Source: Escherichia coli
Lineage (GTDB): Bacteria; Pseudomonadota; Gammaproteobacteria; Enterobacterales; Enterobacteriaceae
Length of the DNA: 64,000 nt
NCBI RefSeq assembly: GCF_003790525.1
Contig: NZ_CP033635.1
Reading direction: 5' to 3' (one strand)
The translations under genes and the position numbers were made by a program. The notes beneath the pieces were generated by a model. That model ran no database searches, had not been told where the DNA came from, and saw nothing but the letters and a program-made list of their open reading frames with translations. Of the stretch, positions 1 through 64,000 are shown in pieces. How positions within the stretch are numbered: the first letter of the stretch is position 1; each line of letters begins with the position of its first letter.

Positions 1-2003
1 GGTAGCTGTATGCGGCAGCTGCGCTACCGAATTTCTGATCCATCACGCCCATCGCCCCGGTACCCATTTCGCCGTCGCCTTTGCTGGCTTCAATGGGGTT
101 CATCAGTACGCTAAGGCTGAAGGTGTCTTTCAGGCTCTGCCAGGTTTCATCTATCGCACTGAACAGCTCTTCACCGAGGTTAAACTCTGCCGGATTGAAC
201 TCTTCGTCCTGAATATTTTCTGCGGTGTAGAGGGTGTTGAGCGTACCCACTACCACTTCTTTCGCCATGGCACCTGTAAACAGGCCAACCGTTGCCTGCC
301 AGTTATCTTCATGCACGCCAATTGGCTTGAAGACCGGGGTGATCACCCGGCTGACGGACGCCAGCGCCGAGTCGTTGATGTTATCGACGATTTTCCCGCT
401 CAGCGAGAAGCTGTTGAAAGCGCTCAGGAAAATGCTGACGATGATAATCACTTTACCAGCACGCAGAACGAAGCCTTTCAGACGCTGCCAGGTCTGGATA
501 ATCAGGCTTTTAACGTGTGGTACATGATAGACCGGCAACTCCATGACAAACGGCGTCGCTTCACCGCGCATGATGGTGTACTTGAGCATCAGGCCAGTCA
601 GCACCGCCATCACGATACCCAGCATATACAGCGAGAAGACCGCCAGCGCACCGTTCTGCCCGAAGAAAGCAGCCGCAAATACGGCGAAGATAGCCAGACG
701 CGCGCCGCAGGACATAAACGGTGCCATCATGATGGTCATCAGACGTTCACGCGGTGCATCAAGCGTACGTGCGCCCATTACCGACGGTACGTTACAACCG
801 AAACCAACGATCAGCGGTACAAAGGATTTCCCCGGCAAGCCCAGCGCCTGCATCAGACGGTCCATCACAAACGCCGCACGCGCCATATATCCGGAGTCCT
901 CGAGGAAGGAGAGGAACAGGTACATCATGCCGATCTGCGGCACCAGTGGCAGCACGGTGTTAATACCGCCGCCCAGGCCCTGGGCGAGGAAGATAGTCAG
1001 CCAGTCCGGGAAGTGGAGCGTGTAGCCAATCCACTGAATACCATGCACAAATAGCGCCACGGAGCCGACGTCAAACAGCGGCTGTAACGCCCCGCCGATG
1101 TTGATAGCCAGCAGGAACATCAGGTACATCACAAAGAGGAAAATCGGCAGACCGAGGAAACGGTTGAGCACGATTTTATCTACCGCAGTGGTGAAACGGC
1201 TGGGTTCTGCCGTCAAGGTGTTGCTTACCACATCACAGATAGCAGCAATGCACTGGTAACGCGCATCGGCAATGTGCAGCGCCGGATCGTCCATCTCATT
1301 ACGCAGACGGGCGAGGGCGGCATCAAGATGCTGCGACGCTTCACCGGCGTAGGCGCGGCTGTAGATATCGCCTTCCAGCATTTGCAGACCCAGCCAGCGA
1401 CGTTGTTTCAGCGGGATGTCGGAAGGCATCACTTTTGCCAGTGAATCTGCTTCGTTGAGTAGCGGCTGTGCGTAATGCACCAGTTCCACATTCTCGTTAG
1501 CTTTATAGCGATCAATCGCCAGCTTGAGCGCTTCAATACCGCGACCACGGGTTGAAACCAGCGGGATCACCGGGCAGCCAAGACGCGCCGACAGAGCATC
1601 AATTTCAATACGAATATTTTGCTTCTCGGCAATGTCGAGCATGTTCAGCGCCACGATGCAGGGAATGCCGAGTTCCAGCAGTTGCAGCGTCAGGTACAGG
1701 TTACGCTCAAGGTTAGACGCATCCACCACGTTAATCAGCAGGTCGGCGTCGCCACTCAGAATATAGTGACAGGCGATTTGCTCATCGAGCGAGGTCTGCG
1801 ATGAGATGGTGGTCAGAGAATAGGTGCCAGGCAGGTCCACCAGGGTGACCTGATGATCGGTGGTGGAGAATTGCCCTTCTTTACGTTCGACGGTAACGCC
1901 AGCCCAGTTACCTACACGCTGACGTGCGCCAGTGAGCTGGTTAAATAAGGTTGTCTTGCCAGAATTTGGATTACCAATTAAGCCAATGGTTAATTTTTTC
2001 ATT
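1..2003 (-). CDS. feoB: Ferrous iron transporter FeoB, partial (3' end of gene lies beyond window start)
   Basis: Reverse complement of 1921..2003 reads MKKLTIGLIGNPNSGKTTLFNQLTGAR (FeoB N-terminal G-domain). Directly downstream of feoA on minus strand. No stop within window, so absent from ORF track. Confidence 0.85.
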
Positions 2004-2018
2004 GTTGTTATCACCGTA

Positions 2019-2246
2019 TTAACAGGAAACCGCTTCCACTTCTAATAAGGCCAGATCTTTTTTGCGTAATACCAGGCTCACACGACGGGTTTCGATATGA
2101 ATGGGGTCGCCGAGTGGAGCGACGCGCACCACATTAAAAGAGGAGCCAGGTAACATGCCAAGAGAAAGCAGTTTTTGGCGATATGCCGGGCTGATTTCAC
2201 GGGAAAAGCCAGTGATTTTCCACGCAGTATCTGGAGTGTATTGCAT
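2019..2246 (-). CDS. feoA: Ferrous iron transport protein A
   Basis: 75 aa ORF; translation recognised as FeoA; followed by feoB. Confidence 0.93.
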
Positions 2247-2361
2247 AGGTGCCTACTTGTTTCTCATTAACTGGATAACTACCTCATGGGGCGTTTGACA
2301 GCGACATGAGACCAGATGATTTGCCAACGAAGGAGAGATTAAATAATCAACAGTACAATGA

Positions 2362-2381
2362 TAATGAGAATGGTTTCTATC
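2362..2381 (-). promoter_or_regulatory. Fur-box-like element in feoA upstream region (tandem GATAAT-like hexamers: ATGATAATGAGAAT)
   Basis: By-eye match to Fur consensus GATAATGATAATCATTATC; feoAB is known to be Fur-repressed. Exact site unverified. Confidence 0.3.
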
Positions 2382-2435
2382 AGCAATACTTAAAATGTGT
2401 GTGAATGTTGGTTTGAATAATAATCTGACTCAATG

Positions 2436-2449
2436 TTGATATGGCTCAA
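2436..2449 (-). promoter_or_regulatory. FNR-like half-palindrome TTGATATGGCTCAA upstream of feoA
   Basis: Matches TTGAT-N4-NTCAA with 9 of 10 consensus positions; feoAB is known to be FNR-activated. Confidence 0.3.
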
Positions 2450-2574
2450 GGTTATATCGCAGCGAAAATATAATTCGCATGACGAATTATTAGGGCTGGT
2501 TAATGTTTAATTAAGGTTTCAGTTGTTAATGAAATGATAAATATTAACGGGATATATTATGAGTTTGCTTGTGG

Positions 2575-2605
2575 AATAAAAAGGCCGGAGATATTCTCCG
2601 GCACT
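2575..2605 (-). terminator. Probable intrinsic terminator downstream of tex (hairpin GCCGGAGAATATCTCCGGC with flanking T-runs on both strands)
   Basis: Palindrome at about 2584..2602; T-rich on minus strand after the stem. Confidence 0.45.
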
Positions 2606-2683
2606 TTTATGTCAGGCAAGGCGTTCGTTGCCAGATGTGGCGTGAACGCCTAATCGCGCAGGTTTAGGGGCCAGTCCGGGCGT

Positions 2684-5005
2684 TTAACGTTTTTTGCCCA
2701 TTGCCGCCGCCAGCGCATCCATCATCGCGCTATTACCGGCAGGCTGCGCTTCACGCCCACGCGGTTTGGCTGCCGGGCGGTTGTTCTGCGGACGTTCATT
2801 ACCGCCGCCGCGACGAGCGTTGGTTTCGCCAGGCTGCTCGTCCAGACGCATAGTCAGGGCGATACGTTTGCGCTGAAGATCCACTTCCAGCACTTTCACC
2901 TTCACAATATCGCCCGCTTTCACCACGGTATGCGGATCTTCCACAAACTTGTTCGACAATGAAGAGATGTGAACCAGGCCGTCCTGATGAACGCCAATAT
3001 CGACAAACGCGCCAAAGTTGGTGACGTTGGTCACCGCACCTTCGAGGATCATACCCGGTTGCAGGTCGTTCATCGTTTCGACGCCATCGGCAAACTGAGC
3101 GGTTTTAAATTCCGGACGCGGATCGCGACCCGGTTTTTCCAGCTCTTTGATGATGTCAGTTACCGTCGGTACACCGAATTTTTCATCAGTAAAGTCAGAC
3201 GCTTTCAGGTTACGCAACTCGCTGCTGTTACCCATCAGATCTTTCAGTGCCTGCTGTGTTGCTGCCAGAATGCGTTCCACCACCGGATAGGCTTCCGGGT
3301 GGACGGTAGACGCGTCCAGCGGGTTATCACCATGGTTAATGCGCAAGAAGCCCGCGCACTGCTCGAAGGCTTTCGGCCCCAGACGGCTCACTTTCAGCAG
3401 TTGCTGACGGTTCTGGAACTGACCGTTCTCATCGCGCCAGGCAACGATGTTTTGCGCCATCATGCGCGTCAGGCCCGCCACGCGAGTTAACAGCGGAACA
3501 GAAGCGGTGTTGAGATCGACGCCAACGGCGTTTACGCAGTCTTCTACTATTGCGTCCAGTTTGCGGGCCAGTTGCGTCTGGCTGACGTCATGCTGATACT
3601 GACCTACGCCGATAGATTTCGGATCGATTTTCACCAGCTCCGCCAGCGGATCCTGCAAACGGCGGGCTATAGACACCGCGCCACGCAGCGAAACGTCGAG
3701 ATCCGGGAACTCCTGTGCTGCCAGCTCGGAAGCCGAGTAAACCGACGCGCCAGCTTCGCTGACGATCACTTTCTGCGCGGTCACTTTCGGGAACTGCTTC
3801 TGCACGTCGAGATAGAAACGCTCGGTTTCGCGGGAAGCTGTACCGTTGCCGATCGCCACCAGTTCAACGTTATGCTTTTCACACAGGGCAGCAACGGTCA
3901 TCGCTGCTTTTGCGGCTTGTCCGGTATGTGGATAAATGGTATCGGTCGCCACCAGTTTGCCAGTTGCATCGACCACCGCTACTTTTACCCCGGTACGCAG
4001 ACCCGGATCGAGGCCCATCGTTGCACGCAGTCCGGCTGGGGCCGCCATCAGCAGATCGTGCAGGTTACGGGCAAAGACGTTGATTGCTTCATCTTCCGCG
4101 CGTTCGCGCACGGTGCCCATCAGTTCGGTTTCCAGATGCATCAGCACCTTGATGCGCCACGTCCAGCTCACCACGCCTTTGCGCCAGCTATCCGCCGGGG
4201 CATTGTTCAGGCGCAGGCCAAGGTGATCCATGATGATTTGCTCGCAATAGCTCTCTTTCGGCGGCTCTTCGAACTGCGGATCGGCATTCAGCGAAAGCTG
4301 AAGTATGCCTTCGTTACGCCCACGGAACATCGCCAGCGCGCGGTGAGAAGGCACCGTGGATAGCGGTTCGTGATGATCGAAATAGTCGCGGAATTTCGCC
4401 CCTTCCTCTTCTTTACCGCTCACCACCGTCGAAACCAAATGCGCGTTCTTCCACAGATAATCACGCACTTTTGCCAGCAGCGCGGCATCTTCGGCAAACC
4501 GTTCCATCAGGATATAGCGCGCGCCGTCCAGCGCGGCTTTGGTATCTGCCACGCCTTTATCTGCATCAACATATTGTGCAGCCGCGACTTCTGGCGTGTG
4601 TGACGGATCGCTCCACAGCAGGTCAGCCAACGGCTCAAGCCCTGCTTCAATGGCGATTTGCCCGCGGGTGCGGCGTTTAGGTTTGTAGGGTAGGTAGAGG
4701 TCTTCGAGTTCGGTTTTGCTTAAGGTGGCGTTGATGGCCTTCGCCAGATCATCGGTGAGTTTGCCTTGCTCGGAAATGGATTTGAGGATCGCCTGACGCC
4801 TCTCTTCCAGCTCGCGCAGATAGCTCAGACGCGTTTCCAGATTACGCAGCTGCGTGTCATCCAGACCGCCGGTGATTTCCTTACGATAACGTGCGATAAA
4901 CGGCACGGTATTCCCTTCGTCAAGCAGGCGAACGGCAGCGTCAACCTGTTCCGGGCGCGCCTGAATTTCACCCGCAATAATGCGGCAGAACGAATCATTC
5001 ATCAT
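2684..5005 (-). CDS. tex: Transcription accessory protein Tex (YhgF), S1 domain RNA-binding
   Basis: 773 aa ORF; translation recognised ([20 protein letters not shown]...). Confidence 0.95.
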
Positions 5006-5101
5006 GGTTTGAGTTCATCTTTTCGGATCAAAAATCAGGGGATAGTTATACGGACTGGCTGGCAAAAATGCCAGCCATCGGCAGGAGGTTAAGACTCTTC
5101 C

Positions 5102-5578
5102 TTACGGTTTCACGTACTCGATAGCATTAACATACCAGCTCGCTTCCCCGGCAGGGGTATTCACCACCGCCAGATCGCCGACTTCTTTTTTCAGCAATGC
5201 GCGGGCCATCGGGGAATCGATAGAGATGTAATCTTTACGGCCAAAAATTTCATCGTAGCCGACAATACGGAAACGGTGAGTCACGCCATCGTCGTTTTCA
5301 ATCTCCACCCACGCGCCAAAAAAGACTTTGCCTTCCTGCTGCGGGGAGTAATCGACGATTTTGAGATTTTCCATGCATTTAGTGAGATAGCGCACGCGAC
5401 GGTCGATTTCACGCAGGCGCTTTTTATTATACTGATAGTCAGCATTTTCGCTGCGGTCGCCCAAACTTGCGGCCCAGGTCACTTTCTTTGTGACCTCCGG
5501 GCGTTCTTCACGCCAGAGATAATTAAGCTCTTGTTTGAGTTTTTCATACCCTTCCCGGGTAACCAGGGGCGTTTTCAT
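5102..5578 (-). CDS. greB: Transcription elongation factor GreB
   Basis: ORF-track 170 aa trimmed to internal ATG (CAT at 5576..5578) giving 158 aa MKTPLVTREGYEKL...; matches GreB. Confidence 0.93.
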   Translation of the reverse strand: MKTPLVTREGYEKLKQELNYLWREERPEVTKKVTWAASLGDRSENADYQYNKKRLREIDRRVRYLTKCMENLKIVDYSPQQEGKVFFGAWVEIENDDGVTHRFRIVGYDEIFGRKDYISIDSPMARALLKKEVGDLAVVNTPAGEASWYVNAIEYVKP

Positions 5579-5805
5579 CTCGTTGATTCCCTTTGTCTGT
5601 TTGATAATGCGCACATTGGGTATAACGTGATCATATCAACAGAATCAATAATGTTTCGCCGAATAAATTGTATACTTAAGCTGCTGTTTAATATGCTTTG
5701 TAACAATTTAGGCTGAAATTCATACCAGATTTAGCTGGTGACGAACGTGAGCTTTTTTAAGAATACACGCTTACAAATTGTTGCGAACCTTTGGGAGTAC
5801 AAACA

Positions 5806-7874
<2,069 letters not shown>

Positions 7875-7876
7875 AT

Positions 7877-7907
7877 AAAACGGGAGGTGAAGGTGCCTCC
7901 CGTTTTT
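7877..7907. terminator. Bidirectional intrinsic terminator (AAAA-CGGGAGG-loop-CCTCCCG-TTTTT) shared by envZ and the minus-strand antitoxin gene
   Basis: 7 bp GC-rich stem 7881..7887 / 7896..7902 with A-run before and T-run after; antitoxin stop codon (7906..7908) lies in the T-run. Confidence 0.75.
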
Positions 7908-8202
7908 AGATTGTTTTCAATTGATTGATAATGAAAGGATTCGCTTGCAAAAGCAGGAGCAATTTTCGGGGTGCTCCGGTAGGCTGACGGCGTTTGGTTT
8001 CCCAGCTTTTGACCAGGTCATAACTTACCCCTACGGCGACAGCAAAATCTTGCTGACGTAAACCCGTTGCTTCACGGATCGCTTTTACATCGATTTCGCT
8101 AAAAGTATGGACGTGCTCTGGTTCTGGCGTTTCTTCACCCTTTTCGATGCGTACCATTTCTTCTGCGCTGGCAAGAAGATCAGCAAATAATTCATCTTTC
8201 AT
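7906..8202 (-). CDS. HigA-like antitoxin, XRE-family helix-turn-helix DNA-binding protein (98 aa)
   Basis: ATG at 8200..8202 with GGAGG Shine-Dalgarno about 10 nt upstream; C-terminal half has an HTH_XRE signature (LRQQDFAVAVGVSYDLVKSWETKRRQPTGAPRKLL); 58 bp downstream of a RelE/ParE-type toxin gene. Confidence 0.75.
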   Translation of the reverse strand: MKDELFADLLASAEEMVRIEKGEETPEPEHVHTFSEIDVKAIREATGLRQQDFAVAVGVSYDLVKSWETKRRQPTGAPRKLLLLLQANPFIINQLKTI

Positions 8203-8260
8203 CTGTTTTCAATGCCTCCGTTGACATTTCGGCCATGGTGGAATTTGTGGAGCTTCAACA

Positions 8261-8578
8261 TTAAAGCAGCTTCTCGGACAATAGTTTCAATGCCTTTCTT
8301 TGTTCTTCTGTTAAATCATCCTGTTCATTTTTAGGATAAATCAACGCCAGATAAATTCGGCCATTGCGTGTTACGTTGTAATAAATTATCCGAGTGCCAC
8401 CCCGTTTCCCCATTCCAGAACGGTTCCAGCGAATTTTTCTAAAACTGCCTGTGCCTGCGATAATGTCACCGGCAGTGGGATCTTGAATGAGTAGTTCCTG
8501 AAAAGCCCGGAACTCATCATCAGGTAGCAATAACTGGCGGCGTTTGCTAAATCCTTGTAGTTCAATAAAGGTGAACAT
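8261..8578 (-). CDS. HigB-like toxin, RelE/ParE superfamily (Gp49-like), probable ribosome-dependent mRNA endonuclease (105 aa)
   Basis: ATG at 8576..8578 with AGGA SD; motif GTGSFRKIRWNRSGMGKRGGTRIIYY resembles the conserved core of HigB-2/Gp49-like toxins (recalled Vibrio HigB: GTGGLRKIRVASKGKGKRGGSRIIYY); toxin-upstream, antitoxin-downstream order typical of hig loci. Confidence 0.72.
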   Translation of the reverse strand: MFTFIELQGFSKRRQLLLPDDEFRAFQELLIQDPTAGDIIAGTGSFRKIRWNRSGMGKRGGTRIIYYNVTRNGRIYLALIYPKNEQDDLTEEQRKALKLLSEKLL

Positions 8579-8602
8579 AATGCATCCTGCGGTCTATTGA
8601 TA

Positions 8603-8608
8603 ATTATA
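8603..8608 (-). promoter_or_regulatory. Candidate -10 hexamer TATAAT for toxin-antitoxin cassette promoter
   Basis: Perfect TATAAT on minus strand about 25 nt upstream of toxin ATG; -35 region weak; flanked by GTACAC direct repeat (possible operator). Confidence 0.35.
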
Positions 8609-8642
8609 AGTGTACCGTGTACATATTGGTAGCTAATTAGAT

Positions 8643-8673
8643 AAAAAAACCCCTTATCCGTTTGGATAAGGGG
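8643..8673 (-). terminator. Intrinsic terminator of pck (stem CCCCTTATCC / GGATAAGGGG followed by T7 on minus strand)
   Basis: 10 bp stem at 8650..8673 with A7 run at 8643..8649 (T-run on minus strand), 20 nt downstream of pck stop. Confidence 0.75.
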
Positions 8674-8692
8674 TCAATGAGATATCAGCTGA

Positions 8693-10315
8693 TTACAGCT
8701 TAGGACCTGCCGCTACCAGCGCGGCACCCGCAGGGGTGTCGGTGTATTTATCAAAGTTGTCGATAAACAGTTTCGCCAGGGTTTCGGCTTTTTCCTGCCA
8801 CTGTTCCGGGGAAGCGTAGGTGTTACGCGGATCGAGGATCTTCGTGTCTACGCCCGGCAGTTCGGTTGGGATCGCCAGGTTAAACATCGGCAGAGTGAAG
8901 GTTTCTGCGTTATCCAGCGAACCGTTGAGGATGGCGTCGATAATGGCGCGGGTATCTTTAATCGAGATACGTTTGCCAGTGCCGTTCCAGCCGGTGTTAA
9001 CCAGATACGCCTGCGCGCCTGCCGCCTGCATACGTTTCACCAGCACTTCTGCGTACTGAGTTGGGTGCAGCGACAGGAATGCCGCGCCGAAGCAGGCGGA
9101 GAAGGTTGGCGTCGGTTCGGTGATGCCGCGCTCTGTACCAGCCAGTTTGGCGGTGAAGCCAGAGAGGAAGTGGTACTGGGTTTGATCGGCAGTCAGACGA
9201 GAAACCGGCGGCAGCACGCCGAAAGCATCAGCAGTCAGGAAGATAACCTTAGTTGCGTGGCCCGCTTTGGACACCGGCTTAACGATGTTTTCAATGTGAT
9301 AGATAGGATAAGAAACGCGGGTGTTCTCGGTTTTTGAACCATCATCAAAGTCGATAGAACCATCTTCACGCACGGTGACGTTTTCCAGCAGCGCATCACG
9401 ACGGATAGCGTTGTAGATTTCAGGTTCCGCTTCTTTCGACAGCTTGATAGTTTTTGCGTAGCAGCCGCCTTCAAAGTTAAACACGCCGTCATCGTCCCAG
9501 CCGTGTTCGTCATCGCCAATCAGGCGACGTTTCGGGTCGGTGGAAAGGGTGGTTTTACCGGTGCCGGAAAGGCCGAAGAACACCGCAACATCGCCTTTCT
9601 CACCAACGTTGGCGGAGCAGTGCATAGAAGCGATACCTTTCAGCGGCAGCAGGTAGTTCATCATTGAGAACATCCCTTTCTTCATTTCGCCGCCGTACCA
9701 GGTGCCGCCAATCAGCTGCATGCGCTCGGTCAGGTTAAACGCCACGAAGTTTTCGGAGTTCAGACCCTGTTCTTTCCACTGCGGGTTAGTGCACTTCGCG
9801 CCGTTCATAACGATAAAGTCTGGTTTGAAACCTGCCAGCTCTTCATCGCTCGGGCGAATAAACATGTTTTTGACAAAATGCGCCTGCCAGGCCACTTCGG
9901 TGATGAAACGGACGGAAAGACGAGTATCCGGGTTCGCACCACAGAAAGCGTCGACAACGAACAGACGTTTGCCGGAAAGCTGTTTGGTCACCAGGCCTTT
10001 AAGATGCTGCCAGGTTTCCGGAGAGAGAGGTTTGTTGTCGTTCTTACCTTTGCCTTTGTCTGCCCACCAGAAAGTATCGCGAGTGGTATCGTCACGGACG
10101 ATATACTTATCTTTTGGTGAACGACCGGTGAAGATCCCGGTATCGACGGCAACGGCACCCAGATTAGTTAACACCCCGCGCTCATAACCTGTCAGGCTCG
10201 GATCGAGCTCTTCCTGATACAGCAGGTCGTAGCTTGGGTTGTAAACGATATCATGTACGTCACTGATACCATAAGCCTCGAGTTCTTGCGGGGTCAAACC
10301 ATTGTTAACGCGCAT
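8693..10315 (-). CDS. pck: Phosphoenolpyruvate carboxykinase (ATP)
   Basis: ORF-track 563 aa begins at a TTG; internal ATG (CAT 10313..10315) gives 540 aa [20 protein letters not shown]..., matching PckA. Confidence 0.95.
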
Positions 10316-10535
10316 TTCACTGCTCCTTAGCCAATATGTATTGCCTGAATAGTAAAGTCTTTTTGGGGGTGTTAACCGCGACAAGGCTCATAGATTTACG
10401 TATCTGGAGAAATTCATATTTGACAAAAAACTCCGTGATTCCTGTCACGAAACGGTTGCTATTATCGCAGAAATAGCATTTTAGGTGTGGAAAATGTTCT
10501 CAAAAGGTTAAATCTTGGTTTATATGGCGGGAATA

Positions 10536-10551
10536 TTGTGAGTGGAATCGC
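10536..10551. promoter_or_regulatory. CRP-like site TGTGAGTGGAATCGCA in pck/yhgE divergent region
   Basis: TGTGA-N6-TCGCA, 4 of 5 in second half-site; pck is CRP-regulated by recall. Low confidence. Confidence 0.25.
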
Positions 10552-10693
10552 ATTCCTGAATGAAATTGATGCAAATTCAATCGGTAAAGTATCGATTCAC
10601 CACGCTAACTTTTTTTGATTATTTTCTGAAAAAAGCAAAATACTACGGCCTGGATGCGATAATTAACCCACTTTTTGATTCTGGATAACTAAC

Positions 10694-12418
10694 ATGGATA
10701 GCGTTGAACTTTCACCCGCAACACGTTGGGGGATGATTGCTACCGGATTACTTCAGGGTCTGGTTTGCTACCTGCTGATCGCCTGGCTTGCAGGAAAAAA
10801 TCTCAGTTGGATTGTTTATGGCGTGCCTGCGACCGTCGCGTTTTCATCCGTTTTACTCTTCTCCGTGATCTCCTTTAAACAGAAGCGCCTTTGGGGATGG
10901 CTGGCGCTGGTGTTTATTGCCACGCTAGGGATGAGCGGTTGGCTAAAGTGGCAAATTGATGGCATGACCCCCTGGAGAGCTGAAAAGGCGATTTGGGATT
11001 TTGGCTGCTATCTGCTGCTGATGGCAATGTTGTTGCTACCGTGGATACAACAAAGCCTTCGCATCCGCAATGACAGTAGCCGCTATCGCTATTTTTACCA
11101 GTCAGTATGGCATAACGTACTTATATTACTGGTGATTTTTCTCGCCAATGGCCTGACGTGGCTGGTGCTTTTACTGTGGAGTGAGTTGTTTAAACTTGTT
11201 GGCATCACGTTTTTCAAAACGCTCTTTTTTGCAACCGACTGGTTTATTTATCTAACGTTAGGTCTGGTTACCGCGCTGGCGGTGATCCTCGCGCGAACAC
11301 AGTCACGTTTAATCGACTCTATTCAAAAGTTGTTCACGTTAATCGCCACGGGGTTGCTGCCGTTAGTATCATTGCTAACCCTGATGTTTATTATCACCCT
11401 GCCGTTTACGGGCCTGAGCGCGATTTCTCGCCACATCTCCGCCGCTGGGTTGCTGTTAACGCTGGCCTTTTTGCAATTGATCTTAATGGCTATTGTCCGC
11501 GATCCGCAAAAAGCGTCACTTCCCTGGACGGGGCCGTTGCGTTGCCTGATTAAAACCGCTCTGCTGGCTGCTCCGCTGTATGTGTTCGTCGCCGCCTGGG
11601 CGTTATGGCTGCGGGTCGCTCAGTACGGCTGGACTGTCGACCGCTTGCAGGGCGCGCTGGCGGTGCTGGTGTTACTGGTATGGTCGCTGGGGTATTTTGT
11701 CAGTATCGTCTGGCGTAAAGAGCAAAACCCTCTTGTTCTTCAGGGCAAAGTGAACCTTGCGGTTTCGTTATTGGTGTTGGTAATACTGGTGCTTCTTAAT
11801 TCGCCGGTGCTGGATAGTATGCGCATTAGTGTGAACAGTCATATGGCGCGTTATCAGAGCGGCAAAAACACGCCAGACCAGGTAACTATCTACATGCTCG
11901 AACAGAGCGGTCGCTATGGACGTGCGGCGCTTGAGTCGCTGAAAAGCGATGCCGGGTTTATGAAAGACCCGAAACGCGCGCGGGATCTGCTGATGGCGTT
12001 AGATGGAGAGCAACATCTTCAGGAACAGGTATCGGAAAAAGTATTAGCCGATAATGTGTTAATTGCCCCAGGTTCTGGTAAACCGGATGCGACATTCTGG
12101 TCGGCCTTAATCCAGGATCGCTTTAACGTGATGACCTGTATTGAAAAAGACGCCTGCGTACTGGTCGAGCAAGATCTGAATAGTGATGGTCAGGCGGAGC
12201 GGATCCTGTTTGCTTTTAATGATGACAGAGTCATTGTCTATGGCTTTGACTCAGATAGAAAAGAATGGGACGCGCTTGATATGAGTTTACTTCCGCGCCA
12301 AATAACGAAAGAAAAATTACTCGCTGCTGCGAAGGATGGAAAGCTGGGGACGAGGCCTAAAGCGTGGCGCGATCTGACGGTAGATGGTGAAACGCTGGAA
12401 ATAAACTTAAGTAAGTGA
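10694..12418 (+). CDS. yhgE: Inner membrane protein YhgE (DUF4153 family), function unknown
   Basis: 574 aa, highly hydrophobic N-terminal two-thirds; translation recognised as YhgE. Confidence 0.9.
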
Positions 12419-12477
12419 CAACGCTTTTAACGGATACGACGCTGTATCTGACCAAAATAACTTGCGATTTATTTCAT

Positions 12478-12505
12478 AGGCCTGGTAAGCGCAGCGCATC
12501 AGGCC
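12478..12505. repeat. REP-like palindromic unit (TAGGCCTGGTAAGCGCAGCGCATCAGGCC)
   Basis: Imperfect palindrome with GCCTGATGCGC core typical of E. coli REP elements, between convergent yhgE and hslO. Confidence 0.4.
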
Positions 12506-12520
12506 ATTACGTCGTAAAAT

Positions 12521-12542
12521 CCGGCAGAGCCCTCTCTGCCGG
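12521..12542 (-). terminator. Hairpin (9 bp stem CCGGCAGAG / CTCTGCCGG) 10 nt downstream of hslO stop; possible terminator
   Basis: Perfect 9 bp stem with 4 nt loop; weak T-run (ATTTTA) follows on minus strand. Confidence 0.4.
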
Positions 12543-12551
12543 ACATACTCA

Positions 12552-13430
12552 TTAATGAACTTGCGGATCTGCCGGAGACGCGTTGTTGCGGATTTCAGCA
12601 ATATCCATCGCATTGAACAGATAGTGGTTACCGCAGTAATCACAATGCATGTCAATTTCGCCATCTTCCGCCAGGATGCTATCGACTTCTTCATCCGGCA
12701 GCGTTTTTAGCGCGTCGGCGCAACGTTCACGCGAGCAGGTGCATTTGAACTCCACATCCTGCGGATCGTAAACCGTCACCTCTTCTTCGTGATACAAACG
12801 CCACAACACTTCGTTTGCCGGTAAGGTCAGCAGTTCTTCGGTTTTGATGGTTTCGGTTAGCGTCGCCAGGTGGTCAAAGTCGTCCTGCTGGGCATTTTGC
12901 GCAGGCATTACCTGCAACAACATACCGCCTGCAGCCGGTTTGCCGTCTACGTCGCCGGTGCGAATAAACAGGCGCGTCGGCAACTGTTCAGAACGCATAA
13001 AGTAATCTTCCAGGCAGGCCGCCAGGGTATCACCTTCCAGACCCACCACGCCCTGATAGCGTTCGCCTTCGCTTGGGGTGATGGTGATCACCACGTAACC
13101 ATTGCCGACCAGCGTTTTCAGGTCGGCATTTTCTGGAATTTCGCCCTGCACGCGCGCTACACCGCGCATCTGCTGGTTGTTGTTACCGTTAATAACCGCC
13201 AGATTCATCGGACCGTCGCCTTGCAGCTGTACGGTGATATCACCATCAAACTTCAACGTAGCGGTTAACAGGCTGGTCGCAACCAGCAGTTCTGCCAGCA
13301 CGTTTTTAACGGGCTGCGGATAATCGTGATTCTCAAGGATCTGTTGCAGGGTTTCCGAAACGGTTACCAGTTCGCCGCGAACGGCAAAGTTTTCAAACAG
13401 ATAGCGATGTAATTGGTCATGTTGCGGCAT
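12552..13430 (-). CDS. hslO: Redox-regulated chaperone Hsp33
   Basis: Translation recognised; two in-frame ATGs (13436 gives MIMPQHDQ..., 294 aa; 13430 gives MPQHDQ..., 292 aa). Confidence 0.93.
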
Positions 13431-13454
13431 AATCATCTCTCTTGCAGGTGACAG

Positions 13455-13856
13455 TTATTCACTGTCGCCGTGTTTAAATCGTAACAGGTCGCGGCGCTCT
13501 TTTTTGTCCGGGCGTCGGTCCGGATGCGGCATGGTTAAGGCATTAAGTTTACGTGCCAGCGCCATTTTTTCGCGTTTCTCTACACTTTCCGCAGTCTCTT
13601 CATACAGCAAGGCTGCCTCGCTGGCGGGGCGACGCTGTTCAGTAATCGCCTTTACAATCACCGTGCGTTCGTCATTTCCCTGGCGCAGAGTGAGCGTGGC
13701 ATTCAGCTCGACGATTTTGCTTGGCTTGCTGCGCTGCCCGTTGTAATGCACCTTACCGCCTTCAATCATTTCACGGGCCAGCGCGCGGGTTTTATAAAAA
13801 CGGGCAGCCCATAGCCATTTATCCAGTCGAACCTCAACAGCAGGTTTTTCTTTCAT
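13455..13856 (-). CDS. hslR: Heat shock protein Hsp15, ribosome-associated RNA-binding S4 domain
   Basis: 133 aa; translation recognised. Confidence 0.94.
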   Translation of the reverse strand: MKEKPAVEVRLDKWLWAARFYKTRALAREMIEGGKVHYNGQRSKPSKIVELNATLTLRQGNDERTVIVKAITEQRRPASEAALLYEETAESVEKREKMALARKLNALTMPHPDRRPDKKERRDLLRFKHGDSE

Positions 13857-13866
13857 GGCATCTCCT

Positions 13867-14535
13867 TCACATTAGCGAGGGGATCAGGCGGCGGTAGTCA
13901 TTCAGTGACGGATGGCGTTGATACTGTTTCTCGGCAATCCCGGAGTCAGGATTAGTCACACCGAGGCAGTAACGAATACCAAATTGCGCGGCAGCATCGA
14001 GAATCGCTTCGCTGTCATCAATAAACAGCGTTCTTTCAGCTTTAAGACCCGTAGCTTCGGCCACCGCATGCCATAACCGCTGATCCTCTTTCGGATAACC
14101 AAATGTGTGGGTGGAAAGTAATAAATCAAGGTGTGCGTCCAGACCGGTATGCTCAAGTTTTACCGCCAGGTTGTGCGGATGCGCATTGGTGAGCAAAATT
14201 CGCTGCTTACCGCTGGCTTTCAGTGCCTCAAGAAACGGAATGGTATCTTCACGCAGTACGGCGCGCGGTCCCATCTCGGTGGTCATCGCACAGATATCCA
14301 GACCCAGTTGCTCACTCCAGTAATCAAGACAGTACCAGTTTAGCGTATGCTGTACGTCGTGATATTGCTGGCGCATATATTCCATCGCTTCCTGTGGCGT
14401 AACCCCGTTTTTCGCGCCCCATGTTTCAGGCACCAGCTTTTGCCAGAAATAGTTATCGAAGGCGAGGTCGAGCAACGTGCCGTCCATATCCAGCAGAACG
14501 GTATCTACGTCCTGCCAGGCAATGTTGATATGCAT
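13867..14535 (-). CDS. yrfG: GMP/IMP nucleotidase YrfG (HAD superfamily)
   Basis: ORF-track 237 aa trimmed to ATG at 14533..14535 giving 222 aa MHINIAWQDVDTVLLDMDGTL... (HAD motif DxDGT). Confidence 0.9.
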   Translation of the reverse strand: MHINIAWQDVDTVLLDMDGTLLDLAFDNYFWQKLVPETWGAKNGVTPQEAMEYMRQQYHDVQHTLNWYCLDYWSEQLGLDICAMTTEMGPRAVLREDTIPFLEALKASGKQRILLTNAHPHNLAVKLEHTGLDAHLDLLLSTHTFGYPKEDQRLWHAVAEATGLKAERTLFIDDSEAILDAAAQFGIRYCLGVTNPDSGIAEKQYQRHPSLNDYRRLIPSLM

Positions 14536-14599
14536 GAGGGAAATCTCCAGAGTGAAGCAATTTGCGCGACAGGGTAGCATAACCTGCCGCGCAAACGTG

Positions 14600-16735
14600 T
14601 TATTCGATAAGGCTTTCTGAAGGGGTGATCAGTTGCGGGTTCAGGCAGCTTTCATAATAGGCCTGAATCTTCATCATGCGAGTGCGATGACGCTGGTAAC
14701 GACGCCAGGCCTGTACGCCATTATAAATGGCGCTACCCAGCATCGTCAGTAGCAGCAGCGTGGTGCTGAGATAGCGCCACAGGCCGGAACGATCCGGGAT
14801 CGGATGAAGGCCAATATGCTGCGTACCATTGGCGTCAGTGAAGATTTTTGTGACGATACCTTCGGCGTTAAACGGCGTATGCATCAGCATTTGTGCCAGT
14901 TTCTGGAAAGCGTTCCACTGTTCTTGCGGCGGGTAGTCGTAAAGTGATGCCGAAGGCCAGGGCTGATCAACAAAATCGCTGCCTTCGTCGCTGACAATCA
15001 GGAATCCACCGGGGGCCGGACTGTTTAGTGATTGTGCCGCTCGCGCCGTTTCATGCGTGATAAACGGCGCGGTGGAGGTTGCCACCAGGTTATCCAGTGA
15101 TTCCGCACTCACCGGGCGTAATAACACATTCACGCCATCGAGTTTCCCGGCGTTGGCGCGTTTTACCAGCGCGTCCCAGTCTTTACTGTTGCCGAGATTG
15201 ACCAGCGCATTTTTCAGTCGCACACAGTCATCTTTGGCAGAACATAAATCCGCTGTCTTCAGTACAATGTCGCCAAAATCATCAAGCAATACCATGCCGG
15301 ATTTTTGAATTGCTGAACGTAATGAGGCGCTGACGCGAGATTCATCTTCCGGTTTAGGGTGCAGCTGGCGATTAACTGCTTCGGTCAAAGCCGTCGCTTT
15401 GTTGACCAGTTCAGATTCTGGTAATGGCAATGAGCGGGCGTCATTCCAGATGATCTGCGAGCAGTCAAACGGTAAAAAAGGTGAATTGGTTTTCGCGCTC
15501 CAGGTTCCGGAAGTGCGAATATTACACATTCCCGTACCGCTAATACGCAATGTATCGCCAACCCGCACGCCAGCGTCAGCCAGTTGTTTTACGCTGGTGG
15601 CTTCAATGGTCTGTGCGCCTTTCATCCACGAGAGGGTGAATTTCAGCGGCATATCCAGCGGGATCCAGAATAACAGCATAAACAGCACCAGCAGCGAGCC
15701 CGCAGCGATAATCGTACTGCGCAGCCAGTGCTGTAACGGAAAGTTTTTTACTTCATCATGCAGCGAAAGATATCGCCCCTGACGCACTACGTGGCGGTCG
15801 AGATAGATATCGATATCGGTTTGTTGACCAAGATCCTGAGCAATGTAGGGCTGCCAGTGTGCGGGATAGACCAGGTCGATAATACCGAGTGAAATATTGT
15901 TGATCTGTTCCTGATCGTTTTCGCCAAACAATCCCCAACGACGGGGTGTGCCGCGTAGACAATGAATTTCCCGCAGGGAGGATTTTGCCGGGGGCGCGAA
16001 TAGCCCCCACAGTCCTGCGCCCAGCAGCAGTAACGCGCCGCCTGCCAGCCACGGAACAAATACATCCGGGGTAATCAGGCAGAAAAAGAACATCAGGAAG
16101 GAGGCTACAATCAGCAACGCTTCGCGCAGCCCGCGCGGACGACTTAGCGCATACTCTTCGTGCGTTTCTTTGCGAATATTGAGTAGCTCGATTTGCTCAC
16201 TCTCTTCCCCGCGAATCGACGCCTGTGTTGACGGAACAGGTTGCAAGGCATAGCCGCGAGTTTCCTGCATGTACTCCTGCAGCGTATGACCGTTGAGTGA
16301 AATAACCAGCGGCAGCGAATCGGTATGAATCAGTTCAACGGTATTCTCATCGTTGATGTACTGCTCCCAGAAAGGGGGCAGGTGGACTTCTACCGAATCG
16401 AGGTAGTAACGCCATTTATTCGGATCGTCGGTAGAGATGCCGTAACGCGTGATAGCGTGTGTTAGCATCATGACGTTGTTGCTTTCGGCATTCAGCGCCA
16501 GAGAGATCGGTGCCGCGCTGGCTCCCGTTGGGCCAGGCACCTGTAATACCTGCGTCAGGCTCTCAAGATAATTTTCAACGGCGCTACGTTCTTCAGGTGT
16601 GAGTTTGCGCGTTTGCGCGTCTGCGAAAGCGTTGGTCCAGGGCAGTTGACGCCGTCTGGATCGCACTTTTATCAGCCATCCCGCAAGTAGTGAGCAGGCC
16701 AGCAAAGCAGCTAAAAAAATCACAATGGTGCTCAT
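14600..16735 (-). CDS. igaA: Intracellular growth attenuator IgaA (YrfF), inner-membrane negative regulator of Rcs phosphorelay
   Basis: 711 aa; translation recognised. Confidence 0.93.
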   Translation of the reverse strand: MSTIVIFLAALLACSLLAGWLIKVRSRRRQLPWTNAFADAQTRKLTPEERSAVENYLESLTQVLQVPGPTGASAAPISLALNAESNNVMMLTHAITRYGISTDDPNKWRYYLDSVEVHLPPFWEQYINDENTVELIHTDSLPLVISLNGHTLQEYMQETRGYALQPVPSTQASIRGEESEQIELLNIRKETHEEYALSRPRGLREALLIVASFLMFFFCLITPDVFVPWLAGGALLLLGAGLWGLFAPPAKSSLREIHCLRGTPRRWGLFGENDQEQINNISLGIIDLVYPAHWQPYIAQDLGQQTDIDIYLDRHVVRQGRYLSLHDEVKNFPLQHWLRSTIIAAGSLLVLFMLLFWIPLDMPLKFTLSWMKGAQTIEATSVKQLADAGVRVGDTLRISGTGMCNIRTSGTWSAKTNSPFLPFDCSQIIWNDARSLPLPESELVNKATALTEAVNRQLHPKPEDESRVSASLRSAIQKSGMVLLDDFGDIVLKTADLCSAKDDCVRLKNALVNLGNSKDWDALVKRANAGKLDGVNVLLRPVSAESLDNLVATSTAPFITHETARAAQSLNSPAPGGFLIVSDEGSDFVDQPWPSASLYDYPPQEQWNAFQKLAQMLMHTPFNAEGIVTKIFTDANGTQHIGLHPIPDRSGLWRYLSTTLLLLTMLGSAIYNGVQAWRRYQRHRTRMMKIQAYYESCLNPQLITPSESLIE

Positions 16736-17054
16736 GCTTTCCCCATCTTACTTAGTCTGTCAGGCGTGGTCAGTCGCACCGGACACAATACATGATTCTG
16801 CGGTTGGCTATCGGCAAGCGTGGAGTTTAACTTGAGCATCATTAAGCACATCACAGTAACCGCTGATCATAGCAAACCCTCTGAAGGCGGAATATCAGCA
16901 AATTCCTGGAGTTATTTCAACCTATTGACTTTTAATTTGATTTGAGGATGATTATTTAATAAGTTACATAAATGTAAATAACATGCAATTCACATTGCCG
17001 AAAGCGTGTCCGATATCGCACAATAACCGCTGATTTCACAGCATAGATCCCACG

Positions 17055-17615
17055 ATGAGCAAATCATTACAAAAACCCACCATTCTGAATGTTGAAACTG
17101 TAGCCCGTTCACGACTGTTTACCGTCGAAAGCGTGGATCTGGAGTTCAGCAATGGCGTGCGGCGTGTTTATGAACGAATGCGTCCAACCAACCGGGAAGC
17201 GGTGATGATTGTGCCGATTGTGGACGATCACCTGATCCTGATCCGCGAATACGCAGTGGGAACGGAATCCTACGAATTAGGTTTTTCGAAAGGATTAATT
17301 GATCCGGGTGAAAGCGTCTACGAAGCCGCTAACCGCGAGCTAAAAGAAGAAGTGGGATTTGGTGCGAACGATCTGACTTTTTTGAAGAAGCTCAGCATGG
17401 CGCCGTCTTACTTTTCCAGCAAAATGAATATCGTGGTAGCGCAAGATCTCTATCCGGAATCGCTGGAAGGCGATGAGCCAGAGCCGCTACCACAGGTGCG
17501 CTGGCCGCTGGCGCATATGATGGATTTGCTGGAAGATCCTGACTTCAATGAAGCGCGTAATGTCAGCGCGCTGTTCCTCGTGCGCGAATGGTTGAAGGGG
17601 CAGGGGCGGTTGTAA
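17055..17615 (+). CDS. nudE: ADP compounds hydrolase NudE (Nudix)
   Basis: 186 aa; Nudix box GLIDPGESVYEAANRELKEEVG present. Confidence 0.94.
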   Translation: MSKSLQKPTILNVETVARSRLFTVESVDLEFSNGVRRVYERMRPTNREAVMIVPIVDDHLILIREYAVGTESYELGFSKGLIDPGESVYEAANRELKEEVGFGANDLTFLKKLSMAPSYFSSKMNIVVAQDLYPESLEGDEPEPLPQVRWPLAHMMDLLEDPDFNEARNVSALFLVREWLKGQGRL

Positions 17616-17628
17616 ATGCGTGAAGTTT

Positions 17629-17654
17629 GCCTGATGCATAATGCTTATCAGGCC
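17629..17654. repeat. REP-like palindromic unit (GCCTGATGCATAATGCTTATCAGGCC)
   Basis: Near-perfect palindrome with GCCTGATGC / GCTTATCAGGC arms just downstream of nudE. Confidence 0.45.
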
Positions 17655-17754
17655 TGTGCGGCTCCTGCAATATATTGATTTTTCTAGATGTTGCCAGACG
17701 GGTAAAGTGTTCACGCCGTATCCGGTATAAACAAAGTGCACTTTGTCAGCAAAC

Positions 17755-17782
17755 AGAAAAAGGCGCCGAAGCGCCTTTTTAA
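17755..17782. terminator. Bidirectional intrinsic terminator between convergent nudE and mrcA (AAAA-AGGCGC-CGAA-GCGCCT-TTTT)
   Basis: 6 bp GC stem with A-run and T-run flanks, abutting mrcA stop codon. Confidence 0.7.
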
Positions 17783-20335
17783 TCAGAACAATTCCTGTGC
17801 CTCGCCATTATCGATAATGGTCGTTCCCACCTCGTGCACCGCCTGTTGTGTCGGCTGCGTACCTTCGATGAAATACTCTTCGCGGCTGTTGCCACCATTA
17901 GCTAACTGCCCGGTGCTGCGATCGATATTCACCGTCACAATACCCGGCGGCGGCGTCAGCGGCTGCTCCGGCACACCTTCAAGAACGGCTTTCATATAAG
18001 CGTCCCATGCAGGCTGGGCACTCTTGGCACCGCCTTCGTAACCTGAGATCTGATCTTTAATCGCTCCAGAAGCCGTTGTATGACCGAGATTACGACGGTG
18101 ATCATCAAAGCCAATCCAGACCGAGGTCACAACGCCCGGACCGTAACCCGAGAACCACGCATCTTTCGAACTGTTAGTGGTACCCGTTTTTCCGCCTATA
18201 TCATGCCGTTGTAAATCACGACCTGCTCGCCAGCCAGTACCCTGCCAGCCTGGTTCACCAAAAATATTGGTGTTCAAGGCACTCTTAATCAGGAATGCCA
18301 GCGGTGTGTTGATGACGTGCGGTGCGTACTCCTGCGCGCCAGTCTTCGCCACTAACGCCTGATTTGCCTGCTCCAGCTGCGGCATTGGTACAGAAACATT
18401 CTGCTGCTCGCGGGAGATAGCGACATCTTCAACATCGTTATTTTCCAGAACGTTCGATTTCTGCGTATCACCGTAAATCACCGGAATATCGCATTCCGGG
18501 CAGGCTACTTTCGGTTTCGCTTCGAAAATCACGCCGCCCTGATCGTTTTCAATTTTGCTGATAAACCACGGGTCCACCAGGAAGCCGCCGTTCGCCATGA
18601 CCGCGTAGCCACGCGCCACCTGCATTGGGGTGAAGGACGCTGAACCCAGCGCCAGCGATTCGGTGTGGACAATGTTTTGTGCCGGGAAGCCGAAGCGTTG
18701 CAGATATTCTGCAGCGTAGTCGACGCCCATCGCCCGCATTGCGCGTACCATCACCACGTTTTTCGACTGACCCAGCCCCTGACGTAAGCGAATTGGACCA
18801 GCATATTGTGGCGGCGAGTTTTTCGGCTGCCAGTCAGAACCGGCACCTGCGTCCCAGCGAGAAATTGGCACATCGTTCAACATACTTGCCAGCGTCAGAC
18901 CTTTATCCATCGCCGCGGTGTAGAGGAACGGTTTGATGTTGGAACCCACCTGACGCAGTGCCTGGGTGGCGCGGTTAAACTTGCTCTGATTGAAATCAAA
19001 GCCACCGACCAGCGCCATAACGGCACCGTTTTGCGGATTGATCGACACCAGCGCCGAGTTCACTTCCGGCACTTGTGCCAGCCACCATGCATCGCCAACC
19101 TGACGAACCCAGATTTGCTGACCCGTTTGCAAAACATCGGTCACTTTACGCGGCGTCGGTCCCTGCTGAGTATCCGAACGGTAAGGACGCGCCCAGCGAA
19201 CGCCTTCCATACTCAATGCGACGGTCGACCCGTCCGCCAGCATCGCCGTCGCTTCCTGAGGATTGGCGCTGGTGACTGCGGCAGGCAGCAGAGGACCATA
19301 GGTCGGCAGCGCCTTCAACGTATCGGTAATCTTGTTGTTATCCCACGCCGATTCGCCCACTTTCCACAGCACATTTGCCGGGCCGCGATAGCCGTGGCGC
19401 ATGTCGTAGTCCAGCACGTTATTACGTACTGCCTGCTGTGCGGCCTGCTGTACTTTGCGGGTGATGGTGGTGTAAATGCGATAACCGTCTTCATAGGCAC
19501 TTTCGCCATAACGGTTATACATCTCCTGGCGCACCATTTCGCTCAGGTACGGCGCAGAGAAAACAATCTCCGGCGCGTGATAGTTAGCGTTAATCGCCTC
19601 AGTGTGTGTCTGATCGAACTGTTGTTGGGTGATATACCCTTCATCCAGCATCCGCGACAGTACGACGTTACGCCGCGCGACGGCACGATCCATTGAGTAG
19701 AGCGGATTAAAGGTGGAAGGCGCTTTCGGCAGCCCGGCTATCACCGCCATTTCGTTCAGCGTCAGTTGGTCGACCGTTTTACCGAAATAGACTTGTGCCG
19801 CAGCACCGACACCATAGGCGCGGTAACCGAGGTAAATCTTGTTCAGATAAAGCTCGAGGATCTCGTCTTTCGTCAGCAACTGTTCAATGCGAATCGCGAG
19901 GAAGACTTCCTTAATCTTACGCATCAGCGTGCGTTCTGGACTGAGGAAGAAGTTTCTCGCCAGCTGCTGGGTAATGGTACTCGCCCCTTGTGACGCGTGG
20001 CCGGAGAACAGCGCCACACTTGCCGCACGGAAGATCCCCACCGGGTCAACGCCGTGATGCTCGTAGAAGCGGCTGTCTTCCGTCGCGATAAAGGCTTTCA
20101 CCATCTCCGGCGGGATTTGATCCAACGTAACCGGAATACGACGTTTCTCACCGTATTGAGCAATCAGCTCGCCATCGGCGCTGTAAATCTGCATCGGAAT
20201 TTGCAGGCGAACATCTTTTAATGTCGCCACATCCGGCAGTTGTGGCTCGATGTAGCGGTATAGGCCATAAATCGAGCCTGCTCCCAGCAGAATGCAACAG
20301 ACTGCAAGGATCAAAAAATACTTTACGAACTTCAC
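17783..20335 (-). CDS. mrcA: Penicillin-binding protein 1A (bifunctional transglycosylase/transpeptidase)
   Basis: Translation recognised. Start ambiguous: GTG at 20333..20335 gives 850 aa MKFVKYFLILAV...; in-frame ATG at 20357..20359 gives 858 aa. Confidence 0.94.
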   Translation of the reverse strand: MKFVKYFLILAVCCILLGAGSIYGLYRYIEPQLPDVATLKDVRLQIPMQIYSADGELIAQYGEKRRIPVTLDQIPPEMVKAFIATEDSRFYEHHGVDPVGIFRAASVALFSGHASQGASTITQQLARNFFLSPERTLMRKIKEVFLAIRIEQLLTKDEILELYLNKIYLGYRAYGVGAAAQVYFGKTVDQLTLNEMAVIAGLPKAPSTFNPLYSMDRAVARRNVVLSRMLDEGYITQQQFDQTHTEAINANYHAPEIVFSAPYLSEMVRQEMYNRYGESAYEDGYRIYTTITRKVQQAAQQAVRNNVLDYDMRHGYRGPANVLWKVGESAWDNNKITDTLKALPTYGPLLPAAVTSANPQEATAMLADGSTVALSMEGVRWARPYRSDTQQGPTPRKVTDVLQTGQQIWVRQVGDAWWLAQVPEVNSALVSINPQNGAVMALVGGFDFNQSKFNRATQALRQVGSNIKPFLYTAAMDKGLTLASMLNDVPISRWDAGAGSDWQPKNSPPQYAGPIRLRQGLGQSKNVVMVRAMRAMGVDYAAEYLQRFGFPAQNIVHTESLALGSASFTPMQVARGYAVMANGGFLVDPWFISKIENDQGGVIFEAKPKVACPECDIPVIYGDTQKSNVLENNDVEDVAISREQQNVSVPMPQLEQANQALVAKTGAQEYAPHVINTPLAFLIKSALNTNIFGEPGWQGTGWRAGRDLQRHDIGGKTGTTNSSKDAWFSGYGPGVVTSVWIGFDDHRRNLGHTTASGAIKDQISGYEGGAKSAQPAWDAYMKAVLEGVPEQPLTPPPGIVTVNIDRSTGQLANGGNSREEYFIEGTQPTQQAVHEVGTTIIDNGEAQELF

Positions 20336-20454
20336 TGGAAATTTCCCATTTAGTTTCATTTGGGCAGTTTATAAACAAACGCGCGGTAGTATAAAGGCAA
20401 GCCAGACGCATTGATATACCCGTCAGAGTGACGGGTGATAAGGAGATCATCACA

Positions 20455-21234
20455 ATGGCATTTAAGATCTGGCAAATTGGTTTGCATTTACAACAGCAAG
20501 AAGCGGTAGCGGTTGCGATCGTGCGGGGCGCAAAAGAATGCTTTTTGCAACGCTGGTGGCGGTTGCCGCTGGAGAATGACATTATCAAAGATGGGCGGAT
20601 TGTTGATGCGCAGCGGCTGGCTAACACGTTGTTACCGTGGAGCCGCGAACTGCCGCAGCGTCATCACATTATGTTGGCGTTTCCCGCCAGTCGCACATTA
20701 CAGCGGTCATTTCCGCGCCCGTCGATGTCCCTTGGTGAGCGGGAGCAAACGGCCTGGCTGTCCGGGACGATGGCCCGTGAACTGGATATGGATCCGGACT
20801 CCCTGCGCTTCGATTACAGCGAAGACTCACTCAGTCCCGCCTATAACGTGACTGCCGCGCAAAGCAAAGAGCTGGCAACGCTGCTTACTCTGGCAGAAAG
20901 GTTGCGTGTTCATGTTAGCGCGATCACCCCGGATGCCAGTGCATTACAGCGATTCCTGCCTTTTTTACCTTCTCATCAGCAATGTCTGGCCTGGCGTGAT
21001 AACGAACAGTGGCTGTGGGCGACGCGCTATCGCTGGGGGCGCAAACTGGCGGTGGGGATGACTAGCGCGAAGGAGCTGGCGGCAGCGTTATCCGTTGATC
21101 CCGAAAGCGTCGCGCTATGTGGCGAAGGCGGATTTGATCCCTGGGAGGCCGTTTCTGTTCGTCAGCCGCCGCTACCGCCGCCAGGTGGAGACTTTGCCAT
21201 CGCGCTGGGGCTGGCGCTAGGGAAGGCGAACTGA
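20455..21234 (+). CDS. hofM: DNA utilization / competence pseudopilus assembly protein HofM (PilM-like)
   Basis: ORF-track 268 aa (GTG start) trimmed to ATG at 20455 giving 259 aa MAFKIWQIGLHL... Confidence 0.88.
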   Translation: MAFKIWQIGLHLQQQEAVAVAIVRGAKECFLQRWWRLPLENDIIKDGRIVDAQRLANTLLPWSRELPQRHHIMLAFPASRTLQRSFPRPSMSLGEREQTAWLSGTMARELDMDPDSLRFDYSEDSLSPAYNVTAAQSKELATLLTLAERLRVHVSAITPDASALQRFLPFLPSHQQCLAWRDNEQWLWATRYRWGRKLAVGMTSAKELAAALSVDPESVALCGEGGFDPWEAVSVRQPPLPPPGGDFAIALGLALGKAN

Positions 21235-21773
21235 TGAACCCGCCAATTAATTTTTTGCCCTGGCGACAGCAACGCCGGACCGCTTTTCTGCGTTTCTGGT
21301 TGCTGATGTTCGTTGCGCCTCTGCTGCTGGCCGTCGGGATTACGCTAATAATGCGTCTGACAAGCAACGCCGAAGCACGCGTAAACGCCGTTTTGCTTCA
21401 GGCGGAACAACAACTCGCTCGCAGCTTACAGATAACGAAACCACGTTTGCTGGAGCAACAGCAGTTACGCGAACAGCGTTTGCAAAGGCAGCGCCAGCGA
21501 CAATTTACCCGCGACTGGCAATCTGCGCTGGAAGCACTGGCGGCGCTTTTACCCGAGCACGCCTGGCTGACAACGATAAGCTGGCAGCAGGGAACGCTGG
21601 AGATCAAGGGGCTGACAACAAGCATTACCGCGTTAAACGCACTAGAAACGTCACTCCGCCAGGATGCATCTTTTCATCTCAATCAGCGGGGGGCCACGCA
21701 GCAGGATGCGCAGGGACGCTGGCAATTTGAGTATCAGTTAACAAGGAAGGTTAGCGATGGACATGCTCTTTGA
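21234..21773 (+). CDS. hofN: DNA utilization protein HofN (PilN-like)
   Basis: 179 aa; start overlaps hofM stop by 1 nt. Confidence 0.9.
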   Translation: MNPPINFLPWRQQRRTAFLRFWLLMFVAPLLLAVGITLIMRLTSNAEARVNAVLLQAEQQLARSLQITKPRLLEQQQLREQRLQRQRQRQFTRDWQSALEALAALLPEHAWLTTISWQQGTLEIKGLTTSITALNALETSLRQDASFHLNQRGATQQDAQGRWQFEYQLTRKVSDGHAL

Positions 21774-22197
21774 CTGGTGGTTCGCCGCATCACCCCGCCT
21801 CCGCCAGCTTTGCTGGGCATTCTGGTTGATGATGTTAGTTACGCTCATTTTTCTGTCATCGACACACCAGGAAGAGAGCGACGCATTAATTCGACTACGG
21901 GCGAGTCATCACCAGCAGTGGGCCGCACTGTATCGCCTGGTAGACACCACTTCCTTCAGCGAAGAAAAAACGCTGCCCTTTTCGCCACTGGATTTTCAGT
22001 TGCCCGGCGCGCAACTGGTTTCCTGGCATCCATCCGCGCAGGGAGGTGAGTTGGCGTTGAAAACGCTGTGGGAAGCAGTGCCGTCGGCATTTACACGGCT
22101 GGCAGAGCGCAACGTCAGCGTGAGCCGTTTTTCGTTAAGCGTGGAAGGTGATGATCTTTTGTTCACGCTACAACTGGAGACGCCGCATGAGGGGTAA
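21757..22197 (+). CDS. hofO: DNA utilization protein HofO (PilO-like)
   Basis: 146 aa; 17 nt overlap with hofN. Confidence 0.88.
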   Translation: MDMLFDWWFAASPRLRQLCWAFWLMMLVTLIFLSSTHQEESDALIRLRASHHQQWAALYRLVDTTSFSEEKTLPFSPLDFQLPGAQLVSWHPSAQGGELALKTLWEAVPSAFTRLAERNVSVSRFSLSVEGDDLLFTLQLETPHEG

Positions 22198-22591
22198 ACG
22201 CTGGTTGTTGGCAGGTATTGCATTGTGCCTTTTAACCGGTATGCGTGACCCTTTTAAACCGCCGGAAGATCTATGCCGGATTAGCGAACTTAGCCAGTGG
22301 CGCTATCAGGGGATAGTAGGGCGAGGCGAGCGCATCATCGGTGTAATAAAAGACGGGCAAAAGAAATGGCGACGGGTGCAGCAAAACGATGTGCTGGAAA
22401 ACGGCTGGACAATTTTACAGCTGACGCCAGACGCACTAACGCTGGGAACCGGAACAAACTGCGAACCGCCACAATGGTTGTGGCAACGGCAAGGAGATAC
22501 AAATGAAGCAATGGATAGCCGCACTACTGTTGATGCTGATACCCGGCGTACAGGCGGCAAAGCCGCAAAAAGTGACACTGATGGTGGATGA
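22187..22591 (+). CDS. hofP: DNA utilization protein HofP (PilP-like lipoprotein)
   Basis: ORF-track 147 aa trimmed to ATG at 22187 giving 134 aa MRGKRWLLAGIALCLLTGMRDPF...; overlaps hofO by 11 nt. Confidence 0.85.
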   Translation: MRGKRWLLAGIALCLLTGMRDPFKPPEDLCRISELSQWRYQGIVGRGERIIGVIKDGQKKWRRVQQNDVLENGWTILQLTPDALTLGTGTNCEPPQWLWQRQGDTNEAMDSRTTVDADTRRTGGKAAKSDTDGG

Positions 22592-23741
22592 CGTTCCGGT
22601 AGCTCAGGTGTTGCAGGCGCTGGCTGAACAGGAGAAGTTGAACCTGGTGGTGTCGCCAGACGTCAGCGGTACGGTGTCGTTACATCTAACAGATGTTCCC
22701 TGGAAGCAGGCACTACAAACTGTAGTGAAAAGCGCCGGACTGATAACGCGCCAGGAGGGCAACATTCTCTCAGTGCATTCCATTGCCTGGCAGAATGACA
22801 ATATCGCCCGTCAGGAAGCGGAGCAGGCGCGGGCGCAGGCAAATCTGCCGCTGGAAAATCGCAATATTACTCTGCAATACGCCGACGCCGGAGAGCTGGC
22901 GAAAGCTGGGGAGAAGCTACTGAGTGCCAAAGGGAGTATGACCGTCGATAAACGCACCAATCGCCTTTTGCTGCGAGATAACAAAACGGCGTTAAGCGCC
23001 CTTGAACAGTGGGTAGCGCAAATGGATCTGCCGGTCGGGCAAGTTGAGCTGTCGGCGCATATTGTCACCATTAATGAAAAAAGTTTGCGTGAGTTAGGCG
23101 TGAAATGGACGCTGGCCGATGCGCAACAAGCTGGTGGCGTTGGGCAAGTCACCACGCTTGGCAGCGACCTCTCCGTAGCGACGGCGACAACGCATGTCGG
23201 TTTTAACATTGGGCGTATCAACGGACGTTTGCTGGATCTTGAGCTTTCTGCGCTCGAACAAAAACAGCAGCTGGATATTATCGCCAGTCCGCGTCTGCTG
23301 GCCTCACATCTTCAGCCTGCCAGCATTAAACAGGGGAGCGAAATTCCATATCAGGTTTCCAGCGGGGAAAGTGGCGCGACGTCGGTGGAATTTAAAGAGG
23401 CCGTCCTGGGGATGGAGGTCACGCCCACGGTGTTACAAAAAGGTCGCATCCGGCTGAAATTACACATCAGCCAGAACGTTCCGGGGCAGGTGCTACAGCA
23501 GGCCGATGGCGAAGTGCTGGCGATTGATAAGCAGGAGATCGAAACGCAGGTCGAGGTCAAAAGCGGAGAAACGTTGGCGCTGGGCGGCATTTTTACCCGT
23601 AAAAATAAATCGGGTCAGGATAGCGTACCGTTGCTTGGCGACATTCCCTGGTTCGGGCAATTATTTCGTCATGACGGAAAAGAAGATGAACGACGCGAGT
23701 TAGTGGTGTTTATCACGCCACGACTGGTTTCCAGTGAGTAA
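22503..23741 (+). CDS. hofQ: Outer-membrane secretin HofQ (PilQ/ComE-like)
   Basis: 412 aa with signal peptide; strong AAGGAG SD 7 nt upstream of ATG; secretin C-terminal domain. Confidence 0.93.
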   Translation: MKQWIAALLLMLIPGVQAAKPQKVTLMVDDVPVAQVLQALAEQEKLNLVVSPDVSGTVSLHLTDVPWKQALQTVVKSAGLITRQEGNILSVHSIAWQNDNIARQEAEQARAQANLPLENRNITLQYADAGELAKAGEKLLSAKGSMTVDKRTNRLLLRDNKTALSALEQWVAQMDLPVGQVELSAHIVTINEKSLRELGVKWTLADAQQAGGVGQVTTLGSDLSVATATTHVGFNIGRINGRLLDLELSALEQKQQLDIIASPRLLASHLQPASIKQGSEIPYQVSSGESGATSVEFKEAVLGMEVTPTVLQKGRIRLKLHISQNVPGQVLQQADGEVLAIDKQEIETQVEVKSGETLALGGIFTRKNKSGQDSVPLLGDIPWFGQLFRHDGKEDERRELVVFITPRLVSSE

Positions 23742-24141
23742 ACAGCCGTAAAAGCGGTAATGTTTTTACGCTGAACGTGTTTCATCTATTTGACGCGCGC
23801 AGGTATTTAGCATACAAGGAGTACCGATTTGAGAGTTGGTGCTCTTCGCTGCCTGCGTTCCATGATGATGATTTATCATTCAGGCGGCATTTTGCTGTCT
23901 TTTTTACGCTAATCTTACCCGGTGATTTATCGCCAGAGCGGTGGTAGCAAGGCAGCGCGCTTGCAGCGACCAGATATGCAGAGGGATGGGTGATTTATTC
24001 AGTTGCCAAACCCGCTGGAGTATTGAGATAATTTTCAGTCTGACTCTCGCAATATCTTATGAGGTTTCAGTTCATGTCCTGCGGCGCTCTCTGAGCGAAG
24101 CGGGTTTATCATTAACGAATAGTCTTAGTAGTACCGAAAAA

Positions 24142-24663
24142 ATGGCAGAGAAACGCAATATCTTTCTGGTTGGGCCTATGGGTGCCGGAAAAAGCACTAT
24201 TGGGCGCCAGTTAGCTCAACAACTCAATATGGAATTTTACGATTCCGATCAAGAGATTGAGAAACGAACCGGAGCTGATGTGGGCTGGGTTTTCGATTTA
24301 GAAGGCGAAGAAGGCTTCCGCGATCGCGAAGAAAAGGTCATCAATGAGTTGACCGAGAAACAGGGTATTGTGCTGGCTACTGGCGGCGGCTCTGTGAAAT
24401 CCCGCGAAACGCGTAACCGTCTTTCCGCTCGTGGCGTTGTCGTTTATCTTGAAACGACCATCGAAAAGCAACTTGCACGCACGCAGCGTGATAAAAAACG
24501 CCCGTTGCTGCACGTTGAAACACCGCCGCGTGAAGTTCTGGAAGCGTTGGCCAATGAACGCAATCCGCTGTATGAAGAGATTGCCGACGTGACCATTCGT
24601 ACTGATGATCAAAGCGCTAAAGTGGTCGCAAACCAGATTATTCACATGCTGGAAAGCAACTAA
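24142..24663 (+). CDS. aroK: Shikimate kinase I
   Basis: ORF-track 240 aa trimmed to ATG at 24142 giving 173 aa [25 protein letters not shown]... (Walker A). Confidence 0.95.
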
Positions 24664-24719
24664 TTCTGGCTTTATATACACTCGTCTGCGGGTACAGTAA
24701 TTAAGGTGGATGTCGCGTT

Positions 24720-25808
24720 ATGGAGAGGATTGTCGTTACTCTCGGGGAACGTAGTTACCCAATTACCATCGCATCTGGTTTGTTTAATGAACCAGCTTCA
24801 TTCTTACCGCTGAAATCGGGCGAGCAGGTCATGTTGGTTACCAACGAAACCCTGGCTCCTCTGTATCTCGATAAGGTCCGCGGCGTACTTGAACAGGCGG
24901 GTGTTAACGTCGATAGCGTTATCCTCCCTGACGGCGAGCAGTATAAAAGCCTGGCTGTACTCGATACCGTCTTTACGGCGTTGTTACAAAAGCCGCATGG
25001 TCGCGATACTACGCTGGTGGCGCTTGGCGGCGGCGTAGTGGGCGATCTGACCGGCTTTGCGGCGGCGAGTTATCAGCGCGGTGTACGTTTCATTCAAGTC
25101 CCGACGACGTTACTGTCGCAGGTCGATTCCTCCGTTGGCGGCAAAACTGCGGTCAACCATCCCCTCGGTAAAAACATGATTGGCGCGTTCTACCAGCCTG
25201 CTTCAGTGGTGGTGGATCTCGACTGTCTGAAAACGCTTCCCCCGCGTGAGTTAGCGTCGGGGCTGGCAGAAGTCATCAAATACGGCATTATTCTTGACGG
25301 TGCGTTTTTTAACTGGCTGGAAGAGAATCTGGATGCGTTGTTGCGTCTGGACGGTCCGGCAATGGCGTACTGTATTCGCCGTTGTTGTGAACTGAAGGCA
25401 GAAGTTGTCGCCGCCGACGAGCGCGAAACCGGGTTACGTGCTTTACTGAATCTGGGACACACCTTTGGTCATGCCATTGAAGCTGAAATGGGGTATGGCA
25501 ATTGGTTACACGGTGAAGCGGTTGCTGCGGGTATGGTGATGGCGGCGCGGACGTCGGAACGTCTCGGGCAGTTTAGTTCTGCCGAAACGCAGCGTATTAT
25601 AACCCTGCTCACGCGGGCTGGGTTACCGGTCAATGGGCCGCGCGAAATGTCTGCGCAGGCGTATTTACCGCATATGCTGCGTGACAAGAAAGTCCTTGCG
25701 GGAGAGATGCGCTTAATTCTTCCGTTGGCAATTGGTAAGAGTGAAGTTCGCAGCGGCGTTTCGCACGAGCTTGTTCTTAACGCCATTGCCGATTGTCAAT
25801 CAGCGTAA
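24720..25808 (+). CDS. aroB: 3-dehydroquinate synthase
   Basis: 362 aa; translation recognised. Confidence 0.96.
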
Positions 25809-25899
25809 CAACAAGAAAGGTCAGGCCGCTTATCAAGCGGTCTATTAGCTTCAGGTTAATTGCAACGTGGTAAGCATTAACCTTTTAGTGGGGTGTTAA

Positions 25900-27186
25900 A
25901 TGGATGAATTCAAACCAGAAGACGAGCTGAAACCCGATCCCAGCGATCGTCGTACTGGTCGTTCTCGTCAATCTTCTGAACGTTCTGAGCGTACTGAACG
26001 TGGCGAACCGCAGATCAATTTTGATGATATTGAACTTGATGACACTGACGATCGCCGTCCGACTCGTGCGCAAAAAGAGCGCAATGATGAGCCGGAAATC
26101 GAAGAAGAAATTGACGAATCCGAAGATGAAATCGTGGATGAAGAGCGCGTAGAGCGTCGTCCGCGTAAGCGCAAAAAAGCAGCCAGTAAACCCGCTTCTC
26201 GTCAGTATATGATGATGGGGGTCGGCATTCTGGTTCTCCTACTGTTGATCATCGGTATCGGTTCTGCGCTAAAAGCCCCCTCGACCTCTTCCAGCGATCA
26301 AACCGCGTCTGGCGAGAAGAGTATTGATCTTGCAGGCAATGCGACCGATCAGGCGAATGGTGTGCAGCCAGCGCCGGGAACCACGTCTGCGGAAAATACT
26401 CAGCAGGATGTTTCTCTGCCGCCGATCTCTTCTACGCCGACTCAAGGGCAAACCCCGGCGGCAACGGATGGTCAACAACGTGTTGAAGTGCAGGGTGACC
26501 TGAACAATGCGCTGACCCAGCCACAAAATCAGCAACAGTTGAATAATGTGGCGGTCAATTCCACGTTGCCGACTGAACCCGCGACGGTCGCGCCTGTTCG
26601 CAATGGCAATGCATCGCGTGACACGGCGAAAACGCAAACCGCTGAACGTCCGGCCACTACGCGTCCAGCTCGCCAGCAGGCGGTGATTGAACCGAAAAAA
26701 CCGCAAGCAACCGTGAAAACGGAGCCGAAGCCGGTAGCACAGACGCCGAAGCGTACTGAACCAGCTGCTCCTGTGGCAAGCACGAAGGCACCGGCTGCGA
26801 CCTCTACGCCAGCACCAAAAGAGACCGCAACTACGGCTCCAGTACAGACGGCATCCCCGGCGCAAACCACGGCAACACCAGCCGCTGGAGGGAAGACCGC
26901 AGGTAATGTGGGTTCGTTGAAATCGGCACCGTCCAGCCATTACACTCTGCAGCTGAGCAGTTCCTCTAACTACGACAACCTGAACGGTTGGGCGAAGAAA
27001 GAGAATCTGAAAAACTACGTTGTCTATGAAACGACGCGTAATGGTCAGCCGTGGTATGTCCTGGTTTCTGGCGTGTACGCTTCGAAAGAAGAGGCGAAAA
27101 AAGCGGTATCTACATTGCCAGCCGATGTCCAGGCCAAAAACCCGTGGGCGAAACCGCTGCGTCAGGTACAGGCCGATCTGAAGTAA
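25900..27186 (+). CDS. damX: Cell division protein DamX (SPOR domain, low-complexity linker)
   Basis: 428 aa; acidic N-terminus, Pro/Thr/Ala/Gln-rich linker, C-terminal SPOR domain. Confidence 0.94.
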
Positions 27187-27292
27187 TCAAGGTTATCTCC
27201 CGCAATGGTTTATCATCGCGGGAGTTGCCTGAAGCGCTGGATGCTGTCGGAGCTTTCTCCACAGCCGGAGAAGGTGTAATTAGTTAGTCAGC

Positions 27293-28129
27293 ATGAAGAA
27301 AAATCGCGCTTTTTTGAAGTGGGCAGGGGGCAAGTATCCCCTGCTTGATGATATTAAACGGCATTTGCCCAAGGGCGAATGTCTGGTTGAGCCTTTTGTA
27401 GGTGCCGGGTCGGTGTTTCTCAACACCGACTTTTCTCGTTATATCCTTGCCGATATCAATAGCGACCTGATCAGTCTCTATAACATTGTGAAAATGCGTA
27501 CTGATGAGTACGTACAGGCCGCACGCGAGCTGTTTGTTCCCGAAACAAATTGCGCCGAGGTTTACTATCAGTTCCGCGAAGAGTTCAACAAAAGCCAGGA
27601 TCCGTTCCGTCGGGCGGTACTGTTTTTATATTTGAACCGCTACGGTTACAACGGCCTGTGTCGTTACAATCTGCGCGGTGAGTTTAACGTGCCGTTTGGC
27701 CGCTACAAAAAACCCTATTTCCCGGAAGCAGAGTTGTATCACTTCGCTGAAAAAGCGCAGAATGCCTTTTTCTATTGTGAGTCTTACGCCGATAGCATGG
27801 CACGCGCAGATGATGCATCCGTCGTCTATTGCGATCCGCCTTATGCACCGCTGTCTGCGACCGCCAACTTTACGGCGTATCACACAAACAGTTTTACGCT
27901 TGAACAACAAGCGCATCTGGCGGAGATCGCCGAAGGTCTGGTTGATCGCCATATTCCTGTGCTGATCTCCAATCACGATACGATGTTAACGCGTGAGTGG
28001 TATCAGCGCGCAAAATTGCATGTCGTCAAAGTTCGACGCAGTATAAGCAGCAACGGCGGCACACGTAAAAAGGTGGACGAACTGCTGGCTTTGTACAAAC
28101 CAGGAGTCGTTTCACCCGCGAAAAAATAA
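27293..28129 (+). CDS. dam: DNA adenine methyltransferase (GATC)
   Basis: 278 aa; DPPY catalytic motif ([11 protein letters not shown]) present. Confidence 0.97.
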
Positions 28130-28146
28130 TTCTCAAGGAGAAGCGG

Positions 28147-28824
28147 ATGAAACAGTATTTGATTGCCCCCTCAATTCTGTCGGCTGATTTTGCCCGCCTG
28201 GGTGAAGATACCGCAAAAGCCCTAGCAGCTGGCGCTGATGTCGTGCATTTTGACGTCATGGATAACCACTATGTTCCCAATCTGACGATTGGGCCAATGG
28301 TGCTGAAATCCTTGCGTAACTACGGCATTACCGCCCCTATCGACGTACATCTGATGGTGAAACCCGTCGATCGCATTGTGCCTGATTTCGCTGCCGCTGG
28401 TGCCAGCATCATTACCTTTCATCCAGAAGCCTCCGAGCATGTTGACCGCACGCTGCAACTGATTAAAGAAAATGGCTGTAAAGCGGGGCTGGTATTTAAC
28501 CCGGCGACACCGCTGAGCTATCTGGATTACGTGATGGATAAGCTGGATGTGATCCTGCTGATGTCCGTTAATCCTGGTTTCGGCGGTCAGTCTTTCATTC
28601 CTCAAACACTGGATAAACTGCGCGAAGTACGTCGTCGTATCGACGAGTCTGGCTTTGACATTCGACTGGAAGTGGACGGTGGCGTGAAGGTGAACAACAT
28701 TGGCGAAATCGCTGCGGCGGGCGCGGATATGTTTGTTGCTGGTTCGGCAATCTTCGACCAGCCAGACTACAAAAAAGTCATTGATGAAATGCGCAGTGAA
28801 CTGGCAAAGGTAAGTCATGAATAA
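28147..28824 (+). CDS. rpe: Ribulose-phosphate 3-epimerase
   Basis: 225 aa; translation recognised. Confidence 0.96.
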
Positions 28825-29575
28825 GTTTGAAGATATTCGCGGCGTCGCTTTTGATCTCGACGGTACGCTGGTGGACAGTGCTCCTGGCTTGGCTACCGCA
28901 GTAGATATGGCGCTGTATGCGCTGGAGTTGCCCGTCGCAGGTGAAGAACGCGTTATAACCTGGATTGGTAACGGCGCAGATGTTCTGATGGAGCGCGCAT
29001 TGACCTGGGCGCGTCAGGAACGTGCGACTCTGCGTAAAACAATGGGTAAACCGCCCGTTGATGACGACATTCCGGCAGAAGAACAAGTACGTATTCTGCG
29101 TAAACTGTTCGATCGCTACTATGGCGAGGTTGCCGAAGAGGGGACGTTTTTGTTCCCGCACGTTGCCGATACGCTGGGCGCATTGCAGGCTAAAGGCCTG
29201 CCGCTAGGTCTGGTCACCAACAAACCGACGCCGTTCGTCGCGCCGCTGCTCGAAGCCTTAGATATCGCCAAATACTTCAGCGTGGTAATTGGTGGTGATG
29301 ATGTGCAAAACAAAAAACCGCATCCGGACCCGCTGTTACTGGTGGCTGAGCGGATGGGAATTGCTCCACAACAGATGCTGTTTGTTGGCGACTCACGCAA
29401 TGATATTCAGGCAGCAAAAGCGGCAGGTTGCCCATCAGTTGGCTTAACCTACGGATATAACTACGGCGAGGCTATCGATCTCAGCCAGCCTGATGTAATT
29501 TATCAGTCTATAAATGACCTTCTGCCCGCATTAGGGCTTCCGCATAGCGAAAATCAGGAATCGAAAAATGACTAA
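28817..29575 (+). CDS. gph: Phosphoglycolate phosphatase (HAD)
   Basis: 252 aa; DLDGTL HAD motif; 8 nt overlap with rpe. Confidence 0.95.
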
Positions 29576-30572
29576 GCCCATCGTTTTTAGTGGCGCACAG
29601 CCCTCAGGTGAATTGACCATTGGTAACTACATGGGTGCGCTGCGTCAGTGGGTAAACATGCAGGATGACTACCATTGCATTTACTGTATCGTTGACCAAC
29701 ACGCGATCACCGTGCGCCAGGATGCACAGAAGCTGCGTAAAGCGACGCTGGATACGCTGGCCTTGTATCTGGCTTGTGGTATCGATCCTGAGAAAAGCAC
29801 CATTTTTGTTCAGTCCCACGTGCCGGAACATGCGCAGTTAGGCTGGGCACTGAACTGCTATACCTACTTCGGCGAACTGAGCCGCATGACGCAGTTTAAA
29901 GATAAATCTGCGCGTTATGCCGAGAACATCAATGCTGGTCTGTTTGACTATCCGGTGCTGATGGCTGCGGACATCCTGCTGTATCAAACTAATCTGGTAC
30001 CGGTGGGTGAAGACCAGAAACAGCACCTGGAACTGAGCCGCGATATCGCCCAGCGTTTCAACGCGCTGTATGGCGATATCTTTAAAGTGCCGGAGCCGTT
30101 TATTCCGAAATCCGGCGCGCGCGTAATGTCGCTGCTGGAGCCGACCAAAAAGATGTCCAAGTCTGACGATAACCGCAATAACGTTATCGGCCTGCTGGAA
30201 GATCCGAAATCGGTAGTGAAGAAAATCAAACGTGCGGTCACTGACTCCGACGAGCCGCCGGTAGTTCGCTACGATGTGCAGAACAAAGCGGGCGTTTCCA
30301 ACCTGCTGGATATCCTTTCTGCGGTAACGGGCCAGAGCATCCCGGAACTGGAAAAACAGTTCGAAGGCAAGATGTATGGTCATCTCAAAGGCGAAGTGGC
30401 TGATGCCGTTTCCGGTATGCTGACTGAATTGCAGGAACGTTATCACCGTTTCCGCAACGATGAAGCCTTCCTGCAACAGGTGATGAAAGACGGCGCGGAA
30501 AAAGCCAGTGCACACGCTTCTCGTACGCTGAAAGCGGTGTACGAAGCGATTGGTTTTGTGGCGAAGCCGTAA
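29568..30572 (+). CDS. trpS: Tryptophan--tRNA ligase
   Basis: 334 aa; class I aaRS KMSKS motif present (KMSKSD); overlaps gph by 8 nt. Confidence 0.97.
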
Positions 30573-30589
30573 TTTAACATTAATGCCAA

Positions 30590-30616
30590 AAACCGGGGAA
30601 ACCCGGTTTTTTTATC
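30590..30616 (+). terminator. Intrinsic terminator of the aroK-to-trpS operon (AACCGGGGAAACCCGGTTTTTTT)
   Basis: GC stem plus T7 run 18 nt after trpS stop. Confidence 0.75.
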
Positions 30617-30731
30617 CTCATTTGCAATAATCCGAAAAAATGTGAAGCACCTCGCCGTTTCCACATCTCACAGTTGCCACTTATCTTCATTTTAATGAAG
30701 ATATAAACATTCATTTTATTGAAAATATATT

Positions 30732-31637
30732 ATGCGTCGAACGTTTATCAAAAAAGAAGGCGTCGTTATCACGACACTGGCCCGTTATTTGTTGGGTGAA
30801 AAGTGCGGTAATCGACTGAAAACCATAGATGAGCTGGCAACTGAATGCCGTTCATCGGTTGGCCTGACGCAGGCCGCGTTGAAAACGCTGGAATCAAGCG
30901 GAGCGATACGGATTGAACGCCGTGGGCGCAATGGCAGTTATCTGGTCGAGATGGATAACAAAGCATTGCTGACTCATGTAGATATCAACAATGTGGTGTG
31001 CGCGATGCCCTTGCCCTATACCCGTTTGTACGAAGGCCTGGCGAGCGGATTGAAAGCTCAGTTTGATGGTATTCCTTTTTACTATGCGCATATGCGCGGC
31101 GCGGATATTCGCGTGGAGTGTTTACTTAACGGCGTGTATGACATGGCGGTTGTTTCCCGACTGGCGGCGGAAAGTTATCTCACGCAAAAAGGCTTATGCC
31201 TCGCGCTGGAGTTGGGGCCGCACACCTACGTTGGCGAGCACCAGTTGATTTGCCGTAAAGGCGAGTCCGCAAACGTGAAGCGCGTGGGGCTGGATAACCG
31301 TTCGGCGGATCAGAAAATCATGACCGATGTCTTTTTTGGCGATAGTGATGTGGAACGTGTCGATCTCTCTTATCACGAGAGTTTACAACGCATTGTTAAA
31401 GGCGATGTCGATGCGGTGATCTGGAACGTGGTGGCGGAAAACGAACTGACCATGCTGGGATTAGAAGCGACGCCGCTCACAGACGATCCGCGATTTTTAC
31501 AGGCCACCGAAGCCGTGGTTTTGACGCGAGTCGATGATTACCCGATGCAACAATTGCTGCGTGCAGTTGTTGATAAACAGGCCCTGCTTGCCCATCAACA
31601 ACGAGTGGTCAGTGGGGAACAGGAACCCAGTTATTAA
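30732..31637 (+). CDS. yhfZ: Uncharacterized protein YhfZ (putative regulator)
   Basis: 301 aa; translation recognised as YhfZ. Function is not something I can derive from sequence. Confidence 0.85.
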   Translation: MRRTFIKKEGVVITTLARYLLGEKCGNRLKTIDELATECRSSVGLTQAALKTLESSGAIRIERRGRNGSYLVEMDNKALLTHVDINNVVCAMPLPYTRLYEGLASGLKAQFDGIPFYYAHMRGADIRVECLLNGVYDMAVVSRLAAESYLTQKGLCLALELGPHTYVGEHQLICRKGESANVKRVGLDNRSADQKIMTDVFFGDSDVERVDLSYHESLQRIVKGDVDAVIWNVVAENELTMLGLEATPLTDDPRFLQATEAVVLTRVDDYPMQQLLRAVVDKQALLAHQQRVVSGEQEPSY

Positions 31638-31653
31638 ACGAAAGGCATCTGAA

Positions 31654-32016
31654 ATGGAAACCAGACTCAACCTGCTTTGCGATGCAGGCGTTATTGATAA
31701 GGACATCTGCAAAGGCATGATGCAGGTCGTCAACGTACTGGAAACAGAGTGTCATCTACCGGTGCGCAGCGAGCAAGGAATGATGGCGATGACACATATG
31801 GCGAGCGCACTGATGCGCAGTCGCCGCGGTGAAGAAATAGAGCCGCTGGATAACGAATTGCTGGCAGAACTGGCGCAATCCAGCCACTGGCAAGCCGTTG
31901 TGCAATTGCATCAGGTGTTGTTGAAGGAATTTGCACTGGAAGTTAACCCGTGTGAAGAAGGCTATTTGCTGGCCAACCTTTATGGATTATGGATGGCTGT
32001 TAACGAAGAGGTTTGA
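31654..32016 (+). CDS. yhfY: Uncharacterized protein YhfY
   Basis: ORF-track 160 aa trimmed to ATG at 31654 giving 120 aa METRLNLLCDAGVIDKDICKG... Confidence 0.8.
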   Translation: METRLNLLCDAGVIDKDICKGMMQVVNVLETECHLPVRSEQGMMAMTHMASALMRSRRGEEIEPLDNELLAELAQSSHWQAVVQLHQVLLKEFALEVNPCEEGYLLANLYGLWMAVNEEV

Positions 32017-32099
32017 AGCTCCCGACAAATCCACGTCGCACAACCTAAATATTCAAAAAAATGAATATTTAATTCAAGGAACAGAAACGAGGCAACAAG

Positions 32100-33263
32100 A
32101 TGTTTGTAGAAGCATTGAAACGCCAGAACCCGGCGCTAATTTCCGCCGCACTAAGTTTGTGGCAAAAGGGCAAGATCGCCCCGGACAGCTGGGTGATCGA
32201 CGTGGATCAGATACTGGAAAACGGTAAGCGGCTGATTGAGACGGCGCGGCTTTACGGCATTGAACTGTATCTGATGACCAAGCAGTTTGGTCGTAATCCG
32301 TGGCTGGCGGAAAAATTGCTGGCATTAGGCTACAGCGGCATTGTGGCGGTGGATTACAAAGAGGCGCGAGTCATGCGCCGCGCTGGTTTGCCGGTGGCGC
32401 ATCAGGGGCATCTGGTACAAATCCCTTGTCATCTGGTTTCTGACGCCGTTGAACAGGGAACTGATGTCATCACCGTGTTTACTCTCGACAAAGCGCGGGA
32501 AGTTTCTGCGGCAGCGTTGAAGACCGGACGTGTGCAGTCTGTGCTACTCAAAGTTTATAGCGACGATGATTTTCTTTATCCGGGCCAGGAGAGCGGTTTT
32601 GCCCTCCAGGTGTTGCCGGAGATTGTCGCCGAAATCCAGAATCTGCCGGGGTTACATTTGGCGGGACTTACCCATTTCCCTTGCCTGCTTTGGGATGAAG
32701 CTGTCGGGAAAGTTTTGCCGACACCGAATCTTCACACGCTGGTACAAGCACGGGATCAACTGGCGAAATCTGGTATTGCGATTGAGCAACTGAACGCGCC
32801 TTCAGCGACCAGCTGCACTTCGCTGCCATTGCTGGCGGAATACGGTGTGACTCATGCCGAACCCGGTCATGCGCTGACGGGCACTATTCCGGCAAACCAG
32901 CAGGGCGATCAGCCTGAACGTATCGCGATGCTCTGGTTAAGTGAAATCTCCCATCATTTCCGTGGCGACAGCTACTGCTACGGCGGCGGTTACTACCGTC
33001 GTGGTCACGCGCAACATGCGCTGGTGTTTACGCCAGAAAATCAAAAGATTACTGAAACCAATCTCAAAACTGTGGATGACAGCAGTATCGACTACACCCT
33101 GCCGCTGGCAGGCGAGTTTCCGGTAAGCAGTGCAGTAGTGCTCTGTTTTCGCACGCAGATTTTTGTCACCCGTAGCGATGTGGTGTTGCTGTCCGGTATT
33201 CACCGTGGCGAACCGGAAATCGTCGGTCGTTATGACAGTCTTGGAAACTCTCTGGGGGCGTAA
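32100..33263 (+). CDS. yhfX: Putative PLP-dependent amino-acid racemase-like protein YhfX
   Basis: 387 aa; translation recognised as YhfX (alanine racemase fold by recall). Confidence 0.88.
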
Positions 33264-34489
33264 TGGCGCGATTTGTGGTGTTAGTGATTGATAGCTTTGG
33301 CGTAGGCGCAATGAAAGATGTCACGCTGGTGCGTCCACAGGATGCCGGGGCGAATACTTGTGGTCACATCCTGAGCCAGCTGCCGCATTTGCAGCTACCA
33401 ACGCTGGAGAAGTTGGGGCTAATCAACGCATTGGGTTATGCGCCAGGTGATATGCAGCCGTCAGACTCCGCAACCTGGGGTGTGGCAGAGCTGCAACATG
33501 AAGGTGGCGATACCTTTATGGGGCATCAGGAAATTTTAGGCACGCGCCCGTTACCACCGCTGCGGATGCCTTTTCGCGATGTGATTGACCGTGTTGAGCA
33601 GGCATTAGTTTCCGCCGCTTGGCAGGTGGAGCGCCGTGGCGAAGAGTTGCAATTTCTGTGGGTCAATCAGGCGGTTGCGATTGGCGATAATCTCGAGGCG
33701 GATTTAGGCCAGGTCTATAACATCACCGCCAATCTCTCTGTGGTCTCTTTTGACGACGCAATCAAAATTGGTCGTATCGTGCGTGAGCAGGTACCGGTCG
33801 GGCGGGTCATTACATTTGGCGGCCTGTTAACCGACAGTCAACGCATTCTCGATGCCGCAGAAAGCAAAGAAGGGCGCTTTATTGGCATCAACGCGCCGCG
33901 TTCTGGCGCTTATGACAACGGTTTCCAGGTCGTGCATATGGGCTATGGCGTCGATGAAAAAGTGCAGGTACCACAAAAACTGTATGAAGCAGGCGTGCCA
34001 ACCGTGCTGGTGGGTAAGGTGGCAGATATCGTCAACAATCCTTATGGCGTGAGCTGGCAAAACCTGGTGGATAGCCAGCGGATTATGGATATCACCCTCG
34101 ACGAATTTATCACCCATCAGACAGCGTTTATTTGCACCAACATTCAGGAAACCGACCTCGCTGGTCACGCAGAAGACGTCGCACGTTATGCTGAACGTTT
34201 GCAGGTCGTTGACCGTAATCTTGCTCTCCTGGTTGAGACGATGCAGCCAGATGATTGCCTGGTCGTGATGGCGGATCACGGTAACGATCCGACAATCGGT
34301 CACAGCCACCATACCCGCGAAGTCGTGCCGGTGCTGGTTTATCAGCAAGGCCTGGCTGCCACGCAGCTTGGTGTTCGCACCACGCTCTCCGATGTGGGCG
34401 CTACCGTGTGTGAATTCTTCCGTGCGCCACCGCCACAAAATGGTCGCTCTTTTCTTTCCTCCCTCCGGTTTGCAGGAGACACCCTATGA
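33263..34489 (+). CDS. yhfW: Phosphopentomutase-like metalloenzyme YhfW
   Basis: 408 aa; 1 nt overlap with yhfX stop. Confidence 0.88.
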
Positions 34490-35364
34490 GTTTTGATCCG
34501 ACGGGTTACACCCTGGCCCATGAGCATCTGCATATTGATCTTTCCGGCTTTAAAAACAACGTGGACTGCCGCCTTGATCAGTATGCGTTCATTTGCCAGG
34601 AGATGAACGACCTGATGGCCCGGGGCGTGCGTAATGTGATTGAAATGACCAACCGTTACATGGGGCGCAATGCGCAATTTATGCTCGATGTAATGCGTGA
34701 AACCGGGATCAACGTGGTGGCCTGTACCGGTTATTACCAGGACGCGTTTTTCCCGGAACATGTGGCGACCCGCAGCGTGCAGGAACTGGCGCAGGAGATG
34801 GTCGATGAAATTGAGCAGGGTATCGATGGCACTGACCTGAAAGCCGGAATTATCGCGGAGATCGGCTCCAGCGAAGGGAAGATTACGTCGCTAGAAGAGA
34901 AGGTGTTTATTGCCGCCGCGCTGGCGCATAACCAGACCGGACGCCCGATCTCCACGCATACGTCGTTCAGCACGATGGGGCTGGAGCAACTGGCTCTGTT
35001 GCAAGCCCACGGAGTTGATCTTTCGCGCGTCACCGTCGGCCACTGCGATCTGAAAGACAATCTCGACAACATTTTGAAGATGATCGATCTCGGCGCGTAT
35101 GTGCAGTTCGACACCATCGGCAAGAACAGTTACTACCCGGACGAAAAGCGGATTGCGATGCTCCATGCGCTACGTGACCGTGGGTTGCTGAACCGCGTCA
35201 TGCTGTCGATGGATATTACGCGGCGCTCTCATTTAAAAGCCAACGGTGGTTATGGCTATGACTTTTTATTGACCACCTTTATTCCGCAATTGCGCCAGTC
35301 AGGATTCAGTCAGGCCGATGTGGATGTGATGTTACGTGAAAATCCCTCTCAATTTTTCCAATAA
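34486..35364 (+). CDS. php: Phosphotriesterase homology protein (amidohydrolase superfamily)
   Basis: 292 aa; 4 nt overlap with yhfW. Confidence 0.9.
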
Positions 35365-35374
35365 GGACAGACTC

Positions 35375-35728
35375 ATGAAAAAGATTGGTGTTGCAGGCTT
35401 ACAGCGTGAGCAGATTAAAAAAACCATTGAAGCGACGGCTCCTGGCTGTTTTGAAGTTTTCATTCATAACGACATGGAAGCGGCGATGAAAGTGAAATCC
35501 GGGCAACTGGATTACTACATCGGCGCGTGTAATACCGGTGCGGGCGCGGCATTGTCGATTGCCATCGCGGTGATTGGCTATAACAAAAGTTGCACCATTG
35601 CCAAACCAGGCATTAAAGCGAAAGACGAGCATATCGCCAAAATGATCGCTGAAGGAAAAGTGGCGTTTGGCCTTTCCGTTGAGCACGTCGAACACGCGAT
35701 TCCGATGCTGATTAACCATCTGAAATAA
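35375..35728 (+). CDS. yhfU: Uncharacterized protein YhfU
   Basis: ORF-track 130 aa trimmed to ATG at 35375 giving 117 aa MKKIGVAGLQREQIKK... Confidence 0.82.
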   Translation: MKKIGVAGLQREQIKKTIEATAPGCFEVFIHNDMEAAMKVKSGQLDYYIGACNTGAGAALSIAIAVIGYNKSCTIAKPGIKAKDEHIAKMIAEGKVAFGLSVEHVEHAIPMLINHLK

Positions 35729-35739
35729 AAGGCACGACT

Positions 35740-37044
35740 ATGGATCTGTATATTCAGATTATCGTGGTGGCGTGCCTGACGGGTATGACATCGCTTCTGG
35801 CGCATCGCTCGGCAGCCGTTTTTCATGACGGTATCCGCCCGATCCTGCCGCAACTGATTGAAGGCTATATGAACCGTCGCGAGGCGGGGAGTATCGCTTT
35901 TGGTCTGAGCATTGGTTTTGTGGCCTCGGTGGGGATCTCTTTTACCCTGAAAACCGGGCTGCTCAACGCATGGTTACTCTTTCTTCCTACCGATATCCTC
36001 GGCGTACTGGCGATAAACAGCCTGATGGCGTTTGGTCTTGGCGCTATCTGGGGCGTGTTGATCCTTACTTGCCTGTTGCCGGTAAACCAGCTGCTGACCG
36101 CGCTACCGGTGGATGTATTAGGTAGCCTCGGGGAATTAAGCTCGCCGGTGGTTTCAGCTTTTGCACTCTTCCCGCTGGTGGCGATTTTCTACCAGTTTGG
36201 CTGGAAGCAAAGTCTGATCGCCGCCGTGGTGGTACTGATGACCCGCGTGGTCGTCGTGCGCTATTTCCCACATCTTAACCCTGAATCCATCGAAATCTTT
36301 ATTGGTATGGTGATGCTGCTGGGGATCGCGATAACTCACGACCTGCGTCATCGTGATGAAAATGACATTGATGCCAGCGGGCTTTCGGTGTTTGAAGAAC
36401 GCACGTCACGGATTATCAAAAACTTACCGTATATCGCCATCGTGGGAGCATTGATTGCCGCCGTTGCCAGCATGAAGATTTTCGCCGGTAGTGAAGTGTC
36501 GATCTTCACTCTGGAGAAAGCGTACTCCGCAGGCGTAACGCCGGAACAATCGCAAACACTAATCAACCAGGCAGCTCTGGCGGAATTTATGCGCGGGCTG
36601 GGTTTTGTGCCGATGATTGCCACCACCGCGCTAGCCACCGGCGTGTATGCAGTTGCGGGCTTTACCTTTGTTTATGCGGTGGGCTATCTCTCGCCGAATC
36701 CGATGGTTGCAGCGGTATTAGGCGCAGTGGTTATTTCGGCGGAAGTCCTGCTGCTTCGTTCGATCGGCAAATGGCTGGGGCGCTACCCGTCGGTGCGTAA
36801 TGCGTCGGATAACATCCGTAACGCCATGAATATGCTGATGGAAGTGGCGTTGCTGGTCGGTTCGATCTTTGCAGCAATCAAAATGGCGGGCTATACCGGA
36901 TTCTCTATCGCAGTTGCCATTTACTTCCTCAACGAATCCCTGGGCCGTCCGGTACAGAAAATGGCGGCACCGGTCGTGGCAGTAATGATCACCGGTATTC
37001 TGCTGAATGTTCTTTACTGGCTTGGCCTGTTCGTTCCGGCTTAA
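35740..37044 (+). CDS. yhfT: Inner membrane protein YhfT (putative transporter)
   Basis: 434 aa, multi-pass hydrophobic; translation recognised. Confidence 0.88.
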   Translation: MDLYIQIIVVACLTGMTSLLAHRSAAVFHDGIRPILPQLIEGYMNRREAGSIAFGLSIGFVASVGISFTLKTGLLNAWLLFLPTDILGVLAINSLMAFGLGAIWGVLILTCLLPVNQLLTALPVDVLGSLGELSSPVVSAFALFPLVAIFYQFGWKQSLIAAVVVLMTRVVVVRYFPHLNPESIEIFIGMVMLLGIAITHDLRHRDENDIDASGLSVFEERTSRIIKNLPYIAIVGALIAAVASMKIFAGSEVSIFTLEKAYSAGVTPEQSQTLINQAALAEFMRGLGFVPMIATTALATGVYAVAGFTFVYAVGYLSPNPMVAAVLGAVVISAEVLLLRSIGKWLGRYPSVRNASDNIRNAMNMLMEVALLVGSIFAAIKMAGYTGFSIAVAIYFLNESLGRPVQKMAAPVVAVMITGILLNVLYWLGLFVPA

Positions 37045-37055
37045 GGAAGGCACCT

Positions 37056-38141
37056 ATGAAGACGTTTCCTCTGCAAAGCCTGACGCTTATTGAGGCGCAG
37101 CAAAAGCAGTTTGCGCTGGTGGATAGCATTTGTCGCCATTTTCCCGGCAGCGAGTTTCTTGCTGGCGGTGATTTAGGCTTAACGCCGGGGCTGAATCAAC
37201 CGCGCATTACCCAGCGAGTGGAACAGGTGCTGGCTGATGCATTTCACGCACAGGCTGCAGCGCTGGTACAGGGCGCGGGTACTGGCGCGATCCGTGCGGC
37301 GTTGGCGGCTTTGCTCAAACCGGGGCAGCGTCTTCTGGTGCATGACGCGCCTGTTTACCCGACGACTCAGGTCATTATTGAGCAGATGGGGCTGACGCTT
37401 ATTACTGCTAATTTCAATGACCTGTCGGCACTTAAGCAGGTCGTCGACGAGCAACAACCGGATGCGGCGCTGGTGCAGCATACGCGCCAGCAGCCGCAGG
37501 ACGGCTACATTCTGGCAGATGTGCTGGCAACGTTGCGCTCGGCAGGTGTTCCAGCCTTAACCGATGATAACTATGCGGTGATGAAGGTGGCGCGCATTGG
37601 CTGTGAATGCGGGGCGAATGTCTCGACATTTTCCTGCTTCAAGCTATTTGGGCCAGAGGGTGTTGGCGCGGTGGTAGGCGATGCCGATGTTATTAGCCGG
37701 ATTCGCGCCACGCTCTATTCCGGCGGCAGCCAGGTTCAGGGCGCGCAGGCGCTGGAAGTCTTGCGTGGTCTGGTGCTCGCGCCAGTGATGCACGCGGTGC
37801 AGGCGGGGGTATCTGAACGGTTGCTGGCTTTGCTTAACGGCGGCGCGGTGGCGGAAGTGAAAAGCGCCGTCATTGCCAATGCACAGTCGAAGGTATTGAT
37901 TGTGGAGTTTCATCAGCCGATTGCCGCCAGAGTGCTGGAAGAGGCGCAGAAACTCGGTGCCTTGCCTTACCCGGTTGGTGCAGAGTCGAAATATGAAATC
38001 CCGCCGCTCTTTTATCGACTTTCCGGAACGTTTCGCCAGGCGAATCCGCAGTTAGAACATTGCGCGATTCGCATTAACCCAAATCGCAGCGGTGAAGAGA
38101 CGGTATTGCGGATTTTGCGCGAGAGTATTGCCGACGTTTAA
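37056..38141 (+). CDS. yhfS: Putative PLP-dependent enzyme YhfS
   Basis: 361 aa; translation recognised. Confidence 0.88.
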   Translation: MKTFPLQSLTLIEAQQKQFALVDSICRHFPGSEFLAGGDLGLTPGLNQPRITQRVEQVLADAFHAQAAALVQGAGTGAIRAALAALLKPGQRLLVHDAPVYPTTQVIIEQMGLTLITANFNDLSALKQVVDEQQPDAALVQHTRQQPQDGYILADVLATLRSAGVPALTDDNYAVMKVARIGCECGANVSTFSCFKLFGPEGVGAVVGDADVISRIRATLYSGGSQVQGAQALEVLRGLVLAPVMHAVQAGVSERLLALLNGGAVAEVKSAVIANAQSKVLIVEFHQPIAARVLEEAQKLGALPYPVGAESKYEIPPLFYRLSGTFRQANPQLEHCAIRINPNRSGEETVLRILRESIADV

Positions 38142-38171
38142 TTCTGGGAACGATGTTTTTCGAAGAGTATG

Positions 38172-38207
38172 GAGAAAAAATACGCCCTCGGAAAATCTCG
38201 AGGGCGT
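38172..38207 (-). terminator. Intrinsic terminator downstream of yhfL (stem CGCCCTCG / CGAGGGCG, T-run on minus strand)
   Basis: 8 bp GC stem 38183..38206 with A-run 38172..38181 on plus strand (T-run on minus). Confidence 0.55.
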
Positions 38208-38247
38208 CAGGCAATTAAATCAGCATCTGCCAATTTCTGTCAGAGAC

Positions 38248-38415
38248 TTACTGTGCAGTAGGACCGCAACCGCCAATGATTTTAGAAATAGAAATAGCTG
38301 GGTGCAGCAGGTAGTCGTAAGAGCAGTTCTTATCACGGTTTTCAATATGACCAGTACATGCAGTTAACGTAGCCAGTACCGCACCTACCAGTGCAACTTT
38401 AATAAATTTGTTCAT
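38248..38415 (-). CDS. yhfL: Small lipoprotein YhfL (55 aa)
   Basis: Hand-translated minus-strand ORF: MNKFIKVALVGAVLATLTACTGHIENRDKNCSYDYLLHPAISISKIIGGCGPTAQ (lipobox LTAC). Below ORF-track size cutoff. Confidence 0.88.
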   Translation of the reverse strand: MNKFIKVALVGAVLATLTACTGHIENRDKNCSYDYLLHPAISISKIIGGCGPTAQ

Positions 38416-38629
38416 TTACATTCCCTATGTATTATATATTGATTAATATTCATTGATTATATGAATATAAGCAGACTGCTCATTAAGAATGATACAGGAA
38501 TATTTAATTGGCGTCAGTGAACGAATGACTTAATTTTGTAAGTCGCTGTAACGGTGAATATAACCCATTAGCAGATAATATTTATTAAGGGGGGTATTTT
38601 TATCTGCTGAATATATAAAGAGAGTTGTA

Positions 38630-38656
38630 AACGAAAAAGGCCAGAATTCTCTGGCC
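38630..38656 (-). terminator. Intrinsic terminator of nirBDC-cysG operon (stem GGCCAGA / TCTGGCC, T-run on minus strand)
   Basis: 7 bp stem 38639..38656, AAAAA on plus strand at 38634..38638, 10 nt downstream of cysG stop. Confidence 0.6.
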
Positions 38657-38665
38657 CTGGTTAAA

Positions 38666-40039
38666 TTAATGGTTAGAGAACCAGTTCAATTTATCGCGCA
38701 GGCCAACAACCCGACCAATAATAATTAGCGATGGACTGTTCATTTGCTGCGCCAGTTCGCCCAGCTGCGTGAGCGTACCGTCAATCACGCGCTGCGTGAC
38801 TGCCGTTCCGTTTTCGACAATTGCCACCGGCATTTCGCCAGGCATACCGTGTTCAATCAGCTTTTGCTGAATAGTCGCGGCCTGATTCAACCCCATATAG
38901 AACACCAGCGTCTGTTTTTCTGCCGCCAGGTTTTCCCAGTCCAGTTCGCCACCGGTTTTTAAGTGTCCGGTAATTAAGCGTACGCTCTGGGCATAATCGC
39001 GATGCGTGAGCGGAATACCCGAATAGGCAGAGCAACCAGAAGCTGCGGTAATACCCGGAACCACCGAGAACGGAATGCCTGCATTGCACAGTGTTTCCAG
39101 CTCTTCGCCACCACGGCCAAAAATAAACGGATCGCCGCCTTTCAGTCGCACCACGCGTTTGCCTTTTTGCGCTTCCCGCAGCAGGATCTGGTTAATCTCT
39201 TCCTGCGGTACGCAGTGGTATCCCGCGCGTTTGCCGACGAAAACGCGATCAGCATCGCGGCGTACCAGATTCATAATATCGTCAGAAACCAGACGGTCGT
39301 AGACCACCACATCTGCCTGCTGAATTTGTTGCAGTCCTTTCAGTGTCAGCAGCCCGGCATCGCCCGGACCTGCGCCAACCAGCACCACTTCACCGCGATG
39401 GTCGAGCGGTTCGTTGATTAATTGTTCGGTCGTTTCAGTAATGGCTTTCTGATCGTTGTTTGCCAGCGACTGCGCCAGACGGTCATTAACGAACAGTTTT
39501 TCCCAGAAACGGCGACGTTCACCCATTGTGGCGAACTGTTGTTTCACTCGACCGCGTAATTGCCCGGCGTATTTCGCTACCTGGCCCAGATGCAACGGCA
39601 GCAGTGATTCAAGTTTTTCACGCAACAGGCGTGCCAGAACCGGAGAGGTGCCGCCAGAGGAGACCGCGACCATGAGCGGTGAGCGGTCAATAATTGACGG
39701 CATAATAAAGCTGGCGGCTTTCGGCGCATCGACCACGTTACAGAAGATGCGACGAGCTTCAGCGGCTTCACTGACGCGCTGGTTAAGCGCGTCATCATCT
39801 GTCGCTGCAATCGCCAGCCAGCAGGTGTCGAGAAGGCTTTCATCAAATGGCCCTTCGACGAGGGTTAACATGCCTGCATCTGCCCATGCGGTGAACTGTG
39901 GAATAAACGCTAATGCATTCACCGTTAAGCGAGCGCCTGCGTCTAACAGCAACCTTGCTTTGCGTTCCGCGACATCACCACCGCCGACAATCAGACAGTC
40001 GCGATCGCGTAATTGGCAAAATATAGGCAAATGATCCAC
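38666..40039 (-). CDS. cysG: Siroheme synthase (uroporphyrinogen-III methyltransferase / precorrin-2 dehydrogenase / ferrochelatase)
   Basis: 457 aa; translation recognised. Confidence 0.96.
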
Positions 40040-40057
40040 GTAAAAACCCCTTAGTAA

Positions 40058-40864
40058 TTAACCGGCAGCTGTTTCAGTTTGATTAAATTTGTCCGCAACC
40101 GGACGATTCGCTTTCGGCGTAGCATACCAATAACCCAATCCCATGAATACGGCACCTGATAAAGTATTACCCAGCGTCACCCACAGCAGGTTATGACCAA
40201 TACCCGCCAGCGTGTAGGCTTCGCTGTGGTTGCCAAACCAGGAGAGGGCGAACAGCGTCATGTTCGCGATGGAGTGCTCGTAGCCGGACGCGATAAATGC
40301 CAGCAGACACCACCAGATAGCGATAAATTTCGCCGCCCCTTCAGTGCGCAGCGCCATCCAGATAGCCAGGCAAACCAGCCAGTTACACAATGCACCTTTG
40401 AAGAACAGTACCATTGCCGGTGCAGTGGTTTTAGCCAGCGCGACGGAGTGAACGATGCTGGTATCTACCGGCAGCAGGCTACCGCCGCCCCAGCTATAGA
40501 GCATGGCAACAAAGACGGAACCAACCAGGTTACCCAGCCAGGTTTGCGGCAGGATTGCCCACATTTGCCCGTGGCTGATAGTGCCCGCTTTCACTCCAAA
40601 GGTGAGGAACATGGTGTGTCCGGTGAACAGTTCAGAACCAGCAATAATGACCAGCGTTAAGGCGATACCAAAGGTCGCGCCCATCACCAGAGGACGTACG
40701 GACGGGTCGAGCAAATTACCGAGCGTGAAAATCAGGATGATCCCAAGACCCACATACGCCCCCGCCATTGCGGAGCTGACCCAGAAGCCGAGCGGGTTAT
40801 TTGCCGACAGGCGTGCAATGCGCGCAGCGTTAGCCGCACACTTATTAATAGTGTCTGTAAACAT
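40058..40864 (-). CDS. nirC: Nitrite transporter NirC (FNT family)
   Basis: 268 aa; translation recognised. Confidence 0.95.
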   Translation of the reverse strand: MFTDTINKCAANAARIARLSANNPLGFWVSSAMAGAYVGLGIILIFTLGNLLDPSVRPLVMGATFGIALTLVIIAGSELFTGHTMFLTFGVKAGTISHGQMWAILPQTWLGNLVGSVFVAMLYSWGGGSLLPVDTSIVHSVALAKTTAPAMVLFFKGALCNWLVCLAIWMALRTEGAAKFIAIWWCLLAFIASGYEHSIANMTLFALSWFGNHSEAYTLAGIGHNLLWVTLGNTLSGAVFMGLGYWYATPKANRPVADKFNQTETAAG

Positions 40865-40988
40865 TTGATTATCCTTTAAAAAATAAAAACAAAAAATAAA
40901 ACAAAAAGTTTAAAAAATGTCCTGCAATATACCAAGGTTATTACAGGACCATGCAAAAAGGGGAGGCATTGTGCCTCCCGTTAAAACA

Positions 40989-41315
40989 TTAACCGCGTAG
41001 CTGCACCACGCCGTCTTTCACTCGCGCGTCGTAATGCTTGACGGAAAACTGTTCGTCTTCCATGCACAAGCCGTCGCTTAAGCGAAAACGCTGTTTTTTC
41101 AGCGGGCTGGCGACCCACAGCTCGCCCTGGTGTTCCGCAATCAGCCCGCGTGACAGCACGCTGGACTCGAAGAACGGGTCGATGTTGCTGATCGCAAACA
41201 CCTGGTCGCTGTGATACGGGCGGAAAATTGCTACCTGCTCGTCACCTAACAGCGCGCAGACGCCGGTTTCAGGCAGGATGTCATCGATTTTGCAGATGTC
41301 TTTCCACTGGCTCAT
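40989..41315 (-). CDS. nirD: NADH-nitrite reductase small subunit (Rieske-like)
   Basis: 108 aa; 4 nt overlap with nirB. Confidence 0.95.
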   Translation of the reverse strand: MSQWKDICKIDDILPETGVCALLGDEQVAIFRPYHSDQVFAISNIDPFFESSVLSRGLIAEHQGELWVASPLKKQRFRLSDGLCMEDEQFSVKHYDARVKDGVVQLRG

Positions 41316-43855
41316 GCGTTGTCCTCCACCAGAGTTACCGGGATACGTTCATACGGCGTTGCCGGACGGTGCTGTTCGCGCTCTGGCACCATCTGCACGT
41401 TCGGGTCACGCTTGTCGCTGTTGATGAAGTGTTTGAAGCGAGTCTGCGCGGACGGTGTATTGACCGTTTCAGTCCACTCACACACTACCGCTTCACGCAG
41501 GCGCGCCATCTCTTCTTCCAGATGTGCGTTCAGCCCCAGTTTGTCGTCAATGATCACCGCTTTCAGGTAATCGATGCCACCTTCGAGGTTTTCTAACCAC
41601 GGCGCGGTACGCGTCAGTTTGTCGGCAGTACGGATGTAGAACATCATGAAGCGGTCAAGATATTTAATCAGCGTTTCGCGATCGATATCCGCTGCCAGCA
41701 GATCCGCATGACGCGGTTTCATGCCGCCGTTACCGCAAACATACAGGTTCCAGCCTTTTTCGGTGGCGATGATACCCACGTCTTTACCCTGAGCTTCTGA
41801 ACATTCACGGGTACAGCCAGAGACACCGAACTTCATTTTGTGCGGCGTACGGATGCCTTTGTAGCGGTTTTCCAGTTCCACGCCGAGGCCGACGCTGTCG
41901 CCAACGCCGTAGCGGCACCAGGTGCTACCCACGCAGGTTTTCGCCATACGCAGTGCTTTCGCATAGGCATGACCGGTTTCGAAGCCGGCTTCAATCAGCT
42001 GACGCCAGATTTCCGGCAGATCGTCTTTCTGTGCGCCAAACATCGCCAGGCGCTGAGAGCCGGTGATTTTGGTGTAGAGATTAAATTCACGCGCGATACG
42101 ACCTACTGCCATCAGCCCTTCCGGGGTGATTTCACCGCCCGGAGAACGCGGGATCACCGAGTAGGTGCCGTCTTTCTGGATGTTAGCGAGGAAGTTGTCG
42201 TTTGAATCCTGCAGCGGAGTATGTTCCGGCTTCAGAATGTATTCGTTCCAGCAGGAGGCCAGCAGCGAACCGACGGTCGGTTTACAAACTTCACAACCGT
42301 AGCCTTTGCCGTGTTTCGCCAGCAGTTCTTCGAAGGTTTTAATGCCTTCAACGCGGATCAAATGGAACAGTTCCTGACGCGAATAAGCAAAGTGTTCGCA
42401 CAGGTTGTTGTTAACTTCGATGCCCTGTTTCGCCAGTTCCGCGTTCAGTACCTGAGTGACCAGCGGGATACAGCCACCGCAGCCAGTACCCGCTTTGGTT
42501 TCAGCTTTCAGCGCCGCAACGGTGTGGCAGCCTTTGTTGATAGCTGCAATCAGATCGCCTTTGGTGACGTCGAAGCAGGAGCAGATTTGCGCGCTGTCCG
42601 GCAGTTTATCAACACCGATAGACGGCTTACCGCTACCTGAGTGCGCCGGCAGAATCAGAGAATCCGGGTTTTCCGGCAGTTCGATAGCGTTCAGCACCAG
42701 TTGCAGCAGGTTGCCGTAGTCGCTGGTATCGCCCACCAGTACCGCACCGAGCAGGGTTTTGTTGTCTTCGCTGACAATCAGGCGTTTGTAGATCTCTTTG
42801 CTTTCGTCGAGGTAAACGTAGCTACGTGCGCCAGGCGTGCGACCATGCGCATCACCAATACCGCCTACGTCTACGCCCAGCAGTTTCAGCTTAGCGCTAA
42901 GGTCAGCACCTTCAAAGGCGTTTTCGCTACCAAGAATATGGTCAACGGCGACCTGCGCCATTTTGTAGCCTGGTGCTACCAGACCAAATACACGGTTGTT
43001 CCAGCTTGCGCATTCACCGATGGCGTAGATATCCGGATCGGAAGTCTGGCAGGAATCATTGATGACAATACCCCCACGCGGAGCAACGTCCAGACCACAC
43101 TGGGTTGCCAGCTTATCGCGCGGACGGATACCGGTTGAGAAGACGATAAAGTCGACTTCCAGCTCGCTACCGTCGGCAAAACGCATGGTTTTACGCGCTT
43201 CGACACCTTCCTGCACAATCTCAAGGGTGTTTTTGCTGGTGTGAACGCGCACGCCCATACTTTCGATTTTGCGACGCAGCTGCTCGCCACCCATCTGATC
43301 AAGCTGTTCCGCCATCAGCATAGGGGCAAATTCGATAACGTGGGTTTCAATACCTAAGTTTTTCAGCGCGCCAGCGGCTTCCAGACCTAACAGGCCGCCA
43401 CCAACAACGGCACCGCGTTTGCTGCGACGGGCACAGGATTCAATGGCGTTGAGGTCTTCAATGGTGCGATAGACAAAGCAGTCCTGAGTATCAGAACCTT
43501 TGATTGGCGGGATCCACGGGTAGGAACCGGTTGCCATGATCAGCTTGTCATAAAAAACGGTACGTCCGGCGCTGGAGTGAATCACCTTCTCCTGACGGTT
43601 GATGGTGATAGCGCGTTCACCGACCAGAACTTTGATGCCGTGTTTCTCGTAGAAGCCTTCGCGCACCAGCGACAGCTCTTCGGCGGTGTGGTGAGAGAAG
43701 TAAGACGAGAGGTGTACGCGGTCATAAGCGATGCGCGGTTCTTCACAGAAAACGGTAATATCAAAGTTGGCCGCATCAGATTTATCAAGAAGATCTTCGA
43801 TAAAGCGATGGCCGACCATACCGTTACCGATAATTGCGAGTCTGACTTTGCTCAT
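41312..43855 (-). CDS. nirB: NADH-nitrite reductase large subunit
   Basis: 847 aa; translation recognised. Confidence 0.97.
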   Translation of the reverse strand: MSKVRLAIIGNGMVGHRFIEDLLDKSDAANFDITVFCEEPRIAYDRVHLSSYFSHHTAEELSLVREGFYEKHGIKVLVGERAITINRQEKVIHSSAGRTVFYDKLIMATGSYPWIPPIKGSDTQDCFVYRTIEDLNAIESCARRSKRGAVVGGGLLGLEAAGALKNLGIETHVIEFAPMLMAEQLDQMGGEQLRRKIESMGVRVHTSKNTLEIVQEGVEARKTMRFADGSELEVDFIVFSTGIRPRDKLATQCGLDVAPRGGIVINDSCQTSDPDIYAIGECASWNNRVFGLVAPGYKMAQVAVDHILGSENAFEGADLSAKLKLLGVDVGGIGDAHGRTPGARSYVYLDESKEIYKRLIVSEDNKTLLGAVLVGDTSDYGNLLQLVLNAIELPENPDSLILPAHSGSGKPSIGVDKLPDSAQICSCFDVTKGDLIAAINKGCHTVAALKAETKAGTGCGGCIPLVTQVLNAELAKQGIEVNNNLCEHFAYSRQELFHLIRVEGIKTFEELLAKHGKGYGCEVCKPTVGSLLASCWNEYILKPEHTPLQDSNDNFLANIQKDGTYSVIPRSPGGEITPEGLMAVGRIAREFNLYTKITGSQRLAMFGAQKDDLPEIWRQLIEAGFETGHAYAKALRMAKTCVGSTWCRYGVGDSVGLGVELENRYKGIRTPHKMKFGVSGCTRECSEAQGKDVGIIATEKGWNLYVCGNGGMKPRHADLLAADIDRETLIKYLDRFMMFYIRTADKLTRTAPWLENLEGGIDYLKAVIIDDKLGLNAHLEEEMARLREAVVCEWTETVNTPSAQTRFKHFINSDKRDPNVQMVPEREQHRPATPYERIPVTLVEDNA

Positions 43856-43912
43856 TTTTGCCTCGATTTCTTTTCTATTACCGCCTACCTTAACGATTCA
43901 GCAACCCCGCTT

Positions 43913-43926
43913 ATTGATGTAAATCA
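43913..43926 (-). promoter_or_regulatory. FNR binding site of nirB promoter (TTGATGTAAATCAA, perfect TTGAT-N4-ATCAA)
   Basis: Perfect FNR consensus centred about 64 bp upstream of nirB ATG, consistent with the known -41.5 site of the nir promoter. Confidence 0.8.
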
Positions 43927-43939
43927 AATTCACCTTTAT

Positions 43940-43955
43940 ATACTCCTTAAGGGGT
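43940..43955 (-). promoter_or_regulatory. NarL/NarP 7-2-7 heptamer pair (TACTCCT-TA-AGGGGTA) of nirB promoter
   Basis: Inverted heptamers matching TACYYMT, centred about 28 bp upstream of FNR site centre (about -69.5). Confidence 0.65.
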
Positions 43956-44116
43956 ATATTGCTGATTTGTATAAATTTTCTTAAGTCACGGAATTGTCTG
44001 ACATTTCATGTTTGTACAAAAAACAGACAAATTGAGCGGGTTTATAGAAATAGATGTACGTAGCGCGGTAAGAGAGGAAAAGGCCGGACGACGATAGTGC
44101 CGCCCGGCATGAGCAA

Positions 44117-45298
44117 TTAATGAGAGGTCAGGGTGTTATGCTGACGGTGACGGCTGACGAAACCTAACAGGAAGCACATCACAAAGACGACAGCGTACAG
44201 ACCGTTTGCCGTCAGCAGCGCCGCCTGCGGACCGCTATGTTCAACAATCGGGCCGGTAACCACAAAGGTCAACATAGTACCGATGGTCCCGCAGGTCAGG
44301 ACAAAGTTAACCAGTTTTGGCGACGGTACTTTGGTCTGCTGTGAACCCAAAGTGATGATGGTGGTATAGATCGCGCTGGAGAAGAAGCCCAGGGCGAGAA
44401 TTGACCACGCCATATGTGCCGGTGTTCCGGTGTTAAAGACGTACATCAGAATCGCAGCCAGACCAGCCAGTACGGTCAGAATGCGTTGCAAATCAAAGAA
44501 GCGAAGAATAAAGCTGAACGCCCACATGCCGACCATGTATGACATCCAGAAGTTACTCACCAGCGTGCCCGCGTCGTTCAGGCTCATGCCCAGGCCTTTG
44601 GCATACTCAGGCACCCAGGAGATAAAACCTAACTGACCGAGGATGTAGCACAGTGCCGCAATGGAGAGAAACAGCACGCCGATCCCCCATTTTTCTTTCG
44701 CTACCGGAGCGTCCGTTTTTGGCGCATGTTTACCCAGCGCCGGGAACTCACAGCCGAAGGTCAGAATAAAGATAGCGACGTACACCAGCCCGATGCAGGC
44801 ATAAACCCAGTACCACTCAATGCTGCGCGCCAGCAGAAACGCGGCGATCATTGGGAAAATCATCCCGGCCATACTGAAGAAGGAGTCGGTAAATAACAGG
44901 CGTGAACCGCGCTGACGTCCTTCATACATTTGTGTTACCAGGAATGTACCAATCGACATGGTGATGCCGCTGACCACCCCGAGAATGAACATCGCCGCCG
45001 AGAACAGTGCCAGGCTGTGGCTGAACATCAAACCGGCAACCGCCAGCACCATCAGGAGAAAGCCAAAACGTAACTGCGTTTTCAACGGGACGATTTCCAT
45101 CAGCCAGGCGTTGAGGAAGATAGAGATTAAAATGCCGGCGTTGAGGAAGGTGAAGGTATTACTCATACTGGAAACAGGCAGATTGAAATAATCGGCGATA
45201 TTTCCCATCACCATCCCGGTGACAATAACCAACGCACCGGTCAGTGCGTAGGAGAGAAAGCTAATCCATGTGAGCTTGATGCGATTGCTGTTAGTCAT
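44117..45298 (-). CDS. tsgA: MFS transporter TsgA
   Basis: 393 aa; translation recognised. Confidence 0.93.
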
Positions 45299-45420
45299 GA
45301 TTGGCCTGCGTTCAAAAATAAAATGGCATAGCGGGATATGCCGCGAGCGGGCGATTTTAGGTGATTTTGTGATCTGTTTAAATGTTTTATTGCAATCGGT
45401 TGCTAAATTGCATTTTAAGA

Positions 45421-45436
45421 GGTGATTTTGATCACA
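45421..45436. promoter_or_regulatory. CRP-like site GGTGATTTTGATCACA in tsgA/ppiA divergent region
   Basis: 9 of 10 match to TGTGA-N6-TCACA; ppiA is CRP/CytR-regulated by recall. Confidence 0.45.
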
Positions 45437-45559
45437 GAATAAAAAGTGATCGTCAGGTTACATATATTTCAGATACGTAAAATTAGGTAAAGGGATGGCC
45501 TTGTTCTTGAAGGCTATTTAGAATCTCTTCACTTGCTTTTTTTCTGCTCTGTTTGTTAA

Positions 45560-46141
<582 letters not shown>

Positions 46142-46151
46142 TGATTTCTCG

Positions 46152-46185
46152 CGCGGGCAATCTTGCCCGCGCTTCTGCTCTCCCG
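46152..46185 (+). terminator. Intrinsic terminator of ppiA (stem GCGCGGGCA / TGCCCGCGC)
   Basis: 9 bp GC stem 46154..46175 followed by T-rich TTCTGCTCT. Confidence 0.55.
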
Positions 46186-46245
46186 GCGTAACCCGGATTT
46201 GCCGCTTATACTTGTGGCAAATGGACACGTTCAGGGAGGCATCAA

Positions 46246-46413
46246 GTGAAGAAACTCACCGATAAGCAAAAGTCCCGTCTCTGGGAGCTTCAGCGTAATC
46301 GTAATTTCCAGGCCAGTCGCCGTCTTGAAGGCGTCGAGATGCCTTTAGTCACTCTTACTGCCACAGAGGCTTTAGCGCGCCTTGAAGCGCTGAGGAGGCA
46401 CTATGAGCGATAA
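46246..46413 (+). CDS. yhfG: Small protein YhfG (55 aa), Fic-associated
   Basis: GTG start at 46246; hand translation [55 protein letters not shown]; overlaps fic start by 11 nt. Confidence 0.8.
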
Positions 46414-47005
46414 ATTCGGCGAAGGGCGCGATCCGTATCTTTATCCTGGCCTTGATATCATGCGTAACCGGCTGAACATCCACCAGCAGCAGCGGCTGGA
46501 ACAGGCCGCTTACGAAATGACGGCGCTGCGTGCTGCGACCATTGAGCTTGGTCCGCTGGTGCGCGGTTTACCGCATTTGCGCACTATCCATCGCCAGCTG
46601 TATCAGGATATTTTCGACTGGGCGGGGCAACTGCGTGAAGTTGATATTTATCAGGGCGATACGCCGTTCTGCCACTTTGCTTATATCGAAAAAGAGGGCA
46701 ATGCCCTGATGCAGGATCTGGAGGAAGAAGGTTATCTGGTTGGCCTGGAGAAAGCGAAGTTCGTCGAGCGGCTGGCGCATTACTATTGTGAAATCAACGT
46801 GCTGCATCCCTTCCGGGTGGGAAGTGGTCTGGCACAGCGGATCTTCTTCGAGCAACTGGCGATTCATGCCGGATATCAACTGAGCTGGCAGGGTATCGAA
46901 AAAGAGGCCTGGAATCAGGCAAATCAGAGTGGGGCAATGGGGGATCTCACCGCGCTGCAGACGATATTTAGCAAAGTGGTAAGCGAAGCCGGGGAATCTG
47001 AGTAA
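46403..47005 (+). CDS. fic: Fic-domain protein (cell filamentation protein Fic) with non-canonical active-site motif
   Basis: 200 aa; FIC motif region reads [12 protein letters not shown] rather than canonical HxFx[DE]GNGRxxR. Confidence 0.92.
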
Positions 47006-47036
47006 AATAGCGCGGTTCTTTCGTACCGGAGCCGCC

Positions 47037-47600
47037 ATGATCCTGCTTATAGATAACTACGATTCTTTTACCTGGAACCTCTACCAGTACTTTTGTGAAC
47101 TGGGGGCGGATGTGCTGGTTAAGCGCAACGATGCGTTGACGCTGGCGGATATCGACGCCCTTAAACCACAAAAAATTGTCATCTCACCCGGCCCCTGTAC
47201 GCCAGATGAAGCCGGGATCTCCCTTGACGTTATTCGCCACTATGCCGGGCGCTTGCCGATTCTTGGCGTCTGCCTCGGTCATCAGGCAATGGCGCAGGCA
47301 TTTGGCGGTAAAGTTGTGCGCACCGCAAAGGTCATGCACGGCAAAACCTCGCCGATAACACATAACGGTGAGGGCGTATTTCGGGGGCTGGCAAATCCAC
47401 TTACCGTGACACGCTACCATTCGCTGGTGGTGGAACCTGACTCATTACCAGCGTGCTTTGACGTGACGGCCTGGAGCGAAACCCGCGAGATTATGGGGAT
47501 TCGCCATCGCCAGTGGGATCTGGAAGGTGTGCAGTTCCATCCAGAAAGTATTCTTAGCGAACAAGGACATCAACTGCTGGCTAATTTCCTGCATCGCTGA
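47037..47600 (+). CDS. pabA: Aminodeoxychorismate synthase component II (glutamine amidotransferase)
   Basis: 187 aa; translation recognised. Confidence 0.96.
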
Positions 47601-47626
47601 TTTCTGATTGCTATTAAGTGATTTTT

Positions 47627-47658
47627 TATGCATATTTTGTGATTATAATTTCACATTG
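47627..47658 (+). promoter_or_regulatory. Putative ArgR operator (ARG-box-like TGTGATTATAATTTCACA and adjacent TATGCATATTTT) upstream of argD
   Basis: Palindromic AT-rich 18-mer resembling ARG box TnTGAATwwwwATTCAnw, 28 bp upstream of argD ATG. Confidence 0.4.
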
Positions 47659-47670
47659 ATTTATGCGTAA

Positions 47671-48909
<1,239 letters not shown>

Positions 48910-48966
48910 GACGCATCAGGCAAAAGATGTCGGATGCGGCGTGAACGCTGTATCCGATGGTTTAGC
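48910..48966. repeat. Degenerate REP-like element(s) between convergent argD and yhfK (..CGCATCAGGC.., ..CGGATGCGGCGTGAACGC..TATCCG..)
   Basis: By-eye similarity to REP consensus GCCGGATGCGGCGTGAACGCCTTATCCGGCC with mismatches. Confidence 0.4.
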
Positions 48967-48971
48967 CTGCA

Positions 48972-51062
48972 TTACGCCTTCGAATCCCGCAACTTGCGAC
49001 TCAGCCAAATCCCGTGATGCGGTCGCTGACGCCATGCCATCGACGAAATGGTGTGCATGGTGTTCAGATGACCAATAACCCGCTGTAAATGCTGCTCCAG
49101 CGTACCTGCCGCGCCTTCGTGCGGCTGCATCTCCGGCGCATCCATGATATTGGCATCGCCAGAACTACCCGGTTCGTCATACTCCAGTCGCTGCTGACAA
49201 CGCTGAATGGCGATTTCACAAGACTGTAAATATTCTTGCGCCAGTTCAGGTGGCAATGCCCGGTGTTCCCGTGCCAGCGTGGTCATGGCATTGATATGTT
49301 CAACTATAAACTGACTGTGCGTTACCCACAGTTTCATATCTGCCAGATAATGGCTGTTGAATGCCGGTTCCTGCATCGCCTGATTCAATGAGTTATACAG
49401 AGTGTTATGCGCCTGATTCACCCGCATTCGCTGCCAGGCCAGTGGCGTTGGTTGCGGGTCCTCGCTCAGAATCAAGCGAATCGCGTCCTGATAGGCTTCT
49501 AAAGCGTCATGGGCGTTCTTACGCAATAACCCGCTCTGCCACTGCGGCCACAGCCAGACAGTACCGCCGAAAGCAATTAAACAACCAATAATGGTATCGA
49601 TAAGACGCGGAAGGATGTACTGCTCACCGTTCAGCCACAACAGTTGCAGGGTATACACTGCGGTAATGGTAAAACCGACCGTCGCCCAGCCGTAGTTTTT
49701 GCGCAATATCAGGTAGCTGGCAAGGGTGGTAATCAGCATCAAGGTCAGGGTGTAACCTTCGGGAATTTTAAAGTGCAGCGCCACGCCCGCAATGATTAAC
49801 CCGACCACGGTTCCCACGGAGCGATTCACAATCCTCAGACGGGTTGCGCCATAGCCATTTTGCGTCACCAGCAATACCGTCATCAGGATCCAGTACGACT
49901 TCGGCAGATGCAGCGCGGTGCCCATCAGGCTGGCAACGCTTAACATCACACTGAGTCGTCCGGCATTGCGTAGCGCCGGAGACTTTAGTGACAAATAACT
50001 TTTCAGCGCCGGAAGTAACGGCATTCGCCGCTGTTTATCGGCCAGTAAGTCACGGGCATAGAGCGGTTTTTGGGTGCGCAGCACGCGGGCAATGCGGCTG
50101 AAATGCCAGTAGCAGAATTGCCCAACCGGATTATCCGGGTGTTGGCGGGCGATTTTTTCCAGTGCGCCAATTTGCTTTTCCATCGTAAAACGCGTCGGCA
50201 GGCGATGGTAAAGAATGTCATCAGCCAGCACGCGCAGGCGAGCGGCGACGGTTTGCGCATTCCAGCGGATAACTTCTTCCGCATGGCTACGCTCGACCAG
50301 CTTTTGCACCTCTTCCGGCTGATGCAAACTGACCGAAATATGTTCCTGCAAATCCAGCGCCTCCTGGAAAATACGCAGCATCCGCTTGTAATCGGTATTA
50401 TTTTGCGCGGAAAGCATATGCATTTGCTGATAGCACTGGGTAATTAAATCGACCGCTTTTTGCTGGCGCACCAGCAGCGGCGGCAGCGCTTTTTCAGGGT
50501 CGGTGTGCTGGGTAAGCAGGCTGTATTTGGCTTCACAGTAATCTGCCAGTTCACGGTACAGCAGACTTAGTGACTCGCGTAGCGGTTGTTCGCGCCAGAT
50601 CCAGAACCAAAACCAGTTAAACAATCCGTACCACAAAGTGCCCAGCGCATAGATGAGCAACGGTTCCCAGACCGGCATGTATCCCGCCAGACTGAGGGTA
50701 AAAATGGCGGCGAGCAGCGATGCGGGAAGCAATTTTGCGTGCAATGGCCCCAGCTCAGCAGTGACGCCAAGTACCAGCGTTAATCCGGTCAGCAAAAAGG
50801 GCAGGGGAACATCTTTTGCCAGTAGCACCTGTGTCAGCAAGCTACAGGTGGCAAACAGCGACGCACCAATGATTAAGCGTTTGAAAAAACGTTTATGAGG
50901 CGTATCAAGGCCCGCAATATTGCAACAGGCAGGAACGAGGGAGAAGAGCAGACCGAATCGTAATTCGCCAAGCATTAACCCAACGGCCACGGGCAAACAT
51001 AGCACCAGCGTTTGTCGCAGTGCATAGTTAATATCGGGGTGATAAATCAGTCTGCGCCACAT
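48972..51062 (-). CDS. yhfK: Inner membrane protein YhfK (FUSC-like putative transporter)
   Basis: ORF-track 700 aa (TTG start) trimmed to ATG at 51060..51062 giving 696 aa MWRRLIYHPDINYALRQ... Confidence 0.88.
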   Translation of the reverse strand: MWRRLIYHPDINYALRQTLVLCLPVAVGLMLGELRFGLLFSLVPACCNIAGLDTPHKRFFKRLIIGASLFATCSLLTQVLLAKDVPLPFLLTGLTLVLGVTAELGPLHAKLLPASLLAAIFTLSLAGYMPVWEPLLIYALGTLWYGLFNWFWFWIWREQPLRESLSLLYRELADYCEAKYSLLTQHTDPEKALPPLLVRQQKAVDLITQCYQQMHMLSAQNNTDYKRMLRIFQEALDLQEHISVSLHQPEEVQKLVERSHAEEVIRWNAQTVAARLRVLADDILYHRLPTRFTMEKQIGALEKIARQHPDNPVGQFCYWHFSRIARVLRTQKPLYARDLLADKQRRMPLLPALKSYLSLKSPALRNAGRLSVMLSVASLMGTALHLPKSYWILMTVLLVTQNGYGATRLRIVNRSVGTVVGLIIAGVALHFKIPEGYTLTLMLITTLASYLILRKNYGWATVGFTITAVYTLQLLWLNGEQYILPRLIDTIIGCLIAFGGTVWLWPQWQSGLLRKNAHDALEAYQDAIRLILSEDPQPTPLAWQRMRVNQAHNTLYNSLNQAMQEPAFNSHYLADMKLWVTHSQFIVEHINAMTTLAREHRALPPELAQEYLQSCEIAIQRCQQRLEYDEPGSSGDANIMDAPEMQPHEGAAGTLEQHLQRVIGHLNTMHTISSMAWRQRPHHGIWLSRKLRDSKA

Positions 51063-51112
51063 CGGGGGAAACAAAATGGCGCGCTACCAGGTAACGCGCC
51101 ACTCCGACGGGA

Positions 51113-51745
51113 TTAACGAGTGCCGTAAACGACGATGGTTTTACCGTGTGCGGAGATCAGGTTCTGATCTTCCAGCATCTTCAGAATGCGTCCCACGGTT
51201 TCACGAGAACAGCCGACAATCTGACCGATTTCCTGACGGGTAATTTTGATTTGCATACCGTCCGGGTGAGTCATAGCATCCGGTTGTTTTGCCAGATTCA
51301 GCAGAGTCTGTGCAATGCGGCCCGTCACGTCGAGGAACGCCAGGTTGCCCACTTTCTCTGAAGTGACTTGCAGACGACGCGCCATCTGTGCAGACAGACG
51401 CATCAGAATGTCCGGGTTTACCTGAATCAATTGGCGAAATTTTTTGTACGAAATTTCAGCCACTTCACAGGCGGTTTTCGCACGTACCCATGCGCTACGT
51501 TCCTGGCCCTCTTCAAACAGGCCCAGTTCGCCAATAAAATCACCCTGATTCAGATAGGAGAGGATCATTTCTTTACCCTCTTCGTCTTTGATCAGCACTG
51601 CCACAGAGCCTTTAACGATGTAGTACAGCGTTTCCGCTTTTTCACCCTGGTGAATAAGCGTGCTCTTGGATGGGTACTTATGAATGTGGCAATGAGACAA
51701 GAACCATTCGAGAGTCGGGTCTGTTTGCGGTTTGCCAAGCACCAT
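51113..51745 (-). CDS. crp: cAMP receptor protein
   Basis: 210 aa; translation recognised including [20 protein letters not shown]. Confidence 0.98.
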
Positions 51746-51863
51746 GCGCGGTTATCCTCTGTTATAAGCTTTCTCCAGAGCCAGATAACGCCGCTGTCTC
51801 TGGATTGCCGAAATATGCTTCCCGCTACCTGGGAAGGGGCTATCAACTGTACTGCACGGTAAT

Positions 51864-51879
51864 GTGACGTCCTTTGCAT
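51864..51879. promoter_or_regulatory. CRP half-site-containing element (TGTGACGTCCTTTGCA) in crp upstream region
   Basis: TGTGA half-site with weak second half; the crp promoter is autoregulated by recall. Tentative. Confidence 0.3.
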
Positions 51880-52046
51880 ACATGCAGTACATCAATGTAT
51901 TACTGTAGCATCCTGACTGTTTTAGCATAGCTTTCGCTTTGTGTCTCCTGGTGTCTCGCTTCAGCATGACCCAGGTCGCCTTCCGTTGCGCGATTTGGTT
52001 AGTACGCGTACTCTGTCAGGAAAATTGACGCAGTGGAGTAGCAAAA

Positions 52047-52451
52047 ATGCAAGCGCGAGTGAAGTGGGTCGAAGGGTTAACTTTTCTGGGCGAATCCGCC
52101 TCTGGTCACCAGATTTTAATGGACGGCAACTCAGGCGATAAAGCACCAAGTCCGATGGAAATGGTGTTGATGGCGGCGGGGGGTTGCAGTGCCATCGATG
52201 TGGTTTCTATCCTGCAAAAAGGGCGTCAGGATGTGGTCGATTGTGAAGTAAAATTGACCTCTGAACGCCGCGAAGAGGCACCACGCCTGTTTACGCACAT
52301 TAATCTGCATTTTATCGTCACCGGTCGCGACCTGAAAGACGCAGCGGTTGCGCGTGCGGTTGATCTCTCTGCTGAGAAATATTGTTCAGTGGCGTTGATG
52401 CTGGAAAAAGCGGTGAATATTACTCACTCGTATGAAGTGGTTGCCGCGTGA
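52047..52451 (+). CDS. yhfA: OsmC-family protein YhfA
   Basis: 134 aa; translation recognised. Confidence 0.92.
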   Translation: MQARVKWVEGLTFLGESASGHQILMDGNSGDKAPSPMEMVLMAAGGCSAIDVVSILQKGRQDVVDCEVKLTSERREEAPRLFTHINLHFIVTGRDLKDAAVARAVDLSAEKYCSVALMLEKAVNITHSYEVVAA

Positions 52452-52471
52452 TTTAACTATCCCGTTGTGAA

Positions 52472-52493
52472 GCCGGATAGTATTTTATCCGGC
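52472..52493. terminator. Hairpin (GCCGGATA / TATCCGGC) between convergent yhfA and prkB
   Basis: 8 bp stem with 6 nt loop 21 nt after yhfA stop; no strong T-run. Confidence 0.35.
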
Positions 52494-52505
52494 GTAATAG
52501 CAGAG

Positions 52506-53375
52506 TTACTCGATTTTCTTTCCTTCCATCAATCGTTGCACCAGCGGCAGCATAATTAATTCCATTGCCAGACCCATTTTGCCGCCGGGCACCACTAACG
52601 TATTGATGTGGGAAATGAATGAGCCCTGCAACATCGCCAGCAGCCAGGGGAAATCGATCCCTTCCAGATTACGAAAATGGATCACCACAAAGCTTTCATC
52701 CAGCGACGGGATACCTTTTGCCGCGAACGGGTTTGAGGTGTCGACGGTGGGAACGCGCTGGAAGTTAAGATGGGTGCGGGAAAACTGCGGTGTGATGTAG
52801 TTGATATAGTCTTCCATTGAGCGCACTACTGAGTCCATCACTGCTTCTCGTGAGTGCCCGCGCTCGCTGGTGTCGCGGATCAATTTTTGAATCCACTCAA
52901 GGTTAACGATAGGCACCACGCCGACCAGTAAATCCACATGCTGCGCAACGTTATGCTGTGGCGTGACGACGCCGCCGTGTAAACCTTCATAAAACAGTAC
53001 ATCAGTGGGTTCCGGTAAAGGTTGCCATGGGGTGAATGTCCCCGGTACCTGATTCCACGGTACGGCTTCGTCGTAGGTATGCAGATATTTGCGAGATTTC
53101 CCTTTGCCGCTCTGACCGTATTCAATGAAGGTTTGTTCCAGCAGGCCGAAGTCGTTCGCTTCGGGGCCGAAGTAGCTGATATGCCGCCCGGCGTCGCGCG
53201 CTTTGCGGATCGCCATGTCCATTTCCGGGCGGGTGTAACGGTGAAAACTGTCACCTTCCACCTCGGCTGCATGCAGATTTAACTGCGCGAATATTTTACG
53301 AAACGCGAGGCTGGTGGTGGTGGTCCCCGCGCCGCTGGATCCTGTTACCGCAATGACCGGATGTTTGGCAGACAT
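52506..53375 (-). CDS. prkB: Phosphoribulokinase homolog
   Basis: 289 aa; N-terminal P-loop (GSSGAGTTT). Confidence 0.93.
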   Translation of the reverse strand: MSAKHPVIAVTGSSGAGTTTTSLAFRKIFAQLNLHAAEVEGDSFHRYTRPEMDMAIRKARDAGRHISYFGPEANDFGLLEQTFIEYGQSGKGKSRKYLHTYDEAVPWNQVPGTFTPWQPLPEPTDVLFYEGLHGGVVTPQHNVAQHVDLLVGVVPIVNLEWIQKLIRDTSERGHSREAVMDSVVRSMEDYINYITPQFSRTHLNFQRVPTVDTSNPFAAKGIPSLDESFVVIHFRNLEGIDFPWLLAMLQGSFISHINTLVVPGGKMGLAMELIMLPLVQRLMEGKKIE

Positions 53376-53428
53376 AGTAACTCCATGACTTAGCTATCAT
53401 TATTATCTCGTCCGCCGACGGTTGCAGG

Positions 53429-53647
53429 TTATTCGCGAAACTGACTGCGCGGCATGATATTGACCGTTTCGTGCAGCTCCGACCATACCAGCACCGCTTC
53501 TCCGCACTGTAGCTGGCGTTTGACGTCGGCGACTTTCTGTTCAAGTGTACGCTCATGTTCACCATAATCGGTGCCTTCACGTAACACAAAGCTTTCAATT
53601 AAATTTTCCAGCGTTTCGGGGGAGAGGTCTTGCCACGGAATCAACAT
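53429..53647 (-). CDS. yheU: UPF0270 protein YheU
   Basis: 72 aa; translation recognised. Confidence 0.88.
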
Positions 53648-54663
53648 GATTTCGCCTCCAGATACGTTGTTAACCAGTCAGGAATGCGTGACTCCAGCCA
53701 CATTTGCGGATGAAGTAACGTACCGCCAATAAAGCCAACATGACCGCCATGTTCAGTCAGTTGATACTCCACCTGCGGGGGGAGACTTTCCGGTTTCGGG
53801 ATCACCTGATGATCCATAAACGGATCGTCTTTGGCGTGAATAATCAGCGTCGGTTTGGCGATCTGGTTCAGCATCGGCATGGCGCTACACTGACGATAAT
53901 AGTCGATAGCGTCAGCGTAGCCGTGAATTCTGGCGGTGATCAGATCGTCAAATTCACGGATGCGACGTACCGATTTTAACTGTGCGAGATTAATCGGCAG
54001 CGTACCGGGATAGGCTGCCAGTTTGCGCGCAGCATTGGCTTTTAACAGGTTCAGCAAGTAACGCTGATAAACGCGGGAAAAGCCCTTTTCCATATGATAA
54101 CTACAGGCTTCCAGCATAAATGGCGCGGAGACAATTACCGCTGCATCAATCGGGAGGTTATTACCTTCTTTTGCCAGCAAACAGGCGAGCATATTACCGC
54201 CGAGCGAATAGCCGACGGCAGCCGTTGGCGCATGTCCAAATTCGCGCTGCAGCCAGCGTAAAAACCAGCTGGCGTCTTCGGTTTCGCCCGAATGGTAAAT
54301 GCGGTGCATACGGTTTGGTTCACCGCTGCATCCGCGAAAATGCATCACCACGCCCAGCCAGCCGCGTTTTTGCGCCGCCTCGACCAGACCGTGGGCGTAA
54401 GGGCTATTGAGGCTGCCCTCCAGCCCGTGAAACACCACTAAACGCGGTTTATGGTTCGCCTGGGCAGGGTCTTCACTCCATGCGAGATCGACAAAATCGC
54501 CGTCGGGCAACTCCAGCCGCTGCCAGTACGGGGTGAATTTCACCTTGCGACGAAACAGACGCGGCAGCATGGTTTGCAGATGACAATTGCTAAAGCCGCG
54601 CATAGGGGTGAATTCAGCACTGCTGCTGAATTCATTGGCATCGGTCGTCGTTATCTGCGCCAT
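53641..54663 (-). CDS. yheT: Alpha/beta-hydrolase YheT
   Basis: 340 aa; GYSLGG nucleophile elbow. Confidence 0.9.
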
Positions 54664-56576
54664 CAGTTGCTTTGGCCTTCCAGCAGCATCTGCTCAAGCT
54701 GCTCCTGGGCTTCCAGCCACGCCATTTCGCACTCTTCCAGGCCGGATTTGGCGCTGGCTTGCTGTTGCAGGCAGGCGGTCAACTCCGCTTTACGGCTCTG
54801 ATCATACAGTTCGCTGTCGCCGAGTTTCTCTTCCGCCTGCGCCAGTTGCGCGTTCAGCTTCTCCATCTCTTTTTCCAGACGGGCAATCTCTTTACGCAGT
54901 GGCTGGGTTTGCGCACGCAGCTCCGCTTCCCGACGCTTCTGATCTTTACGTGCCTGGGCGCTGTTCGCGTTCTCTTTTGGCGCTTCGTCGGTCTGGTTTT
55001 CCTGCTTTTGTACGTCGCTCAACCACTGTTGATAATCTTCCAGATCGCCGTCGAACGGTTCGACTTTACGATCGTGAACCAGGTAGAGATCGTCAGTGGT
55101 GGAACGCAGCAAATGACGGTCGTGCGAGACGACAACCAGCGCACCTTCGAACTCGATTAATGCTTCGGTGAGTGCCTGACGCATGTCGAGGTCAAGGTGG
55201 TTGGTCGGTTCGTCGAGCAGCAGCAGATTCGGACGCTGCCAGACAATTAATGCCAGCACCAGGCGGGCTTTTTCCCCACCGGAGAAGCGGCGTGTTTCTT
55301 CGGTTACTTTATCGCCCTGGAAACCAAAGCCGCCGAGGTAGTCACGCAGTTTTTGCTCCAGCTCCTGCGGCGCTAAACGTGCCAGATGTTGAATAGGCGA
55401 TTCGTCGGCGCGCAGGTATTCCAGTTGATGCTGGGCGAAGTAACCGAGCTTGATCCCTTTTGCCAGACCAATTTCACCGCTGACTGGCGCAAGTTCGCCG
55501 GCTAACAGTTTGATTAATGTCGATTTACCCGCGCCGTTGCGGCCTAACAGACCAATGCGCGAGCCGGGGACCAGATTCAGTTTAATCGAGTCGAGAATAA
55601 TGCGATCACCATAGCCCGCACTGACTTTTTCCATCTTCAGTAACGGATTTGGCAGGCTTTCCGGCGCGCGGAAGCTAAAGCGGAACGGGTTGTCGACGTG
55701 TGCGGGGGCAATCAGCTCCATACGCTCGAGCATCTTAATGCGGCTCTGGGCCTGCTTCGCTTTGGTGGCTTTGGCACGGAAACGGTCGATATAACTTTGC
55801 AGATGCGCCACGCGTTCCTGCTGGCTTTCATACATCGCCTGTTGCTGCGCCAGACGGGTGGCGCGCTGCACTTCAAATGAGCTGTAGTTACCGGTGTACT
55901 CGAACATGCTTTGTTGTTCGATATGAATGATTTTATCGACGATCGGATCGAGGAAGTCGCGGTCGTGAGAGATCAGGATCAGCGTGCCCTGATAGCTCTT
56001 CAGCCATTTTTCCAGCCAGATAACGGCATCGAGATCGAGGTGGTTAGTCGGTTCGTCGAGCAGCAGCAAGTCTGAACGGCAAATCAGCGCCTGAGCAAGG
56101 TTAAGGCGCATACGCCAGCCACCGGAGAAATCACTTACCGGACGCTCCAGTTGTTCGTTGCTGAAACCGAGGCCGTGCAGCAGGCTGGCGGCGCGGGAGC
56201 GAATACTCCATGCGTCGATAGCATCCAGCTTGCCATGAATGGTCGCAATGGCGTGACCGTCGTTACGTTCGTTGGCGTCGTATAGCTGCGCTTCCAGTTG
56301 ACGATATTCACGGTCGCCGTCAATGACATATTCCAGCGCCGCTTGCGGTAACGCTGGTGTTTCCTGATTCACCCACGCCAGTTGCCAGCTTCCCGGAAAG
56401 GTGTAGCTGCCGCCGTCGGCGCTGATTTCATTTTTCAGCAATGCCAGCAGGGTAGATTTACCACAGCCGTTTTTACCCACCAGGCCGACTTTCTGCCCGG
56501 GGTTGATGGTGGCGGTGGCATTATCCAGCAGGACGCGCACGCCGCGACGAATTTGTAACGAGGAGAAAACAATCAT
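54663..56576 (-). CDS. yheS: ABC-F family ATPase YheS (tandem ABC domains with linker)
   Basis: 637 aa; two Walker A motifs (GKNGCGKST, GRNGAGKST). Confidence 0.94.
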   Translation of the reverse strand: MIVFSSLQIRRGVRVLLDNATATINPGQKVGLVGKNGCGKSTLLALLKNEISADGGSYTFPGSWQLAWVNQETPALPQAALEYVIDGDREYRQLEAQLYDANERNDGHAIATIHGKLDAIDAWSIRSRAASLLHGLGFSNEQLERPVSDFSGGWRMRLNLAQALICRSDLLLLDEPTNHLDLDAVIWLEKWLKSYQGTLILISHDRDFLDPIVDKIIHIEQQSMFEYTGNYSSFEVQRATRLAQQQAMYESQQERVAHLQSYIDRFRAKATKAKQAQSRIKMLERMELIAPAHVDNPFRFSFRAPESLPNPLLKMEKVSAGYGDRIILDSIKLNLVPGSRIGLLGRNGAGKSTLIKLLAGELAPVSGEIGLAKGIKLGYFAQHQLEYLRADESPIQHLARLAPQELEQKLRDYLGGFGFQGDKVTEETRRFSGGEKARLVLALIVWQRPNLLLLDEPTNHLDLDMRQALTEALIEFEGALVVVSHDRHLLRSTTDDLYLVHDRKVEPFDGDLEDYQQWLSDVQKQENQTDEAPKENANSAQARKDQKRREAELRAQTQPLRKEIARLEKEMEKLNAQLAQAEEKLGDSELYDQSRKAELTACLQQQASAKSGLEECEMAWLEAQEQLEQMLLEGQSN

Positions 56577-56703
56577 AAGGCGCCGTATGTTCAGACTATG
56601 TTAACTTATCATTATGATAATGTAATGTATGGGCGAGCTGCCGCACCGGGCGCAATGGTAGCCCAAAACAGCGACTATACACAAAAACCATACCGGGAGG
56701 GGG

Positions 56704-57258
56704 ATGATGTCTCAGCCAGCGAAAGTTTTGCTGCTGTATGCCCATCCGGAATCTCAGGACTCGGTGGCAAACCGGGTACTGCTTAAACCGGCCACGCAGC
56801 TCAGCAATGTTACCGTGCACGACCTTTATGCGCACTATCCCGACTTTTTTATTGATATCCCTCGTGAGCAGGCATTACTGCGCGAGCACGAGGTGATTGT
56901 CTTTCAGCATCCTCTTTATACCTATAGCTGCCCGGCGCTACTGAAAGAGTGGCTGGACCGGGTATTAAGCCGTGGTTTTGCCAGCGGACCGGGGGGAAAC
57001 CAACTGGCGGGAAAGTACTGGCGTAGCGTGATTACCACCGGCGAGCCGGAAAGTGCTTACCGTTATGACGCGCTGAATCGCTACCCGATGAGCGATGTGC
57101 TGCGCCCCTTTGAACTGGCGGCGGGCATGTGCCGGATGCATTGGTTGAGTCCCATCATTATTTACTGGGCGAGACGGCAAAGCGCACAGGAGCTGGCGAG
57201 TCACGCCAGAGCCTACGGTGACTGGCTGGCAAATCCGCTGTCTCCAGGAGGCCGCTGA
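56704..57258 (+). CDS. kefG: Glutathione-regulated K+ efflux system ancillary protein KefG
   Basis: 184 aa; stop overlaps kefB start by 1 nt. Confidence 0.93.
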
Positions 57259-59063
57259 TGGAAGGTTCCGATTTTTTACTCGCAGGAGTGTTGTTTCTCT
57301 TCGCGGCGGTGGCTGCGGTGCCGCTGGCATCGCGGCTGGGTATTGGCGCTGTGTTGGGATATTTGCTGGCAGGGATTGCAATTGGCCCGTGGGGGCTGGG
57401 TTTTATTAGCGACGTCGATGAGATCCTCCACTTTTCGGAACTCGGCGTGGTGTTCCTGATGTTTATCATCGGCCTGGAGTTGAATCCCTCCAAGCTTTGG
57501 CAATTGCGGCGTTCGATTTTTGGCGTAGGCGCGGCACAGGTGCTGTTAAGCGCGGCGTTGCTGGCGGGATTATTGATGCTGACCCATTTCTCATGGCAGG
57601 CGGCGGTGGTCGGTGGCATTGGCCTTGCGATGTCTTCAACTGCAATGGCGTTGCAATTGATGCGTGATAAAAGGATGAATCGCAGCGAATCCGGCCAGTT
57701 AGGTTTCTCGGTACTGCTGTTTCAGGATCTGGCGGTGATCCCGGCACTGGCGTTAGTGCCGTTGTTGGCGGGTTCGGCAGACGAACATTTCGACTGGATG
57801 AAGATCGGCATGAAGGTGCTGGCGTTTGTCGGCATGCTGATTGGCGGGCGCTATTTACTGCGTCCGGTATTCCGTTTTATTGCAGCTTCTGGTGTGCGGG
57901 AAGTGTTCACCGCCGCGACGCTGCTGCTGGTGTTGGGTTCCGCATTGTTTATGGATGCGCTGGGGTTGTCGATGGCGCTCGGTACGTTTATTGCGGGTGT
58001 GCTACTGGCGGAAAGTGAATATCGCCATGAACTGGAAACGGCTATCGATCCCTTCAAAGGCTTGCTGCTCGGTTTGTTCTTTATCTCTGTCGGCATGTCA
58101 CTCAACCTCGGGGTGCTTTATACCCATCTGTTGTGGGTAGTGATAAGTGTGGTTGTGCTGGTGGCGGTGAAAATTCTCGTGCTGTATCTGCTGGCGCGAT
58201 TGTATGGCGTGCGTAGCTCAGAGCGGATGCAGTTTGCTGGCGTGTTGAGTCAGGGCGGTGAGTTTGCCTTTGTCCTCTTTTCTACCGCTTCTTCACAACG
58301 CTTATTCCAGGGCGACCAGATGGCGCTGTTGCTGGTGACGGTGACGCTTTCCATGATGACCACGCCGCTGCTGATGAAGCTGGTAGATAAATGGCTATCC
58401 CGCCAGTTTAACGGACCGGAAGAAGAAGACGAAAAACCATGGGTCAACGATGATAAACCCCAGGTCATTGTCGTGGGCTTTGGGCGTTTTGGTCAGGTGA
58501 TTGGTCGTTTGCTGATGGCAAATAAAATGCGCATTACTGTACTGGAGCGGGATATCAGTGCCGTTAACCTGATGCGCAAATATGGCTACAAAGTTTATTA
58601 CGGCGACGCCACGCAGGTAGATCTTTTACGTTCTGCGGGTGCAGAGGCCGCTGAGTCTATCGTCATTACCTGTAACGAGCCGGAAGACACCATGAAACTG
58701 GTGGAAATATGCCAGCAGCACTTTCCGCATTTGCATATTCTTGCGCGAGCGCGCGGACGTGTGGAAGCGCATGAGTTATTACAGGCAGGGGTGACGCAGT
58801 TTTCCCGTGAAACATTCTCCAGTGCGTTAGAGCTGGGGCGCAAGACGCTGGTCACGCTTGGCATGCATCCGCATCAGGCACAGCGGGCGCAACTGCATTT
58901 TCGCCGCCTGGATATGCGGATGCTGCGAGAGCTCATCCCAATGCATGCCGATACCGTACAAATTTCTCGCGCCAGGGAAGCCCGACGCGAACTGGAAGAG
59001 ATTTTCCAGCGTGAAATGCAACAAGAACGACGCCAGCTGGACGGCTGGGATGAATTTGAGTAG
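57258..59063 (+). CDS. kefB: Glutathione-regulated potassium-efflux system protein KefB
   Basis: 601 aa; membrane domain plus KTN/RCK domain ([11 protein letters not shown]). Confidence 0.96.
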
Positions 59064-59072
59064 AGGGTAAAG

Positions 59073-59273
59073 ATGGCAATCCGAAAACGTTTTATTGCGG
59101 GGGCAAAATGCCCGGCCTGTCAGGCGCAGGATTCAATGGCGATGTGGCGCGAAAATAATATTGATATTGTTGAATGTGTTAAGTGCGGACATCAGATGCG
59201 AGAAGCAGACAAAGAAGCCCGCGATCACGTTCGCAAAGATGAGCAAGTGATCGGGATTTTTCATCCGGACTAG
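59073..59273 (+). CDS. yheV: Small zinc-ribbon protein YheV
   Basis: 66 aa; CPAC...CVKCGH cysteine pairs. Confidence 0.85.
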   Translation: MAIRKRFIAGAKCPACQAQDSMAMWRENNIDIVECVKCGHQMREADKEARDHVRKDEQVIGIFHPD

Positions 59274-59367
59274 CGATATGCGCCGAGTTTTTTTAAGCTA
59301 GTGAGTACACGGCTGCAGAATTCCGCTACAATCTGCGCCACTATTCTTCCCATGCTCAGGAGATATC

Positions 59368-59958
59368 ATGAAAGTAGCAAAAGACCTGGTGGTCAGCCTG
59401 GCCTATCAGGTACGTACAGAAGACGGTGTGTTGGTTGATGAGTCTCCGGTGAGTGCGCCGCTGGACTACCTGCATGGTCACGGTTCCCTGATCTCTGGCC
59501 TGGAAACGGCGCTGGAAGGTCACGAAGTTGGCGACAAATTTGATGTCGCTGTTGGCGCGAACGACGCTTACGGTCAGTACGACGAAAACCTGGTGCAACG
59601 CGTTCCTAAAGACGTATTTATGGGCGTTGATGAACTGCAGGTAGGTATGCGTTTCCTGGCTGAAACCGACCAGGGTCCGGTACCGGTTGAAATCACTGCG
59701 GTTGAAGACGATCACGTAGTGGTTGATGGTAACCACATGCTGGCTGGTCAGAACCTGAAATTCAACGTTGAAGTTGTGGCGATTCGCGAAGCGACCGAAG
59801 AAGAACTGGCTCATGGTCACGTTCACGGCGCGCACGATCATCACCACGATCACGACCACGACGGTTGCTGCGGCGGTCATGGCCACGATCACGGTCATGA
59901 ACACGGTGGCGAAGGCTGCTGCGGCGGTAAAGGTAACGGCGGTTGCGGTTGCCACTAA
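59368..59958 (+). CDS. slyD: FKBP-type peptidyl-prolyl isomerase SlyD with His/Cys-rich metal-binding tail
   Basis: 196 aa; C-terminus HGHVHGAHDHHHDHDHDGCCGGHGHDHGHEHGGEGCCGGKGNGGCGCH. Confidence 0.97.
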   Translation: MKVAKDLVVSLAYQVRTEDGVLVDESPVSAPLDYLHGHGSLISGLETALEGHEVGDKFDVAVGANDAYGQYDENLVQRVPKDVFMGVDELQVGMRFLAETDQGPVPVEITAVEDDHVVVDGNHMLAGQNLKFNVEVVAIREATEEELAHGHVHGAHDHHHDHDHDGCCGGHGHDHGHEHGGEGCCGGKGNGGCGCH

Positions 59959-59972
59959 TACCGAAAAAGTGA

Positions 59973-60003
59973 CAAAAAAGCGGGGGAATCCCCGCTTTTT
60001 TTA
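59973..60003. terminator. Bidirectional intrinsic terminator between convergent slyD and slyX (AAAAAAGCGGGGGAATCCCCGCTTTTTTT)
   Basis: GC stem flanked by A-run and T-run. Confidence 0.75.
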
Positions 60004-60007
60004 CGCC

Positions 60008-60226
60008 TCAATAATGTGGCGGTGGCGTTTCTTCAGCCTGCGACGCGATGTTCGACGGCTGGCTGGCTTTTAGCTTCTCGGTCAGCAGACGCAGATGATC
60101 GCGCAGTTTCGCCATCTCCATTTCATGAGCGGTCACCGTGACGTTCAGTTCTTCAATGGTGATTTCCTGAAAAGCCAGTCGGCTCTCCAGCTCTGCCAGG
60201 CGTGCTTCCAATGATAAATCCTGCAT
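60008..60226 (-). CDS. slyX: Protein SlyX
   Basis: 72 aa; translation recognised. Confidence 0.93.
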
Positions 60227-60446
60227 GATTCACCTCTTTTGTCGAATGGTTGCCGCGGATTCTACTTAACTTTGCCGCCCGAGACAGCACTCATTTCGCG
60301 GTCATCGAAACTAATTTAAACAAAAAGAGTCTGAAAATAGATGATAATAGGGCGTGTCTGTATGTAGATTTGTTCGACAACGCTTTATAGTACCCTTCTG
60401 ATAATAGTTAACCCTGGGGTGAGATGCCCCGATCCTGGAGATATGG

Positions 60447-61259
60447 ATGAAATCACTGTTTAAAGTAACGCTGCTGGCGACCACAATGGCCGTTGCCCTG
60501 CATGCACCAATCACTTTTGCTGCTGAAGCTGCAAAACCTGCTACAACTGCTGACAGCAAAGCAGCGTTCAAAAATGACGATCAGAAATCAGCTTATGCAC
60601 TGGGTGCTTCGCTGGGTCGTTACATGGAAAACTCTCTTAAAGAACAAGAAAAACTGGGCATCAAACTGGATAAAGATCAGCTGATCGCTGGTGTTCAGGA
60701 TGCATTTGCTGATAAGAGCAAACTTTCCGACCAAGAGATCGAACAGACTCTGCAAGCATTCGAAGCTCGCGTGAAGTCTTCTGCTCAGGCGAAGATGGAA
60801 AAAGACGCGGCAGATAACGAAGCGAAAGGTAAAGAGTACCGCGAGAAATTTGCCAAAGAGAAAGGTGTGAAAACCTCTTCAACTGGTCTGGTTTATCAGG
60901 TAGTAGAAGCCGGTAAAGGCGAAGCACCGAAAGACAGCGATACTGTTGTCGTGAACTACAAGGGTACGCTGATCGACGGAAAAGAGTTCGACAACTCTTA
61001 CACCCGTGGTGAACCGCTCTCTTTCCGTCTGGACGGTGTTATTCCGGGTTGGACAGAAGGTCTGAAGAACATCAAGAAAGGCGGTAAGATCAAACTGGTT
61101 ATTCCACCAGAACTGGCTTACGGCAAAGCGGGTGTTCCGGGGATCCCACCGAATTCTACCCTGGTGTTTGACGTAGAGCTGCTGGATGTGAAACCAGCGC
61201 CGAAGGCTGATGCAAAGCCGGAAGCTGATGCGAAAGCCGCAGATTCTGCTAAAAAATAA
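60447..61259 (+). CDS. fkpA: Periplasmic FKBP-type peptidyl-prolyl isomerase FkpA
   Basis: 270 aa with signal peptide; translation recognised. Confidence 0.96.
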   Translation: MKSLFKVTLLATTMAVALHAPITFAAEAAKPATTADSKAAFKNDDQKSAYALGASLGRYMENSLKEQEKLGIKLDKDQLIAGVQDAFADKSKLSDQEIEQTLQAFEARVKSSAQAKMEKDAADNEAKGKEYREKFAKEKGVKTSSTGLVYQVVEAGKGEAPKDSDTVVVNYKGTLIDGKEFDNSYTRGEPLSFRLDGVIPGWTEGLKNIKKGGKIKLVIPPELAYGKAGVPGIPPNSTLVFDVELLDVKPAPKADAKPEADAKAADSAKK

Positions 61260-61270
61260 GCATTAAGAAC

Positions 61271-61298
61271 CGCCGCCTGACCAGGCGGCGGTTTTTTT
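61271..61298 (+). terminator. Intrinsic terminator of fkpA (CGCCGCCTG-ACC-AGGCGGCGG-TTTTTTT)
   Basis: 9 bp GC stem plus T7. Confidence 0.8.
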
Positions 61299-61425
61299 AT
61301 TACAGGCCGGATATAATTAGTGCTGGAAAGCGGAACCTCCGCTGTATTAATTTAGTTACCCGCATCATTAATGAGCCTGCCCTGAAAAGTTAACGACAGG
61401 CTCCTGAAAAGGAGTGTTTTTTTTC

Positions 61426-62533
<1,108 letters not shown>

Positions 62534-62534
<1 letters not shown>

Positions 62535-62893
62535 TGAAACGAATTGCGTTTGTTTTTTCTACTGCACCTCATGGTACAGCTGCAGGCCGGGAAGGTTTAG
62601 ATGCTTTACTGGCAACTTCCGCATTAACTGACGATCTGGCTGTCTTCTTTATAGCTGATGGCGTTTTTCAGCTGCTGCCAGGACAAAAGCCCGATGCAGT
62701 GCTGGCGCGTGATTACATTGCCACTTTTAAATTGTTGGGTCTGTACGACATTGAACAGTGCTGGGTTTGTGCGGCTTCACTGCGCGAACGCGGGTTAGAT
62801 CCGCAGACACCCTTTGTTGTCGAAGCCACGCCGCTCGAAGCAGATGCCTTACGCCGCGAACTCGCCAACTACGATGTTATTTTGAGGTTTTGA
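62534..62893 (+). CDS. tusC: Sulfurtransferase complex subunit TusC
   Basis: 119 aa. Confidence 0.94.
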
Positions 62894-62900
62894 GGCGTTT

Positions 62901-63188
62901 ATGCTGCATACATTACATCGTTCACCCTGGCTGACGGATTTTGCTGCGCTGCTGCGTCTGCTCAGTGAAGGCGACGAACTGCTATTATTGCAAGATGGCG
63001 TAACTGCCGGAGTTGACGGTAACTGCTACCTTGAAAGTCTGCGTAATGCCCCCATTAAGGTCTATGCCCTGAACGAAGACCTTATTGCCCGCGGTTTGAC
63101 TGGTCGAATTTCGAACGACATCATTCCCATTGACTATACTGATTTCGTCAGACTTACGGTTAAGCACTCCAGCCAGATGGCCTGGTGA
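62901..63188 (+). CDS. tusB: Sulfurtransferase complex subunit TusB
   Basis: 95 aa. Confidence 0.93.
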
Positions 63189-63214
63189 TGGCGGGATCGT
63201 TGTATATTTCTTGA

Positions 63215-63688
<474 letters not shown>

Positions 63689-63769
63689 TGGTTCTCCGTT
63701 AAGTAAGGCCAAACGTTTTAACTTAAATGTCAAACTAAACTCGTAGAGTTTTGGACAATCCTGAATTAA

Positions 63770-64000
<231 letters not shown>

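Follow-up and report, generated by a model that had tools for sequence, protein, structure and literature searches.

REPs are short imperfect palindromes of the types Y, Z1 and Z2. They are recognised as folded single-stranded DNA by TnpA-REP (RAYT), a single domesticated HUH transposase, and binding of DNA gyrase by BIME-2 and binding of DNA polymerase I form part of the general background on BIMEs. When folded, the imperfect palindrome gives a stem-loop that carries a conserved internal mismatch or bulge, and E. coli TnpA-REP requires a 5' GTAG (CTAC in the complementary reading) and tolerates no mutation in it (PMC8266576). REP singlets are described as decay products (PMC3337134). About 60% of the K-12 REPs lie between convergent genes, 207 of the 704 convergent spacers carry a REP, and expression is higher in convergent gene pairs that have one; terminal REPs have no global effect on half-life (bioRxiv 10.64898/2026.03.23.713779). 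In Rho-dependent transcripts, the 3' end falls immediately behind a U-less stem-loop, which stops PNPase and RNase II; annotated REPs make up 24% of these stem-loops (PMC6061677). REP/BIME elements are well documented, as are their preference for convergent spacers and their variability between strains.

The stretch of DNA analysed here (the window, 64 kb in total) is 100% identical to E. coli SMS-3-5 (NC_010498.1), in the orientation opposite to that of K-12. Its REPs matter little in themselves because they are elements of an ordinary, already-described kind at largely known loci. The added value is small and twofold: one locus displays a clean decay series from an intact Z2-Y BIME to a lone hairpin without GTAG, including the relocation of the stop codon of a coding sequence into REP-derived DNA, and every REP in the 64-kb stretch has lost the GTAG needed for mobilisation.

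REP units of the window

A sequence-only reading had placed REP-like units in the argD/yhfK spacer (48910-48966), in the yhgE/hslO spacer (12478-12505) and after nudE (17629-17654). The genes are as named there, all three pairs are convergent, and each site lies in an intergenic spacer, in agreement with the reported preference of REPs for convergent spacers (bioRxiv 10.64898/2026.03.23.713779). The consensus strings used for the comparison are validated by the perfect copies in K-12 REP250 (68/68 and 58/58), with the REP325/naRNA4 template of the preprint supplement as a second check. Mismatches were counted against the 28-nt Y core and the Z1 consensus, with 100 dinucleotide shuffles as the control. 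The Y core fits 48929-48956(+) and the Z1 consensus fits 12476-12504(-), each with three mismatches (in 28 and 29 positions, respectively), and none of the 100 shuffles produced a match to either.

The REP census of the whole window was made by gapped local alignment on both strands, calibrated by the best score in 30 shuffles, and five matches exceed every shuffle maximum (Table 1). This census replaced a strict scan for two half-sites, which was dropped; that scan missed the argD/yhfK copy because 8 of the 14 positions in its 3' outer half differ from the consensus. The REP of the yhgF/feoA spacer, REP248 and REP246 are further units that the sequence-only reading had overlooked. The REP numbers come from the supplement of bioRxiv 10.64898/2026.03.23.713779, because the K-12 RefSeq record lists no REP features.

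Table 1. Coordinates of the REP units, flanking genes and associated features in the window; census scores are given with the best score in shuffled sequence.
Feature	Positions	Strand	Remarks
Census match, yhgF/feoA	2618-2655		Y; score 37, shuffle best 32
Degenerate Y-type REP, yhgF/feoA	2619-2655	+	equivalent of K-12 REP252 by homology
yhgE	10694-12418	+	convergent with hslO
Possible vestige of a second REP (tentative), CGGATACGACGCTGTATCTG	12431-12452	+	local score 19
Z1-like REP GCCTGATGCGCTGCGCTTACCAGGCCTAT	12476-12504	-	tail CTAT against CTAC
Census match, yhgE/hslO	12477-12509		Z1; score 46, shuffle best 28
Hairpin terminator TCCGGCAGAGCCCTCTCTGCCGGA	12520-12543		separate from the REP; common to yhgE and hslO
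hslO	12552-13436	-	yhgE/hslO spacer 133 bp, convergent
nudE	17055-17615	+	convergent with mrcA
Census match, nudE arm 1	17623-17655		Z1; score 34, shuffle best 28
Z1-like REP GCCTGATGCATAATGCTTATCAGGCCTGT	17629-17657	+	tail CTGT against CTAC; one arm of the REP251 equivalent
Tail-to-tail linker, BIME-1-like, 51 nt	17658-17708	-	carries the IHF consensus
Exact IHF consensus AATCAATATATTG	17668-17680	-	regular-expression match to WATCAANNNNTTR
Census match, nudE/mrcA arm 2	17699-17736	-	Y; score 34, shuffle best 32
Decayed Y-type arm ATACCGGATACGGCGTGAAC	17709-17728	-	partner arm and GTAG gone in SMS-3-5
Intrinsic terminator	17757-17780		common to nudE and mrcA; from the terminator scan
mrcA	17783-20359	-	convergent with nudE
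REP248	~44067-44122		
argD	47686-48909	+	convergent with yhfK
argD/yhfK spacer	48910-48971		62 bp, convergent
Z2-type REP remnant GACGCATCAGGC, 12 nt	48910-48921	-	reverse complement of the REP head GCCTGATGCGTC
Extended imperfect stem-loop	48917-48969		takes up most of the spacer; on either side of the Y hairpin, CAGGC and AAA are paired with UUU and GCCUG
Census match, argD/yhfK	48919-48956		Y; score 42, shuffle best 32
Head-to-head BIME linker AAAAGAT	48922-48928		aligns with AAAAGGT (SCPM-O-B-8794) and AAAGGGG (E. albertii)
Y-type REP core hairpin	48929-48958	+	GCC..CTAC (iREP) orientation
yhfK	48972-51074	-	convergent with argD
REP246	~52457-52509		

An Rfam scan of the window at the gathering threshold gave 0 matches. 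Below the threshold, naRNA4 (RF02564; gathering score 59.5), the one curated profile that derives from REPs, reaches 18.8 bits at argD/yhfK, where positions 3-30 of the model weakly match the Y hairpin, and 19 bits at yhgE/hslO. The outcome of the comparison with REP profiles is thus divided, clearly significant with single-unit consensus strings and sub-threshold with the curated model. Stem-loops are predicted at all three sites, the nudE unit on the + strand being no better than shuffles (z -0.8). The sub-threshold Rfam scores are the only support for chance palindromes unrelated to REPs, a reading of negligible probability that is refuted by the shuffle controls (no match in the 100 shuffles, census scores above all shuffle maxima) and by the orthology of the argD/yhfK element to an intact BIME that exceeds the Rfam threshold. 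Judged by consensus matches above chance and by orthology to K-12 REP251 and to the intact BIME of sister lineages, the three flagged sites are true REP units. As part of the best overall explanation, we put the probability that all three are fossil copies of E. coli REPs/BIMEs at roughly 0.85.

The comparison with K-12 shows that the loci are not equivalent in the two strains. At nudE/mrcA the unit corresponds to REP251, as detailed below. The yhgE/hslO spacer of SMS-3-5 measures 133 bp against 62 bp in K-12, and the REP lies within the stretch of ~71 bp that K-12 lacks; K-12 keeps only AGCGCATCAGG, an 11-nt half of this REP, and the K-12 REP numbering has nothing between REP251 and REP252. 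The long form of the spacer is found in 1710 of 5426 complete genomes (~32%). The possible second vestige in this spacer is marginal, since its score of 19 lies between the 95th percentile (16) and the maximum (20) of the shuffles. The hairpin terminator is identical to K-12 bidirectional terminator no. 278 (3530656-3530689). A Rho region antisense to yhgE at K-12 3530894(+), orthologous to window ~12230(-) (score 5.6, p 1.6e-19; PMC7815308), indicates that hslO-sense transcription reads past this terminator into yhgE.

A third form of the yhgE/hslO spacer occurs in some strains, for example in E. coli AVS0068, where, at 120-230 of the retrieved locus (orthologous to window ~12473), an IS200/IS605-family element (insQ/TnpB) abuts the REP, with the junction ...GGATGTCAA/TTCATAGGCCTGG. 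This IS family is related to TnpA-REP.

The nudE/mrcA element aligns to K-12 REP251 (3525479-3525576, 98 bp) and appears, from the order of its parts, to have a BIME-1/RIP-like architecture with a candidate IHF site. The sequence-only reading had recorded only the arm next to nudE and missed the linker with the IHF-like site and the Y arm (17658-17728). The Y arm scores 34 in SMS-3-5 against 50 in K-12. With 7 matches across the window, the IHF consensus occurs at about chance frequency, so that the match alone is not significant; what fits is its place between inverted REPs. The intrinsic terminator of this spacer is K-12 bidirectional terminator no. 277.

Decay of the argD/yhfK unit

In the window, the BIME arrangement at argD/yhfK survives as a remnant that consists of the head half of a Z2 unit, a 7-nt linker and a Y unit, whereas the full form is present in E. 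albertii and in strain SCPM-O-B-8794, a divergent Escherichia labelled E. coli. The Z2 remnant includes an exact match to GCCTGATGCG at 48912-48921(-), and GTAGGCCTGATAAGACGC...GCATCAGGC of the full Z2 unit of these two genomes aligns to it. The argD stop codon TAA (48907-48909) lies inside the adjoining REP-derived ATAAGACGC. In the Y hairpin, 48929-48941 pair with 48946-48958 around the loop 48942-48945; this hairpin has lost its outer GC pairs as well as the CTAC/GTAG tail, and GGTT stands where CTAC is expected. As RNA, the hairpin is predicted to fold at -21.6 kcal/mol (z -6.3) in the argD sense and at -11.3 kcal/mol (z -4.0) in the yhfK sense. The 76-nt folds that include the extended stem reach -31.0 kcal/mol (z -4.5) on the + strand and -28.7 kcal/mol (z -4.5) on the - strand, and none of 200 shuffles was as stable. 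The description of this copy as notably degenerate applies to what is lost, namely the outer stem, the tail (CTAC/GTAG) and the greater part of the Z2 unit, but not to the core, which is the second-best REP match in the window. Given the gap between REP246 and REP248 in the numbering and the result of our scan, the element is probably the counterpart of K-12 REP247, for which a literature search returned no relevant mention.

The spacers of E. albertii and SCPM-O-B-8794 hold the complete Z2-linker-Y unit, in the order GTAGGCCTGATAAGACGC-loop-GCGTCGCATCAGGC (Z2), AAAAGGT, GTCGGATGCGGCGTGAACGCCTTATCCGACCTAC (Y). The SCPM-O-B-8794 unit matches the full naRNA4 model with 68.9 bits (E 1e-12), above the gathering score of 59.5, and its spacer, used as a megablast query (28-nt exact word needed), finds 50,769 places in 5,425 E. 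coli genomes, with a median of 10 per genome. This score and the number of copies per genome identify it as a bona fide dispersed BIME unit.

Seven Escherichia alleles were aligned, and they form nested deletion states. In Z0117EC0005, the 5' arm of Z2 and its GTAG are gone and the Y unit with CTAC is kept; in JA0072 and RMDEC465, the CTAC is gone too and 15 nt are missing from the spacer; K-12, O157:H7, ST131 and the majority of the other strains additionally lack the inner palindrome of Z2 (11-12 nt); and SMS-3-5 and RIVM_C037166 carry a further 1-nt deletion in the last codons of argD (window 48899-48909). ArgD of the SMS-3-5 lineage accordingly has 407 rather than 406 residues, with the C-terminus ..IGGK* instead of ..(V/I)GA*, and an identity of at least 99% over the 701-bp region at this locus is reached in only 32 of 5,425 genomes. 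The alignment shows that the argD/yhfK element goes back to a complete Z2-linker-Y BIME unit, that the 5' arm of Z2 was deleted first, then the CTAC tail of Y and then the Z2 palindrome, and that in the SMS-3-5 lineage the stop codon of argD came to lie in the Z2 remnant through the 1-nt deletion. Decay is the parsimonious direction of change because the outgroup is intact and intermediates exist. Since the orthologous copies in SCPM-O-B-8794 and Z0117EC0005 keep the CTAC, the copies in the window are decayed members of the family by descent and not canonical ones.

In Enterobacter, Kosakonia, Pluralibacter, Kluyvera and several other genera among the Enterobacteriaceae sampled, the argD/yhfK spacer measures 10-40 bp and has no REP. 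In four Citrobacter spp. loci, the spacer contains REPs of its own (GTAGGCCGGATAAGCGTAGCGCATCCGGC type), singly or in tail-to-tail pairs, an arrangement that differs from the one in Escherichia and would fit either a recurrent REP target or a remodelled older insertion. In E. coli ST131 strain 5506, the IS66-like ISEc23 (674-1072 of the retrieved locus) truncates yhfK ~100 nt from its 3' end and leaves the REP spacer intact.

The SMS-3-5 allele differs from the K-12-type allele by two substitutions in the stem, CCTT to CTGT. In the argD sense, the result is an uninterrupted stem of 13 bp, three of them G-U pairs, with -21.6 kcal/mol compared with -16.1 kcal/mol for the K-12 allele, which keeps the REP bulge. 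The bulge is closed by G-U and C-G pairs in the argD sense and is still mismatched on the other strand, where the same substitutions weaken the yhfK-sense hairpin to -11.3 kcal/mol. In the yhfK mRNA, 14 nt separate the stop codon from the beginning of the stem (stop 48972-48974, first paired base 48957); on the argD side, the gap between the stop codon and the hairpin is 19 nt.

Possible roles at 3' ends and probable loss of mobility

A terminator scan of 48700-49200 found no terminator-like site, and the hairpin has no U-tract on either strand. In the other two spacers, hairpin terminators are located outside the REPs, and both are listed as experimentally detected bidirectional terminators in K-12. 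Because these separate terminators serve the two spacers, the REPs at yhgE/hslO and nudE/mrcA lie only in the 3' UTRs of yhgE and nudE, as passengers; the nudE/mrcA element may additionally bind IHF. The stabilisation of 3' ends that the sequence-only reading had considered probable is plausible only for argD/yhfK, where there is no intrinsic terminator.

At this locus, a stable stem-loop without a U-tract would be transcribed at the 3' end of both convergent mRNAs. The most likely activity would be passive: transcripts would run through the hairpin, Rho would terminate them further downstream, and PNPase and RNase II, degrading 3'-to-5', would trim them back to the hairpin, which would then set and protect the 3' end. 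In K-12, a Rho region at 3489306(+), antisense to argD, lies ~400 nt past the yhfK stop codon (score 4.33, p 6.7e-9; PMC7815308), which implies that yhfK-sense transcription crosses the hairpin. A passive exonuclease barrier at the 3' ends of both mRNAs appears to be the best-supported mechanism, because there is no terminator, the hairpin is strong on both strands, the Rho region lies downstream and U-less stem-loops provide a precedent; we hold the odds between such a barrier and no function to be roughly even. The curated Term-seq table of PMC7815308 has no 3' end in the argD/yhfK spacer, and the accessible part of the list of bidirectional terminators has no argD/yhfK entry.

The main competitor is a purely neutral fossil, with no host function at any of the three sites, erosion by deletion and a hairpin that persists for lack of time, and we consider it somewhat less probable than even. 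The deletions are stepwise and possibly recurrent, and whole REPs and BIMEs come and go between strains without linked change, as illustrated by the 1710 of 5426 genomes with the long yhgE/hslO form and by the absence of REP250 and REP249 from the window. The seven alleles also show no covariation, in a test that carries little information: none of the 13 stem pairs has a change in both of its halves, and the values do not surpass those of shuffles. Stability varies among alleles from -14.6 to -21.6 kcal/mol on the + strand and from -11.3 to -18.8 kcal/mol on the - strand, a spread that looks like drift, and the lack of a global effect of terminal REPs on half-life is likewise in keeping with neutrality. 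However, the Y core is kept in every allele sampled even though both flanks were deleted right up to it, its hairpin is the only stable structure in a convergent spacer devoid of a terminator, and convergent pairs with REPs are more highly expressed across the genome.

Active roles of the elements are less probable. The hairpin is unlikely to be a bidirectional terminator, either intrinsic or acting through a hairpin-dependent pause or a Rho site. Such a role would fit the 78 REPs found within 306 experimentally defined bidirectional terminators, REP325, which is a partially Rho-dependent terminator, and the strong stem on both strands; yet the U-tract is missing on both strands, the terminator scan was empty, the locus does not appear in the accessible terminator list, and the BCM-sensitive read-through in K-12 is centred ~400 nt past the yhfK stop codon, so that transcription crosses the hairpin. 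Quite unlikely are roles at the DNA level, in which IHF (BIME-1), DNA gyrase (BIME-2) or DNA polymerase I sites would shape local supercoiling. The exact IHF consensus between the inverted REPs of the nudE/mrcA linker and the citation of REP/BIME elements as IHF recruitment sites (PMC3479197) argue for them, but the number of IHF matches in the window is near chance, the adjacent Y arm is decayed in SMS-3-5 and the paired Z2 unit, by which a BIME-2 is defined, is gone from the argD/yhfK remnant.

It is also rather improbable that the decayed Y hairpin was co-opted as the sole two-way 3'-end structure of this terminator-less gene pair, with lineage-specific tuning at the RNA level; within such a co-option, the 14-nt spacing could, speculatively, also throttle yhfK translation. 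REPs within ~15 nt of a stop codon reportedly stall terminating ribosomes and cause tmRNA-dependent down-regulation, in work by Liang, Rudd and Deutscher in 2015. That yhfK translation is throttled in this manner, by obstruction of the terminating ribosome, we consider very unlikely as an explanation of its own. The 14-nt spacing can be read directly from the sequence, and the 15-nt shortening in the three most reduced allele states (C to E) moved the hairpin from ~29 to 14 nt from the yhfK stop codon; but the yhfK-sense stem is the weaker one in SMS-3-5 (-11.3 kcal/mol), and the 19-nt gap on the argD side falls outside the ~15-nt range.

The REPs of the window are probably immobile relics. 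None of them has an intact GTAG/CTAC (at argD/yhfK there is no tail but GGTT, at yhgE/hslO it reads CTAT and at nudE CTGT), and since TnpA-REP requires GTAG, loss of cleavage is predicted. This agrees with a picture in which the majority of chromosomal REPs are immobile relics and in which their local effects on expression, if any, depend on context.

Several other differences from K-12 were observed along the window. After trpS (window 30575-30589), K-12 REP250 (3512507-3512604, with a perfect Z1 and a perfect Y) is missing; SMS-3-5 has 15 bp at this place against 145 bp in K-12, followed by an intrinsic terminator. REP250 represents a clean presence/absence polymorphism of an intact BIME. 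At window 38132-38173, the K-12 frlABCDR region with REP249 (3499692-3504943, ~5.2 kb) is absent from SMS-3-5. In the pck/envZ spacer, where K-12 has 43 bp, the window contains a two-gene cassette of ~740 bp (7906-8578, - strand), with one gene for a RelE-family toxin (8261-8578; PF06296, 28.4 bits) and one for an HTH antitoxin-like protein (7906-8202; HTH_31/HTH_3).

Comparison with known systems

The nudE/mrcA element resembles most closely K-12 REP251, of the BIME-1/RIP-RIB type with an IHF-binding L linker, which occupies the same locus and has the same order of a Z1-like unit, a long linker and a Y unit. The linker motif CTGCAAT(A/T)T is common to nudE/mrcA and the canonical REP250. The IHF consensus is exact in SMS-3-5 and has one mismatch in K-12 REP251; conversely, the 5' arm of the Y unit is lost in SMS-3-5 and better kept in K-12. 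The Z1-like unit lacks an intact GTAG in both.

For argD/yhfK, the closest described system is the Y-Z2 unit of naRNA4/REP325 (BIME-2 type, RF02564), with which the ancestral state shares the Y and Z2 hairpins placed head-to-head across a short linker; the SCPM-O-B-8794 copy matches the full model of 77 positions. The copy in the window, in contrast, has kept neither the Z2 hairpin nor the outer stem pairs nor the GTAG tail, and it stays below the gathering score. Its linker has 7 nt against 13 nt in naRNA4, and it is a single unit, whereas REP325 is a 12-unit array.

In the REPIN/RAYT system, two inverted REPs with a spacer constitute the presumed mobile unit, and a tyrosine transposase present in a single copy mobilises these doublets (PMC3116915, PMC2817692). 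The argD/yhfK pattern is like that of REPIN decay; the RAYT gene lies outside the window, and with the GTAG missing, activity would not be expected. At the RNA level, the element resembles the U-less 3' stem-loops of Rho-dependent transcripts (Dar and Sorek 2018, PMC6061677): argD/yhfK likewise has a stable hairpin without a U-tract directly past the stop codon and, in K-12, downstream Rho read-through, and by analogy it may belong to the same kind of 3' end.

Follow-up and report, generated by a model that had tools for sequence, protein, structure and literature searches.

The long reading frame antisense to Escherichia coli slyD: most probably a shadow of slyD codon choice

The slyD locus and its product

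The window considered here is a single stretch of Escherichia coli DNA, 64,000 nt in length, whose region at 59,000-60,300 has the E. coli gene arrangement kefB-yheV-slyD / slyX-fkpA. The slyD coding sequence, identified from the list of open reading frames (ORFs) together with domain and family matches, occupies 59368..59958 on the plus strand (196 codons plus TAA) and encodes SlyD, an FKBP-type peptidyl-prolyl isomerase (PPIase) and metallochaperone. A Shine–Dalgarno (SD) sequence, AGGAG, can be read at 59358..59362 on the same strand, 5 nt before the slyD ATG. At their 3' ends, slyD (+) and slyX (-) converge on a common bidirectional intrinsic terminator at 59974..60001, which was recognised in a terminator scan by its 12-bp stem with 6 GC pairs. 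Its calculated folding energy is -21 kcal/mol on the plus strand (z = -4.9) and -25.1 kcal/mol on the minus strand (z = -5.5).

The protein is recognised over its entire length. The FKBP-type PPIase domain matches Pfam PF00254 (FKBP_C; E = 1.2e-8, 35.6 bits, cutoff 21.1), and the NCBIfam equivalog NF008008 covers residues 1-196 of 196 with 426.8 bits (cutoff 174). Chain A of PDB entry 2KFW, which represents E. coli SlyD, aligns from residue 1 to 196 with residues 1-196 of the window protein (438.8 bits, E = 3.5e-131). A single RefSeq accession, WP_000861334.1, is used for the SlyD of both MG1655 and strain 2016C-3878, the locus of the latter being 100% identical to the window. NF008008, 2KFW_A and WP_000861334.1 together establish full-length equivalence to the characterised E. 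coli SlyD, the inserted-in-flap domain included. The window SlyD is identical to K-12 SlyD, and the slyD allele differs from that of K-12 at 8 silent sites.

Composition of the SlyD tail

[quoted passage not shown] The original prediction, which was made from the DNA sequence, described the last 50 or so residues as mostly His, Asp, Gly and Cys, and the counts agree: 16 Gly, 15 His, 6 Cys and 5 Asp account for 42 of the 51 residues (82%), and there are also 3 Glu. It further stated that the tail is known to bind metals, which the literature bears out. [quoted passage not shown] Judged by its residues, the window tail is this known metal-binding domain.

The tail codons had been called repetitive, which holds in one sense. 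Their repertoire is limited, being dominated by CAC (11 times), GGT (9), GGC (7), TGC (6), CAT (4), GAT (3) and GAC (2). Tandem repetition in the strict sense is slight. Tandem Repeats Finder reports one weak repeat at 59833..59861 (+), with a 12-bp unit, CACGATCACCAC, in 2.4 copies (score 44), which encodes the run HDHHHDHDHD; with so few copies and so low a score, a true tandem-repeat tract was rejected, and the program found no extended array of identical units in the tail. Pattern positions and alignment add an 11-bp direct repeat, CCACGATCACG, whose first copy lies at 59844..59854 (+) and whose second copy lies 39 bp further on, at 59883..59893 (+). The hexamer GGTTGC occurs twice at 59941..59952 (+), where it encodes Gly-Cys-Gly-Cys.

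Length variation of the tail

The tail was also predicted to vary in length between strains. For E. coli this is overstated. The slyD region was found in 5,425 of 5,426 complete E. coli genomes, and the alleles compared in detail were the window and seven others chosen across an identity range of 98.1-98.8% (731-nt query); all eight of these full-length alleles encode the same 196-aa SlyD. Two rare shorter forms depart from this nearly fixed length. The 183-aa allele (WP_023063096.1) occurs in three of the 5,426 complete genomes (NZ_LR536431.1, NZ_CP038290.1 and NZ_CM149872.1) and on 174 contigs of a 15-billion-protein collection. Aligned with the window and MG1655, the short allele shows a 39-bp in-frame deletion between the CCACGATCACG repeats at 59844 and 59883, with the first copy as the left boundary; one Cys-Cys pair and several His are lost. 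The 194-aa allele has lost one GGTTGC copy, ends in ...GNGGCH, and is found in the same collection on 34 contigs, where the 196-aa form is present on 1,000 or more. Frequent length polymorphism between E. coli strains, of the kind expected from a contingency-type repeat tract, was thus not observed, with 3 of 5,426 genomes carrying the 183-aa form. Between species the claim of variable length is correct: among 80 Enterobacterales species SlyD measures 171-219 aa, with residues 1-145 constant in length.

Such in-frame deletions are occasionally mediated by the short direct repeats of the tail. The three 183-aa alleles differ from each other at 2-3 silent sites, and the nearest full-length haplotype is a different one for each. 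One carrier is an O157:H7 strain, and the other O157:H7 genomes among the matches listed align only as far as the deletion junction, as expected for the full-length form. Because each of the three alleles is closest to a different haplotype and the other O157:H7 genomes resemble the full-length form, the comparison suggests that the 39-bp deletion is recurrent.

An open frame antisense to slyD

On the minus strand, the ORF finder lists a GTG-initiated ORF of 199 codons at 59356..59955, as originally described, which spans the entire slyD gene and 12 nt of its leader. The frame is open from a stop codon at 60001..60003 to position 59356. A phase check, (59955 - 59368 + 1) mod 3 = 0, places it in codon alignment with slyD, each antisense codon being the reverse complement of a slyD codon. 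The conceptual product is rich in Val, Thr and Ala, again as predicted, with 35 Val, 22 Phe, 21 Thr and 20 Ala among its 199 residues; a segment of it reads FANRHNFNVEFQVLTSQHVVTINHYVIVFNR.

In this codon-aligned frame, frame -1, stop codons arise only opposite the sense codons TTA, CTA and TCA (bioRxiv 10.1101/724807), a rule that also follows from the genetic code. None of the three occurs in slyD (0/0/0). Its 14 Leu codons are 13 CTG and one TTG, and its five Ser codons are TCT, TCT, TCC, AGC and AGT. The antisense frame is free of stops because slyD is free of TTA, CTA and TCA. The remaining two antisense frames of slyD stay open for just 45 and 70 codons.

According to the original prediction, it is the codons of the tail that yield this ORF. 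This part of the prediction is for the most part wrong. Only 51 of the 199 antisense codons lie opposite the tail; the other 148 lie opposite residues 1-145, which form the FKBP and IF domains, and the slyD leader, and openness is set by the Leu and Ser codons. The contribution of codon choice was estimated with two codon-usage nulls derived from the same locus, one from 25 translation-apparatus genes and the other from 29 ordinary genes. The probability that the whole aligned antisense frame of slyD is open is 0.605 at translation-apparatus usage and 0.061 at ordinary-gene usage. For the body of slyD, which holds 13 of the Leu and all 5 of the Ser codons, the corresponding values are 0.62 and 0.07, and for the tail alone the probability is 0.86-0.98 at either usage. 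The tail is open at almost any codon choice because it contains one Leu and no Ser. A fully open codon-aligned antisense frame is also present in 16 of the 55 annotated neighbours, including tuf (395 codons), rplB (274), rpsC (234) and rplE (180). The antisense ORF of slyD is therefore no longer than expected under the high-expression codon null.

This argument depends on slyD being codon-biased and well expressed, as ordinary-gene usage would make the openness unusual (P = 0.06). We take slyD to be well expressed, on the basis of its codon choice (CTG for 13 of 14 Leu) and of general knowledge.

The long ORF is best understood as follows. The high-expression codon repertoire of slyD, with 13 of 14 Leu as CTG and no TCA among the Ser codons, leaves no frame -1 stop anywhere in the gene. 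The tail contributes in three smaller ways. Its His, Gly, Cys, Asp, Glu and other residues can never give rise to frame -1 stops; its last codon, CAC (His196), supplies by its complement the GTG "start"; and the complements GTG, ACC, GCC, GCA, ATG, GTC and ATC create a hydrophobic N-terminus rich in Val, Thr and Ala that can resemble a signal peptide. The complements of the tail codons also place many internal GTG and ATG codons, as well as Ile and Met, in the N-terminal part of the antisense product.

Expression signals and coding potential

The original prediction regarded the antisense ORF as a phantom and proposed to check its codon usage and ribosome-binding site. Both checks support that view. 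The first 50 antisense codons include 15 in-frame NTG codons, none of them preceded by an SD-like word. A consensus scan of the minus strand found no promoter-like site between slyX and the ORF, and no sigma-70-like site between the slyX/slyD terminator and the antisense start. By these consensus scans, the ORF has neither a promoter nor a ribosome-binding site of its own. On the minus strand, the terminator hairpin precedes the antisense GTG by 19 nt, and this start codon is in turn paired in a small hairpin. A codon model that contrasts the sense usage of the neighbouring genes with their reverse-complement usage gives slyD +71 bits and the antisense ORF -70 bits. A search of the antisense product against Pfam and NCBIfam returned no meaningful match, the best being TPR_ESP1 at E = 0.82. 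These results point to an ORF that would not be meaningfully translated.

A permissive Rfam scan of 58900..60600 produced a match to the family STnc40 at 59938..60002, with 34.5 bits against a gathering score of 45. It was put down to fortuitous similarity with the terminator hairpin and rejected. The match was not repeated at E <= 0.01 in MG1655, at two Salmonella loci or at one Citrobacter slyD locus, and papers that mention STnc40 gave no connection to slyD.

Variation and constraint

Natural variation was followed both within E. coli and between species. The eight E. coli alleles differ at 23 nucleotides within slyD, 22 of which are third positions and one a silent first position of a Leu codon; SlyD is unchanged in all of them. 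The same variants alter the antisense product in 21 of 23 cases (e.g. Y80D, R150C and M39V). In strain MS 21-1, a change from CTG to CTA at 59658 introduces a premature stop, Q100*, into the antisense frame. At third positions, slyD is about as diverse (22 per 197 codons) as yheV (9 per 67) and slyX (5 per 73). Silent-site diversity like that of the neighbours implies that no hidden second constraint slows the silent sites of slyD.

The interspecies set consisted of slyD loci of about 1.7 kb from 80 Enterobacterales species. In 22 of them a stop interrupts the aligned antisense frame, which is open in the other 58; the frame is not kept intact among close relatives, either between species or, given Q100* in MS 21-1, within E. 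coli. The breaks lie opposite sense codons 22, 26, 29, 40, 43, 45, 90 and others, within a range of 22-147 and mostly 22-112, and affect Atlantibacter, Shimwellia, Pantoea, Pectobacterium, Edwardsiella, Buttiauxella, Xenorhabdus, Budvicia and others. Across the 80 species, one and the same stretch of 435 nt has a median identity to the window of 97.2% when translated as SlyD and of 74.5% when translated in the antisense frame. Taken at the level of these sequences, the antisense product is not under protein-level purifying selection.

The codons that could close the frame show no sign of being avoided for its sake. Pooled over the 80 slyD genes, Leu is encoded by CTG 945 times, TTG 131, TTA 18, CTT 17, CTC 5 and CTA 2, a pattern that reflects the general preference for CTG, and the stop-generating Ser codon TCA (19) is more frequent than TCG (6). 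Selection holding the antisense frame open, a reading that the 58 open species might invite, was rejected, since codons that generate stops are not used less often than equivalent minor ones and the synonymous diversity of slyD is like that of its neighbours.

On the other side of the argument, 58 of 80 is somewhat more than the value of 0.6 that high-expression codon usage in E. coli predicts, a comparison in which the species are phylogenetically non-independent and a single expectation serves for all genomes.

The antisense frame in annotations and databases

PGAP does not annotate the antisense ORF: in all 12 of the 12 E. coli records examined, slyD alone is called. The exact antisense product, in either the window or the MG1655 allele, is absent from the 15-billion-protein collection. 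It had been predicted that a gene caller could mistake the ORF for a gene, and this has happened elsewhere. A homology search recovered 75 clusters of antisense-slyD "proteins", which are variants with other starts or from other alleles. They have 1-56 members each and are mostly single-member, compared with 2,589 members in the SlyD cluster, whose main sequence alone is present on at least 1,000 contigs. The clearest case is SARI_04171 of Salmonella arizonae (CP000880.1), a "hypothetical protein" of 217 aa that overlaps the 198-aa slyD wholly on the opposite strand. Other entries include ESA_04392 of Cronobacter sakazakii, several Klebsiella "conserved exported hypothetical proteins", and JGI entries mislabelled as FliL or DUF2156. 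In one E. coli assembly with a split slyD, a 112-aa antisense piece has been called beside the remaining 98-aa slyD fragment. The pipelines behind these entries are older or other than PGAP, or else slyD is frameshifted in the assembly concerned.

The relevance of the ORF is one of annotation hygiene only, as its length and its hydrophobic pseudo-N-terminus are sufficient for it to have been deposited as "hypothetical" or "exported" in some genomes and metagenomes, where it is better read as the codon-aligned shadow of a codon-biased gene. A simple rule can be drawn from it: the openness of frame -1 is set only by the choice of sense Leu and Ser codons, and not by unusual tracts of amino acids. 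No new biology is implied for SlyD.

Weighing the explanations

The observations fit best with an antisense ORF that is almost certainly a non-coding by-product, or "shadow", of slyD codon choice. The idea that the repetitive His, Asp, Gly and Cys codons of the tail generate the ORF draws on real features: the tail codons, read as reverse complements, supply the GTG start and the opening 51 codons of the antisense frame, the tail amino acids are unable to give frame -1 stops, and the Val/Thr/Ala-rich N-terminus of the product derives from the tail. It nevertheless leaves the 148 codons opposite residues 1-145 and the leader unaccounted for, since the ORF does not stop near 59803 but runs on past it, and it is the body whose openness is decisive, its probability moving between 0.07 and 0.62 with codon usage while that of the tail stays at 0.86-0.98. 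Moreover, tuf, rplB, rpsC, rplE and others have no such tail and yet a fully open frame, species with a long SlyD tail still show a broken one, with the stops opposite sense codons 22-147 (mostly 22-112), and the 183-aa deletion allele leaves the antisense frame fully open. As a sufficient explanation of the 199-codon ORF, the tail mechanism is already refuted, and that the tail codons generate the ORF is very unlikely.

Even less probable, to the point of being nearly negligible, is a genuine antisense overlapping gene embedded in slyD that encodes a small hydrophobic or exported protein and owes its expression to slyX read-through or to a promoter that went unrecognised. The length of the frame, its openness in 58 of 80 species and the database homologues, some of them labelled "conserved exported hypothetical protein", could be taken in its favour, and antisense overlapping genes (OLGs) have been reported in E. 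coli O157:H7 (PMC9927249 and PMC5810103). These points are outweighed by the premature stops in MS 21-1 and in 22 of 80 species of several genera, by the 21 of 23 intraspecific variants that are non-synonymous for the antisense ORF (none of 23 for SlyD), by the identity of 74.5% for the antisense translation as against 97.2% for SlyD, and by stop-generating codons that show no specific depletion. The frame has no SD or promoter-like site and a strong terminator directly upstream, its codon-model score is negative, it matches no family, and its database entries form scattered small clusters, mostly single-member, the largest with 56. Our literature search found no report joining slyD and antisense with an overlapping gene or with ribosome profiling, and slyD (b3349) goes unmentioned in the text and 18 supplementary files of a preprint surveying E. 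coli antisense OLGs, in which genes may appear under other identifiers. A more speculative reading, with as little credence as the tail mechanism, is low-level, non-adaptive (pervasive) translation of the antisense frame in strains where slyX transcription passes through the shared terminator, which would yield a hydrophobic, fast-changing "proto-protein". A second and milder idea is that the rare 183-aa and 194-aa tail deletions may tune the nickel capacity of SlyD in particular lineages. A by-product of slyD codon choice remains the preferred reading.

Comparison with known systems

At the protein level, the gene on the plus strand offers nothing unfamiliar. The window protein is the same as E. 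coli SlyD (UniProt SLYD_ECOLI, PDB 2KFW), an FKBP-type PPIase with an IF chaperone domain and a C-terminal metal-binding tail, and no difference between the two was found. The composition of the window tail, with its 15 His, 6 Cys, 5 Asp and 3 Glu, agrees with the known nickel-binding tail (PMC7055735).

The antisense OLGs of E. coli O157:H7, such as laoB (PMC5810103) and a set of three (PMC9927249), are likewise long ORFs embedded antisense in an annotated gene. They are reported with transcription, ribosome-profiling signals, promoters or ribosome-binding sites, and phenotypes. The slyD antisense ORF is unlike them in having no ribosome-binding or promoter-like site, in lying behind a terminator, in the existence of natural stop alleles, and in an unconstrained product. 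As far as conservation, constraint and signals can be read from the DNA, it lacks the features of a genuine OLG.

Codon bias as a cause of long antisense ORFs has been described before (Merino 1994; Silke 1997; both as cited in PMC3454372). PMC3454372 also records that some authors hold codon usage to be insufficient to account for the number of long alternative-frame ORFs in bacterial genomes. The slyD ORF resembles the shadow ORFs of antisense frame -1 (Merino 1994; Silke 1997; bioRxiv 10.1101/724807) in its codon alignment with the sense gene and in the absence of TTA, CTA and TCA, and further in a product free of purifying selection, in its company of tuf and ribosomal-protein neighbours, and in its occasional mis-annotation as a hypothetical protein. 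The features of such ORFs that were looked for, namely codon alignment, openness by codon bias and the lack of purifying selection, were all found. There is no essential difference; slyD is special only in the GTG start and the hydrophobic pseudo-N-terminus that its tail supplies. This pseudo-N-terminus gives the artefact a slightly more gene-like look, which explains why some Klebsiella annotations label it "exported". The slyD shadow ORF is an ordinary member of a class that is already known.

Variation at the 3' end of slyD

In one slyD allele, 39 bp have been lost in frame between a pair of 11-bp direct repeats (CCACGATCACG) at 59844..59893 (+) in the window. Its product is a 183-aa SlyD lacking the residues equivalent to DHDHDGCCGGHGH. 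The carriers of this allele are three unrelated-looking complete E. coli genomes, one of them an O157:H7 strain, and the silent-site backgrounds of their slyD alleles (L002, L092 and L093) differ slightly. On these sequences, the deletion is possibly recurrent.

Across the slyD region, identity to the window allele is at least 99% in 464 E. coli genomes and 95–99% in 4,961. One of the 5,425 matches in this collection lies on a plasmid-typed record. In strain 95-3192 (locus L005, 1..84), the kefB gene beside slyD is annotated as a frameshifted pseudogene.

The bidirectional terminator shared by slyD and slyX (59974..60001) also varies. A run of five G (GCGGGGGAATCCCCGC; 59980..59986) is present in its loop and stem in the window and in a minority of E. 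coli genomes, whereas MG1655 and most E. coli genomes have four, so that their matches span 730 record bases for a query of 731 nt. The final 21 nt of slyD together with the terminator (59938..60002, +) resemble the Salmonella small RNA STnc40 in Rfam, but the score of 34.5 bits (E = 7.9e-4) is below the gathering score of 45 for this family. The match was absent at E ≤ 0.01 from MG1655, two Salmonella loci and one Citrobacter slyD locus, and it is therefore probably a chance likeness to the terminator hairpin.

Doubtful records and product names

The record titled Chryseobacterium sp. 18061 holds a slyD of Enterobacteriaceae type, and the segment that matches (residues 1–158) is 94% identical. 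In the record titled Citrobacter freundii M-21, the slyD tail sequence is identical to that of Atlantibacter sp. RC6 (L027), and the two share antisense stops at codons 22 and 40. The slyD loci of the Chryseobacterium and Citrobacter records (L051, L074) look like contamination or mislabelling of the source assemblies.

Some antisense-slyD homologues, among the database proteins P0032, P0038–P0042 and P0055, bear functional-sounding source names: "flagellar basal body-associated protein FliL", "lysylphosphatidylglycerol synthetase-like protein" and "conserved exported hypothetical protein". These names on mis-called products presumably stem from a hydrophobic, low-complexity N-terminus, which is the complement of the His/Gly/Cys codons.

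A second phantom ORF

A second phantom ORF, of 101 aa with a TTG start, lies on the plus strand (59768..60073), shifted by one base relative to slyD. It passes through the tail-coding segment and the terminator into the slyX antisense. Its predicted product is rich in Thr, Ala and Val and includes the stretch TIITTITTTTVAAAVMATITV. Most of its length is due to the restricted codon set of the SlyD tail; in this it differs from the minus-strand ORF (59356..59955), whose length is not mostly tail-derived.
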